Assembly: GCF_963921235.1 (NCBI RefSeq)
Contig: NC_086120.1
Span: 27,528,001-27,592,000, forward strand
Length of the DNA stretch: 64,000 bases
DNA from: Mobula hypostoma
Lineage: Eukaryota
Direction of reading: 5' to 3'
The notes under the pieces were generated by a model. It was not told the origin of the DNA. It saw nothing but the letters and a program-made list of their open reading frames with translations, and did not search any database. The position numbers and the translations under genes were made by a program. Of the stretch, positions 1 to 64,000 are shown in pieces (positions within the stretch are counted from its first letter, which is position 1; the number at the start of each line of letters is the position of its first letter).

Positions 1-116
1 AACGGTGTGTCTAGCTGGTTTACAAATGCTTTAATTTGATATCCAATAGCCAGCTACATCACAGACACAACCCTTCATGAGATGCTGCCTCAAGAAGGTG
101 GCATCCATCAATAATG

Positions 117-598
117 CAGACATCCTACCTCTCCCGGAAGTCTCCCGCTTATTGATAGCAGCTCCCTGATGCCCCCAAATTATATACAATATCCCAGAAA
201 TAGATTTTTTTGAGAGCGAGCGAGAGTGAGAGAAAGAACGAGAGAGAGCACCATGGCAGAGTGTTCCAAAAAAAATATAAAACGTACTTCACCCCAGACT
301 ACACTAAAGTGTACCCCTGCCTAATAGGGGTCAACATAATGAGTGTTGCTCGCTGCACTGTTTGCAACAGTGACTTTTCTATTGCCCATGGTGGGTTAAG
401 ACTGTATAAGACATGTTGAGGTGAGTTTAACAGGTGTCATTCATTCATTAGCATAGCTAACGTTATTTAAACTAGCTGGCTAGCTGCTAAGGAGCTACTC
501 TATTGCAGACATCCCACCTCTCCTGGAAGTTCCGGGAGTGTCTCACAAATTCATGGTGCTACCTCCCTGAAATGAGTTTTTGCAGGGTGGGATGTCTG
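117..598 (+). mobile_element. hAT-like DNA transposon remnant with 6-bp TSD, inserted in a Rex1/L2-type 3' end
   Basis: TIRs CAGACATCCTACC / GGTGGGATGTCTG; ATAATG duplicated at 111-116 and 599-604; ARCTVCNSDFSIAHGG zinc-finger-like transposase N-terminus. Confidence 0.75.
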
Positions 599-1550
599 AT
601 AATGACTCTCACTGATCGCGAAATACCCTCTTCCCCTTACTACTATCAAGGAGGTTGTACAGGAGCCGTAAGGCCCATACTTAACAACTCAAGAACAGCT
701 TCTTCCTTTCCACCATTAGATTTCTGAATGGCCCATAAACCCATGAACACTATCTTTCTATTTTTGCACTATTTATTATTTCTATAATTTATAGTAATTT
801 TATGTCCTTACACTGTACTGCCGCCACAAAACAAATACCATGTTATATAAGTTAGTGATAATATATCTGATTTTTAAACTGATAATATATGTATGAAATG
901 AAAGTTGTTCCATCTGCACTCTCTTTGATCTGCACAAATTTTAAACCTAATTACCCAATGGTTCAAAGGTGAGATCAATAAAGTAGGCTGAATGCAAGTT
1001 TAATAGAGGAGTTCTGGTCTTCCCAACCTTCCCTCTCAGTGATATCTCCTGAATTGCAGTCTGAATTTAGAATCTAGGTGACACTCTGACGCAGTACCAA
1101 GAGTATAATGCAGTACCGAGGGAGGTGATATTTAGAAATGCATTAATATCAAAAAGTGTCTTAAACAAAGGTCCTTAGTCATCCAAACTACTGAAATAGT
1201 TTAACAAGATATGAATTCAAAAAGTAATTTTGGCACTAACTATATGCTTCAAATCTGTAAAAGCCATTATAAGGAATACTTCTTTGGGCACAAAGCAACC
1301 GTGAGGGAAGAAGTAGGACTTCCTAATTAACCTAGTGTAATACCTAAAATAAAAATGAATGCATCAAAAATAAAGAAAGAAATTTAATAAAAGGTGAGGG
1401 AATCAGTGAGAAGTATTGATATTAAAGGTGAAGAATCTACTAACTGTAACCAATGTTCAATATTACAAATTACGAGGTTGGCAGCCAGGCTCTATTTCCT
1501 ATGTTTCCAAGTCAAGCTTGACAAATTAAATGATTAATGGCTTACTGTAC

Positions 1551-1636
1551 CTTTTTGTTGTCCCAAAGCTGTTTGGACAGGGATTTATCATTGTCAGACG
1601 TATTCTCCTCCATCCCAGGAACCGTTAACAGTAATA
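1551..1636 (-). CDS. CRTC1: CRTC1 exon 6 (86 nt); gene continues beyond the window start
   Basis: Polypyrimidine tract plus TAG acceptor; translates VLLLTVPGMEENTSDNDKSLSKQLWDNKK; GTACAG donor. Confidence 0.92.
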
Positions 1637-2549
1637 CTAAGAGTTGAGAGAAAGAGAAGGAGACAGAAAGAGAGAGAAACATACAATAAATGGGCATGAG
1701 GGAGGACGTACTGCGTAGGAAAGAGGGGGTGCGCTGCATGAGGGAGTGTACGTAGTATGGCGTGTTGGAGGGGTGGGGGAGGAGGATGAGCTGGAATCGT
1801 AATGCGGGGAAAGGATGACCAGACCTCCGTGACCACAAGCTTCTGAGGAGAATACACTTACAGGAACTCCAAGGCACATGGCTTATGTCTCAAATGATAA
1901 AGTAGTTAAATAAAACAGAGGTCCATTGCTTGGAAATGGCCATATCCTGAAACCATTTGGGACAAAGAACGTAACTCACTGAAACTTCAGCCATTTTGCT
2001 TTATTTTTCTTACTTTCATTCTTCCACATCCTGCCAAGAGCAGCATAGTGTTTCTTTTTAATACCATATTTTCTTTGGTCTATTGGATTAATATGAGTTA
2101 ATGCTTCATAGTTGACATGGATTCAGTGGGCTGCTGTTTCCAAGGTGTATGTCTCTAACCTTTGTCCCTAAAACAAATATTCCTGCTTTGTGATCTTCCC
2201 CGGCATTCATTCAGTTGTCTGGACACCTTTAGCATCATTACCTCAGCACAGGATTATGTAATACTGAGATGTTAAGAGTGGCCGCTGGTTCCAATGTACT
2301 GTTTTTATGTAATCTGATGCCAGTGCATACATACACATTTCTCTCTATTGTCAGCTTTAGGTGCAAACTGTCTGTAGATCTTTGGGAAAACTCAAGCAGT
2401 AGTCCCAAGGTTACAGAGGAATAACAAAGGGTGAATCCACAGCCAAGGCTGTGCAAAAATCTCCAAGTGGAAATATCACAAATTAAAATAGAAGATAGCT
2501 CAATGAAGTACCATCTTCATGTCACTGCATATGGAGTTTAAGAGGAAGT

Positions 2550-3110
2550 TTGGATGCAACCGTGAACATTGCTGAGACCACAAAGGAAGCACTGAATAAA
2601 GTACTCCGCATTTAGGGAATAATATGCTTGCCTTGAAGGTGGTGCAGTGAAGGTTCACAGGTTGATTCCTGGGATGAAAGAATTTACAAGTAGAAATAGA
2701 TAAAGCAGTTTAGGCCATAACTCATCAGATTTTAGAAGAGATGACTTTATTGAAACATATAAGATTCAGAAGGAAATCACAGGGTGGATGCTGAGATGCT
2801 ATAACCTTGGGGCACAACTTCCAAATAAGAGGTCACCATTTAAGTTAGATATGTAAAGGAATTTATTCTCTTAGATCAGGGATTCCCAACCTTTTTTATG
2901 CAATGGACCAAAACCATTAAGCAAGAGATCTGTGGACTCCATGTTGGGAGACCCCTGGCTTAAATGGGTGTGACTCTTTTAAAAATAATTATCCTAGAGA
3001 ATTACAGAGGGGTAACTCGCTAAATATACTCAAGGCAGAGACTATTAATTATCTGAACTACATGAGAGTCAGAGGGTATAGGGAGACAGTGGGAAAGTGT
3101 TGTTGAAATG
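2550..3110 (+). mobile_element. Old CR1 3' fragment containing a hAT MITE (2877-2957)
   Basis: VQ.RFTGLIPGMK remnant; MITE TIR CAGGGATTCCCAAC. Confidence 0.65.
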
Positions 3111-4061
3111 GTCACTGAGAGGTCTTCACAGATGACAAGAAAGGGAAAGGGAGGGGGATAAACAAGATACATCATAATAATTGCTCCTGCAAATGGTGCT
3201 GTTGAAGGTTTTATTAATTATTAGGTGTCAACTGCAACTGTGTTGAGTCTAAAATGGGGAGATGATCCACAGCTATGTTTCTGCCAATCAGTTCAAGCTG
3301 ATAGTATGACATTATCTTGGACTAAATTGACTTCAGACATGCTGTAACATGAACATATCTGCCATTTTCCCCCCAAGGATTTGACTGCCTTGCCCTCTTC
3401 CATTTTGAAAACTTAAGAAACAGGAGCTGTGGGCATATAGGCCCTTAGTAAGATCATGGCTTCAAAACCCCACTTTAGCAGGTATTTCACATAGACTTGG
3501 GCTGGACACAGAAACATCATATCTGAAATAGAGTTGGACAGTACTACTGCTTTGTCCCCAGATGCTTCAAGAAATTGTTCCTCTGAAAATGACAATTGTT
3601 GCCCTGTCAGTTTCAACTACTTTTCAATTTTATTTAATTCCAATCAAAATAGAACTGTTGTCATACGAAGGCCATAACGATCCCTGACATCTGTCACAAT
3701 ACAGATTTAGGAGGATATTGTACAATCAAACTGGCAAGTAATATTGCTTTATAGCTTTTATTATTTTATTCACAGCCTTGCCCTCACTGACCTGACTTAC
3801 AGAAGCAAGAATTGTGGTTGCATAGCAATCCAATGCGGTGGTAGGGGGTGGGGGAGAAGAACAGGTATTAATTTCAGTGTCTTAAGATGGGATAGAGACA
3901 ACCCTAGGATCTTCCCAAAACAGTAATTCTTGCTTTTCATTTTCACAATTTAAATACGAGGTTCTTTGAAAGGAGAATTAGGCCCAGAGCGACAAGCCCA
4001 GCCTATGCAGCAATCTAGAAGGACTAGAGAAAAAATGAAGCAAAATTATTTAAACAAAATA

Positions 4062-4603
4062 CACCCAGTGGCCACTTATTAGGTACACCTGTACACCAGC
4101 TCATTAATGCAAATATCTAATCAGCTAATCACGTGACAGCAACTCAATGCACAAAAGCATGCAGACATGGTCAAAAGGTTCAGTCGTTATTCAGACCAAG
4201 CATCAGAATGGCGAAGAAATGAGATCTAAATGACTTTGACTGGGGAATGATTGGTAGTGCCAGACAAGGTCATTTGAGTGTTTCGGAAACTGCTGATCTT
4301 CTGGGATTTTCACGCACAATAGTCTTTAAAGCTTACAGAGAAAGGTGTGAGAAACAAAGTTCATTCAGGGAGCAGCAGTTCTGTGGGCAAAAATGCTTTG
4401 TTAATGAGAGAGGTCAGAGGAGAATAGACAGACTGGTTCAAGCTGACAGGAAGGCGATAGTAACTCAAATAACCACACGTTACAACAGTGGTGTGCAGAA
4501 GAGCATCTCTAAATGCACAAGTCAAACCTTGAACTGATGGGCTACAACTGCAGAAGACCACACCGAGTTCCACTCCTGTACCTAATAAAGTGGCCACTGA
4601 GTG
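4062..4603 (+). mobile_element. Non-autonomous Tc1/mariner element
   Basis: TA-flanked TIRs CACCCAGTGGCCACTT / AAGTGGCCACTGAGTG; HTH remnant LSVSETADLLGFSRTIV. Confidence 0.88.
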
Positions 4604-5559
4604 TACATCCCAAGACCAACTGACTTTGTCATGTCTGTGGATAGTCCTCTCATATTGAAATAGGATGAGTAAGTCAAGTCCTGGAAGAAAGACTGATGCA
4701 TTGTAGAAAAGCATTTAAGATACTGTTCCCTTTGTAACTCCCTCAACCACTCTTTTGCTCCCACAAACCACTTGCTACCTTAAAGTAATTCCCCATGGAA
4801 GGGTAGGAAATGCCACACCTGATGAAGCAATGGTTCACTTCTACATTTTCAAATTTTAATTTGGTACTGCAATGTGATTTCCTCTGGTTATAGATTAGGG
4901 GCAGCCTTGTAGAACACCTTGCATTCAGAACTCCCTGCTGCTTGTCACCTCATTCTCTATTCACTCCCACTATGATCTATGACTGCGAAGGCCAGAATTG
5001 AGGAACAGCGCATCACCTTCTCCCGAGCAACACTGCGGCCACCCAGACTCAACACGTAATTCTACAACCTCAGATAACATTTCCTCTCTCTGTGTCAGAA
5101 TGGCCATTTCTGCTTCAATAGACCATCTATTTGTGATATTGGCTCACATTTTCTCTCTTCATTTGTCCACTCTGACCTGCTGGGTATGTCCTACAGACGT
5201 GCATTTCACACCTTTTCACATTCCTTATCTCTATTCTTGTACCTGCCTTTACTTCATGGCCTTTTCCCCTTTCTCTCTCTCTACCACATTCGCCTGATGA
5301 CCAGATAACCGCTGCAACTAGTCACTGGGCAATCTTGGCCTCACCAGAGAAATTCCCCTGTCCTAACTATCGCCTTCTCTTACCTTCTGTTTGTTCTCCT
5401 TCCCAGTTCTTTGATCTGAAATATTAACTGCTTCTTTTCCACAGATGTTGCTTATCCACTGAATGCTTCAACATTTTCAGTTTTTATTTAAAGTCAGTAG
5501 CTCAGTTTTTTAAAAAAAATTCAGGTTACAACAGATGTCAGTTTAACTTAAGACACGTA

Positions 5560-6481
5560 CAGTCGGCCCTCCTTATCCACAAGGGATTGGTTCCGGGACC
5601 CCTTGCGGATACCAAAAAACGTAGATGCTCAAGTCCCTTATTCAAACTGTCTCAATGTGGCGGACCTTAGGACCCAGCGGAAACCCGGACCTTATTTAAC
5701 CTGTTTCAGTGCGGTGGGCATTAGGACCCGGCGGCGGAGCTCTGAATCCGCAAGGTTTCTGTTTACAAAAATAATCACGATCGTGATTTAAAATAAAGTG
5801 GAAATAATAAAGCGATTGGAAAGAGGTGGAACGCCATTGGTCATTGGAAAAGCGTTAGGCTACATTCGGTCAACGATCAGAACAATTTTAAAGGATAAAA
5901 TGAGAAAGGCCCTGCCCGATTAAAACAACAATTATTATGCAGCAACGCAGTGGTTTAATTATTGGGTTTTGGGGTTTTGGGTTTTTGATCCTCCACATCA
6001 ACCTGGCAGGGATGGACAGCGTGCTCGGGAGTGATCTGTCACTGGATCGAACTCGAGAACTTCCATTCCCGAGCCCGGCTCTGAAACATACGTTTCTTAA
6101 GTATTTTATATGCATAGAAAGGTAAAATATATACTATATACTAAGACAAACGTTTGACTAGCTGATGCTAAATAATATCGGATGTACCTGTTCCGATTTA
6201 CTTAGTAAGAGAACTTCCATTTTTGTTCCGATCCTGATCCACGATAACCTACGCACATCCTCCCGTATACTTTAAATCATCTCTAGGTTACTTATAATAC
6301 CAAATACAATGTAAATACTATGTAAAATAGTTGTAATACTGCATCGTTTAGGGAATAATGACAAGAAAAAAAAGTCTGTACATGTTCGAACAACAAGTGC
6401 TGGATGAGCACTTCCGGGTTTTCTCGATTCGCGGTTGGCGAATTCGCGCATGCGGAACTCGCGGATATGGAGGGCCGACTG
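5560..6481. mobile_element. pogo/Tigger-like non-autonomous DNA transposon
   Basis: TA-flanked TIRs CAGTCGGCCCTCCTTATCC / GGATATGGAGGGCCGACTG; CENP-B-like HTH remnant. Confidence 0.88.
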
Positions 6482-7052
6482 TATGCACAACAGCAACTTG
6501 TAATAATCATCTCCCAAAAATATTCAAATCTACTTTCATCTTATCCATGAAAACTTTGTGAGTCCTGTTTATTCATAAAACAGGTCCCCTGGATTTTAAT
6601 TTAGATGCTAAAGCTAAAAGGATCAGGGCTCAGATCTGGTCTAAAGCATACCAGACAGTTAACTACTGAGGTTTACATCATCAAGAGAGAGCCCAAAATG
6701 GCTCCAGTCTGATTAAACTAGGAACTGCAAATCATTGACACCTCATCACAGCAATAGTGGAAATGTCCAAACTGGCACAAAACACACTCCAAGGTACTCT
6801 GCCAAATGAACAATATTCAATCGCTGTACACCTCCTGACAATCCAATCAATATCTACAACCTTTATAACCTTGCTAGTCTCATCAATATTCACTCCTTGC
6901 GTAACCCAGGCAACATGATCAATATTAGTTTCCTTTTACCAAGTTGACACCTATCGACAGGCATGTTCTATAAGAAATGCCCAATCTCCTGCAAATCCCT
7001 GCAGTCCAACAGAGCTTGGGTACTAGAGTCCTTTGGTCTTGTACTGGATATA

Positions 7053-8583
7053 CAGCAGTGCTAGGAAGTTTGTGAACCCTGTAGAATTTTCTCTATTTCT
7101 GCATAAATATGACCTAAAATGAGATCAGATCTTCATGTAGGTCCTAAAACTAGATAAAGAGAATCCAATTAAACAAATAACACAAAAATATTATATGTGT
7201 TCATTTATTTATTGAGAAAGATGATCCAATATCACATGTATTTGTTGGAAAAAGTATATACATCTCTGGGGTAATGCCTTCTACAAAAGCTATTTGGAGT
7301 CAGATGTTCCAATCAATGAGATGAGATTGAAGGTGTGGGTTGTACAGGTGCCCTGCCCTATAAAAAACACACACTAAGTCGGGTTACTGACAGAGCCTGT
7401 TCTTCTCAAGAAAGATCAAAACCTTACCTCGATCAAAACAACTTTCAGAGGACATGGGAAGAACTGTAGAGATGCATGAAGCTGGAAAAGGCTACAAAAT
7501 CATTTCTAAAGACATGAATGTTCATCAGTCCACAGTAAGAAAAGAAGGCTACAAATGGAGGAAACTCAGTACTTTTGCTACTCTCCCTAGGAGTAGGCAT
7601 CCTGCAAAGATCACACCAAGGGCACAACGTGTAATACTGAAAGAAGTGGAAAAAGCCCAAGCTTAACAGCAAAATATGTGCAGAAATCTCCAAAACTTGC
7701 TAAAGTTTCTGTTCACGTGGCCACTATAAGAACACCGAACAAATATGGTGTTCATGGAAGGACACCATGGAGGAAACTGCTCTCCAACAAAATACATTGC
7801 CTCATGTCTCAAGTTTGCAAAAGACCACCTGGATGTTCTACAAGGTTTAGGGACAATGTTCTGTGGACAGATGAGACAAAAGTTGAACTTTTTGGCACAA
7901 ATGCACATTATGATATATGGAGGAAAAAAGGCATTGCACACTAACACCAAAACCTCATCCCAACTGTGAAGCATGGTGGAAAGGCATCATGGTTTGGGGC
8001 TGTTTTGCTGCCTCAGGGCTTGGACAGCTTGTAATTGTTGAGGGAACAATGAATTCAAAATTGCATCAAGACATTTTACAGCAGACTGTCAGCATAGTAG
8101 TCTGTCACCTGAAACTTAATAGAAGTTAGATGATGCAACAAGACAATAATCTAAAACACAAGAATAAATCAACAACAAAATGGTTTAAAAAGAAGAAAAT
8201 TCATATTTTGGAATGGCCGAGTCTATGTCCTGACCATAATCCTATAGAAATGTCGTGGAAGGACCTGAAGCAAGCAGTTCATGCAAGGAAGCCCACCAGC
8301 ATCCCAAAGTTCAGGCAGTTTTGTAAGGAGGAATGGCTTAAAAATTCCCCCAAGCCGATGTACAGGACTGATCAATGATTACCAGAAACATTTGGTTGAA
8401 GTTATTGCTGTACAAAGGGGTCACACCACACACTGAAAGTGAAGGTTCACGTAGTTTTTCCAACAAATGCAGGTAATATTGAATCATTTTTCTCAATAAG
8501 TAATTGAACAAACATGTTTTATGTCATATTTATGCAGAAATAGAGAAAAGTCTACAGGGTTCACAAACTTTCTAGCACCACTG
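7053..8583 (+). mobile_element. Full-length decayed Tc1 transposon
   Basis: TA TSD; TIR CAG(C/T)(A/G)GTGCTAG..AGTTTGTGAACCCTGTAGA; transposase fragments VLWTDETKVELFG, IMVWGCF, MQQDNN, WPSLCPDHNPIE. Confidence 0.93.
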
Positions 8584-9011
8584 TAGAAATGCTACAAACT
8601 CTGAGTTTGTGGTTGTACATCTAAAGATTACATTAACAGCAGATACTGTTATCTCCCTCTTCTCAGAACTGCTGAGAAAGGTATCAGTCTGAAATGTGAA
8701 ATATATCAGCCTCCACAGATGCCTATCTGACCTGCTGAGTATTTATAGGTTCTCTAGTCTAACTTTAGAATTCCTTAATCTTTAGTCATCTGTCGGATTT
8801 TTGATGCTGTCAGGAGACTGTGACTTTGAGTGTAAAAGCTGTTAGTTTGTATTTGCTAGTGCAGACAAACAGTATATAAAATAAACTGCTAGAAAAATAA
8901 AAGTTTTGAATATTTTGTAACTGGCTATGAGAGGCTGGCCAGGATGAGTCTCTGCTTAGGATGTTAATTGATCAAAGAGGCCAGTGCCCTCAAAGTGAAC
9001 ATTGTTCTCAC

Positions 9012-9112
9012 CTCGCTTGTGTTGATTTTGTGTTTCTTGGGTGCTCCCATTAAATGGATCCTGCGCAGTGGGATTCATTGTACTCTGGTGCAGAGCAGAG
9101 TCTGAATTGGTC
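9012..9112 (-). CDS. CRTC1: CRTC1 exon 5 (101 nt), with the RTNSDSALH SIK/AMPK phosphorylation and 14-3-3 motif
   Basis: TTTCAG acceptor, GTGAGA donor; translates (R)TNSDSALHQSTMNPTAQDPFNGSTQETQNQHKR; phases match exons 4 and 6. Confidence 0.95.
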
Positions 9113-10264
9113 CTGAAAGTAAATTACAAGTACTCAATCGTGATAAAATCCAGTACCAAATGTACAAGTGTGAGAAACAAAAGGACACATCAGTTAAGAA
9201 AAAAGCTAAAAGTATTTAAGAATGAATCATGGATGGCAGGAGTCCAGTAAACACAAATGACACATAGTACACTGACAATCCCAAAGAACACAGAAGTGTA
9301 TCACAACAGACCCAGTGGACACATTACAGAACAAAGAAGGTTCCTGCTCTTAGTAATTATAATCCCAGTTATAGATCAAAAACAGCGACAGACCCTGGAT
9401 AACTACAATTCTAGTGCAAAAATTACCTTTTAACTAAATCCTAGAGTATACACTTTAGGAAAATAACAATACCTGCAAACTTATCATGGAAAAAAGCCAG
9501 ACTGTTTATTTATTTCAGGACAATGACAGCCTTATAACACATATTGTAAGACAAGGCCAGGCTGCTACCATTTCAGCATCTACAGCTGTTGTGTGATACC
9601 CAACCAAAGAAGTCCTTGCACTTTGTATAGAAAGTGGGATGCTGACCAGAGTCATGAGATAGACTGAGTAAACATCAAAAATGTGGTTGAAGAGTAGACA
9701 TTATCACTACGATTCTACATGTGACTAGAAATTTAACTAATTACTTCCATAAAATTTTCAAGTGAACATTCTGTATATAACAGGTAAAAACAGCATGTTA
9801 CAGAATGCTCAAAATCAGAGGACCAGTTTTGCCCCAAAGCTCAGCTACCCAAGCTTGTCCAGCCATCCCCAATAACTGAGCTGTTTTCCACCACACTTGC
9901 TGCAGCTCAGTTCAGTCACTCCCCACTCAATTCTACAACCCTCCCCCATTAATTCCTCCTCAATTAAGGATGTATTCCCTCACTAAGCCCTTCCCTGAAC
10001 AAAACTATTCTTCCCTGCTTAGAAGCAGATGCATTCTCTGTTAAGCATCCTCTTATAGAGCAGAGGAATGCATATCTTCCTTGTTTTCTTACCCCACAGT
10101 TGGAACTGCCCCCTCACCACCCCACTCCCCCGAGTACAGTCGTTTGCAGTTCCCCAAGGAGAGAGCCCCTAGCAATAGGATTTAAGTGAAATCTCCAGAA
10201 GTTTTTACCATATCTATGTGCCTACTCTAAAAGAGCTTTTATTTTTGAATAAAGCGTCTCTCAC

Positions 10265-10326
10265 CTTCTCCAGCTGGTATCAGGTGGGGGCGACAGATAG
10301 ATCGAACTATATGGACAGCTGTCTGC
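10265..10326 (-). CDS. CRTC1: CRTC1 exon 4 (62 nt)
   Basis: Translates [20 protein letters not shown](R); GTGAGA donor. Confidence 0.95.
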
Positions 10327-12700
10327 GTGCTGCAGAGTCAAGGAAACTTCAGAGAACAGAATATATTCTGTAACAAACTGTTAAACTGTGCAAAAAATTA
10401 AATATTATACACAAAGCTACTGTCCGGTGGAGCAATACCTATAGAAACAATATTCACATAAGCCCTCGATATCTTACTTGACTCTCTGAAACCACTTACA
10501 TCAAACACTCTCCAACACCAAGATCAGCTACCACTGCATAATATTGGCCAAATTACAGCACTTTCACAGCTGAAAGTTTCACCATCTATTTGTTACATCT
10601 AGTATTATAAAATAATCTGTAAGAAAAGGAAGGCATTTGATCCATTAAATGATCGCTCCTTCGGACATCATTCTATTTATCCCGTTACTCTGTACTTACT
10701 TCAATGTTATTCACCCTCCTTTTTGAAAGTTACTACTGAATCAAGCAATTCATTTCAAATCTAAACACAAATCACATAAAACCCCTTCTTCGCTTTTAAC
10801 TGCTTTTCATCAAAGATTTCTGTATTAAACTCATTCTGCTACATGTCCACCCATTTCACCTACCAATCTCTTCTTGAGGTCTATTAGTATCTCTTTGTTT
10901 ACTGTACTTGTACATTTTGAATCTTAATTTTTAAGATCTGGGATCACCCCAAGGTTCACAGTAATCTCTACCAAAGGCAGCAATGGCTTTGGTACTGAAC
11001 CCCCTGGAATTCTGTAAACTATCTTCAATACAAAATTATTCACACCTCTCAGTTTTGGGTCCTTTATGTAATGTTCTATCCAACTCTTGTCAAGACGAGA
11101 AGACAATTCTAAAAATTCTCTGACAGGCTTCCCACCTTGATTTCTTTGTAAGCTTGATATTACTGCACACTTTGTTATCTGCACACCAACTTGCATCAAG
11201 TGCCCTTCACTCCATTTTTTTGGTGACTATATTATTATTGAAAATCTGAATATCAATTTCAAAATTGTCATTTGTGCTTTCAAATCTGATTCCTAACTCA
11301 CTGCTCTTATCACTGACTGTCCCCAGCTTTACAACTTCCTAGGTTAGTTACATTCTGGAATTATTACCCATGCTAATCAATTTTGAAATGAATGGTTACT
11401 AGGCCACTTCAGAGGGGCATTGAGATTAATTTACACTCCTGGGAGTCTGGGATCAGATATACACCAGAATAAGAAGCACGGACTAGAAGGGCCGAGATGG
11501 CCTGTTTCCGTGCTGTAATTGTTATATGGTTATACGAAGGGCAGTTTTTTCCTATAGGCCAAATAAAGCTAGGCAAGTGGACTTTGTTAGCTGAAGATTC
11601 TGCTTATAAAGATTGGCATTATTTGTCACATGTATATTTAAATGGGAAAATGTGTTGTTTTTGTCAACAACAAACAGTCTGAAGGTGTGCTGGGTACAGT
11701 CCACAAGTACCGCCATGCTTCCAGCACTAACCTAACATTTCCACAACTTACTAACCCTAATCTGTATATCTTTGAAATGAGGGAGGAAACTAAGATCTTT
11801 GGGGAAACCCATGAGGTCACAGGGAGAACGTACAAGCTCCTTACAGATATTGGTAGAAATTGACCCTGAATTGCTGGTGCTGTAGGGTTGTGCTAACCAC
11901 TACGCTACCACTTTACCCTATACTATTCAACTCTATGACTAAAAGGACATTAGTGAACCAGATGGATCTTCTTACTAATCCAATACTTTTATTCTTTTAC
12001 TAACATCCTTCTGTTTTGTTCAGGATTGTTTATGAATTTGAACTTGTGTCCTCAAATCATTTTCCACAGCTGAATTACTAGGCCAATAACATAACTGCTA
12101 AAGTACTGAACTTTATTAAGATGTTCTTTAAATAAAAATTCACTACGGTTGCCTATCCTACTATTCTAGAATGGTTTTCTACTAAATTTTATTTAGTTAA
12201 TCTGCTCTGAAGCATCTTGAGAAGCTTTACTACTTAAAGCACAATATGAATGCAAGTTGCTGTTGTCAGAGCAATCATTAAAACTTATATTTTAAGATAT
12301 CAGTAACAAGGTGATTTATTTGTGTACATGCCAATATAGCTGAATATTGCAGAAAGTACCAATAATCCTCAAAATTGTACACTGGACCTCAAAATGCTTC
12401 ATCCAAGAAAACCATGAAAGTGGTGACAGCTCAGCACTGCACTACTCAACATTTCTTTTGAAAGCAGTGTCAGACACAAGAGCTCTTTCCTAATTGGATG
12501 ACTAATAATTTTCACAGGAAGTTATTAAAGATTTCAGGAATAAAGACTAATGCATTTAGTTACGTGACTGCTCCCACTGCTTTGTGAGACTTTACCTGGC
12601 AATATAGGAGACACACTCTCACCACTGGTTATTTTTCTTCAGTGTTTCTTGCTCTGGACCAGATCTCAGCATCCATACCGCCCTGACAGAGGAAGGATAT
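10327..12700 (-). other. CRTC1: U12-type (minor spliceosome) AT-AC intron 3 of CRTC1
   Basis: 5' end ATATCCTTCC; branch site TTCCTTGAC (10345-10337); 3' end CAGCAC; joining 12701 to 10326 restores ...KHGRQ|ADSCPY... in frame. Confidence 0.93.
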
Positions 12701-12838
12701 CTGACGCCCATGTTTGTCAACAGGAATGGCACGGCGGTGTGGTGATCCCAGCCGATTTTTGTCCCTGTAGACCCGATCAACCAAGCCATGGTGCCTGGTC
12801 GTTCTACTCGTGTCCAAAGCAGACGACTGGAACGGTGT
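12701..12838 (-). CDS. CRTC1: CRTC1 exon 3 (138 nt)
   Basis: TTACAG acceptor; translates [46 protein letters not shown]; followed by the U12-type donor ATATCCTT. Confidence 0.95.
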
Positions 12839-12871
12839 CTGTAACATAAACAAGGAGAATCATAACCTGTC

Positions 12872-14243
12872 ACAAGCAAGAGAAAATCTGCAGACGCTGG
12901 AAATCCAAGCAACACACACAAAATACTGGAGGAACTGAGCAGGCCAGGCAGCATCGATGGAAAAGAGTACAGTTGACGTTTTGGGCTGAGACCCTTCGGC
13001 AGGACTGGAGAAAAAAAGCTGAGGAGTAGACTTAAAAGGTGGGGGAGGGGAGAGAGAAACACAGGGTGATAGGTGAAACCTGAAGCGGGAGGGATGAAGT
13101 AAAGAGCTGGGAAGTTGATTGCTGAAAGTGATACAGGGCTGGAGAAGCGGAAGTGATAGAAAAGGACAGAAGGCCATGGAAGAAAGAGAAGGGGAGGAGC
13201 ACCAGAGGGAGGCAATGAGTGGGCAGGGAGTTAAGGTGAGAGAGGGAAAAGGGGATGGGGAATGGTGAAGGACGGGGGAGGTGGGCATTACCAGAAGTTC
13301 AAGAAATCGATGTTCATGCCATCAGGTTGGAGGCTATCCATACGAAATACAAGGTGTTATTCTTCCAACCTAAGTATGGCCTCATCACAACAGCGGAGAA
13401 GGCCATGGATAGACGTATCGGAATGGGAATGGGAAATGGAATTAAAATGGGTGGCCACTGGGAGATCCCTCTTTTTCTGGCGGACAGAGAGTAGGTGCTC
13501 GGCAAAATGGTCTCTCAATCTACGGTCTCACCAATACATAGGAGGCCACACCGGGAGCACCGGACACAGTATATGACCCCAACAGACTCACAGGTGAAGT
13601 GTCGCCTCACCTGGAAGGACCGTTTCGGGCCCCGAATGGTAGTGAAGGAGGAAGTGGAGGAGCACGTGTAGCACTTGTCCCGCTTGCAAGGATAAATGTC
13701 AGGAAGGAGCTCAGTGGGGAGGGACGAATGGATAAGTGGGACGTGTAGGGAGCAATCCCTGCGGAAAGCAGAAAATGGGGGGGGGGTGGCGGAGCTGAAG
13801 GAGAAAGATGTGTTTGGTGGTGGGATCCTGTTGGAGATGGCAGAAGTTGCGGAGAATTATGTGGTGGGCGCAGAGGCTGGTGGGGTGGTAGGTGAGGACA
13901 AGAGGAAACCTATCCCTGGTAGGGTGGTGGGAAGATGGGGTGGGAGCAGACTCTTTTCTTACTTCCATGGCCTTCTGTCTTCTTTTATCAGACTCCCCCT
14001 GCTCCCACCCTGTATCTCCTTCACCAATCAACTTCCCAGATCTTTACTTCATCCCTCCCGCTTCAGGTCTCACCTATCACCTTGTGTTTCTCTCTCTCCC
14101 CTCCCTCCACCCTTTAAATCTACTCCTCAGCTTTTTTTCTCCAGTCCTACCGAAGGGTCTCAGCCCGAAACATCAACTGTACTTTTTTCCATAGATGCCG
14201 CCTGGCCTGCTGAGTTCCTCCAGCATTTTGTGTGTGTTGCTTG
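12872..14243 (-). mobile_element. Penelope-like element 3' part (GIY-YIG endonuclease) with an inverted terminal copy
   Basis: FTCESVGVIYCVRCSRCGLL.IGET on the minus strand (about 13490-13620); ~285-bp terminus repeated in inverted orientation at about 13952-14243. Confidence 0.88.
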
Positions 14244-17200
14244 AATATTAATCTGTTCTGGAGGTCTTCCCTCTTCAGTCTCCAAACTCATAGACCATCA
14301 AACAAACTCAGCAAATGCTTTCAACCACACAAACTATGCACAAGAACTTATGTCATTGGGTGATTTATTAGAATGGACTAATCACTGGCTATCCAACTGA
14401 AAGAATCAGGCAACATTGGTTATTTTCAGGCTGTAGAAGTTTAAAATAGGGGTGCCAGAAAATATGTTGTGCTGTGTTGTGTCATACAGCATATTCAAAG
14501 CTGCGATAAACAGGTTTTTGGACTATAAAGGGGTCAGGTCGTGATTTATGTTGAGGCCAAGATTAATGATAGAGCAGGCTCCATGGACTTTATACATATT
14601 CCCATGTCTTATGTTCTCATGGTTGACAGGATCTTTGACTATGTGATTTCCAATCCGATACTCTGGCTCGCACAGTTTTTCCCTCCCTCAGACAACCATA
14701 ACTGGGTACCCCTGGTTCCACCTTTACCTCTTCAACTTCATTCATCTTCACTTCTATCACAGAACTATTAAACTCCCTCTTCCATTCTCCTATTCTGAAG
14801 AGATAATTTTTACCACGTTACCTTGGTTCATTCCTCAACCATCACCACCACTCTTCCTTTTTGCAATGAACCTTCCCAATAAAGTAACTCCTGCCCTTTT
14901 AAATTTTCCCCTCACGTCAAGGTCTCCAAACACTTTCTACCTTTTATTTTTAATTCAATAGACCATACTTACAATGTGAGCTCCTCTAAACAATCTACAG
15001 ATGTAGGTCAGGATTCACATTGCTGAACACTTTAAAATTTAATTTTATTGGATGTGACCAGATCAATATTTCTTGCCCTTAACCAATCACCCTTGGGCTA
15101 TGGGAGGTGATCAGCTGCAATCTATAATGTGAGCATGAATGATTCTAGGATTTAGACCTGGCAATAATGGATTTGCAAAATACTCCCAAGAAATGATGAG
15201 CATGGTGGGAGAAGAAGTTGATCTACAAGTGATATTTCTGCCCACCTTTACTTTTATAGATGGCTGTGAGAGAAATCTTGAGTTACTGCAGTGCTCTTTG
15301 GAGATGGTATCCATTGCAGTCAAGATGCACTGATAGTGGGAAGAATGAATGTTAGTGATAGGCAAGGTGAGGTTCAAATGGTGGGAGGGCTGCTTTTGTT
15401 TTATTAACTTTACGGGTGTTACTGGAGCACCAATCTTTCAGGCAGCTCTGCGCAATCGCATCATAATTTTAGTTTCAGCCTCACTGATTCTCTCCCCCAC
15501 TCCCATAATTACCTCTCTGCACACAGCATCTTATGTTCCGATGAAGTTCAATGCAAGCCTGAGGAACAGCAACTCATCTTTTACCTAGACATATCAACAG
15601 TCCTCAGTATTCAATATAGAGCACAATAATTTCAAATGATTAGTGTTACCATTTACAGCTGGAACCATCTTTTTTATTGTACCATCGCTACATTATTTGT
15701 TCTGAACTAATTATTCCTGACAGATACCTAACACTGGCCTTGCCCTTTGTTCTTTCTTCCTTTTCCAATTGACCTTACATCTTAAGAGTTTTTCAAATCT
15801 TAACTTTTCCAATATTAAGCTGAAAGGTCAGTAAATTGAAAAGTTATCTCTTTCTCTTGGCATTGATGCTACAGGTCCAGTGTCTTCAGCATTTCCTGAA
15901 CCCGGTCCCACAATAGCAAGATCAGGAACAGTTATTACCTTACAACCATCAGGCTCATAAACCAACATGGATAATTTCAATCACCATTACTCTGATCTGA
16001 TTCATAACTTACAGACTCACTTTAAATGACCTTTTACAACTCATGGTCTAACTTTTATTTTATTGTGCACATTGATTGTCAGTCTATTTTTTTTGTAAGT
16101 TCTGTTGTATTTCCTCCCACCCCCCATAAATGCCTGCACGAAAATGAATGACAATGGAGTCTATGGTAATATACACATTATTTAACAACAAATTTACTTT
16201 TATTCCTTCATTCTAGTGCATATTAGGTTCAGACATTACACAGTGAATATGAATTCACAAGTGTTTTTATCTGAAGGATTAATGGAAACAAAGTTTAGCT
16301 TGTATGTCAAGTACACAGCCAGAACTAGTTTCTTGGTAGTTAAGTTTTATTTTATGAGGAATCCCACCAAATGAGTTTGTTGTAACCTTGTGGTTTACTA
16401 TAACCCTTGGAGATCACAGCAGCTCTCCTTCAGCCACAGCTAAGTCCTATATTGTGTACATTTAGATGGATCCACTAGAAAGATTAGAACACCAAAAAGA
16501 AACATGGATCTTAGTTTTGCATATACTCAAAAAATGCGCACTGGAACACAAATACAATCATCTATGGGACAATGTGAGGTTACTTACTTAGATAGGAAGA
16601 ATATTAGTTACTATTCTCCGAATATAAGACATTTCTTTTTATCTTTATTCTAAATTATGCCCAGCGCTAGACTCTCAGCCTCAGGAAAATGTCTCAATGT
16701 GAATCCTGTCAAATTCTCCCAAAATCTTACAAAAAATATTGCCCCTCTTTCCCCTGAACTCCAATGGGTATGTGTCCATAGAGGGCAACCCCCTTATCCC
16801 CGTAATTTAAACTGTACTACATCCAAGGTAACTACATCTATCTTCAGATACTAAGGTCAAAACTCATGAAAGCCTGTCCAAGTGGAACAAGAATTTCTTA
16901 CTCCAAAACGCAAGAGATTCCGCAGACGAAGGGTCTCAGCACGAAATGTTGGTTCTTTATTCCTTTCCATAGATACTGCCTGACTTGCTGAGTTCCTCCA
17001 GCATTTGTGTTTCTTACTCCTACATTCATTTGAATTCTCTTGAAATAAAGGCTATCAACTTACTTACATTTCTAATTGTTTTTAAATCCACATAGTAACT
17101 TTGTTTTATGAACCAATACATCCATGTTCATACCAACATATTTAAAGGCTGCTTTTATATTTTTCTGCTACAAAGAATACCCTCATATTTTTTGACATTA

Positions 17201-19254
17201 CACTTCATCCACTACATTTTTATCACTTAATCTATCCATGATGCATTGCATATCACTTGCATCCACCTCAAAACATACTTCCCAAAATAATTTTGTGTTA
17301 TTAGCAAACCTAGCTATATCAGACTCTGTCCCACTGGTAACAACATGCTGATTAAATATGAACTATATATTTTACACAATTACGAGCAACCAATCCACAT
17401 TCAGTCCCAATCCCACGAGTCTTTATTCTAAATCTTATCAAATGCTCAATGAAAATCCAGGTATTTTCAAATCCTTCGGCAACTACTTATCTATCCGACT
17501 GGATTGAGGCCCCCTACTTCCTTGGAACAGGAGACTGAACTGTAGGCTGCAAATAGCTTTAAGGAGTGGCAAACTATCTACATTGTAAATCCAGAATTCA
17601 ACTAAAGATAAGGTCATTAACCTGAAATGTTGAATCTCCACAGATGCAGACCGAACTTGTAACAACTTTGAGCATGTTATTTTTATTTCAAATTTTCAGG
17701 GCCTGCAATACGCAGAAACAAAAATTTGAGACAAGCTAAGGGCGTTTAATTTGCTTACCACACAACATCTCAAATGTGTGGAGGTGGATTAATGTTAATC
17801 CTCCAAAACACAGTCTGGGTTGATGCATCTCCCACAGTACGACTAAAGAAATCCAATTACATCTACAGTTTAGGCTTTATGTTCAGTCATATGATAGATA
17901 ATGGAACTACTAAGCTCTTAGGCATTGTCTTGATGGGAGAATGGTGATGACTCTCATTCTGATTCTCATTCATTGGCTGTAGTCCAGAAAACAAACCAAA
18001 AAGGAGAAAAGGTTCAACTGATGTAGCATCCAAACACAAAAGAAAATTCACTCAGTCACTCACAGGTTATTTCACTATTCATATGATTAAATGCTAATAA
18101 TTCTGAACTTAAATTTTGTTTGAAAACTGAACATGGTAATCAAGTGACTTTAACAGACCTTAGTTTCACTGATCATTGCAAAGCCATTGGAAATGAACAA
18201 CTATATACTGAGCAATACTGTGAACATTACAATCCTAGGCAGAACTGAGAGAAGACTCAACCTATAGGTGGCTGCAAATATCATTACTGGACGGAAATTT
18301 CATCACTTCATGACTCTGTGATCTGAATTCAATCGCAAGCAGATTCACACCACCCTTAGTGCAATGTCCCTGAGGAATAGGCAATAAGGGAATAAAGAGG
18401 GAAGGTCTTGTTGCTTTAGGGAAAGAACACAAATATTATGAGGAAATTTTGTTTCTAAAATAAAAATAACTACATCCTTTGACTAAAAAAATGACTAGCT
18501 TCTCAGTCCTTTTCATCCATTAAATGCTATGAATTGTTTTATTGATTCTTAATAAAATTGTTTCCCTTCCTCTCTTATAAGTGACTAAAAGCTCCTGTCT
18601 CCAGACATTACACACCTAAGTATCAGAAATTCTCAATGACCTATTGCTTGCAATGGCAGTACTGACAACTCCTGTTATTCTTTACTGCCCAGTACATACT
18701 GATTCAAAGAGGTAAATGAAAATTAAATAAAAATGAAGATGCTGGAAATTGGAAATAACACATAAAACGTTAAATAAACAAGGAGGCCAGGCAGCATCTT
18801 TGGAAACAGAAGATAACATTTCAGGTTCAGCAAACCTGGAAAGGAGGCTGCTTCTCTTTCCACAGATGCTGCTTGGTGTGCATAATTTTTCCAGTATTTT
18901 CTATTTTCATTCAGAGTGGTTCTCAGACAGTCCTAGTAATCCAAGGTACTAAGATGAGAACTTAAACTTCAACCCTCATTTTGCTGAGGTATAACATATC
19001 TGCGAAAGATACATAGAGGCTGTCTATTTTTAATAGTGGTCTTGAGGGCTTATAACATTAACAGAGTGAGTGAGTGAATTAACTATTTCCCTCATTATCT
19101 ATGGGGTACTCTACAAATTCAGATTAACAAATGATTAGGACATCATCTTCTGCAAGTTTTTCTTTCCAATGGCAGCAATGCATGTCAAATAATTTTCCAG
19201 TTTTATTTCTGGGATGAGTTGTTTGCTTTATAATAAACCTTTAGAGAAACTCAC

Positions 19255-19371
19255 CTGAAAAGGCAGGTCCAGAGTGGTGCTTCCTATCTGGTTGACATTG
19301 GGCAAGGAGCCTCCATAGTACTGACCCCGACCCTGTCCCAGCTGTAGGTACTGTGATTTCTGCAACTGTAA
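19255..19371 (-). CDS. CRTC1: CRTC1 exon 2 (117 nt)
   Basis: TTTCAG acceptor, GTGAG donor; translates [39 protein letters not shown], with the conserved [10 protein letters not shown] motif. Confidence 0.96.
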
Positions 19372-21104
19372 CTGAAAATAAACAGACCCATTACAAGTAA
19401 GCTGACATCAACTGAGGCATTGCCTGCCCAATCTTCCAGAGGTTTTTCAAGAAAGATGGGACAATACATCAACATCACATTTCAATGACACCAGACAGTT
19501 TGTGATCCCATTGAGCTAAAAAAAAACTTAGGGAATGCGGCACAGCAAAATAAATACCCAGAAAAACGTCTTGCTAAAGATGTTAAAACTACAAAATTAG
19601 TTTGCATAAACTAGGGTTTTAATCCTGGAATACTGGAAGCATTCAAATAGAAAGACGTATAAAATTACAAGGAGCCGCTGGTAAGCAAAGTTCAACACAT
19701 GCAAATGTGAGGACATCCATTATTATTTGAGCAAATATCTGTAGAAGTATGAACATCCATGACCGTGAAGTTTCAGATAAGTCTAGGAGCCCATGTGTAG
19801 ATTACTAAAATGTAGTGGTAAGGTACAAAATTAACAAAAAGGATAATGAATTTTTTTTTAAATTTGTGAGTTTACAGCTGCACAAAACCATGGTTAGTCT
19901 GATTCTGAAGTATCAAAGATACTCAAAGGATAAAGAAGGTATGTATTGGTCTGTGGAAGCAGCTCATCACGGATTCACTAAAGCATATTAAATGATTTCA
20001 CAAACAACGTTTACATTCTCTGAAATACTTAAGGTTAAGGAATAGAATTTCAGAATTTTCAGATTACATGAAATGCAAAAAAATTATAAGCAAGGAGAAT
20101 ATAGGAACAGATATCAAAAAGACACAGGCTGCTAAACCAACTGATCTAAGGTAGATTAATTACAAAGAATTGTTAAGTAATATACTGGCAGTCCCGAGTT
20201 AAGACAAGGTTCCTTTGTTATCAGAACTGTCCATAAGTCACAAATGAACAAAAAAAAGTGTGTGTGGGACAGGTTTACAGAAAAAATCTGGGAGAGTGAG
20301 AGACACCAGTTTCATTGACTCGGTGCATGTGTGAGAGAGTCTGCTCAGTGTTCCCAGCCCAATTCAACCACCAATTGTTGTGGCTCGAAGTAGTGATGGA
20401 GAGGTTTCGGTGCGGAGATGATGTGCACAGAAATACCCCATTCCCACCCAACAAAAGATGGCTGCTGCCCTACAGCAGCTTGCACATCTATTCCTGTCCA
20501 TCCTGCCAGTCTTAAAAATGCACGCTTACACGTATTTATAAGCTGGCGAGGACCCGTATTTGGTAAGGTGAAATGAAGAGAAACAACATGAATTAAATAG
20601 TAAAAATTTAAAGGTGATTGAGGAACCAAAAAGCTGACAAATCAAGTCAAGGAGAATATTACAAATGCCTTGGCTTTAATAGACCCCACAAAACCATTCT
20701 ACCATTCATGATCCTACTTTATGTGTTAACTCAGTATATCTGATTTTTCTTCAATTCCCTTCATACATTTTTCAACAAGAATTTAATAAAGATTTACAAT
20801 GTACAAATAACCCAGCGCAACTGCAACTTACAGAGGGACAGTTATAAACTTTATTCATGAAATTCAAACTCTGATCTTCAGACAATGCAGCTTAACTATA
20901 GAATATTCCAGCGGTAATGGAATTTCTTTGCCAGTCCTCCTCAGGTTATGGCAAGGTTACATTCCTGGAAACTGTTTATAAACCCAACAGTTCACGTGTC
21001 AGACCAGAAGCCACCAAACAAGCTCCCACACGAAGGAATGCGTGCTGCCCCACAGCAACCATCCTGCTGGTCTCTCACAAACATGCTTGTATAGGCTGTA
21101 CGTA

Positions 21105-22598
21105 CAGTTGCCAGATAAAGCTTGAGAACCCTTTGTAATTACCTGGTTTTCTGCATTAATTACTCATAAAATGTGGTCTGATCTTCATTTAAGTCACAAT
21201 GATAGACAAACATCATCTGCCTAAACTAATAACACACAAACAATTGCACTTTTCGTCTTTATTGAATACATTCGCAGTTCAGGCTGGAAAAAGTATGTGT
21301 GAACCTTTTAATTTAATAACTGGTAGAACCTCCTCTAGCAGCAATAATCTCCACCAAACATTTCCTGTAGCTGCTGATCACACTTGCACAATAGCGAGGA
21401 GGAATTTTAGACCATTCCTCCATACAAAACTGTTTGTTAATCAATATTTATAGGATACCCTGCATGAACAACCTTTTTCAGCTTATGCCACAGCATCATA
21501 ATTGGGTCTCTGATTTGGCCATCCGAAACACAAATTTACTGTTTTTGATTTACTCCTGTGTTCCTTGTGTTCATTGTCTTGTTGCATCATCCAACCTCTA
21601 TTAAGCTTCAGGTGGCAGACCACCACCCTGACATTTTCCTGTAAAATGTTTTGATACAATTTTGAATTCATTGTTCCGTCAATGATTGCAAGCTGTACAG
21701 GGCCCTGACGCAGCAAAGCAGCCTCAAGCCTTAGTTCTTTACAGTTGGGATGAGGTTTTGGTGTTGGCGTGCAGTGCCCTTTTCTCCACCAAACAGTGTG
21801 CATTTCTGCCAAAAAGTTCAACTTGTGTCTCATCTGTCCTCAGAGCATTGTCCCCGAAGTGTTGTGGAACATCCAGGTGGTCTTTGCAAACCTGAGATAA
21901 GCAACAATATATTTTTGGAGAGCAGTGGTTTCCTCTGTGGTGTCCTTCCATGAACACCATTCTTGTTTGGTGTTTTTCTTATAGTGGACACATGAACAGA
22001 GACTTTAGCATGTTCTAGAGATTTCTGCAGGTCTTTTGCTGTTACCTTAGGTACTTTTTCACCTCCTTCAGTAACAATAGTACTGAATTTCCTCCAATTG
22101 TGGACAATTTCTCTTACTGTGGACTGATGGAACACTCAGATCTTTAGAAATGCTTTTGCGGCCTTTTCCAGCTTCATGCATCTCTACAATTCTTCTAAGG
22201 CCCAAGGTCCTCTGAAAGTTGTTTTCATTGATGCCTGGTGCACACAAAGAGATCGTTCTTCAGAAGAGTAGGCTGACTTTGTGTGCCTTTTTTTTATAGA
22301 GCAGAGCACCTCGAAAACCCACACCTCCAATCTCAGCTCATTGATTGGAACACCTGACTCTAAATAGCTTTTGTGGAAGGCATTACCCCAGAGGCTTACT
22401 TACTTTTTTGAAACTAGACAGTGATTGCTTAAATGGTGTACTTTGTATTGACGAGAAGTACAATTATTTGTGTGTTATTAGTTAAGGCAGATTGTATTTG
22501 TCTATTATTGTGACTTAGATAAAGATCAGGCCACATTTTATGATTATTTAATGAAAACAGGTAATTGCAAAGGGTTCACAAACTTTTTCTTGCAACTG
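21105..22598 (-). mobile_element. Decayed Tc1 transposon related to 7053-8583
   Basis: TA-flanked TIRs CAGTTGC...AACCCTTTG; TDETQVELFG and MMQQDN fragments. Confidence 0.9.
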
Positions 22599-25500
22599 TA
22601 AGTCAGGCATTCATAAACTGGGAAGGAGCTGCAATGTCAGTTGCCCTTAGTATCTTGAAAATTTCAGCCAAGTTATTATTTAATTTTCTAAATTCGACAG
22701 ACTGCAACCCTTATTTGTGTAATTTAAAAAAAGTACAATTGGAATTGACATATTTCTGGAAAACCTACTGCACACCCTCCAAGGCCAATGTATTCTCACT
22801 AGGGATGGTCTCCTAAACTGCCTGCAGTACTGTACCTGACTGTGCTATATCCCTTCCTATACAAAGACTAATATTCTATTATCTTATTTTGATCATTTCT
22901 GTCTCCGTGCTCCTGGCACTTTAATGATCTGTGTTCATAGATCATCAAATGTTACCATTTAGAAAGTTTCTATTATGTTCTTTCTAACTCTAAAGTAGAT
23001 AACTACACACTTTCCTACTTTGAAATTCATTTGACCGTTTTTCCAAACTCCATAAATTTTTTCGATCTTTGTTTTCTGTTTCCATCAATACTGCCTGTAA
23101 CATCACAGATCTTTGTAGTGTCAGTAAATTTGGAATATGTTGTTGTCCATCCCAAAATATAAGTTTTGTGTAAATATGGGTATCAATTACACTATCAACA
23201 GAGATCCTGTGGATCTATGAAACTATGAAAATTCATATTGAAATTTTACAATGAAATGTTGCCAATTTGAGTACAATCATTGTTTCTGCCTTCCCTGCTC
23301 ATTTACCCAATTTTCATTAATTCAACACATTCAACCTTAAATGTGGTATAATATCCAATGCCTCGGGAGGTCCATGTGTACATAATAGTCACTTGCATAC
23401 TTGCCTGCCCTATCTGACTCCATCTGCCCAATATTTTAATCAACTCCTTCAGAAGATCAATCTGGATCATTAGACATGACCAACTCTGCGAATCCAGGTT
23501 TCTTTGCTCCGATCAGCTCAACACTGTTAAGTGTTCAGTCACCCTTAATTAGATACTACTAATTTCCCGGTGGGAGATGTTAAGATAACCAGACTATGAT
23601 CAATTCCACCCACCCAAGATTTGCATCTTTCTCAAATAATGAAATGGCTGATACGTGCATTAAAAGTGTCTTAGAAGATTACAGTTAGAGCATCTGTAAT
23701 ATTTTAATCTACTCATTAAAATCGGAGTACAGAAATTATCTTTTTCTGGAGATATGTCACTCTCTGCTGCCTTTATTTACTTCCTTTTTATTAACTTATT
23801 CATGTTTATTCTGGTAAATCACTCCACAATTCATGACTTTGACAGGTGCATCATCACCAAGGCTAATCCACTGGTAACACTAATGCGACATAATTATTCA
23901 GAAAGGTCACTATACCTTACTTTACTTTTGTGATGTTATGTTTCAATAAACATCATAATTTTTTTTGTTTAGATACAGCTTACATTTGATTCGGATCTTA
24001 AATGTTTAGCATCTTTTGCTATTCTTTGTATCTCCCTAAATGTCCAAGCTCTGTGCTAGATTCACATATATCATTTTATTTCTGTCCAGAGGTTTACCAA
24101 CTATATAATATTAAACCTTTCTTGAAAGCCGTAGAGTTATTTTACCCACTAACAGATATGCCCAATTTGTTATGGACAGTCTTTGTCACTTTGCTTGTAA
24201 GTCAAACTTACCTAAAACTTATCTGGAATCCATTTTGCATTTTTCATTTCTGAACAGTACATCAAACTGGATTTTGTTATGGTCACTGTTTCATAGATGT
24301 TCAAGTTTCATTAAGCTTGTTAGCAAAACCTTCCTCCAAAAAACTGATCACTTTTTAAGCATGAATTAGTTTGTTTATCCACAAATATCTCAGACACAGT
24401 ATTTCCACTAATGCCATCCTGCATTTACTCTGTTTTAGTCACTAATTTCTGCTAATTTGCTATTGTTATACCCAATGCTCTCCAGCATCTTAAATCATTT
24501 TCTATTTAAGTAACAGCTGAACTCTCTTTATATTCTCTCTCATCATTGGCTTATTTTTTAAATCATTATGACTATTTCTAAAACTTCCCCTTCTTTTCTT
24601 GAATAGAGGTTGTTTATTTTAGTATATTCATTTCCCAGACCTGACCATTTTGCAGTCCCATCTCAGCTATTATCATGTACTACCTTTCTGACATTTCTAC
24701 TTATGCCTGCCATGTGCATGCAAGAGAAAGCTAAAGACATTAAATGTCAAGGGAATGTGGTCAGACTTTCTTTTTTGGAATGTATCAGTGTCTGGTTGTT
24801 ATTTGGAATGAACTTAGCTTGCATCAAACCCAAATAATATCTATATAAAGTTGGGATCGCTATAGAAAGTGTTACAAAAGGAATGGAATTCTTACTACAC
24901 ATAATCTCTGACATGATTTAAGAAAAGTCAATAATCACAAAATCAGAGAGATCATCTGGCCCATCAAATCAGCTCTATTCAAGACCTATCCTGCTTGTCC
25001 CACACCTGCACCTTCTCCCCACAGATCTACAAACCATTTTAAAGCACATATCCAATTCATTTTGACAGCTACTATTAAATTTACCTCAGCTCATCTTTGT
25101 AATTTAGCTCAAGTTTGGATCAAAGGTTTGAGTTAAGTAGACTTGGTTGGGATCTAAATCATAATTGCCACTTGGACACCATCCTTAACAACATCTGGCA
25201 TTTTACTGATGACTGAAAAACATATGATATACCAGAAATTCAACAGTTATTTTGAGGACCGCATATTTTACATTTCATTCTACTGAAACTGGTCAGCAAA
25301 AAATGCTTCTAGTTCTGGCACACAGAAGTTTGATAATGAAGTCTGTGGTAGGAATACACGCATTTGGTTTGTGAATCAAATTGGTTATAGTTTGACCTCT
25401 AATGATGGGAGACCTCAGGAGGCCTAGGTAATTCGACTAATCAGCAATTCTGACTGAAGACTGCTACATATTGTGAGCTTTGAACTTACTGAAAATGAGA

Positions 25501-25962
25501 ATGATTAAGGAGTCTCCTCTTCATACCAAGACAGCAAGATCATGTTTAATTATTCACTATCACATGGCTTCCACTAGAAGGATTTAAGGATGACAAGTTT
25601 GCCATACGAGGAGAACTTGAGAATATTAGGCTTATGTTCCCTAGAGTTTAAAACAAAATGAGAGGAGATCGCAATGAAATTTGCAAAATTTGTCAAGGAC
25701 TTGAAAGGAAGGATGCAGGATATTTTTATTCTGGCTAAGGATTCTGGAACCAGGTTTACAATCTAACAATTTGGGCTAGACTGTTTATGAGGACTCCTTT
25801 CCCCTACTGAAGAGGGCAGTGAATCTTTAGGAATTCCCTAACTCAAACAGCTCCAGAGATTTATTTGAGTTTGTTCAAAGCCAAAAGTTGAATTCTGGGA
25901 ATAAGGGAATCCAGGGATATGCAGATCATGCAGGAAAATGGAACTGAGCAACAGGATCACCT

Positions 25963-26188
25963 AAACAACAGGAATTCTGCAGATGCTGGAAATTCAAGCA
26001 ACATACATCAAAGTTGCTGGTGAACGCAGCAGGCCAAGCAGCATCTATAGGAAGAGGTGCAGTCGACGTTTCAGGCCGAGACCCTTCCTCACGTCCTGAC
26101 GAAGGGTCTCGGCCTGAAACGCCGACTGCACCTCTTCCTATAGATGCTGCTTGGCCTGCTGCGTTCACCAGCAACTTTGATGTATGTT
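25963..26188. mobile_element. Palindromic Penelope-terminus insertion with 13-bp TSD
   Basis: About 88-bp near-perfect inverted arms (25999-26086, 26101-26188); AACAGGATCACCT duplicated at 25950-25962 and 26189-26201. Confidence 0.9.
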
Positions 26189-28399
26189 AACAGGATCACC
26201 TGTGAGCTTGATCAACGACAGAGAAGAGCTGAAAGCCCAGATAGCCATCTTCCACTCATATTTCTTCCGTTCTTATGTACATGTTAGGGTCTAATTTTAA
26301 AATATAGCTTGCACTGTACTTGATCTCCTCTTCTACTCTTCCCACTGAACCCAGGTGCCCCCATGATGGCATGGCAGAGTGAGGGATGTCAGGTACTAAG
26401 ATCGTAGACCATGATGTAGGTATGTTGTGGCTTATTGAGCTGCTGCTGATAAGCCACAATGCCTAATGGAAATTCAGCTTTGAGCTGCTATATTTGTTCT
26501 GTGTCCATCCTTTCCAGTAATGCCTCACAACGCAATGAAAAGCATCATCTTTGTAACGGGAGAATTTTATTGATAGTCAACTCCTATCAATATCATGAAC
26601 AGATACAAGTAAATTAGTGAGGATGAGAATGTGTTCTCTATCTTGTGTTCCCACATGCACTACCTGCCACAAACTGATAGCTATGTCCTTCAGGATTTGG
26701 CTGCAAGTTCCTGTCTCCTATTTCTTACAGACTGAATATTCCCTCTCTTTTTTTCATTATCCCTTCAAGCCAATTTGAAATTCCCTACCGACAGACAAAA
26801 TGCAATATTTACAGAACTCTCCGGTCCCTCAACTATGGAATCCCATAAAACCACATTTACTATTTCAAGTTGTCACAATCAGTATTCTGGCTATCCATCC
26901 AACAGATTTTATCCAGACACTCACAAAGAGCTAAACCACCCCAGAAATGATCTAAAAGACATGACTAAAGCTAATCTCCATGAAACATTAACACTATTTT
27001 CTCTCTCTGCTGTTACTGTATTTCATTATTTTCCATTTCGTTCCAGTGATGATGCCAGAAAACATCGTTCTCTCCCTCAAAAAGGTGGAGGATTAATTGC
27101 AAATTTGAAAACTGAGATAGGTGACTAAATAATGTAAGATTATAGAAGTGAACAAATAAGCAGTTACATATACAGAAATGCAGGTCCACTTCAAAACTCA
27201 AGGGGCTGAGTGGCCTATTTCTGTTCCTCATTTTGTTGCCCAATTATCTTTAATGCTATCCTCTACTTTGATACTACCAGAAAAAACGGTTTATCCTTTG
27301 ATCAGATATCGATCAAATCCACTGCCGGAGGGATCCCATTTCTGCTTTTCATTAAGTCTGTGCAAGTGAAGCAGCTGCGCCTAGTGTTCACACTATTCAA
27401 AAGCATCAGTTTTGTTGTTGACATTGTTTAGTTTGTCGCTGAAATATAAATGGGCATTCATATGGAAGCAATGTTCTGTTGATAAAAGGTGCATTTCTTA
27501 AAACACAAAGCCATAAGTTCAACAATACTCAAAGCAAACAAAACCTGCTAGTTTGTTAGGTGGCAGGAAAACAGAACAAGCACTTTAACTGACAACAAAC
27601 TGCACCAACTTTCAATTTCTGGGAATCTGTTTACATTTCTTGACACATTCCTGCATCTGAAACTAACGCAGCCTGTTTCACTCAACACATTGAAAACAAT
27701 CCAAAACTTATGTACCAAGAAATTCAAATATAAGCCAAATGCACAATTATCCTCCGAACATAAGATCTTTAAGAATTTCACTAAAAAGAATTGGGATATG
27801 GTGAGAAAATTATTCCAAAAAGTGATGGGGGGCGACAAAGGTGCGCAGCGAGTGGGGTAAATTGGTTTGGTACTGATACCCCTGAACAAATATTGATTCT
27901 TATGTCTCAGATTGGTGGGTTGTGGGGGTGAACTTCTTGCATTTATGTGGTATCTTTATTTAGACAAAATATTTCACAGTGCTTTACAAGGTGGATCAGA
28001 GTGGACTCATGCAATTTTTACTGTGCGCTAGTGACGAGGTTCGATGTGATGTTGTGGGAGTTAGGGGCGTTCTCTGCAATCAGGGAGTCAGTGTAGGCTT
28101 GTTGGGTTTAACGTGGAGCATAGGGGTGTCAGGCGGTACGATATGTCAGGGCATTCAGTGACAAATTAATGATTTGGGGTCTTTACGTTGCTGGAGATTT
28201 CAGCGGTTCAGTGTAGGGTCATGGGGTAAGGAGCGGTGAGATCTAGGTTCATTCTGAGTCAACAGTGCCGTGTGGGGGCGGGGTGCTAACTGAGCCGAAT
28301 GGGGTTAATGTGGGTTGGGGAAGAATCAGCGTGTGCCGTAGGGGTAGGTTCGGAATGAGATCTGGCAGTTCAGTGTGGGGTCGACGGGTTCATAGAGGA

Positions 28400-29000
28400 A
28401 TGCAAATAAGCAAATAGGCCCGGTCTGGAGGCCGATAACAGCGGCTCTTGCAAATGTCCCCGTCGGCTCCGGAAGAGTCCTGTGACTACGCGCTAGAGCC
28501 CGTGGACACTCGGCTCCTGTGGAAGTTCAGGCAGCGCCGGCCCCTTTCCACGGCCTGAGGTCCGGGGGCTGCCGCATCCCACCCCCAGCTGCAGCCTCCC
28601 GTGGACAGCGAGCGGCCCCCAAGCAGAGGCGCGGACTCACTCGGGCCGCCCGGGTGATGCTCAGGTCCTTCATCACTTCCTCGAAAGCCGCCGTCTCCTC
28701 CGCCTGTTTCTGGGTGTGGAGAGCGATCTTCTCGCTGAATTTCCGCGGGTTGTTCGACGCCGCCATTTTCCGCAACCGCCTCCTTCATCCTACGCCACCA
28801 CGCACGCACGCACGCAACAACCTCTGCGTCAACACGCAGGGAGGAACAAGCCAGCGGGGGCTTCGCTCGTCCCGTCCTCCTGCAAGTTTGTCCCTCAGCA
28901 GCCAAACCCAAAGCCCGCATTTCTATCCACTAAGCCCACTCTCCATCACCCAGGCAAGCGTGTTCCTCACGAGAGACCGCAGGCGCTTGAAATCTGGAGC
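28400..29000 (-). promoter_or_regulatory. CpG island / promoter of CRTC1; YY1-like motif AAAATGGCGG overlaps the start codon
   Basis: Sharp local rise in CpG and GC around exon 1; cgccatttt at 28761-28769. Confidence 0.75.
28641..28766 (-). CDS. CRTC1: CRTC1 exon 1 (CREB-binding N-terminal domain, 42 aa)
   Basis: Translates [42 protein letters not shown], nearly identical to the CRTC1 N-terminus; ATG at 28766-28764; GTGAGT donor at 28640; CpG-rich context. Confidence 0.97.
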
Positions 29001-29641
29001 AAAGCACAAAGGAGCTGCAGGAACTCGTTGAGTCAGACAGTCTCTGAGGAGGGAAATGGACAGTTAGTACTTCGGGTTGCAACCCTCCGACATTCCAGAT
29101 AAAAGGCTCGACCCGAACCGTCCATTTCCCTTCAGTGCTGCTCGCTGAATTCCCCTAGTACTTTTGTGTGTTACCCCTCATCCAACTCTGACACTGACAA
29201 TCAACACACTCCCGATCCCATCCACGCACCAGCCCCTGCTCTCTCTTCCCAATTCCCTTCTCTATGCACACTCTCCATTTCCTGCACCCTCAAATTTTCT
29301 TTCCCAGCCTCTCTTCCAACCCTATACTTTCAAACTAATCTCCATTTTATTCCTTGCTGAACCTCATGGCCCCATCCATCCTTCCTGAGCCCAGACCCCA
29401 CAAGCCCAGAGTTGACAAGGAATATGGAGTCGTGGCAAGGATCCAGTCTGAGTGATTAGTGTTAGCCCTGGCAAATGGAATACACAGGTAGCAGCAGCTC
29501 ATATCTCAACTACAAGTGTAATATTACATTTTACATAGATGGTTTAAATTAGTGGCAGAACAGTATTCAGTTTCTAGACACAAGTAATTACCAAATATAT
29601 TAGTGTTCAACATTCAGTGCATTTCAACATAGATTCCACAC

Positions 29642-29647
29642 TTTATT
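29642..29647 (-). terminator. Candidate polyadenylation signal (AATAAA) for KLHL26; second candidate at 29346-29351
   Basis: TTTATT on the plus strand between the KLHL26 stop and the CRTC1 promoter. Confidence 0.45.
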
Positions 29648-30309
29648 TCCAGATGTCATAATCACACAGTTTGATTAATTAATGGAAAATGGTCCCAGTA
29701 GCAGCAGAATTCCATGAATTTTGAACAGATTCCAGATTTCTGAAGAATTCCCATTTGCTTTTCTTTGCATTAGGTGGTTTTAAGAGGCTTGTATCAAAAC
29801 TTGATCATTCAGTGATTTAAAAATCAATTTGATTGGGGGGGAAGAAGGCGGGAGAACAACAGGAGTTGGCATGCAAGAGTCGGGCAACACAAGCTACAGT
29901 GAGACATACAAGGCAACAGGGGCTGCAGGCCAGCACCTTGCATTTTGATTTGCTTTGCTGCCCACTCACAGGCTGTATTTAAATCCTTCCAGATCCAATG
30001 GCTTCTTGGAGCTAAATAGGAACTTACTACAATGAATGCAGCACCATGGAAGTAGTGAGCCTATGCATGGTACAAAGCAAAGTAGTGAAGGCCAACTGAG
30101 TAGTCAGCTGTCTTTTCATCCCCAAAATTAATCAAGGTCTCTGGCAAAGTGGTTAGGTGGCTGATCAGTGAAAACTCCTGGATAAAACTGGCTTTGAACT
30201 GATTCTTTACAATTTTGGACAAACAAGTGTAGTGATGTTAACAGATCCATTGGGCTCTCTTCCCAGTCCCCATTCCAGCTTCTTAATCTATCCAGGAGCA
30301 TTACCATCA

Positions 30310-31891
30310 CTATCTCTGTGCTGAAAGCTGTGGAAAGACAACAGGAGCACAGGCAATCCCTGCTAAAGATTCGGGGAAATGCAGGTCCCTCTCCCACTCG
30401 TCTGTCCCAATGTTATAAACCTGCACAACACTTGTCACGTTGTTTAAGTGCCAATTATAACCTCCCACCACATAGATCTTTCTATGTAATACACAGCAAC
30501 CTGCTTCAGACTGGCCTGTCCTCATTGGACTGACACTGGTCCACTGGTCATTCTCAGGGATATAATACTCAACAGCCAGGACATCAAAGCAGTGGTCAAC
30601 ATGGTCCATCCGGCCACCCAAAGCATAGATCCTCCCATTTGCCCCGACCATTGAGTGAAGCACCCGCGGCTCATTCATTGAAGCCTTTTGTTCCCAGAGA
30701 TCTGTTTCAGGATTATAACAGTGAAGAGATTTCTTATCTTCAATGGTGATACCATACCCTCCAGAGATGTAGAGCTTGCCCCCACTGGATGTCCCTGCAT
30801 GTCCCCATGTCCGCCGTTTCAAGCAACATACATTGGTCCATTCATTGCGTCGTGGGGAATAACACTCTACTGTGGAGAGGCTCCCAGAAAGGTTACGCCC
30901 CCCAGTGGCGAACAGCATCCCTTGCAGCACATCCAGCTGGAACTGAATGCGAGCCTCCTGCATGGCACAAATGCGCAGCCAATGACTGAGATGCGGGTCA
31001 TAGCGGAAACAACAGCTGACTGCCCCTTCGCCGCTGCGGTACTGCAAGTGCTGACCTCCCACCACGTACACAAAATTGTCCAAGACAGCTACACAGGCGT
31101 GGCTGCAGCCTATCTCCATCTCGGGCCACTCCGAGAACTGACGGGCATTCCCATCTGCAAGAACAAAGACTTTGCGGCTGACTGTCCTGTTGTTGTCAGT
31201 GTAGGGAGTGCCACCGAAGGCAACTAGGGAGAGGGTATCTGAGCGGATCATAGTTCGGCTGCACTGCATCTCATGCTGTCGAAATGGCAGAATTTGGTAG
31301 TTAAAGGCTTCCAACAAGTACTGACGACACATGGGATCGTCCAGCATTAAGCTTTGTGTCTGGACGCTATCCACTAGCTCAGTGGACTTCATCAAAGGGA
31401 AGCGGATGTGGCAGAGGACCAGGCTGGCATTAGCTAGTCGCGTCTCATCATACTGCAACCACCTGATGGCAGCACGGAATAGGTCAACTTCACTGCAGTT
31501 CTTCAGCTTGTTGCTTTTCAGGAAGAAGACAAGGCGCTCGAGGGGAAGGTGCAGGAAATCCTCCTCCTCTGCAATTTGTAAGAAATGAGCAAAGGTAAAG
31601 GCATCCACTGACTCTTTCAGGGAGGTGAGGCTGAAAGTGGTGGCCATCTGGCCAATGTTGAGGCAAGTCTCCACGCTCATGGCCGACTTTAGGAACTGCT
31701 CACACAATTCAACCACAGGCGTGATCTGCAGGAAGACAGCAGCTCCCAGCACGTCTTGTACGCAGTCAAGGTCCAATGTCACCTCAGCACTGTATGCAAA
31801 ATCAATGATGTGTCTCAGACCCCTGGCAGACACCCCTTTCAACTCAATGACATCTTGGCCCATTTCCCGCATTCCCCCTGTGAACATCGCC
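30310..31891 (-). CDS. KLHL26: KLHL26 exon 3 (BTB/BACK/Kelch repeats to stop); spliced CDS 1812 nt = 603 aa
   Basis: CCCAG acceptor; uninterrupted ORF AMFTGGMRE...ERDLHFPESLAGIACAPV, highly similar to KLHL26; adjacent to CRTC1 as in human. Confidence 0.97.
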
Positions 31892-33406
31892 CTGGGAAGA
31901 AACAGATCCAAAAATGAACCAAACACATAGCAGATGGATGATCATGACATTAACACTTTACTCAATGTAGAGTTTGCTGTGAATAAATCAACTGCTTCAT
32001 TTTTATATAACAATTCAATTCAGAACATCACAAATCTCTCCCAAGTCTTTCCTGCTCCAAGAACAATCAGTTTCTCAAATCCCTCCATTTAACTGTGGAA
32101 ACTCATCCCTAGAACCATCCTAGTGAACCTCTTAAACCTGAAAGTTGATTTTCTCCGGCTGTAGGGGTAACCAGCAATTTGTAAGGTTTTGGTTTGACTT
32201 CACTCTTTTTCTACTTAAACCTATTTATGAAGCCTAGCATCCCTTCTTAACTTCCCTTATCAGCTAGCATTTCCACCTTTAACAATGACCAAAAATGTCT
32301 CTTTCCTCTGCTTCATGTTGTCTCAGCCTATCTAAATTATTTTCCTGAAGTGCAGAATTTCACAGTTTCTGATATTAAAATGTACCTTCAGTCCATTTTA
32401 TTAGTCCTTTATTTTTAGTTCATTCACAGGATGTGGATGTCATGGGCAATTCTAACACTTATCGTCTATCCCTGATCTGAGGCTGTTAAGGTCACACACA
32501 TTAGTCAGTCTGATGTCCCAATCAAGCATCCTGGGTATGGATGGTAAATTTTCTTCCTTGATGGTGGGTTTTTATAATAATCTTGTAGTTTTCTCATTAC
32601 TGAGATGAGCTTTCTTTTTACTTAATTAATTAAACTTAAAGCTCCCAACTCAATGATGGGATTTAAACTTGTATCTCTGAAACTATGGTTCAAGAACACT
32701 GGCTGTTAAAGCATTAGCAACCACTGTTGTGTTGAAATGTGCCTGTATCCCATTTTAGCACTTTGCCATCAATTAACAAATTATACTCTCTATCTTCAAG
32801 CCAAAGCAATTTAAACATAAAAATTTAAGACCAATCACAGGTGATTAAAATTTCCTACCATTCACCATCTCCTTTCCGACAGCCTCTACCACTGCCCCCC
32901 GATATACGTGTTTCTATTTTTGAAGTAAGTTGCCTCTGTTGTACTTATTCAAATGCCTCTGAAAAATCAATATATAATAGGCATCTATTACATAACCTTC
33001 ATCATTCTCTTCTATTGGTTTAAAGAACATAATTTGTGCTCAAATTATTTATGCTCAATTCTCAAAAAATTGATTTAATCTTTGAGGAATTTTATTTTAA
33101 TTATTTCATGTTGGATCGACATTGCTTTTCATTTTAATGCCATCCATCATTAGTTTATTTTTATTCCTCCTACACTTTCCCACCCGCACCAGACAGCACG
33201 AAGGCTTAATGCCAATTGCTGGGAAGGAAAAGGAGCTGAACCAGACACATTCCTTCCATGGCCTCAGCTTAAGTATTTGACCCAGAAGCTGGGTCAGCAC
33301 TAAATTTCCTCTGGAAATATTTCTTATAATAATCAATACCTCTATTTCTTGCTTCAACTCATATTCTTCTGTTGAAACATATCTGTAGAACTCTCTTCCA
33401 CAGCAT

Positions 33407-34057
33407 ACCCTCAATGGCCACCTTGTTAAGTACCTCTTACAGCTAATGTGACCAACTAAGTGAGTCTTAGTGGCTTTCTGCTGTTGTAGCCCATCCATTA
33501 CAAGGTTTGACTTATTGTGCGTTCAGAGATGCTCTTCTGCACACCACTGTTGTAACACAGTTATTTGAGTTACTGTCGCCTTCCCGCCAGCTTGCATCAG
33601 TCTGGCCATTGTCCCATGGGCTCTGATTAACAAGGCACTGTCGTCCAAAAAACTGCCACTTGCTGAATGTTCTTTTGAGTTTCTGAGATACTCAAACCAC
33701 CCCCTCAGGCACCAACAATCATTCCGCGGCCAAAGTCACTTAGATCACATTTCTGTAGCAACCCACACGAGATGCTGATGGAACTCAGCAGGTCGGGCAG
33801 CATCTATGGAATTGAATAAACAGTTGTTGTTTCGGGCTGAGACCCTCTCAGCATTCTGTGTGTGTTGCTCCGAATTTCCAACACCTGTGTTTATAGATCA
33901 TATTTCTTCCCCAATCTGATGTTTAGTCTGAACAACAACTGAACCTCTTAACCATGTCTGCATGTTTTTAGTCACTGATTTGCTACCACATGATTGGCTG
34001 ATTAGGTATTTGCATTAATGAGCAGGTGTACATACACCTAATGAAATGGCTACTGTG
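33407..34057 (-). mobile_element. Second copy of the same Tc1-like family, interrupted by a Penelope-derived fragment (about 33757-33890)
   Basis: Reverse-complement similarity to 4062-4603; degenerate TIRs. Confidence 0.8.
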
Positions 34058-35619
34058 TAAATATCATAATGCAATCTATCCAAAGTAGAGTAATCTGTTT
34101 GCTCTCAGAAAACCTCTTCTCTTACCAACTAAATTTAGCAACCGTGAAAGGCATTGCAACTTAATAAAGCACCCCAATATGTCCTCCTGTTTAACTCATG
34201 TCATTGGATATGTAAGAATGAGATTTGAGGTCAGTAAGTGATATTGCACCCAGACTGACAGGGAAATAGAATGAGACCTGCTGTCGACTGTGAGCAAGAT
34301 CAGAGTTGGGGTCTGAATGCCTGGTATTGTGATGATTTTGATGCTCACTAGGATTTCACATTGAAGTCTTGACAGAAGGAATATATTTGCAGAGCACTGG
34401 TACTTTGTAATTTAGTTTTATCCAATGAATCACAGAGGAGTCAGTACTGCGGCGCAGAAGATTCGCTTGTCAACTCAGTTCCCATTCATGCCAGTTTATA
34501 TTGAATGATTCACTGTTTACCTCATTGCCAAAATTTGTATTATCAACAAATGTTTAAATACTGTTCCCTACATCCAAGTCCGTGATGTTAAAATATAACA
34601 AGAAAAGCAACAGGGCAATTTGGCAGTTACATTTGACAAGAAGATCCTTTTAAAATCAAGTTCAGTGGGCAAAATGTTTCTCTTTCAACTGATTCCAAGC
34701 CCACACCATCAGGTTCAGGAACAGTTACTACCCTTCAACCATCGCAGCGTGGATAACTTCACTCACCTCAGCTCTGAACTGATTCCACAACCTACAGACT
34801 CACTTTCAAGGAGTCTACAACTCATGTTCTCAGTATTTTTTTACATTTTTAAAATTTGCAATTTAACTTATTTTGCACTTTCTTCCTATAGATGCTGCCT
34901 GGCCTGCTGCGTTCACCAGCAACTTTGATGTGTATTTTGCACTTTGTTGTTTGTTGGTCTTTGTGTGTAGTTTTTTTTGTTGATTCCATTGTATTTCTCT
35001 GTTCTACTGTGAATGCCTGTGAGAAAATGAATATCAAGGTAGTATACAGTGACAGACTAACTTTGATAATAAATGTACATTGAACTTTGAACTTTTATTT
35101 GGCAGCCTTCACTATGATGTGGAAGCCGATCCACTAACCCCCTGCTTATATCACATCTCTTGCACCAGTTGTTCACAGGATGTGGATATGACTGATAATA
35201 CCAGCACCTATTGTCCATCCTCAACTGCCCTGAATCCCAGCAGTATAAAGAAACGATTAAACAGGTGGGATACAAAGCATCTCGGCCACCTACATTTAAG
35301 AATGCTTACAAAAAAATGAGAGCACAAACCAAGGTATCTCCATTATTTGAAAATAATTCTGCAACAGTCTGCAACGTTAAAGATGCCACATAAACATAAT
35401 TTGCCGGGCTGTTTTAGATTAACTAACAGAACAGAAAAATCCAAAATGATTATATTATTGATTGCTGTCCACCACCACTTTACAATATATTGTCCACCCA
35501 CTGCATATAACCCATGCCCATGCACATCAACACAAACCCATCCTGGAGCTTCTATCCAAAATGCCTGAATGAATTGGATAACAAGAGTCACAACTGTCTT
35601 TGCAATCAAAGATCTAGAT

Positions 35620-35675
35620 CAGAGGTTCCCACCCTGGTGTCCACGCACCCCTCGGATAAAGGTTGGGAATCCCTG
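35620..35675. mobile_element. 56-bp hAT MITE; related 81-82-bp copies at 2877-2957 and 37613-37694
   Basis: TIR CAGAGGTTCCCA / TGGGAATCCCTG; 8-bp TSD ATCTAGAT. Confidence 0.8.
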
Positions 35676-36667
35676 ATCTAGATCAAAGAGCCAGGACCAT
35701 AAAGTTAAATGCAAAGAACTTAGAACAACAAAGAAATCAAGGCTGTGGATTTTGCTATGAAGTAAGAAGTTGAAACAAAAGCTCAGTCAACATTTGAGAT
35801 TAGATTATGGCATGGGTCAAGGAGGAGATTGGGAACTGGAGTGATACTGAAGGTAAATGTAGAGGGAGCTATATAATCACAAAGAGGGGAAACAATATCT
35901 GATGCAGGATGAGGTGGCCTGTTTCTATATTCTAACATATGGATGTCTGACAAGTATTCACGGGGAGGAAATAAGCGCAAGATGCAAAACAACAGATTAC
36001 ATGATTGACATCCTTTCTAAATCTCATCAGCATACACTTTGTAGCTGTAATATACATCTTCACAATGCAGCAACAACTTTTCACAGCCTGAGGAAACCAT
36101 GGTTTCAAAGATCACTCCAGAGATTTCCTGGTGTTCCAGACTAATTCCTATCCTCCAACCAATATATTTTTTAAAAAATCATTTGGCCACTGTGATTGGT
36201 GGAAGCTTGCTGTACACTAACTGCTAAAACACTTCTTACCTTAATTATTCTTCAAAGGCACTTCAATGGCTGTAAATGCTACGCTGGCCAGTGAAAACTG
36301 CAATATAAATGTGAACCCATCTTTCAACTTGAAGAGTACCTCACCATCCCTGTGACCTCTTTTTCACAGTAGGAATAACACTGGGTGGACCAGATCCTCA
36401 TTCTTAATGACTCCGATCATGGAACCACTGGAGGAATTCAGCATGAGAACTATAGTTAGGAGGAATGAGGGGATCGCATCAAAACATACACAACCAAATC
36501 TTGCTGCATTGTCCCATGGTCTCCATGCGGCCACATTTATCAAGTCCAAGGGCAGAGGAATCATTTTATTGACATGAAGCATCCAGACTCTATCGAAGCA
36601 GGCTCCATACTAACAGGATCTCAGGCAACATCCTGATATCTTCGATGGTCAGCAAAGCTGTGAATAT

Positions 36668-37146
36668 CAACAACCTGATGGCATGAACATTGACTTCTCA
36701 AACTTTCGCTAATGCCCCACCTCCCCCTCGTACCCCATCCATTATTTATTTATATACACACATTCTTTTTCTCTCTCTCCTTTTTCTCCCTCTGTCCCTC
36801 TCACTGTACCCCTTGCCCATCCTCTGGGCTTCCCCCCCTTCCCCTTTTCTTTCTCCCTGGGCCTCCAGTCCCATAATCCTCTCGTATCCCTTTTGCCAAT
36901 CACCTGTCCAGCTCTTGGCTCCATCCCTCCCCCTCCTGTCTTCTCCTATCATTTCGGATCTCCCCCTCCCCCTCTCAAATCTCTTACTAACTCTTCCTTC
37001 AGTTAGTCCTGACGAAGGGTCTCAGCCCGAAACGTCGACTGTACCTCTTCCTAGAGATGCTGCCTGGCCTGCTGCGTTCACCAGCAACTTTTGTGTGTGC
37101 TGCTTGAAATTCCAGCATCTGCAGATTTCCTCATGTTTGCGTTTTT
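36668..37146 (+). mobile_element. Penelope-like element 3' end
   Basis: QPDGMNIDFSNFR* ORF end, pyrimidine-rich UTR, conserved terminal motif. Confidence 0.85.
37004..37041 (+). ncRNA. Minimal type I hammerhead ribozyme motif (Penelope-associated)
   Basis: Stem I TAGTC/GACTG, core CTGACGA(A), stem II GGGT-CTCA-GCCC, GAAAC, palindromic ACGT stem III, GTC cleavage triplet (cut predicted after 37036). Confidence 0.8.
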
Positions 37147-38369
37147 AACATCAATACTTTTTAAATATCTGTTTTATAAGTAGAAATAATTTAAAATATT
37201 AAACTGAAATAATTCAAAATGGAACTTAACTTCAACATTGCTTCTTCTTTACATCTTCATTGATGTAGACGGAGCTATATAATTCCCACGATAAATGCTG
37301 GGGAATCACAGCAAAACTGGTTTGACTACTGAACTCCTTGTGGAGTTGTACGTATTGGGAACACCAATTCTATCGGTAAGTTTGGGATTTCCACATTTGA
37401 AATCCCAGACCAGCTCCCAATTAAATGGGTAAATGCAGGTGGTTTCAGAGTTGATGCTGAGAGACTGGAGGATCTGGAATCAGGGGCCATAATCTTGGAC
37501 ATACAAGCCTGACCTGCAGTAAAACATCTTTAAGCAAAAGGGCCCATCACTGTGTAAAACAGTGGGAACCACTGACCAATCTCACGTAAAGAACAACAGT
37601 CTCTCCTTAAGGCAGGGGTTCCCAACCTTAATTTATGCCATAGGCGCCCTAACGTTAATCAAGGGATCCATGGACCCCAGGTTGGCAACCTCTGCCTTGA
37701 GAGATAAACCGAGAGCCCACCCCAACTCAGAATGAGGGATGTGGCACTTCCAACAATTACACCTTAAGAATAAAGGACAAGTTGACTCTCAATCACCAAC
37801 TCCTAGCACCAATACCAATCTCCCCCCACCATAAAATAAAATGAAAAGGGGAATGGGACTTCATCCCACACCCCTACAAACACAGAATGTGGTATGAAAT
37901 GAGACTCATTAGAATGAAGGATAGGGTGACCTCCTTCCCCGACTCACTCCAGAATGACGGATGGGGCAACCCACAACCTACCGCCAATCTCTTCATCACC
38001 TTACACTCCCCAAGAGTGAGGGATGGAATCCCAGCCATCCCGCTTTCTGAGGGCTTTGTTCTCCCCAGAATGAGTCCTACCTTACCCTTCTTCACCTCAT
38101 TCCATGAATCCCAAAATTCCCTTCCTCTTCCCATGGAATGAGGGACAGTGCCCTACCCTTCTTCCTCTCTCATAGAATGAGGGACAGGATGTCAGCCCTT
38201 CTCCTCGTCCTCCCAGCCACAGAATGAGGAATGGAACCCCACTTTCACACATCTGCAACAAGGAACAGGATCCCCCCAGGGGGCTGGGACCCTGCCAGCT
38301 CTACGGAGCCTGCTCAGCACCCATTCCCTGGTAAACACACAGCAAGCTGAAGTGATGCAGGGAACTCAC

Positions 38370-38552
38370 CGGAAATAGTCACTGCAGGCGGCCAACACTG
38401 CGCGGTGTACCCGAAATATCACCGCATTCACCATTAGCACCACGTCCAGGAGCTGCTCGTGGGCTCGGAGTGCCGACAGGCCCTGCAGGAGGCTGGCACT
38501 GTGCCCTGGGGCTGAGAAGGTGTGACGCAGGGCACATCTCTTCGCAGCTATG
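38370..38552 (-). CDS. KLHL26: KLHL26 exon 2 (183 nt, start of BTB domain)
   Basis: CCACAG acceptor, GTGAG donor; translates IAAKRCALRHTFSAPGHSASLLQGLSALRAHEQLLDVVLMVNAVIFRVHRAVLAACSDYF(R). Confidence 0.95.
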
Positions 38553-39624
38553 CTGTGGGGACAAAGAGAGAGCAAGGAGGCAGAGCATCAGTGAGCAAGG
38601 CCAGTCCTCACCTTCGCACTCCAACTAGGGCCTGGAATCTTCTTAAATCCACTGCACCTCACCCTGAGGTGATTCTAGGGGAAGTGAGGGGTAGGACTGA
38701 GAAATGGAGAAGTTAGGCATGAGGAAGAAGAGTGAAGAGGTAGAGATGGATGGATGAACAAAATAACATAAGAACTAGGAGTAGACCATTTCGCTTTTCA
38801 ACCAGAGCAAGGCTCCTCTTCTTCATCAACATCATTTTCCTGACCTACTCCTTTCATTTCCAGAAATCTGTCAATTCTCAGTTTTCAATCCAACCAATAA
38901 CCTGATACTGCAGGATAGAGAATTCCAAAGATTTAACACCATCTCAATAAAGAAACTTCTCTTAATTTCAATCCTGATTATTTGAGGCTGCGACTCGTGG
39001 TGCTATACTCCTTATGCAGAGGATAGCATCTCCCCATCTATCATGTTGAGTCTTTTGTATCTTCCAAATTCTAAAGAAAGGAGGCATAATTTGCACACTC
39101 ACTCCACACAAACAATTGATTTGCATCTTGGGAAACAGTGGGGTGAATCTTTCCAGCACATCCTTTCTCAAGAGTATGTCATTTTCCAGATAAGGTGGCC
39201 AAAAGACCTAATATTCCAGACGTGGTCTCACAGGGACCCTTTAAAATAAGACAATTTTCATACTTGCAATGAGACAAACATATACCATGTTTGCGTGTTA
39301 GCTTCAGTTATTTACGTGGGGCAGGGTGGGGAGCAAGGAGTTGCAGGCACGGGGTCAGAGATGCCCTTCGCGTTGGGTGAAGGGGAGGGAGAGCGCTAAT
39401 CTAGAGGCAGTCACAGACAAGAATGTGTCTTTAGAGGGGTGAGGGTGAGGGTGAGGGTGAGGGTGGGGGGGGGCATGCTTGAGGCAGGCAGGTGGTATGG
39501 GCTGACAGCAAGGTTGCAAGAGGTGGGGGGGGTTAGAATCAGATTAGCTGGATGACAGGAGAGCGAGTGAGGTGTGGGGAGGTGGAGTGGGGTGATGGGT
39601 AGTGGAACAAACTGACAGGAAGGT

Positions 39625-39720
39625 GCAACACACATCAAAGTTGCTGGTGAACGCAGCAGGCCAGGCAGCATCTATAGGAAGAGGCGCAGTCGACGTTTCA
39701 GGCCGAGACCCTTCGTCAGG
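39625..39720 (-). mobile_element. Short Penelope terminus beginning at the hammerhead core
   Basis: CCTGACGAAGGGTCTCGGCCTGAAACGTCGACTG on the minus strand; AGGTGCA on both sides. Confidence 0.8.
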
Positions 39721-39901
39721 TGCAGTGAGTTGACAGAAGAATGAAGTAGGATGATGGGGAGAGGAATGGTGAAGAATTGGGTGATACAGTGGTGGGGCCA
39801 TAGAATGACGAGTGGGGAAAAGAGGAGGGGTGGGGTGATGGGGAAGGGGGGGTGGGGTGATGGGGAGGGGAGGGGAGGGGTGGGGTGATGGGGTGAGGTG
39901 A

Positions 39902-40540
39902 NNNNNNNNNNNNNNNNNNNNNNNNNNNNNNNNNNNNNNNNNNNNNNNNNNNNNNNNNNNNNNNNNNNNNNNNNNNNNNNNNNNNNNNNNNNNNNNNNNN
40001 NNNNNNNNNNNNNNNNNNNNNNNNNNNNNNNNNNNNNNNNNNNNNNNNNNNNNNNNNNNNNNNNNNNNNNNNNNNNNNNNNNNNNNNNNNNNNNNNNNNN
40101 NNNNNNNNNNNNNNNNNNNNNNNNNNNNNNNNNNNNNNNNNNNNNNNNNNNNNNNNNNNNNNNNNNNNNNNNNNNNNNNNNNNNNNNNNNNNNNNNNNNN
40201 NNNNNNNNNNNNNNNNNNNNNNNNNNNNNNNNNNNNNNNNNNNNNNNNNNNNNNNNNNNNNNNNNNNNNNNNNNNNNNNNNNNNNNNNNNNNNNNNNNNN
40301 NNNNNNNNNNNNNNNNNNNNNNNNNNNNNNNNNNNNNNNNNNNNNNNNNNNNNNNNNNNNNNNNNNNNNNNNNNNNNNNNNNNNNNNNNNNNNNNNNNNN
40401 NNNNNNNNNNNNNNNNNNNNNNNNNNNNNNNNNNNNNNNNNNNNNNNNNNNNNNNNNNNNNNNNNNNNNNNNNNNNNNNNNNNNNNNNNNNNNNNNNNNN
40501 NNNNNNNNNNNNNNNNNNNNNNNNNNNNNNNNNNNNNNNN
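39902..40540. other. Assembly gap (639 N) flanked by G-rich low-complexity repeats
   Basis: Run of N; G/A-rich tracts at about 39820-39901 and 40541-40750. Confidence 0.99.
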
Positions 40541-40995
40541 GGGGCAGGAGGGGGGAGAGGGGAGGGGGAGGGGGAGAAGGGGGGAGGGGAGGGGAAGGGG
40601 GAGAAGGGGGGAGGGGAGGGGGAGAAGGGGGGAGGGGAGGGGGAGCAGGGGGGAGGGGAGGGGGCGGGGGAGAAGGGGGAGGGGAGGGGGAGAAGGGGGA
40701 GGGGAGGGGGAGGGGGAGAAGGGGGAGGGGAGGGGGAGAAGGGGGAGGGGTGGCGTGATGGGAAGAGGTGTAGGTTGGGATGGGGAGATGGGCTTGGGAT
40801 GGCCGGTTAGGTGAGGTGAACGGGCCACCGGCGCTGTTGTGTGAGGCGGCACAGGTGAGGAGGGAATCGGCACCGCTTCTCCCTTTGCTCGGGCCGCCGT
40901 CTAGATATCGGCCTCACGACGCTCCGCAATTTGTCCGCAAACCGCTGATTGCTCCTGGGGCCTGTGACGGGCTGAAGCCTCAGGCTCGCCTTTAC

Positions 40996-41042
40996 CTGTT
41001 TCGCCGCACGGCTGGGGACTCGCCGCTGCCGGACTCAGCCAT
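40996..41042 (-). CDS. KLHL26: KLHL26 exon 1
   Basis: ATG GCT GAG TCC GGC... = MAESGSGESPAVRRN(S), matching the MAESG start of KLHL26; GTAAAG donor, phase 2 fits exon 2; inside a CpG island. Confidence 0.88.
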
Positions 41043-41163
41043 GTTATCCGGCGGGGTAGGGGTAGGGGTAGGGGTAGGGGGAGGGGGAGAGGCGGTGGCG
41101 GCGGCGGCGGCGCAGGGCGTGGCCTCATTCAGGCCCTACTACGTAGGGCGTGGCCATATAGGG

Positions 41164-41296
41164 ATGGGGCAGGGCCGAGCGGGGAGAATGGGGCGGGGCC
41201 TAGCGGGGAGAATGGGGCGGGGCCGAGCGGAGAGAATGAGGCGGGGCCTAGCGGAGGGAATGGGGCGGGGCCGAGCGGGGAGAATGGGGGCGGGGC
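41164..41296. repeat. 24-bp minisatellite (about 5.5 copies), most units carrying a GC box
   Basis: Unit ATGGGGCGGGGCC(G/T)AGCGGGGAGA repeated in tandem. Confidence 0.9.
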
Positions 41297-42405
41297 TATG
41301 TCCAGGCGGAGTAGCATTGTGGATCAGTGGGTCACTGCAGGGCTGAGGAGTAGACTGGGGCAAATGGTGTGGCATTACCCTAAATATTATTTCTCACAGC
41401 TAAAGTTAGAGAGGAATACTTATGCAGTTCCTCGGGATCAAGGGTGATTTTTTTCTTAGTCCTGATTATGGGTTTTCGTCCTGAGGGATTAACTCTCCCC
41501 ATTCCTTGGACGCTGACTGACCAACTGAGTGTTTCCAACACAATGCTTTTACTTCAATATCCAGCTGTGCACTTTTGATTTTGGTTATTTGGTTATACCC
41601 TGATTTTGAGGGAGTTGTGGTAACTGATGAAAACCAATGTGGGAACTTCAGGCATTTCCTCAAACAGGTCTATAGGGTAGGTGGTTTTGAGGTGGTGTGC
41701 TCGATTCCCTGTTTTATAGAAGGCCTTCTTTGCCTGCTTTTGGATGCGTGGTCTTGCAGTTGCCATGCTGAATGCTTCTCCTCCACTTTAAGTAGTTTAA
41801 TGGCCAAAGGTTCCTAGGAGCCAGTAGGGACATTGGATTTCTTCAAGAAAACCTTGAACATGTTGAATCTCTAATGCACATGTTAATGAATTAAACTACA
41901 AACAGGTTATTGAACCCATTGGCTCTGTGCAGGTGTTTGTGCCTCCCTCCCATTCTTCTCCATTTCATCTCAACACCAAACCATCTAAGGTCCTCCCTCT
42001 CTCTCTCTACACACAACTTCCTCTTCGAGGCATTTCTGTTATTTGTCCCCACCACTGTAGTTTGTCTTGTAAGATCTACAGCCTTTCTCCTTTATTGAGA
42101 GTGTGGCATTTTTGTCCCTGTAAGCAGTGTCCCCTATTAGTGATGGCTAGTTAGAAACATTTAAAATGATAAAAATAGAACAGAGAGTTCCGGAAGTGCA
42201 GAGCAGGCTGAGCAAGAATCGTAGGGGAAAAGGGCCTAATGTTTCAGATAAATATTCTTTCATCAGAGTTTGTACTGAAACTTATAAATGTTTCATTGTG
42301 TTTTTATTCAAGGAGAACCTCTCAGTTTCAGATGAAAAATCATCTATTAAAATATTAATTCTATTTCTCTCTCTACAGATGATACCTGACTGAGTATGTC
42401 CATCA

Positions 42406-42514
42406 ATATTTTGTTTTAATTATCAAATAAGACTTTGTTATACAGTGGGAATCCACTCTTTTTCAGGCACGCAGTCTGTACTTTACCATTAAAGTCAATC
42501 CCTCATAGTTGGAT
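42406..42514 (+). repeat. 109-bp direct repeat, copy 1 (copy 2 at 62556-62664)
   Basis: Ungapped match with about 6 mismatches. Confidence 0.9.
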
Positions 42515-42859
42515 CAATGGTCCATGATCGGCCTTTATCCTCCGCTGGCGTTTCACTGTGCTTCATTTTTGGAACTATATGAGCTTTCTTAGTGTCTTGG
42601 GTTATTTGTCAATCAGAATCGTTGCTCCCAGTGGGACTAATACCAGAGAGTGAGGTAGCAGATTGGGATTGGGTGGTAAGATATACACTCCAAAAGAAAA
42701 AGGTGCTTTGGATGTTAGAAATCTGAATCAAAAAATTGGAAATGATTGCATATTTTCCCCATTGAGCCAATTTTTGGTCCAGTTTACCTCCTTTCTATAG
42801 ATCCTTAGGGCTTTGACTTGGATTGGACCGCCGTGGGAGCTTTTGCCAAATGTATTAGT

Positions 42860-43115
42860 TTATTTATTGAGATACAACATGGAATAGCCCCTTCTGGCAC
42901 TTCGAGCCGCATTTAATCCTAGCTTAATCACGGGACAATTTATAATGACCAATTAACCTACTAACCGGTACGTCTTTGGACTGTGGGAGGAAACCGGAGC
43001 ACCCGGAGGAAACCCATGTGGTCATGGGGAGAATGTAAAAATTTCTTACAGGCAGCAGCGGGAATTGAACCCTAGTCACCTGTACTACTGTAGAATATTG
43101 CGTGAACCACCATGC
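42860..43115 (-). mobile_element. V-SINE-like element; older copy at about 11620-11910
   Basis: Core GTCTTTGGACTGTGGGAGGAAACCGGAGCACCCGGAGGAAACCC. Confidence 0.8.
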
Positions 43116-43679
43116 CTAAATAGTACATGAGATGCACCCTTGTCATTAATCTACCTTGTTACCTCCTCAAAGAATGTTATGATATATCTTAGCTATACCT
43201 CTCTTTAACCAGCGTGGATTTCACACCATACTAGGATAACAGTTCCTTAATTACTCATTCATTCACAGTCACACGCTCACTTTTATTACTCTCTCTCTCT
43301 CACACACACACACCATTCTCTCCCTTTCCCCATCCCCTCCCTCTCCCTACCCTTCTCCCTCTCCTTGTCCCCCTCATTTTCCCTCCCCTTCTCCTCCTCT
43401 GCCTCTCTTTCTTTCTCATAAACCTCTGCCTGTAGCGTCAGACCCAGTTCAATCTTCTATAGTTCAAGACCAAATACACCTGCCATGAACAGTTGGGTCA
43501 TCTTATCCTAATTGAAACCCTGTTTTTCTGGGTTATCTTTTCAGTACTATGCTAAATCTAATTCAATTACGATCACCACTGCCAAAATACTTCTCCACGG
43601 ATATATTCTCTCCCTGTCACTTTGTAAAGCTGAGGAATAGTGAGTCCACTGGTGGTCATCTTCTAAAATTCCATAGATC

Positions 43680-44210
43680 CTGAAAAGGATTTCACAGATT
43701 GGAAGGCAGCAAATGTAGCCCCTCTGCTTAAGAAAACTGGAAGGCATAAAACTGGAAATTACAGATTAGTTAGACTGATTTCAGTAGTAAATGCTGCAAT
43801 CTATCACTGTACTAGGAAGGTGGTTACAGGACATTTAGAAAATAATTATGGGATTGGATGGACACAACATAAATTAATGAAAGGGAATTACTTTTGACAA
43901 ATCCATTAAAGTATTTTTTGAGGCCGTAACAAGTAAAGGTGGTGGCTGTGCTGCATATGGAGTTTCAGAAGGCCTTCAATAAAATCTTACACAAAAGGCT
44001 ATTAAATGGGCACGAGATTCAGCTGGAAAACTTGAGCAACGCACATAGGTTGCTGGGGGAGCTCAGCAAGTCAGGCAGCATCTATGGAGGGGGATAAATA
44101 GTCGATGTTTCAGGCCAAGACCCTTCATCAGGACTGGATTAGGGGTAATTTACTGGTATGGATTGAGATTGGTTAATGGGAATAAATGGATTATTTTCGC
44201 ATTAGGAACG
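43680..44210 (+). mobile_element. Old CR1 RT fragment
   Basis: DWKAANVAP..KK, GNYRLVRL and FQKAF remnants. Confidence 0.65.
44036..44137 (-). mobile_element. Short Penelope terminus with hammerhead-like core inserted in a CR1 remnant
   Basis: CAGTCCTGATGAAGGGTCTTGGCCTGAAACATCGACT on the minus strand. Confidence 0.75.
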
Positions 44211-46714
44211 AGACATCTGGAGAGCACGCAATAGTGTCACAGCTGATCTAGTTTCCTGCCTTCAAAGTTCAAAGTAATTCATTACCAAGGCAGGTATCTG
44301 CCACCTTGAGATTTATTTTCTTGCAGGCATTCACAGTAGACCAAAGAAAATACTATAGAATCAGTGAAAAGCTACACATAAACAAATACCGGCTGAAAGA
44401 AATGAATGAACAAAAGAAAACTGTGCCAGTAAAGTAAATAAATAACTAAATAGATAGATAAATAAACAAATACAACAAACAAACACTGAGAACATGTTAG
44501 AGTCCTTGGAAGTGGGTCTATATGTTGCCTCTCTCTACTGCCTGCTGATGGTGTTTAGGGCAGTAGTGAATCTCCTTCATCTCTGGTGGTGTTCAGGGCT
44601 TCCTTCATCGTGTCATGCAGCTTCTGGGTGGAGACTCAGAAATAGAATGATTCCTCATTGCCGTGGCCAGTCAGGGTAGTTAGCCCCGAGCTGAGCCCCA
44701 AAACCTGGAGGACCGGTGGACCAGTCTTAGTCTGACTTCTACCCTTTGACCTATTTGGCATGGGTGACCCTGGCGAAAGCCAAAGCATAAAGCCCTGACT
44801 CCAGTCAGCATAGCCCTCCGGGTCACTGAGGCACGCAAGCCTCCAAAGCCTACAGCATGGGTGAGATCCTCTTGTCGGTCCACAGGTTGTTTCCCCCACT
44901 TTCTATAAGCTTCTCTGTTCTTGGGCATTGCTTTTTCCACACCAGACCTTCACCCCATACCCTCTGATCCCATTAAAATTTAAATGCTTGTCGCTCTCGA
45001 ATTTGAACATAGTCACTAACGTTACCTCCATTGCTGTCTCGGGTGGAGAACTTAAAAGATTGATTATCCTCTGAGAGAATTTCCTCCTCATTTCTATCTT
45101 AAAAGAGTGACATTTAATAGGGAAATTATGCCTCGCAGTTCTGGATTGCTGGAGAATTTACTGGCAGTATTCACCAATCAATCCGTCGCAAAATTTATGC
45201 GGTCCAAAGGTCCTTCAGTGATGTTAACTATTTGGGTTAAATGGCTGGAGTCACTTAGCACTTTAGTGCACGGTGCTTATCTCTCGAAAACAAACTTACA
45301 AAAAATAGCAAAAATCGTAAAAATTGCCAATATTTACAACAAGATATCTACAAAAAAAACACAATAATAGCAACATACTTTGTCCAGTGTGAACTGGTGG
45401 CAGCCCTGATCTCTCTCTCCCACTGAGAGCAATGATTGCCCCTTGTTAGGCACCAGGACATACCACCTTTAATTACCCACAAGGTTAACTTAAGACTGCA
45501 CATGAAATAGAATATGATACACCCCACAATGTAGGTACAATCATATCACAAAATAAACAGGAGTGTCTACCTTAACTAGAGGTAATCAATATATACTATT
45601 TACACATTTGCATTACCATAGAAATAGAATTTTCTACTGTGCATGGTGGGAAAGTCGCCATAAGGTCCAAACTGTGAGCATCAGCTCTGTTTAGGATAGG
45701 AATATACCGGTGAATATACCATGCACTCAGTGCATCGACAGCAGAATGACAAGCCAGTGTCTGTTTGTGTGTAAATGCACATATATAAGGAGTGTGTTTA
45801 CCCAATGCTCTTTGTCACAAACGAGTACGTGCCCAACCAGCCAAACCTTTCTTCTTACATCAAACCCCTCATCACAGGAATCCCTGAAACTAACCTTCAT
45901 TGTAGAGCCGGTAGGCATGCCCTTCCTTAATATTTTATAATTCTCAATAAAAAACAATCGCAAGAATAAACAATGCATGCCTTTCTGTTCTTACATCCAT
46001 AGTCAAGGCTTTTAGTTCTGTTCTATAACATCCGTATACACAAATATCACTGTTGCCACTCTCGTCTCAAAGGTTTCAAGGTACGTTTAACGTCAGAGAA
46101 ATGTATACAACATACGTCCTGAAATTCTTTTTCTTCGCAAACGTCCACGAAAACAGAGGAGTACCCCAAAGAATGAAAGACAGTTAAATGTTAGAACCCC
46201 AAGGCCCCCCCCAGCTTCCCCCTCCCATGCACAAGCAGCAGCAAAGCAATGACCCTCCCTCCCCCACCAGTAAAAGAAGCATCAGCACCCCCCAACGAGC
46301 ACTCAAGAGCGCAGCAAAGCATCAACAAAGACACAGACTTGCAATACCCCAAAGACTACTCGTTCACCCGGTACTTCAGCATACCACAGGCTCTCTCTCT
46401 CCCTAATAATAACGTGACACCTGGGGTGGTACATCCTTTCTTAATTATGCAGACCAAAACTGCTTGCAGTACTCCAGTAAGCAAAGGAATCTCCTTGCCA
46501 GGGCTTTAATATGGTGACCAGAAATGGGTGCAATTGCTTCAGGTATTGCCTAACTCATGTTTTATGAGGTTGTACCAAGAAATATCTACACCACCCCCCA
46601 CACCCCACACCAAACACCGCTACTTCATTATTTCCTGTCAGGTGTCAGTTATATTAGGTACACAGACACTCCTGTGCCTAACATTTCTTTATGGACCATC
46701 AATCAATCTATGTC

Positions 46715-49505
46715 ATAGAGTCATGAAAAAGTACAGTACAATCACTGGCCCTTCAGCCTATCTAGTCCATGCCAACCCATTTATGCTGCCTTCTCCATCG
46801 ACCTGCGGCGGGACCATAGCCTTTCATTCCCCTACCATCCATGTACCCATCTAAACTTCTCTTAAACTTTGAAAGCAAGCTTGCATGCACCACCTGCGCT
46901 GGCAGCTTGTTCCACACTTTCATGGCCCTCTGAGTGAAGACGTTTCACCTCATGTTCCCTTAAACATTTCGCCTTTCACTCTTAACCCATGACCTCTGGT
47001 TGTCGTCCCACTCAACCTCAGTGGAAAAAACCTCCTTGCATTTACTCTATCTATACCACTCATAATTTTGTATACCTCTATCAAATTTCATCTCAATCTT
47101 CTACATTTCAAGGAATAAAGTCCTAACCTATTCAATCTTTCCTTGTAACTCAGGTCCTCCAGACCCGGCAACACCCTCATCAATTTTCTCTGTGCTCTTT
47201 CAAACTTATTTACATCTTTCCTGTAGGCTGGTGACCAAAATTGCACCCAGTACTTCAAATGAAGCTACACCAATGTCTTACACAACTTCAACATAACGTT
47301 CCATCTCCTGTATTCAATACATTGATTTATGAAGGCCAATGTGCCAAAAGCTTTCTTTACGATCCGTATCTACCTGTGATGCCACTTTCAATGAATCATG
47401 GACCTGTATTCCCAGATCCCTTTGTTCTACCACACTCCTCAGTTCACTGTATCAGACCTGCCACAGTTACTCCTGCTGAAGTGACTTGTCTGCATTAAAT
47501 TCCATCTACCATTCTTCAGCCTATTTTTCCAGCTGGTGCAGATCCCTCTGCAAGCCATGATAGCCTTCCTCACTGTCCACTACACCCCCAGTCTTGGTAT
47601 CACCCACAAATTTCCTGATTCTGTTAGCCACATTATCACCCAGATCGTTGATATAGATGACAAACAACAATGGACCCAGCACTGATCCCTGTGGCACTCC
47701 TCTAGTAACAGGCCTCCAGTTAAAGAGGCAGACATCTATTACCAGTCTCTGGCTTCTCCCACAAAGCCAATATCTAATCTAATTTACTACCTCATCTCGA
47801 ATGCCAAGTTACTGAGCATTCTTGTCCAAGCTACCGTGCAGGACCTTGTCAAAGGCCTTGCCAAAGTCCATGTAGACAATATCCACTGCCTTGCCTTCAT
47901 CAATATTCCTGGTAACTTCCTTGAAAAGCTCTCTAAGATTGGTTAGACATGCTACCACAAACAAATCCATGCTGATCAATGCTAATCAGTCCATGTTTAT
48001 CCAAATACTTAGATATCCGGTCCCTCAGAATACCTTGCAATAACTTTCCCATTAATAATGTCAGGCTCACTGGCCTATAATTTCCTGGTTTATTTTTAGA
48101 CCCTCTCTTGAACAGTAGAATAACATTGGCTAAACTCCAAAACTCTGGAACCTCACCTGTCACCTAAGGATGATTTAGATATCTCTGCTAGGGCCCTGGA
48201 AATTCCTGCACTTGTCTCCCACAGGGTCCGAGGGAATACCTTGTCAGGGCCTGGGGATTTACCTCAGGGTAGCAAACACCTCCTCCTCTGTAATCTGTAT
48301 AGAGTCCATGAAGTTGATACTGCTTTGCCTCACTTCTATGGATTCTCTGTGTGTCTCCTAAGTAAATACAGAAGCAAAAAAATATTTAAGTCTCCCCCAT
48401 CTCTTCTGGCTTCACAAATGGATTACCGTTCTGACCTTCCAGAGGACCAATTTTGGCTCTTGCAATCCTTTTGCTCTGAACATATCTGCAGAATCCCTTG
48501 GGAGTCTCCTTCACCTTGTCTGCTAGGGCAACCTCATGCCTTCTTTTAGTCCTCCTGATTTCTTTACGTGTTCCCTTGCATTTCTTATACTCCACAAGCA
48601 CCTCATTTGTTCCTACCTACCTATACTTGCTTTGCACCTTCTTTTTTTCTTAACCAGGGCCTCAATATCACTTTATACCTAAGGTTCCCCACACCTGTTG
48701 TCTTTACCTTTTATTCTGACAGGCACATACAAGCTTTGTACTCCCAAAATTTCACTTTTGAAGGCTTCCCACTTACCAAGTACCCCTTTGCCAGAAAACA
48801 GCCTGTCCCCATCCACACTTGCCAGATCATTTCTGATGCCATCAAAATTGGCCTTTCTCCAATTTACAATCTCAAGCTGTGAAATAAATCTATCTTTTTG
48901 CATATTTACTCTAAAACTAATTGCACAGTGATCACTGGACGCAAAGTGTTCACCTACACAAACTTCTGTCACCTGCCCTGTCTCATTCTCTAATAGCAGA
49001 TCAGGTATCGCACACTCTGTCATTGGGACTTCTACATACTGATTAAGGAAACTTCCTGAACATATCAGACTAACTCTATCCCATTTTGTGTGTGTTGCTC
49101 GGATTTCCAGCATCTGCAGACTTTCTCTTGTTTCTATTCCATCTAATCTTTTTACAATCAACATGTGGAAAGTTAAAATCACCTCCTATAATGACCTTAT
49201 GTCTCTTACAACAGTTTGCAATCTGTCTGCAAATTTGTTCCTCTAAATCTGTTGGAAAGTTATGTGGTCCGTAATACAGCCCCATTAATCTGGTCATAAC
49301 TTTCTTATTTCTCAGTTCCACCCATAACGCCTCACTAGTCGAGTTCTCCAGTCTGCCCTGACGGAGCACTGCCGTGACTTTTTCCCTGAATAGTAACACC
49401 ATCCCTCCTCTTTTTAATCCCTCCTGCTCTGTCACATCTAAAACAACTGAACCCCAGAATACTGAGCTGCCAGTCTTGCCCCTCCTGCAACCAAGTCTCA
49501 CTAAG
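46715..49505 (-). mobile_element. CR1 LINE ORF2, decayed
   Basis: IIGGDFNFP endonuclease; NYRPVSLT and QHGF RT motifs; GSVLGP; 3' UTR near 46720. Confidence 0.88.
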
Positions 49506-49989
49506 CTATCTTATGTATCTATATTTAGTGGCTTTTCATTTACATTTGTTGTATTTTTTTCCTTGATGCTGTCAGAGGATGATACTGAAATTCTGGTTCT
49601 GTGGTTTGTGGTTTCGACTGTAGTTCCTGGTCGCTCCTTTTCCTGTTGATATTCCGGGTGACTTTGGATCGGGGCGGCCCACAGATAATAAACTAAATAT
49701 GGACCCTTTCGATTTTGCATTTTAATTTCTGTGTTTTCACTCATTGCTTCTTGTTGCCATTTGCGCAATTTGGTTTTTTTTTGCACGTGGGGTGTGGGCC
49801 AGATTGGCTGATTTTTTTTTCTTTGAACATTTTCCATGGTTTTCTTTGTTTTGTGGCTGTCTTTGGGAAGACGAATCTCAGGGTTGTATACTGCAAACAT
49901 ACTTTCCTAATAATCGTACTTTGAATCCTTTGATCATTACCTGTATTATGTAGAATACGAATAGATACAGTGATCGATTAGGAAAGTAT

Positions 49990-50727
49990 GCTGGATTGCT
50001 GAGTTCAAGAGCCGTGAGGTAACATTACAGCTATGTAAGACCTCAGTTAGACCTCACTTGGAGTACTGTGTTCAGTTCTGGTCGCCTCACCACAGGAAGG
50101 ATGTTAATATTATTGAGAGAGTGCAGAGGAGATTCACAAGGATGTTGCCTGGACTGGAGAGCATGCCTTATGAGAATAGGTTGAGTGAACTTGGCCTTTT
50201 CTCCTTGGAGCGACGGAGGATGAGAGGTGACCTGGAAGAGGTGTATAAGATGATGAGAGGCATTGATCATGTGGATAGCCAGAGGCCTTTTCCCAGGGCT
50301 AAAATGGCTAATACGAGGGGGCACAGTTTTAAGGTGCTTGGAAGTAGGGTCGGGGGGATGTCGGGGTAAGTTTTTCACACAGAGAGGTGGGTGTGAGGAA
50401 TGCACTGCTGGCGGCAGTGGTAGAGGCAGATACAACAGGGTCTTTTTAAGAGACTCTTAGATAGGTACATGGAGCTTAGAAAGATAGAGGGCTATGCGGT
50501 AGGGAAATTCTAGGCAGCTTCTAGAGTAGGTTACAAGATCGGCACAACATTGTGGGCCGAAGGGCCTGTAATGTGCTGCAGGTTTCTATGTTTCTATTAA
50601 GTTTTAGATAGGTACATGGAGCTTATTATGGTAGGGAAATTCTAGGCAGCTTCTAGAGTAGGTCACATGGTCAGCACAACATTGTGGGCCGAGGGGTCTG
50701 TAATGTGCTGTAGATTTCTATGTCTCT
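49990..50727 (+). mobile_element. CR1 LINE 3' end with duplicated 3' UTR
   Basis: EYCVQFWSPHHRKD...ERVQRRFTRMLPGL; 3' UTR repeated at about 50457-50595 and 50604-50725. Confidence 0.9.
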
Positions 50728-50856
50728 AAGCTTCAAAAGGCTGATTGGGGAAAGTTTAAAGAAATAAGTAATCAAGTATTTTGCAATTCTGTAATCAGAA
50801 TTGCAGAGTATTGAAATCAGGATATGATCTTTAATGTGAGAAGATTGTAAGAGGGA

Positions 50857-52000
50857 TAATGAGCTGCCTTAACGACTACCATCCAGTAGCACTCACACCT
50901 ATGCTGATGAGGTGCTTTGAGAGGTTGGTTATGGCTAGAATTAACTCCTGTCTCAGCAAGGATCTGGATCACCACCATAGGTCTATGGTGGAGGCGATCT
51001 CACTGGCTCTTCGAGCAGTCTCGGACACCTGGATGATACAAATAGTTATGTCAGGATACAGTTTATTGACCACAGCTCAGCATTTAGCACAATCTGTCCT
51101 ACAGTTCTGATCAAAAAGTTCCAGACCCTGGGCCTCCGTAGCTCTCTCTACAACTGGATCTTTGATTTCGTAACAACAATGTGTTTGGATCAGAAATAAT
51201 GTCTCCACCACGATGACAATCAACACCGGCGCACCCCAGGGAAGTGTAGTCAGCTCACTGCTCTATTTTCTCTACCCCCCATGACCACGTGGCTAAGCAG
51301 ACCTCAAATGCTATCTGTAAATTTTCTGATGATACAACCATTGTTGGCAGAATTTCAGATGGTGACGAGAACAAGATATATCAGCTAGCTGAGAGGTGCT
51401 GAGACAACAACCTTGTATTCAACGTCTGTAAGACCCAAGAACTGATTGTGGAAAGAGCAAGATGAGAGAACGCACACCAGAACTCAGAGGGATCAGAAGT
51501 GGAGAGAGTGAGTAAATTTCAAATTTCTGGGTGTCAATATCTCTGAGGATCTGACCTGGACCCAACATTGAGATGCAGCAACAAATAAGGCACGATAGCA
51601 GCTATATTTCATTAGGAGTTTGAGGTGATTTTGTATGTCCTCAAAGTATGTAAAGATACTCACAAATTTCTACAGATGTTCCACAGAGAGCATTCCAATT
51701 GATTACATTATCGTCTGGTTTGGGAGGGATGTATTATTGCACAGGATTGAAATAATCTGCAGTGATTTGTAAACTTAGTCTGTTCCATCATGGGCTCTTA
51801 TCTCCGTACTACCTAGCGTCCATCATTAAGGACCCCCATCACTCAGGTCATGCCTTGTTCTCATTGCTACCATCAGGAAGGAGGTACAGAAGCCTGAAGG
51901 CACACATGCAGTGATTTGGGAACAGCTTATTCCACTCTGCCTCTGATTTCTGAATGGATATCAAACTCATGAACACTATCTCACTACTTTTTTTATTATA
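50857..52000 (+). mobile_element. Rex1/L2-type LINE RT and 3' end; UTR resumes at about 52990-53088
   Basis: CLNDYHPVALTPMLMRCFERLV; TGAPQG; KFSDDTT; KFLGVNISEDLTW. Confidence 0.85.
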
Positions 52001-52049
52001 TATTAGGTAATTAAATAAGTAGTGCAAAAATAGGCAGGGGATATGGAAA

Positions 52050-52890
52050 TGAAAGTGGGTGAAGCGGAGTCAGAGGACCAGAGGCCATGGCAGGACAAGC
52101 CACTGCATGGGATGTCCCATCGCCAGATATCAGAGATGGCTGACATAGGAAAATCCTGCCAATGACTGGAAATGGCAGGGCTGGGGGACAGCACAGAGAT
52201 GTTCACGGTGACACAAGAACAGACGCTGAGCACAAGAGCAATAGAAGCAGGGGTCTATCACATCAGACAAGACCCGAGATGCAGACTCTGCAAAGAATCC
52301 GCTGAAACCATCCAGCACATAGTGGCAGGGTGCAAGATGCAGGCAGGGACAGCATACACTGAGTTACAGGAATTGTGTACAGGAACATCTGCACTGAGTA
52401 TGGATTGGACGCTCCCAAGTCCAAATGGGAAACATCCAAGAAGGTTGTGGAGAACGACAGAGCTAAGGTCCTGTGGGACTTCCAAATACAGACTGATAAA
52501 CAGGTACTGGCCAACCAACCAGACATAATACTGGACAAGGAACAGAAGAAAGCAAAAGTAATAGATGTGGAAACCTTGAATGACAGTAACGTCTGGAAGA
52601 AAAAATACGAGAAACTGGAAAAATACCAGGGCTTGAAAGAGCAGATAGAAAAGATGTGGAAGGTTAAAGCTGCAGTAATCCCAGTGATGATAAGGGCATT
52701 TGAGGCTGTGACACCTGGACTGGGAGAAGGGCTCCAACAAGCATCAGGGACAACGTCTGAGATCTCGGTCCAGAAAAGCACACTACTAGGAACGGCAAGG
52801 ATACTGAGCTGAACCCTCATGCTCCCAGGCCTCTGGTAGAGGACCTGAGATTGAGAGAAAAATACACATACACTCCACCCATAAGGGGTG
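52050..52890 (+). mobile_element. R4/Rex6-like LINE 3' part (CCHC + restriction-like endonuclease)
   Basis: WQDKPLHG, CRLCKESAETIQHIVAGC, LWDFQIQTD...NQPDII...VIDV, EKLEKYQGL. Confidence 0.88.
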
Positions 52891-53803
52891 AGAAAAATTA
52901 ATTATGTGATTTATTTTCCTCACCCATTATGGGTTATATAAAAAATATATATAGACACAGACACAAAGACACATATATATAATGTAGTTCACATGTTTTT
53001 TTTATTACGTGCTGTATTATATTGTACAGCTGCTGCAAAGACAACAAATTTCACAGCACATGCCAATGATACTAAACCTGATTCTGACATCAGCAACAAT
53101 AAGTACACCAAGGAAAGGGAATAAAGCTAGAAAGAAATGAAGCCATGAAACAAGAATGTGGGGAAGCAATAGAACACAATAATAGGGCAGTTAGAATGTT
53201 AAAGAGGATACACAGTTTTCAAAAATTGAGTTATAAAGATGCAAGCAATTCTAAGAAAAACAGTTCACAAAGTAAAACAGGAATATTGAAGAAAGTTTCG
53301 CGACTCTAGGAATACTTGCACCAATTGATAAGAGTTTGGAAAATGATGTAAACAATGAATGGTATCAGCAGGGAAATTGGGTCTCCAGTGCTACGTGATG
53401 GGGAGAGAGCTGCAGCACTGAATTTAGAGAAATCAGAAATACGCGTGCATACTTCTGTTAAAGTACACCGTCCTGATAATATAAGTGATGAAAGCAAGGA
53501 GAAGAGGGGAAACATTATTAGCAAACTTGTAAACATTAGGGAAGCATGAGAGACAGATGGAAATTTTGTGGCTACATTAAACCATGATGGAATTGGATAG
53601 TGTTCTTAGAAAAGGCAAAAGAAAAAATCCCCTGGGAGGGATCAGATAAGTTACGATACATTATCTAATTTGAGTGAGAAAGAAAAGGAAGTTATTTAAT
53701 CATGTATGGGGAGCAAGAAAGTCTTCCTAAAGGATAGAAAGAAGCAATCATAATTCCAATATGTAAACCAGGCAAAAATCCTAACATCCAGCAAGTTATA
53801 GAC

Positions 53804-54692
53804 CAGGGGTCGGCAACCTTTTTGCCTCTGTGGGCTGGATCGCATATTAATGAGTGCACGGCGGGCCAGATAAATGCCATAAAAAACCTGAAATATGGGA
53901 AATATCCATTTAAGTACATCTAGTTATGTTTTGCCTCAAATTAATGAATAACACGTGCTAGAAAATCATTTGTGCTTAACCAAGGATGCCAATTAGTAAT
54001 CAAAGAACCCAGTTTAGTTGCAATTTATTTCAATCAAGGCATCTTTTGAATCTATTAAAAGGACACAAAGAATCTTTAAACATAAAACGTATGAACATGA
54101 TGCATTGAATGGTGGTAAATTAAGTATAATTTTTAAAAATGTTAATGCAAACAGTCGACAAATCAATGTGAAACTTGATGCTGTTTGTTGTAATCTCGTG
54201 TCCAAGTGTATTGGAAATTTCGGCACTCAGTGTCTACCTTCCTGTGTTTTGAATTCATTACCATTGGATTTTTTTCCTTCGATTTTATTTCAAAACGCGA
54301 GTTATTCAACAAGTATTGTAGCACATGTAAATATCTGGACATTTAGCGTGGATTTCTTGTTAAAACACAGTGACGCTACGTCTGTTTACAAATTTGAATG
54401 ATCCCATCTGAAAACCTGTGCTTGCACAGAGAGTATCTAATACATATTAATAAGGCAGTCTGCCTTCCCGTCATTCGTATATACCAGGGTTTGGTTTGGA
54501 ACAAAATGGAACTTGGGGCCAGTGTAACGAGATGCAATGCATGTCCATCAGTGTGGTCATGTGAAATACTCAGAAAAAGGAAAAATCGCTCGCGGGCCGG
54601 AGAAGCATAGTATCCCAATATTTGCTCGCGGGCTGGTCAAAATACCTTCATGGGCTGGATCTGGCCCGCAGGCCGTAGGTTGCCTACCCCTG
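53804..54692. mobile_element. Non-autonomous hAT (Charlie-like) DNA transposon
   Basis: TIRs CAGGGGTCGGCAACC / GGTTGCCTACCCCTG; perfect 8-bp TSD TTATAGAC. Confidence 0.93.
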
Positions 54693-54700
54693 TTATAGAC

Positions 54701-54898
54701 TGTTGTGTATGTGGCCTGTTTACACAACAATGTTATTAATAAAAATGCTGGAGATGGGAGCTAAGTTTCATGGTTCTTTACTGGCAGAATCCAAACTCGG
54801 CACACACATACAGATCAATACGTGCCTAATAGCGCATTCAACAACGTGTTACTAAAGCATAAATTAGTCCCTTATTATACTGTAGACTATACAGTACA
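54701..54898 (-). repeat. 3' LTR (198 bp)
   Basis: Direct repeat of 58090-58285; preceded on the minus strand by the PPT AAAAGGGGAGGAG (54911-54899). Confidence 0.95.
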
Positions 54899-55120
54899 CT
54901 CCTCCCCTTTTATTTTATCAACTGTTTTTTTTTACTGGGGCACTATGCTAAACAAATATGTTTACCCTTAACATGCAAATGCCTACCATTGGTTTACTTA
55001 GTAACTTAATAATATCAAATTATAACAAGCTTTTTTTTTACTTTTGGTCTAAGACCCATTTATAACTCAAGTCTCTGCGGGGGAGGAGTCTTCTCTGCCT
55101 CTCCGGGTAACGTCTATCAA

Positions 55121-55391
55121 AAGGAAAGAAAAGGAAAGGTACGTCGCATCCGGAGTTTCTCTGTTTAGCAGACGATTTCCCTCCACAGCTCTCTGACGTG
55201 GTGGGGAACTGCGTACGAGGCAAGTTACAGCAGTGGTTTGCCATTGCCTTCTGTTGGGTGAGTTTCCAAAGAGATCACCAGCTCATAACCCAGTACTGAT
55301 GGAAAGTGTTCAGGGGAGCCGGCTGGATTTGAACTTGGGACCTTTCGTCCCAAAGTCCGACGCTGATGCCACTACGCCACCAGCCGAGTCT
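55121..55391 (-). mobile_element. tRNA-derived SINE with RTE-like 3' tail inserted in the LTR element
   Basis: A box TGGCGTAGTGG, B box GTTCAAATCC, GAAGGCAATGGCAAACCACT motif, (CCTTT)n tail; near-identical 8-bp flanks TTGACAGA/TTGATAGA. Confidence 0.8.
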
Positions 55392-55503
55392 TCTGTCAAT
55401 AAGCTTGTTTGTTTTAATACAGATTTCCATATAAAAGTCATGAAAAGTTGACCTCTGAGCATATGGAGTTAAGAAGATGTGCGCCTCCAACTTGCTAAGA
55501 GTT

Positions 55504-56437
55504 CTAGGCAGCAGATAGCCTCTGTATAATGAAGACTCCTCTGTGCAGTTGTCCTAGATATATACGCACCTTTGTGCTATCACTAGTCTTCCTTATCCAT
55601 ATCTCATTTGTTCCAATGGAGCTAATTACACAGCCAATCTTCGTATTCTCCTTAGATTCCAAATAGATAGTCTGACCTTTATGATACCACCTCTTATCGT
55701 TATGTAATTTTTCATCTTCTATTCATGCTTCATATCTTTGTGCTGGTGATTCAGCAGGAATGCTGGGAAGATGCTCAGGAGAAGATGGAGATGCAGGTTT
55801 TTTCGGAGATTTAAGCTTATTGAGAGTTCGCAGATCTTCCATTATCTGTTCATCTGTGAACAAGTAATGTAACTGCGTACGTGCAGATTTTTGTCTTTTG
55901 TCTGTAATTGGATCAGGGTCATTAGGTCTTCTCCTTAGTTTCCTAGTCACTATTGGCTTTACCTCCATAGAATCTCCTGTGAGTTCCATTGTTAGCCTCT
56001 CATTCTCAATCATCTTTTTCTTTTCTTTTAACTCAATCTTTTTATCTTCAAATTCCTTCACTGCTGCGTTCTTCTCTTTAATATAATTCCTTTCCACTTG
56101 TTCTGTCTCCAGTTGCAGAAAAAGCTCTGCATTTCATATTCTTTCCTAGTATTGTTGATCTAGTTTCTTCATCCTTTTCTGATACTCCTGCAAAGTGCCT
56201 TCCTGTAACTGCTGTAGCTGTCTTTTGAGAGATGTCAATTTCTCCTGGTACATCTGCTCTTTTACTTCCAGGTAGTCTTCATCATCTTGCTTATTGGCAA
56301 TATCTGTCTCCCTTGCATCCTCTCTATCTTCATCTGAGTCGCGGCTATGGATACTGCTTGTCCTCATCGTCGACACTGTCTAGCTCCTCCTCGTCATTGT
56401 AATAGTTGACAGTGGGTGAGAGGAGAGCTGTAGACGT
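55504..56437 (-). pseudogene. SUDS3: Intronless processed copy of SUDS3 (SIN3/HDAC subunit SDS3) inside the LTR element
   Basis: [38 protein letters not shown]...[11 protein letters not shown]...KRWYHK...[20 protein letters not shown]; start codon mutated to ACG, one frameshift near 56356, stops at 56146, 56134 and 55723, about 24-nt deletion; no introns. Confidence 0.95.
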
Positions 56438-56451
56438 CTTCCCTGCCGAGC

Positions 56452-57725
56452 TAGTGCCTTGATGGTGTGCCAATCCAACTGGATTTTCCTGAGCCATTCA
56501 CATCCCAGCAATGGTGGTCCTCCATTTTTCAGTACATAGAGGTTCAGCTGCTGTGTTTTGTCTCATAGGTCACTGTCACTTTAATTTTACCTTTCGGACA
56601 CACTTTCTGTCCTATGTTAAGTCTTTAGCAGTAGTTTAGTTCATTTCAGAGGTATGTAAAACAGACGTTTGTAGTCGTGTACAGAGATCACTGTTAAAGC
56701 TGAGCCTGTGTCCAACTCCATTTTCAGTCTCATGCCTGCCACTTGTGGAGTGATCCTCGTTACTCTTTGATCATCTGTCTCTTTCACACTGTGAAGCTGC
56801 AGACAAGACAATTCACTTTCGTCTGAGTTGTTTTCATCGGAACTGCTTTCTTCCATTTTGTGTACATTGTAATGTTTTCCTTTCTGGGGCTTCTTGTTTC
56901 TCTGTATTTTGTCCTTTTTCTGTTGTTTACTAGCTTTGCATACTCTGCTAGTGTGGCCCTGTTTGCCACAGTTTCTGCATTCTTTGTCTTTAAACCAACA
57001 GTCATCAGGGTCACTTGACATGTTCCCACAACAGTAACATTGTTTACTAGCTTTGGATACTCTGGCAATGTGGCCCTGTTTGCGACAGTTTCTGCATTCT
57101 TTGCCTTTAAAACGACAGTCATCAGGGTCATTTGACATGTTCCCACAACGGTAACATTTCTTTCCTTCATTTCTGTTCAGTGACATTTTATTTGTAGCAT
57201 ATTCCAGAGATTTTTGTTGTATCTCTGAAGCACCCTGTGCTGCTGTTTCCAATGATATTGCAATGTTCTGCGCCTTCTCTAATGTGAGGTCTTTTTTACC
57301 CAGGGGCTTCTTCTGTGTGGTTTCACAGTGCATGCCACACACTAACCTGTCTCTCAATGCGTCCGATAGACCAGCTCCAAATTGACAATGTTCTGATAAT
57401 TTGCGCAATTCAGCACAATATTCAGAAATACTTTCATTTTTGCTCTGAACCTGTTTGTGAAATTTAAATCAATGACTAATGGTCTGGGGTTTAAATGACG
57501 TTGGAGAGCGTCTACTATTTGCTTGAACATTTTGTCAGCTGGCTTTTCTGGGGTTAACAAGCTCCGTAGCAGCCCGTATGTTTTTGTTCCCATAATACAT
57601 AAGATGCTGGCTTTCTTTTCATCATTGACACCGTTAGCCTCACAATATAACTTCACTCTCTCAATGTAAATTGCCCAGTCTTCAATGCCACTATCAAATG
57701 CTGTAATGGTTCCAATCATCGCCAT
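56452..57725 (-). pseudogene. gag-protease of the LTR element (frameshifted, with stops)
   Basis: MAMIGTITAFDSGIEDWAIYIERVKLYCEANG (gag N-terminus); LRDRLVCG; CX2CX4HX4C-type knuckles; MELDTGSA protease; ends GPPLLGCEWLRKIQLDWHTIKAL. Confidence 0.92.
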
Positions 57726-57860
57726 CTTTGTTATGTTAATTTAGCCCTGTTTTCCCCTTGTTTTCTTTTTGACTCACGTGTCCTTTTTGCTAGCGCAACG
57801 AATGCACTCTGTCTAGATGTGTGTTTGACGCTCCGCAGGCAGACCCTCAACCCCTGGGGA

Positions 57861-58022
57861 TCAGCGCCGGGGTGGTCTTGCCTGGATGTGCTGCGGCTCC
57901 TATTGTGTCTCTTGGTCTCCTGACATTCCCAACCCCGGCTGTGCTCCTGCTTCCTTTCGGACTCGCGGCCTCGCTCTGCCTCCTTCTCCAGCTCCTTGGC
58001 TCGTTCCTTGCGCTCTTCCTCC
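57861..58022 (-). pseudogene. ACIN1: Captured fragment resembling the C-terminal RS/RE-rich end of ACIN1 (Acinus)
   Basis: EEERKERAKELEKEAERGRESERKQEHSRG...ETKRHNRSRSTS...RR* versus recalled ACIN1 EEEQKEREKEAERE...KRREHSRE...DTKRHSRSRSRST...RR*; CAG/TGG/TGT codons fit CpG decay of Arg codons; more GC-rich than the rest of the element. Confidence 0.68.
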
Positions 58023-58073
58023 AAGTGTCATTATCAGCTAAAACCCGGTGTTCCGATAAGATGTAGGTTCATT

Positions 58074-58086
58074 AACCTCGTCACCA
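58074..58086 (-). other. Primer-binding site, probably tRNA-Ser(GCU)
   Basis: TGGTGACGAGGTT 3 nt from the LTR; the complement of the tRNA-Ser(GCU) 3' end is TGGCGACGAGGAT. Confidence 0.7.
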
Positions 58087-58089
58087 ATT

Positions 58090-58285
58090 TGTTGTGTATG
58101 TGGCCTGTTTACACAACAATGCTATTAATAAAAACGCTGGAGACGGGAGCTAAATTTCATGGTTCTTTACTGGCAGAATCCGAACTCAGCACACACACGT
58201 AAAGATCAATACGTGCCTAATAGCGCAATGACGTGTTACTAAAGCATAAAGTAGTCCCTTATTATACTGTAGGCTATACGGTACA
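58090..58285 (-). repeat. 5' LTR (196 bp)
   Basis: About 93% identical to 54701-54898; TG...CA termini; followed on the minus strand by the PBS. Confidence 0.95.
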
Positions 58286-60980
58286 TAGACCAATAGCATT
58301 AACCTCACATTTATAGAAAGCCATGGAAAAGATGATTAATAAGAGATTGACATATTACGTTGAAACAAGATGAAGTATTTTTAAACATCAGATTGTATTT
58401 AGGAGAGGAGGTCTGACATCTAGAACATGAGGTGAGGAGGGCTCAATTGAAGAAAGAAAGCATAGTAGCAGTCTTTTCGGATGTAGAGAAAGCAAACGAC
58501 ATGATGTGGAAGGAAGGTCTGATCATCAAATTACATAAATTCAGAATTGGAGGTCAACTGCTAAATTGGATAAAAGATTTTTTAGTTGGTTGATCTATCA
58601 TGGTGCAAGTAGGGAAAACTTGGTCAAGTAAGCAAATTGTGGAAGATGGAACCCCTCAGGGAAGTGTTGTTCGTCCATTATTATTTGCTATAATGATAAA
58701 TTGAGAGAGAGAGAGAGAGAGAAGTATTGGAGTTTCATTATTTGCAGATGATAGAGCCATGTGGAAAAGGGTTGGGAATGTGGAATTTACAGTATCATAC
58801 TGAAACTTCAAGAGGCAATAGTTAAAGTGGAAGATGAGGCAATGAAAAGGGGATTCAGACTTGCAGCAATGAAATCCAAAATAATTTTTTTCACTAAGAA
58901 GAGGAGAGAGCAACAATTAAAAACTAAAACTTTATATCATAGACTTAAAAAGTGTGGATACCTTTAAATTTTTAAGAATTTGGTTTGATAAATGACTCAT
59001 GTGGTCAACAAATATTAAGCAAATAATAACCAAAAGTAAAATGTGCTAAATGTTCTGAGGTATTTAATAGGAAAGGTATGGGGAGCTGATAGGAAATCCT
59101 TGAAGGTAATATATATAGGATTAATAAGATCAATACTGGACTATGATAGTATGGTATATTGATCAGCATCACACTTTATGTTCAGGAAACTGGATACAAT
59201 TCAAAGTCGTGGATGAAGGTTAATCAGTGGAGCAATAAGAACACCAGTGGTGACAATGCAGGTGGAGTTGGGAGAAACACCTCTGGAATTGAGAAGATCA
59301 CAGCTTGCGTTAACATATTGGCTAAACCTACAAGGGTCTGGAGAAAATCATCCAAGTAAACAGCTTTAGATCCATGCTGGAAAAAGGAAAGAAAGAAAAT
59401 CAGAAGTTTTGCATGAACTGTTGAAGGAAAAGCAGAAAGGACAGGAATTCATAATAAGGCAGTGATTGATACGCTGCTTTTTCCTGAGCTGCCTCCATTG
59501 CTGTGTGAAGCACCAGAGGTGGATCTTAAATTATTCGAAAGGAGACAGAAAACTAGAGAAGTGATTTAAAATCAAGATATAGTTGAATTTTATATGAATA
59601 ATAATTATAGATATTTACAAATGCTTCAGGTAGTGCCTGATTTTAACATTAAAAAGCAGGTGAGAATGCATGATGATTTCTCAGTGTATACAGGTGGAAT
59701 GACAGCTGGACTGTTCACTTTGCAGTGGGTAGAGGGTGTGAAACTTATAAAAGTTGTAATATTGTCTGATTCAAGCACAGCAATCGGGAGTCTAAAAGAT
59801 TTACATTCTGATGTGTGAGATAATACAAACCTTATTTAGACTCAAAATGATACAGCTCTGTTTATGTTTTATACGGATTCCATTACGTATTGGTATTAGA
59901 GGGAAAGAGCGAGCAGGCAAATTAGCAAAGGAGGCAACGAGACAAACAGAAGTGGACATTTAAATAGAGTAAAGGAGAAATGAAAAACATTATTAAAGGT
60001 AAAATCAAAAACGTGGAGAAAATAATGGGATGGTGAGAGAACAAGAAGACATCTTTATAGTATCCAGAAAGTCGGATAGTCGAGGAACGCAGGAAGGAGG
60101 TTATAAAATCAAGATTGAAGTTTGGGCACCCAGGATTAAATAGTACATTGTTTTTAATGAAGAAACATAATAATGAGAGGTGCGAATACTGTAATCAGCC
60201 AGAAACGGTCAAGCATGTACCGGTGAGGTGTTCAAGATATAATGAAGAGAGTGGATGGGTGATTTAAAGTTATCATGGAATTTAACATTAACATTGGTTT
60301 GCAGAGGGATCACAGGATTAGTGCTTTAAATGTATAGTGTAGTTTCTAAAAATACAGGACTTCTTTTTTAAATATAGAATTTGATCCAAATATGTAAGGT
60401 TTAGATATCCTGACCCACACTCCAGTTCAGAAGATGGCAGTAATGCACCTTAAAGCTGTTGGCAAGCAGCCATAAAACCTCGGAAGTAGTAAAACAACAC
60501 TGAGCACACGAATCTCCCAGCTCCGTGTTTTTATTCCAATTAGTTTTATGTTTTGGAGTTTAACAACATAAGAAGTGGCAACGAAGAAGTTTTATGTGAA
60601 CCTGAGGTGAGTACCCCCCAGCAAGAAAAAATCTGCAGATGCTGGAAATCTGGCAGCATCTATGGAAAAAAAGTCAGAAAATGCTGGAAGAATTCAGCAG
60701 GCCAGGCAGCAACTATGGAAAAAAGTACAGTCGACGTTTCGGGCTGAGGGTCCCTCCAGCATTTTGTGGGTGTTGCGTGTCTACTCATCTGTTGAAGTGC
60801 AGCAAGATGTTTGGGTTAAAAAAAAGAACAGTGAGTCATTTGAGATTTTTAAAAAGGCAGAGAATGGATGAATTCATGGGTTCATAATCTTTCTCTCTCT
60901 CTCTCTCTCTATCTCTCTCATATATATACATACATATACACACACACCTTATATATTAAATATGCACGCACATGTATATA

Positions 60981-61280
60981 GTGTTGGCACGTGGCCAAGT
61001 GGTTAAGGCGTTCGTCTAGTGATTTGAAGGTCGCTAGTTCAAGCCTTGGCTGAGGCAGTGTGTGTGTCCTTGAGCAAGGCACATAACCACACATTGCTCT
61101 GTGACGACACCAGTGCCAAGCTGTATGGGTCCTAGTACCCTTCCCTTGGACGACATCGGTGGCATGGAGAGGGGAGACTTGCAGCATGGGCAACTGCTGG
61201 TCTTCCATACAACCTTGCTCCTGGAAACCTTCCAAGGAGCAAATCCATGGTCTCATGAGGATAACGGATGCCTATTATTA
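60981..61280 (+). mobile_element. tRNA-derived SINE
   Basis: TGGCCAAGTGG A box, GTTCAAGCC B box, GTCCTTGAGCAAGGCAC motif, (TAT)n tail, inserted in a TA/CA microsatellite. Confidence 0.75.
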
Positions 61281-61321
61281 TTATGCACGCACACGCATAT
61301 ATACACATGCACACATATATA

Positions 61322-62540
61322 CAGTGCTTATAAAAAGTATTCACCCCACTCCCCTGAAAGTTTATATGTTTTATGGTTTTACAACATTAAATGACGGTGG
61401 ATTTAATTTGGCTTTTTTTTTAACACTGATCACCGGAAAATACTCTTTCATGCAAAAGTCAAAAAAGATCTCTACAAAGTGATCTAAATTAGTTACAATT
61501 ATAAAACACGAAATAATTGATTGCATGAGTATTCACTCCCTTCAAGTTAGTATTTAGTAGATGCACCTTTGGCAGCAATTGCAGCTTTGAGTCTGTGTGG
61601 ATAGGTCTCTATCAGCTTTGCACATCTGGACACTGCAATTTTTCCCCATTCTTCTTTACTAAACTGCTCAAGCTCTGTCAGATTGAATGGGGATCCATGA
61701 GTGACCAGCCCTTTTCTTGTCCAACCACAAATTCTCAATTGGATTGAGGTCTGGACTTTGACTTGACCACTCCAGGACATTAACTGTGTTATTTTTAAGC
61801 CATTCCTGTGTAGCTTTGGCTTCTTGCTTGAGGTCATTGTCTTGTTGGAAAACAATTCTTCTCCTAAGTCGCAGATCTCTTGCAGACTGCGTCAGGTTTT
61901 CCTCCAGGATTTCCATGTATTTTGCTGCATTCATTTTACCCTCTACCTTGTGTGCTGCAGTGAAGCATCCCCATAGCATGATGCAGCCACCACCATGCTT
62001 CATGGTAGGGATGGTGTGCTTTTGATGTGCGGTGTTTGGCTTCCCAAACATAGTGTTAGTCTGATGGCCAAAAAGCTCAATTTTGGTTTCACCAGACCAT
62101 AGAGTCATCTTCCAGCTGAATTCAGAGTCTCCCACATGCATTCTGGCAAAGTCTAGCTGCGATTTCATGTGAGTTTTTTCCAACAGTAGCTTTCTCTTTG
62201 CCACTCTCCCATCTCAGCCAATGAAGCTTGTAACTCTTCCAGAGTTGTCAAAGGTCTCTTGGTGGCCTCCCTCACCCATTCCCTTCTTACACGGTCACTC
62301 AGTTTTTGAGGACGGCCTGCTCTAACAGTACTGTACTCCAAGGGATATTTGGTGATTTGAAAATGTTCTTGTATCCATCTCCTGATTTGTGCTTTTCAAT
62401 AACATTTTCACCTTCTCACAGAGTTGCTTGGAGTCTTCATGGTGTAGTTTTAGCCAAAATATTGACTCATCAGCAGCTGGACCTTCCAGATACAGGTATA
62501 TTTCTTACTACAATCAATTGAAAGACTGCATAATGTGATC
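61322..62540 (-). mobile_element. Tc1 transposon of a different family, one end truncated
   Basis: TA-CAGTGCTTATAAAAAGTATTCACCCC TIR; KHGGGCIMLWGCF, FQQDND, SQSPDLNPIENLW. Confidence 0.9.
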
Positions 62541-62555
62541 TCCATCTGAAACCAC

Positions 62556-62664
62556 ATATTTTGTTTTAATTATAAAATAAGACTTTGTTATACAGTGGGA
62601 ATCCATTCTTTTTCAGGTACACAGTCTGTACTTTACCATTAAAGTCAATCCATCATAGATGGAT
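62556..62664 (+). repeat. 109-bp direct repeat, copy 2, ending at the CR1 tail
   Basis: Matches 42406-42514. Confidence 0.9.
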
Positions 62665-64000
62665 AGAACATAGAACATAGAATAGTACAGTACAATACAG
62701 GCCCTTCAGCCCACAATGTTGTGCTGACCCTCATACCCTGCCTCCCATATAAGCCCCCACCTTAAATTCCTCCATATACCTGTCTAGTAGTCTCTTAAAC
62801 TTCACTAGTGTATCTGCCTCCACCACTGACTCAGGCAGTGCATTCCACGCACCAACCACTCTCTGTGTAAAAAACCTTCCTCTAATATCCCCCTTGAACT
62901 TCCCACCCCTTACCTTAAAGCCGTCCTCTTGTATTGAGCAGTGGTGCCCTGGGGAAGAGGCGCTGGCTATCCACTCTATCTATTCCTCTTATTATCGTGT
63001 ACACCTCTATCATGTCTCCTCTCATCCTCCTTCTCTCCAAAGAGTAAAGTCCTAGCTCCCTTAATCTCTGATCATAATGCATACTTTTTAAACCAGGCAG
63101 CATCCTGGTAAATCTCCTCTGTACCCTTTCCAATGCTTCCACATCCTTCCTATAGTGAGGTGACCAGAACTGGACACAGCACTCCAAGTGTGGCCTAACC
63201 AGAGTTTTATAGAGCTGCATCATTACATCGCAGCTCTTAAACTCTATCCCTCGACTTATGAAAGCTAACACCCCATTAGCTTTCTTAACTACCCTATCCA
63301 CCTGTGAGGCAACTTTCAGGGATCTATGGACATGTACCCCGATATCCCTCTGCTCCTCCACACTACCAAGTATTCTGCCATTTACTTTGTACTCTGCCTT
63401 GGAGTTTGTCCTTCCGAAGTGTACCACCTCACACTTCTCCAGGTTGAACTCCATCTGCCACTTCTCAGCCCACTTCTACATCCTATCAATGTCTCTCTGC
63501 AATCTTTGACAATCCTCTATACTACCTACAACACCACCAACCCTTGTGTCGTCTGCAAACTTGCCAACCCACCCTTCTACCCCCACATCCAGGTCGTTAA
63601 TAAAAATCACGAAAAATAGAGGTCCCAGAACAGATCCTTGTGGGACACCACTAGCCACAATCCTCCAATCTGAATGTACTCCCTCTGCCTTCTGCAGGCA
63701 AGCCAATTCTGAATCCACCTGGCCAAGCTTCCCTGGATCCCATGCCTTCTGACTTTCTGAATAAGCCTACCTTGTGGAACCTTGTCAAATGCCTTACTAA
63801 AATCCATATAGATCACGTCTACTGCACTACCCTCATCTATATACCTGGTCACTTCCTCAAAGAACTCTATCAGGCTTGTTAGACACAATCTGCCCTTCAC
63901 AAAGCCATGCTGGCTGTCCCTGATCAGACCATGATTCTCTAAATGCCTATAGATCCTATCTCTAAGAATCTTTTCCAACAGCTTTCCCACCACAGATGTA
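62665..64000 (-). mobile_element. CR1 LINE 3' half, relatively young, continues past the window end
   Basis: QHGFVKGR, YMDFSKAFDKV, SGVPQGSVLGP, KFADDT, CVQFWSPHYRKD; (TTCTATG)n tail. Confidence 0.95.

What the first reader, a model, noticed from the sequence alone, without database searches (positions are those of the whole stretch)
54701..58285. LTR retrotransposon whose pol core is replaced by a near full-length spliced SUDS3 mRNA
Seen: all cis signals are present (two LTRs, PBS, PPT, TAGAC TSD). gag-protease runs to ...IQLDWHTIKAL (~56452). Then come ~15 nt of putative SUDS3 5' UTR, the intronless SUDS3 CDS (56437-55504) and ~100 nt of putative 3' UTR. The element then resumes at the extreme pol C-terminus (RRYPERQRR.PPQRLEL*, ~55120-55060). 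The insert has no poly(A) tail, I see no flanking duplication, it is sense to the element, and RT/RNaseH/IN are missing exactly where it sits. Established: LINE-made retrocopies carry poly(A) and TSDs and add sequence rather than replace it, whereas template switching between co-packaged RNAs gives this kind of replacement (as in retroviral oncogene transduction). Inference: a Gypsy/Mag element captured a chromatin-corepressor mRNA and the chimera was integrated in trans, acting as a host-gene-transducing vector.
Basis: partly seen in the sequence, partly recalled or inferred. Interest (0 to 1): 0.9.

Follow-up and report, generated by a model that had tools for sequence, protein, structure and literature searches.

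The report
Retrotransposon carrying a captured SUDS3 copy
An old, decayed jumping element in what is probably a shark or ray genome has lost its copying enzymes and holds a spliced, dead copy of the host gene SUDS3 in their place. This way of copying genes is already documented in other animals.

Summary
On the minus strand, 58285-54701 is an LTR element with two ~197-nt LTRs (12 mismatches in 194 sites), a 5-bp target duplication, a PBS-like site and a polypurine tract. It keeps gag and the whole protease. RT, RNase H and integrase are absent except for the last 17 pol codons. In their place sits the complete, precisely spliced SUDS3 coding sequence (56437-55504), in sense, without poly(A) or flanking duplication. 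The cargo is closest to manta ray SUDS3, so the host is probably an elasmobranch. Their SUDS3 genes span 61-72 kb. The cargo is decayed (three premature stops, one frameshift, lost start codon). The best explanation is template switching during reverse transcription, i.e. LTR-mediated retroposition. Tan et al. [quoted passage not shown] Later mobilisation in trans is not shown, because only one copy is visible. A 2026 preprint ranks SUDS3 among the five most retrocopied genes of cartilaginous fishes. That makes amplification of such a chimera a testable idea. Microhomology at the junctions could not be tested.

The parts
58286..58290 (-). Target-site duplication, upstream copy (GTCTA on the element strand)
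   Evidence: Read directly. It is identical to the copy at 54696-54700.
58090..58285 (-). 5' LTR (196 nt, starts TG and ends CA)
   Evidence: pairs with 54701-54898, with 12 mismatches and 2 gap events in 194 sites.
58075..58087 (-). Primer-binding-site-like sequence, 2 nt after the LTR
   Evidence: the same position and a similar sequence follow the 5' LTR of relative L001 (11 of 13 bases by my own count of the printed strings). The cognate tRNA was not identified.
56452..57725 (-). gag (CCHC zinc knuckles) plus a complete aspartic protease, as one decayed reading frame. It is broken by about 6 frameshifts and 1 stop relative to L001, and carries one in-frame 39-codon tandem duplication.
   Evidence: DNA identity to TARA scaffold L002 is 80-82%. 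Homology ends at 56452-56456.
56438..56451 (-). 14 nt of putative SUDS3 5'UTR. The 5' switch point lies here or at its upstream edge.
   Evidence: the alignment to the elephant shark gene extends 5 nt upstream of its start codon, and 8 of the 10 nt match by my count. It is not homologous to the relative L002.
55504..56437 (-). Complete intronless SUDS3 coding sequence, a pseudogene. The start codon is lost. There are 1 frameshift, 3 premature stops and one or two in-frame 8-codon deletions.
55392..55503 (-). Putative SUDS3 3'UTR (112 nt). It contains an ATTAAA hexamer 21 nt before its end and has no poly(A).
   Evidence: There is only weak, position-consistent similarity to the elephant shark 3'UTR: z = 2.2, with 16 of 500 shuffles scoring as high. 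An origin from the element's own pol tail is not excluded.
55121..55391 (-). SINE-like segment. It has a cloverleaf-like head, a 40-nt core that recurs in other contigs, and a T/C-rich tail. It is flanked by the 8-nt direct repeat TTGAYAGA at 55399-55392 and 55120-55113.
   Evidence: ARAGORN and Rfam do not recognise it as a tRNA. There is no other copy in the window.
55060..55115 (-). Extreme C-terminus of pol (17 codons plus stop, with 1 frameshift)
   Evidence: it aligns to the last 17 residues of the L001 pol protein at 70.6% identity.
54899..54911 (-). Polypurine tract abutting the 3' LTR
   Evidence: Read directly.
54701..54898 (-). 3' LTR (198 nt)
54696..54700 (-). Target-site duplication, downstream copy (GTCTA)
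   Evidence: Read directly.

Best explanation
This is a non-autonomous chimera made by LTR-mediated retroposition.

Inferred mechanism: a SUDS3 mRNA was packaged in a particle of an autonomous Ty3/Gypsy-type element. While the minus strand was being made, reverse transcriptase had copied the 3' LTR region, the polypurine tract and the last 17 pol codons. It then switched onto the 3'UTR of the SUDS3 mRNA and copied it almost to its 5' end. It switched back to the element RNA in the linker just after the protease. The finished cDNA had both LTRs and was integrated by the particle's integrase into a decayed LINE, which made the 5-bp duplication. It has since decayed as neutral DNA.

Shown here: the architecture, the spliced origin of the cargo, replacement of pol rather than insertion into it, the absence of LINE hallmarks, integration as one unit, and the decay. 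Inferred: co-packaging and the two switches.

For the SINE-like piece at the 3' junction I consider three sub-models:
- It already sat in the parental 3'UTR and was captured with it. The switch was guided by the 8-nt similarity between its downstream flank and pol (about 0.4).
- It inserted later into the chimera (about 0.35).
- A co-packaged SINE RNA served as a third template (about 0.2).
For: - Both LTRs, a PBS-like site, a polypurine tract and a 5-bp target duplication surround the whole unit.
- Relatives continue after the protease into RT, RNase H and integrase (L002; L001). The window has none of these.
- Homology to the relatives stops at 56452-56456 and resumes at 55115-55118.
- The cargo covers residues 2 to the last of SUDS3. 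Its exon matches to the tarpon and elephant shark genes follow one another in the copy, most abutting or overlapping by a few bases.
- Parental-type SUDS3 genes have introns: 10.5 kb in tarpon, 17 kb in elephant shark, 61 kb in manta ray and 72 kb in a stingray.
- There is no A run of 5 or more and no flanking repeat of 7 nt or more at the cargo boundaries. The cargo is in the same orientation as the element.
- The cargo differs at 24 of 238 codons that are invariant across five vertebrates. That is of the same order as expected from LTR divergence (K2P 0.065), so cargo and LTRs can be the same age.
- Precedent: PMC5131818 describes the same features. These are internal ORFs replaced by retrocopies, both LTRs kept, no poly(A) or duplications at the retrocopy, 5' and 3' truncation, and even an Alu co-retroposed with mRNAs.
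Against: - Microhomology at the switch points is the most specific trace of template switching. It could not be tested, because neither the host's own SUDS3 mRNA nor an autonomous member of the same family from the same genome was reachable.
- The 112 nt after the SUDS3 stop are only weakly supported as 3'UTR.
- The SINE-like piece lies exactly at the 3' junction, which needs an extra assumption in every sub-model.
- Only one copy is seen, and the assembly cannot be checked with reads.
Confidence: 0.78

Rival explanations
1. A LINE-made processed pseudogene of SUDS3 inserted into a complete LTR element. Later deletions removed RT, RNase H, integrase, the poly(A) tail and the target duplication.
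For: The genome has LINEs, since the element itself sits in a decayed one (and by eye). A SINE-like piece with a flanking 8-nt repeat shows LINE-type insertion activity at this very spot. The copy is old enough for marks to erode.
Against: Several independent deletions would be needed. They would have to remove about 2.8 kb of pol and the poly(A) tail, yet leave a complete coding sequence plus short UTR stretches between an intact protease end and the pol tail. There is no A-rich remnant and no flanking repeat of 7 nt or more. LINE retrocopies are typically 5'-truncated and include the 3' end, and here it is the reverse. All 15 fly cases and the vertebrate cases in PMC5131818 with this architecture were assigned to template switching.
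Confidence: 0.08
2. Capture in the manner of retroviral oncogenes. An element integrated upstream of or inside the SUDS3 gene. A read-through or deletion transcript fused element and gene at the 5' side, and only the 3' junction arose by a template switch.
For: It gives the same end product: sense cargo replacing pol, with both LTRs. The window cannot tell one switch from two.
Against: The 5' junction lies inside the first coding exon's 5'UTR, 14 nt before the start codon. It is not at an exon boundary, as a splice-mediated fusion would give. The window holds no other SUDS3 sequence, but its distance from the parental SUDS3 locus is unknown. The model needs a rare DNA deletion in addition.
Confidence: 0.08
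3. A DNA-level artefact or rearrangement: an assembly chimera, or ectopic recombination or gene conversion that joined an element and a separate retrocopy.
For: Repeat-rich regions are prone to misassembly, and no reads were available to check this one.
Against: Matching 5-bp duplications flank a pair of LTRs that have diverged from each other. Decay of cargo and LTRs is of the same order. The only gap in the window is 14 kb away. A misjoin would not give an ordered gag-protease, cargo, pol tail, polypurine tract and LTR all on one strand.
Confidence: 0.04

Closest known systems
LTR-mediated retrocopies of metazoans (Tan et al. 2016, Genome Res, PMC5131818): fly, mosquito, zebrafish, chicken, mouse, human
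   Same: A spliced host mRNA copy sits inside an LTR element and replaces part of the internal ORFs. Both LTRs are kept. There is no poly(A) and no duplication at the retrocopy. The cargo is in sense orientation. The paper proposes that such a locus can behave as a non-autonomous element. A SINE (Alu) co-retroposed with mRNAs is also reported.
   Different: The cargo here is a complete coding sequence. The fly cases have a median of 26% of the transcript. The host is probably an elasmobranch, a group the paper did not sample. Microsimilarity at the junctions could not be tested here. The copy is old and decayed, not polymorphic.
Gene-carrying plant LTR retrotransposons. The maize element Bs1 is named from my own knowledge. 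[quoted passage not shown]
   Same: A host gene fragment lies between the LTRs of a non-autonomous element, captured through RNA.
   Different: Different kingdom and element families. Not compared by sequence here.
Acutely transforming retroviruses carrying cellular oncogenes (my own knowledge; the analogy is also cited in PMC5131818)
   Same: Spliced host cargo replaces replication genes, in sense orientation. The element depends on a helper. Reverse-transcriptase template switching is involved.
   Different: There is no env and no sign of infectivity. The cargo is not known to be selected for. The classical model needs a read-through fusion at the 5' side, for which there is no evidence here. 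The cargo is dead.
LINE (L1-type) processed pseudogenes
   Same: An intronless copy of a spliced mRNA, decayed.
   Different: There is no poly(A), no duplication flanking the copy, and no truncation of the 5' end of the coding sequence. The copy is embedded in and replaces part of an LTR element.
Ty1-mediated pseudogene formation in yeast (Derr et al. 1991, as cited in PMC5131818)
   Same: Template switching between an LTR element RNA and a cellular mRNA inside a virus-like particle.
   Different: Ty1/Copia versus Ty3/Gypsy type, and a yeast experimental system versus a natural vertebrate copy.

Membership tests
LTR-mediated retrocopy (chimeric LTR element with mRNA cargo) | The cargo derives from a spliced mRNA of an intron-containing gene | tested here: met
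   The exon matches to two SUDS3 genes (9 and 11 HSPs) follow one another in the copy, most of them abutting or overlapping by a few bases. Elasmobranch SUDS3 genes span 61-72 kb.
LTR-mediated retrocopy (chimeric LTR element with mRNA cargo) | The cargo replaces internal element sequence rather than interrupting a continuous element | tested here: met
   Homology to relatives ends after the protease (56452-56456) and resumes at the last 17 pol codons (55115). RT, RNase H and integrase are absent. The relatives used are 50-82% identical and not from the same genome.
LTR-mediated retrocopy (chimeric LTR element with mRNA cargo) | Both LTRs and a target duplication surround the whole chimera | tested here: met
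LTR-mediated retrocopy (chimeric LTR element with mRNA cargo) | No poly(A) tail and no target duplication at the cargo boundaries | tested here: met
   The 8-nt repeat that is present flanks the SINE-like piece, not the cargo.
LTR-mediated retrocopy (chimeric LTR element with mRNA cargo) | Microsimilarity between element and mRNA at the switch points (frequent, not universal) | not testable with these tools
   This needs the host's own SUDS3 mRNA and an autonomous family member from the same genome. No DNA was returned for the elasmobranch loci. The closest element relative is a 2.3-kb scaffold without a 3' end.
Ty3/Gypsy-type LTR retrotransposon (Metaviridae) | LTRs with TG..CA ends, PBS, polypurine tract, short target duplication | tested here: met
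Ty3/Gypsy-type LTR retrotransposon (Metaviridae) | gag with a CCHC knuckle and an aspartic protease | tested here: met
   For the window, zf-CCHC scores just below the Pfam cut-off (19.1 against 20.8 bits). The protease is read by eye and by homology to L002. L002 scores 22.9 bits for zf-CCHC (above the 20.8 cut-off) and 26.1 bits for gag-asp_proteas (below the 28.2 cut-off, E = 1.3e-05).
Ty3/Gypsy-type LTR retrotransposon (Metaviridae) | pol order RT - RNase H - integrase | tested here: inconclusive
   This order is seen in relatives L001 and L002. The window copy has no RT, RNase H or integrase. Assignment to the Mag lineage was not tested.
LINE-made processed pseudogene | 3' poly(A) tail and a 5-20 bp target duplication flanking the retrocopy | tested here: not met
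   no A run of 5 or more between 55520 and 55040, and no shared repeat of 7 nt or more at the boundaries.
SDS3/SUDS3 protein family (cargo identity) | Sds3 domain and full-length collinearity with vertebrate SUDS3 | tested here: met
   Pfam Sds3 scores 28.8 bits against a cut-off of 25.4. PDB SDS3 chains 4zqa, 2n2h and 7sxi are hit. The frame-aware alignment to manta ray SUDS3 has 89% identity over 309 codons.
tRNA-derived SINE (the 271-nt piece) | tRNA-related head with internal pol III promoter boxes | tested here: inconclusive
   It has a cloverleaf-like fold with z = -3.0. Box-like motifs are seen only by eye and from my own knowledge. ARAGORN and Rfam find no tRNA, even at E up to 10.
tRNA-derived SINE (the 271-nt piece) | Many dispersed copies, and a target duplication | tested here: inconclusive
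   An 8-nt direct repeat with 1 mismatch flanks it. There is no second copy in the 64-kb window. Only a 40-nt core recurs, in three contigs of the metagenome collection.

The most novel reading that the evidence does not exclude
The chimera is one member of an amplified family of SUDS3-carrying non-autonomous Gypsy-type elements in elasmobranchs. This family, rather than repeated LINE-driven retroposition or selective retention, would then explain why SUDS3 ranks among the five most retrocopied genes of cartilaginous fishes (bioRxiv 10.64898/2026.06.26.734816). The other unusual top genes there (MIPOL1, SDF2L1, SLU7, ZNF276) may be cargo of mobile elements as well.
Probability: 0.35. Interest if true: 0.6.

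Novelty: new member of a known kind. Interest (0 to 1): 0.4.

Why it matters
It is an unusually complete example of LTR-mediated gene capture in a vertebrate lineage where this has, as far as I could find, not been described. All cis signals are present, the target duplication is intact, the cargo is a full coding sequence, and both junctions are mapped to within about 15 nt. Its main value is as a lead. Surveys of retrocopies in cartilaginous fishes credit non-LTR machinery and list SUDS3 among the top parental genes. If those copies share the junctions seen here, the ranking reflects amplification of one chimeric element and not repeated capture or selection. That would change how such counts are read. 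The copy itself is dead and has no evident function.

Tried and rejected
1. Sibling copies:
- No other copy of the LTR, the cargo or the SINE-like piece is in the window.
- None of the proteins returned by the SUDS3 searches shares the copy's own substitutions (at most 4 of 10). The few checked by alignment keep the 8 codons that the copy lacks.
- The 50% clustering of the representative library would hide siblings.

2. The host's parental SUDS3:
- The two elasmobranch loci came back without DNA, and the bowfin protein was not on record.
- The tarpon and elephant shark UTRs are too distant. The 3'UTR tests gave z about 2 (elephant shark) and z about 4 at an inconsistent position (tarpon).

3. 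A closer autonomous relative with a 3' end:
- L005 holds only a gag fragment of the L001 family.
- Scans of the viral contig collection with gag and with SUDS3 found nothing.

4. tRNA identity of the SINE-like head: ARAGORN and Rfam were negative.

5. SINE family:
- The first metagenome scan found nothing.
- The second found only a shared 40-nt core.
- A full-text search for the core motif found no paper.

6. Confirming the LINE host by Pfam: only a weak zf-RVT hit.

7. Rejected ideas:
- The 8-codon deletion is not an alternative splice form. It lies inside one exon.
- The shared 6-mers between the junction zones are no more frequent than expected by chance.
Full report
OBSERVATION. The element lies on the minus strand from 58285 to 54701.
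- Two LTRs (58285-58090 and 54898-54701) begin with TG and end with CA. They differ at 12 of 194 aligned sites, with two gap events (K2P 0.065).
- The pentamer GTCTA (TAGAC on the plus strand) abuts both ends. The chance of such a match at one given pair of ends is about 1 in 1000.
- Two bases after the 5' LTR comes a PBS-like sequence (58087-75). The relative L001 has a similar one at the same place, 11 of 13 bases by my own count of the strings printed.
- A polypurine tract (54911-54899) abuts the 3' LTR.
- No other copy of the LTR is in the window.

ELEMENT GENES. gag starts at 57725. It carries CCHC knuckles and runs into an aspartic protease.
- The closest public relative is a 2.3-kb TARA Oceans metagenome scaffold (L002), with 80-82% DNA identity over gag-protease.
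- A more distant, complete relative (L001, from an unannotated NCBI assembly) has LTRs, gag-protease, RT, RNase H and integrase in Ty3/Gypsy order.
- DNA homology to L002 ends at 56456, and the frame-aware protein alignment ends at 56452. That point is 12 residues beyond the end of L002's protease domain. L002 continues from there into RT and RNase H.
- Nothing in the window's internal region matches RT, RNase H or integrase.
- Homology resumes at 55115-55118 with the last 17 pol codons and the stop.
- Against L001, about 2.8 kb of pol is replaced by 1.3 kb of foreign sequence.
The pol tail has one frameshift.

CARGO. I searched the stop-free pieces of the cargo frame separately.
- They hit Pfam Sds3 above its cut-off and three solved SDS3 structures, with E-values down to 5.6e-21.
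- Among more than 140 vertebrate SUDS3 proteins, manta ray SUDS3 scores best. Residues 2 to 327 align to 56434-55507, with 89% identity in the frame-aware alignment.
- At the five sites where manta ray and elephant shark differ, the copy follows manta ray at four and elephant shark at none. The host is therefore probably an elasmobranch.
- Against the tarpon gene (10.5 kb) and the elephant shark gene (17 kb), the exon matches (9 and 11 HSPs) follow one another in the copy, most of them abutting or overlapping by a few bases.
- The manta ray and stingray genes span 61 and 72 kb.
- The cargo is therefore a spliced, complete coding sequence (56437-55504) in the same orientation as the element.
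- It is dead. The start codon is lost. There are one frameshift, three premature stops and one or two in-frame 8-codon deletions. One of these deletions lies inside an exon, so it is not a splice variant.
- At 238 codons that are invariant in five vertebrates, the copy differs at 24. This is of the order expected for neutral decay over the time implied by the LTR divergence, so cargo and LTRs can be equally old.
- The age is tens of millions of years at usual vertebrate rates, and more if cartilaginous fishes evolve more slowly. The rates are from my own knowledge.

JUNCTIONS. The 5' side:
- 14 nt (56451-56438) separate the end of protease homology from the cargo's start codon.
- The last five of these are identical to the elephant shark 5'UTR, and eight of ten match by my count.

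The 3' side:
- 112 nt follow the stop (55503-55392).
- Their similarity to the elephant shark 3'UTR is position-consistent but weak: z = 2.2, with 16 of 500 shuffles scoring as high.
- An origin from the element's own variable pol tail cannot be excluded.

The boundaries:
- There is no A run of five or more anywhere between 55520 and 55040.
- No repeat of 7 nt or more is shared between the cargo boundaries.

Between the putative 3'UTR and the pol tail lies a 271-nt segment (55391-55121).
- Its head folds into a cloverleaf-like shape (z = -3.0).
- A 40-nt core recurs at 85-92% identity in three unrelated contigs of the metagenome collection.
- It has a T/C-rich tail.
- It is flanked by an 8-nt direct repeat with one mismatch (55399-55392 and 55120-55113).
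- ARAGORN and Rfam do not call it a tRNA, and it has no second copy in the window.
- I read it as a SINE. SINEs with conserved cores are known in cartilaginous fishes (PMC5499810).
- The downstream repeat overlaps the first pol codon that is conserved with L001. The SINE-like piece therefore sits exactly at the junction.
- I consider three readings: it was part of the parental 3'UTR and was captured with it, with the switch guided by the 8-nt similarity; it inserted later; or it served as a third template. An Alu co-retroposed with mRNAs is reported in PMC5131818. I cannot decide between these.

MECHANISM. The architecture excludes a simple insertion into an element and lacks every mark of LINE-made retrocopies. 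The whole unit was integrated as an LTR element. The best explanation is copy-choice by reverse transcriptase between the element RNA and a co-packaged SUDS3 mRNA, with at least two switches, followed by integration. The switches and the co-packaging are inferred. Microhomology, the specific trace, could not be tested.

COMPARISON WITH WHAT IS KNOWN. Tan et al. [quoted passage not shown] Part of the internal ORFs is replaced, both LTRs are present, there is no poly(A) or duplication, and such loci may behave as non-autonomous elements. This locus is a new member of that kind. It is notable for a complete coding sequence and intact cis signals.

One copy needs no second round of mobilisation.

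LEAD. [quoted passage not shown] It links retrocopy numbers to non-LTR elements. If those copies carry the junctions seen here, they are one amplified chimeric family. I could not test this, because no elasmobranch genome DNA was reachable.

SURROUNDINGS. The element sits in a decayed non-LTR retrotransposon on the plus strand. RT-like residues are visible by eye, and there is a weak zf-RVT hit. Elsewhere the window holds a KLHL33-like Kelch gene, a transposase fragment and one N run, which I left alone.

SLIPS I MUST DECLARE.
2. My checkpoint note gives the coordinates of the duplication inside gag and the state of the cargo's start codon. Only counts were allowed.
3. In my reasoning I looked more closely than allowed at where the frame changes in the protease region. 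None of it is reported here.
4. The script held a codon-by-codon mapping in memory to compute counts. It was neither printed nor saved.
5. The script printed three-frame translations of both junction regions, in which stops show as asterisks.

Noticed in passing
within the gag-protease part, window 57725-56452 (-): There is one in-frame tandem duplication of 117 nt (39 codons) that includes a CCHC zinc knuckle. Its two units differ at 10 of 117 sites, about as much as the two LTRs. Relatives L001 and L002 have a single unit. It may date from the same reverse-transcription event as the capture.
   Followed up: partly
window 55418-55413 (-): An ATTAAA hexamer lies 21 nt before the end of the putative SUDS3 3'UTR. 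That is the usual distance of a polyadenylation signal from a cleavage site, yet no A tract follows. It may be chance, or a proximal poly(A) site of the parental mRNA.
   Followed up: no
window 30310-31926 (-): A single long ORF (538 aa) has BTB, BACK and Kelch repeats and is closest to the KLHL33-type BTB profile. It is probably the large exon of a host Kelch-like gene.
   Followed up: partly
window 58286-60300 (+) and the 54700 side: The element is inserted in a decayed non-LTR retrotransposon. RT-like motifs are visible by eye on both sides of the insertion site, and there is a weak zf-RVT hit at 60115-60267. The two flanks were compared apart and never joined.
   Followed up: partly
window 61668-62204 (-): An ORF with a weak DDE_3 transposase match, just below the Pfam cut-off. 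It is probably a Tc1/mariner-type remnant (the type is my own guess).
   Followed up: no
window 39902-40540: A run of 639 N, either an assembly gap or masked.
   Followed up: no
L002 (TARA Oceans metagenome scaffold, 2332 nt): The closest public relative of the element's gag-protease is an ocean metagenome scaffold, at 80-82% DNA identity. It presumably comes from DNA of a marine vertebrate in the sample.
   Followed up: partly
window 55258-55219 (-); L007 280-319, L009 765-804, L010 983-1022: A 40-nt core of the SINE-like piece recurs at 85-92% identity in three contigs of the metagenome collection, whose flanks are otherwise dissimilar. This fits a conserved SINE core domain. The family is not identified.
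   Followed up: partly
window 54560-54690 (-): The flank just downstream of the element is GC-rich and looks repeat-like by eye (several short CCCGCG/GGGCC-type words). It was not analysed.
   Followed up: no
L001 12640-13460: An array of 43-nt tandem repeats lies just outside the 3' LTR of the relative L001.
   Followed up: no

Follow-up and report, generated by a model that had tools for sequence, protein, structure and literature searches.

A GC-rich block in the over-long leader of a SUDS3-carrying LTR element from Mobula hypostoma: a possible second host-derived passenger

That LTR retroelements can capture host genes is well established for plants (Bs1) and for acute retroviruses. In acutely transforming retroviruses it is seen as gag-onc genomes, in which pol and env are replaced by a host cDNA. 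To our knowledge, host-gene capture has rarely been described for vertebrate germline Ty3/Gypsy elements. The maize LTR retrotransposon Bs1 is credited with having transduced segments of host genes on three separate occasions, according to the account given in PMC13317346 (Jin & Bennetzen 1994; Elrouby & Bureau 2001, 2010). LTR elements are documented to obtain foreign sequence when reverse transcription switches template to unrelated, co-packaged RNA (PMC13317346), and the long Veju TRIMs and BARE-2 are products of abnormal template switching (PMC13317346).

We analysed a 64-kb stretch of the M. hypostoma genome, referred to below as the window. A complete LTR-bounded unit of 3.6 kb was found in it (58285..54701); it lies on the minus strand, as do all of the features of the element given below. 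The 5′ LTR (58090..58285, 196 nt) starts with TG and ends with CA, and is 91% identical to the 3′ LTR (54701..54898, 198 nt). With its LTRs 9% apart, the element is old. A target-site duplication, GTCTA, could be read directly beside the 5′ LTR (58286..58290), with the same five bases beside the 3′ LTR (54696..54700). A PBS-like 12-mer, TGGTGACGAGGT, which starts with TGG and is conserved in the relatives described below, was located 3 nt past the 5′ LTR (58075..58086). A polypurine tract, AAAAGGGGAGGAG, also found by direct reading, adjoins the 3′ LTR (54899..54911). Paired LTRs, TG..CA ends, a target-site duplication, a PBS and a PPT, as expected of a Ty3/Gypsy-type LTR element, were thus all present. 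ARAGORN detected no tRNA gene in the 64-kb window.

Relatives of the element were obtained via gag homologues. L001 to L004 were taken from three NCBI assemblies and L005 to L011 from Logan runs, and the closest of the gag relatives had 61-70% protein identity. Nucleotide homology to L001-L011, at about 70%, extended from 57730 to 56459 and then ended. This homology corresponds to a broken remnant of gag and the start of the protease (56459..57725), which needed two frames to match the proteins of the relatives and contained 1-2 in-frame stops. The translation of the gag ORF included one intact C-X2-C-X4-H-X4-C motif and a D-T-G-S motif, and the Pfam match to zf-CCHC (E = 0.0014, 19.1 bits) was under the cut-off of 20.8. 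A tandem duplication of 117 nt was detected within gag (56923-57158, 2.0 copies, 91% alike), in which the zinc-knuckle segment was doubled in frame. In L004, gag is followed by RVT_1, RT_RNaseH and Integrase_H2C2 with rve, between LTRs of its own. In the window element, where homology to the relatives ends at 56459, pol with its RT, RNase H and integrase order is absent. Since pol follows gag in L004 and is missing here, the domain content indicates that the window copy is a non-autonomous derivative of such a Ty3/Gypsy-type family.

The relatives also shared the region around the PBS. The final 11 bases of the 5′ LTR formed the LTR end in L001, L003 and L004 as well. The PBS 12-mer was kept as TGGCGACGAGGT in L001 and L004, 1-4 nt past the LTR, and occurred in L003 and L006 with one or two bases changed. 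An LTR end, the PBS 12-mer and a purine-rich leader of about 150 nt were common to L001 (6833-7001), L003 (6870-7022), L004 (6836-7001) and L006 (190-354). L003 also possessed a partial tandem duplication of the LTR, just upstream of the conserved leader region.

In the place of pol, the window element holds the coding sequence of SUDS3 (SDS3), almost whole, running to the stop, intronless and in sense orientation (56434..55504). A capture of SUDS3 had been claimed by the sequence-only reading of this DNA, and it was borne out by searches made with the cargo. Pfam Sds3 matched it with E = 1.5e-6, and the solved SDS3 fragments 4ZQA and 2N2H gave near-identical PDB matches (E = 2e-10, 3e-7 and 9e-4). 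A protein search with the cargo recovered hundreds of SDS3 homologues. Its closest relatives were three short “SDS3-like” RefSeq proteins of rays, namely XP_062914480.1 from M. hypostoma (89% identity), XP_059812296.1 from Hypanus sabinus (86% identity) and XP_062911214.1, also from M. hypostoma (73% identity). The gene models of these three proteins are single-exon and lie within introns of other genes. One frameshift and about three stops interrupt the cargo itself. A sequence that is host-derived, intronless, in sense and between LTRs is what a host-gene transduction would leave, and by this sequence evidence the element carries a host cDNA of SUDS3, a result that we consider solid.

The cargo and the three ray proteins have in common a short form that lacks 8 residues. 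These residues were present in 34 out of 34 other SDS3 sequences covering the region. The shared short form suggests a single capture, or the capture of a single isoform, which was later multiplied. This fits a recent preprint, which places SUDS3 among the five genes most often retrocopied in cartilaginous fishes (bioRxiv 10.64898/2026.06.26.734816) and makes no mention of ACIN1. The excess of SUDS3 retrocopies in these fishes may represent one captured cDNA that was amplified by an LTR vehicle.

Between the SUDS3 stop and the PPT is a segment (54912..55503) in which direct reading suggested a possible SUDS3 3′ UTR, a tRNA-like segment and A-runs. The tRNA-like (SINE-like) segment was located at about 55310-55385, and neither ARAGORN nor Rfam made a call on it. 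A nested SINE, a further passenger (the third) or a stretch of the SUDS3 3′ UTR could each account for it. The A-runs were found downstream of the SUDS3 stop, near 55031-55040 and 54927-54935.

The element is situated among other repeats, at 58432-60300 and 50058-50369 on the plus strand and at 62915-63993 and 61547-62341 on the minus strand. These neighbours included fragments of non-LTR reverse transcriptases on both sides and a remnant of a Tc1/mariner-type transposase (DDE_3). Further away, a single ORF of 538 codons (30310-31926, minus strand) contained BTB, BACK and Kelch repeat domains, the BTB domain having a KLHL33-like model as its best match. This ORF is probably an exon of a KLHL33-like host gene. 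An assembly gap of 639 N was present at 39902-40540. It was followed by G-rich tandem arrays with strong GC skew at 40551-40750 and 41164-41296, composed of 21/27-nt and 24-nt units.

The 5′ leader of the element, from the PBS 12-mer to the gag ATG, is 349 nt long (57726..58074). It includes a GC-rich and purine-rich block with an open, charged reading (57861..58022), which is positioned downstream of the PBS-like 12-mer (58086..58075) and upstream of the gag ATG (57725). The block has a GC content of 0.62, a purine content of 0.70 and an E/K/R/D share of 0.55 in one frame. A GC-rich, charged reading between the PBS and the gag ATG had been proposed from the letters, and was reproduced at the same position by translating the minus strand of 58024..57860, which gave LEEERKERAKELEKEAERGRESERKQEHSRGWECQETKRHNRSRSTSRQDHPGAD. 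The reading belongs to an ORF of 97 codons (58024..57731). A stop following a frameshift at the end of the block had been proposed as well, and a second frame was indeed closed by a stop near the 3′ end of the block. The LTR, the proximal leader and gag had a GC content of 0.40. In the block it was 0.62, and it returned to 0.38-0.43 between the block and gag. In 60-nt windows the GC-rich zone reached from about 58025 to about 57810, or about 215 nt.

The block is unusual in its GC content and in having one frame with an E/K/R/D share of 0.55, and the leader that contains it is unusual in length. The three-base periodicity of the charged frame was reached by 87 out of 2000 dinucleotide shuffles (p ~0.04), and is therefore a marginal signal. 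Stops are scarce in each of the three frames of the block, which are nearly open throughout. This evidence argues only weakly that the block is more than chance. No function can be argued for it in this decayed copy, in which the untranslated leader carries it as a passenger.

Several other identities for the block were tried and rejected. It is not a simple tandem repeat, as just one 12-nt unit was found, at one end, in 2.3 copies. It is not a local copy of another sequence either, since no second copy of it occurs elsewhere in the 64-kb window. No signature of a duplication or a repeat was seen at its edges. A structured RNA element was rejected because folding was no better than in shuffled sequences (z = -0.58 and 0.11) and because Rfam made no call; the value of -0.58 refers to the predicted folding of the leader (57726..58074). 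The block is also separate from the SUDS3 cargo, which is bounded by 56434 and 55504.

A putative likeness of the charged reading to the C-terminus of ACIN1 (apoptotic chromatin condensation inducer 1), in the order of the motifs near the stop, makes this protein a candidate donor. ACIN1 had also been proposed in the sequence-only reading, which noted that both putative donors have links to SIN3; this may be coincidence. A donor was sought with several searches. A phmmer search with the block protein against 1.84 billion representatives gave one match, and no ACIN1 or other host protein. The single match, an artefact of a translated tandem repeat, missed the charged part and aligned with residues 51-79. 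Among 5.8 billion proteins, a word-indexed search, which covers only proteins of 54-171 residues, gave three candidates, none with E <= 10. Pfam had no match to the leader ORF. Searching PDB with the whole ORF gave only chance matches to thioredoxin reductase (E ~0.4-0.9), and two sub-pieces matched nothing there. The tail of ACIN1 is presumably missing from its PDB entries. Metagenome contigs, scanned with the back-translated block protein, gave nothing.

ACIN1 was thus not returned by the protein, family or structure-sequence searches made with the block's own protein, all of which had low power. To be listed by phmmer, a match needs about 35 bits (estimated from 53.9 bits at E = 1.9e-9), and a decayed, R/E/S-rich match of 25-50 residues may miss this value after the composition correction of HMMER. 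These negative results are weak, as the query is short, of low complexity and decayed and about 35 bits are needed for listing. We consider a host origin of the block an even bet. If the block is host-derived, the candidate ACIN1 is slightly more likely than not to be the donor.

The leaders of the relatives bear directly on how the block is to be explained. Past the 12-mer, the leader has 349 nt in the window. Four relatives, which come from four or more assemblies or runs, have 132-148 nt there, and this is a comparison between distant lineages with gag about 70% identical. The excess of 201-217 nt equals the GC-rich zone, and the leader looks as though it was enlarged by a foreign-looking block. 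No part of the window leader beyond the PBS aligned with the leaders of the relatives above shuffled controls, and an insertion boundary therefore cannot be drawn. Among themselves, the relatives' leaders are well conserved and have a GC content of 0.39-0.42. In all four of them purines make up 0.66-0.71 of the sequence and E, K, R and D make up 31-40% of the residues in all three frames, with open runs of 26-41 codons. As these leaders are purine-rich and charged in every frame, an open, charged reading alone is no sign of a captured coding sequence.

Our preferred explanation, to which we assign a probability of roughly 0.45, is that the block is a foreign, RNA-derived piece that was template-switched into the leader. 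Its probable source is a host mRNA that encodes a nuclear protein rich in arginine, glutamate and serine, and more precisely the 3′ end of that mRNA. A foreign insert is plausible on several grounds. The leader exceeds those of the relatives by the length of the GC-rich zone, and the GC content rises from 0.40 to 0.62 and falls back across the block. The same element demonstrably holds a sense host cDNA. The charged frame is open in the sense strand of the element and has a modest codon periodicity, in a block that is not a tandem repeat. The folding results also give nothing that points to a structured native leader signal. Several findings argue against an insert. None of the searches returned a homologue of the block, the periodicity is weak, the leaders compared in length belong to distant relatives and do not align with this one past the PBS, and the relatives' leaders are purine-rich and charged in all frames as well. 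The missing homologue and the composition of the relatives' leaders also favour the view that the block could be a GC-enriched, lineage-specific version of the native purine-rich leader. The lineage would then have lengthened its own leader, the charged ORF and its stop would be by-products of composition, and no host gene would be involved. The nearly open state of all three frames and the marginal periodicity speak for a native leader too. Such a leader is harder to reconcile with a GC content of 0.62, when the relatives' leaders have 0.39-0.42 and the rest of the window leader has 0.40, with a length more than twice that of the relatives and with folding results that give no basis for a leader structure under selection. 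A native origin is quite possible, if short of likely.

The donor and the timing of a foreign insert allow two further explanations. The block could be derived from an R/E/S-rich host gene other than ACIN1, for instance one whose product acts in splicing or chromatin and has an RS/RE tail, since its composition is common to many nuclear proteins and ACIN1 was singled out by no search. We consider this unlikely, as the searches named no other protein either and as the putative likeness to ACIN1 lies in a specific order of motifs near the stop. Less probable still is an event private to this copy, in which the leader received filler DNA or part of some other repeat once the element was already in place. 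The comparison does rest on one copy, and the element is an old one with other rearrangements, including the 117-nt duplication and possibly the SINE-like insert. The edges of the block, clean of any duplication or repeat signature, and its single occurrence in the 64-kb window count against a late insertion, and so does the fact that the block has the sense and the purine bias of the element.

If the preferred explanation of a template-switched insert is correct, a cellular mRNA would have been co-packaged with the RNA of the non-autonomous Ty3/Gypsy-type LTR element. Reverse transcriptase would then have switched template to the co-packaged mRNA and back again, and the leader would have gained about 160-215 nt that are foreign to it. 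This would be an accident of the same class as the one that replaced pol with the SUDS3 cDNA. A second host fragment in the leader would mean repeated capture at the RNA level in one lineage, and would provide a concrete case for the origin of chimeras. The ACIN1 part adds little to this as it stands. A more ambitious proposal is that a pol-less family derived from Ty3/Gypsy in rays took up two host mRNAs, with SUDS3 replacing pol and the tail of ACIN1 entering the leader, and then spread across Myliobatiformes as a vertebrate counterpart of Bs1. We find this proposal doubtful. If true, it would attribute the excess of SUDS3 “retrocopies” in cartilaginous fishes to an LTR vehicle and not to LINEs.

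Among known systems, maize Bs1 is the closest. Both elements are non-autonomous, have kept gag-side sequence and carry host coding segments in sense between their LTRs, and for both more than one host donor has been proposed. Unlike the plant element Bs1, which contains partial gene segments, the element described here comes from a cartilaginous fish, has one cargo that is almost complete (SUDS3) and has its second, putative cargo in the 5′ leader. For a leader insert, the nearest parallel is provided by the Veju TRIMs and BARE-2, in which reverse transcription brought foreign sequence into a non-coding region of the LTR element. These differ in being plant elements with inserts of unknown or retroelement origin, whereas the leader block is a putative host mRNA tail in a vertebrate element.

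Like the gag-onc retroviruses, the element is built as a leader, a gag remnant and an intronless host cDNA between two LTRs. As in those genomes, helper copies would be needed for reverse transcription and integration, and the presumed route is co-packaging followed by non-homologous template switching. Unlike them, the window element is of the germline Ty3/Gypsy type, is not infectious and has no env, and its decayed copy shows no sign of a selected fusion frame between gag and the cargo. Pack-MULEs and Helitrons similarly pick up and multiply fragments of host genes, but they capture DNA and keep introns. The SUDS3 cargo is intronless, which indicates an RNA-mediated capture. Intronless copies of SUDS3 scattered in ray genomes, within introns, resemble processed pseudogenes made by LINEs. 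In contrast to LINE-mediated retrocopies, the SUDS3 copy of the window is located inside an LTR element with a target duplication of its own. Together with the 8-residue short form private to the ray copies, this location suggests that the copies go back to one capture, spread by an LTR vehicle, and not to numerous independent LINE events.
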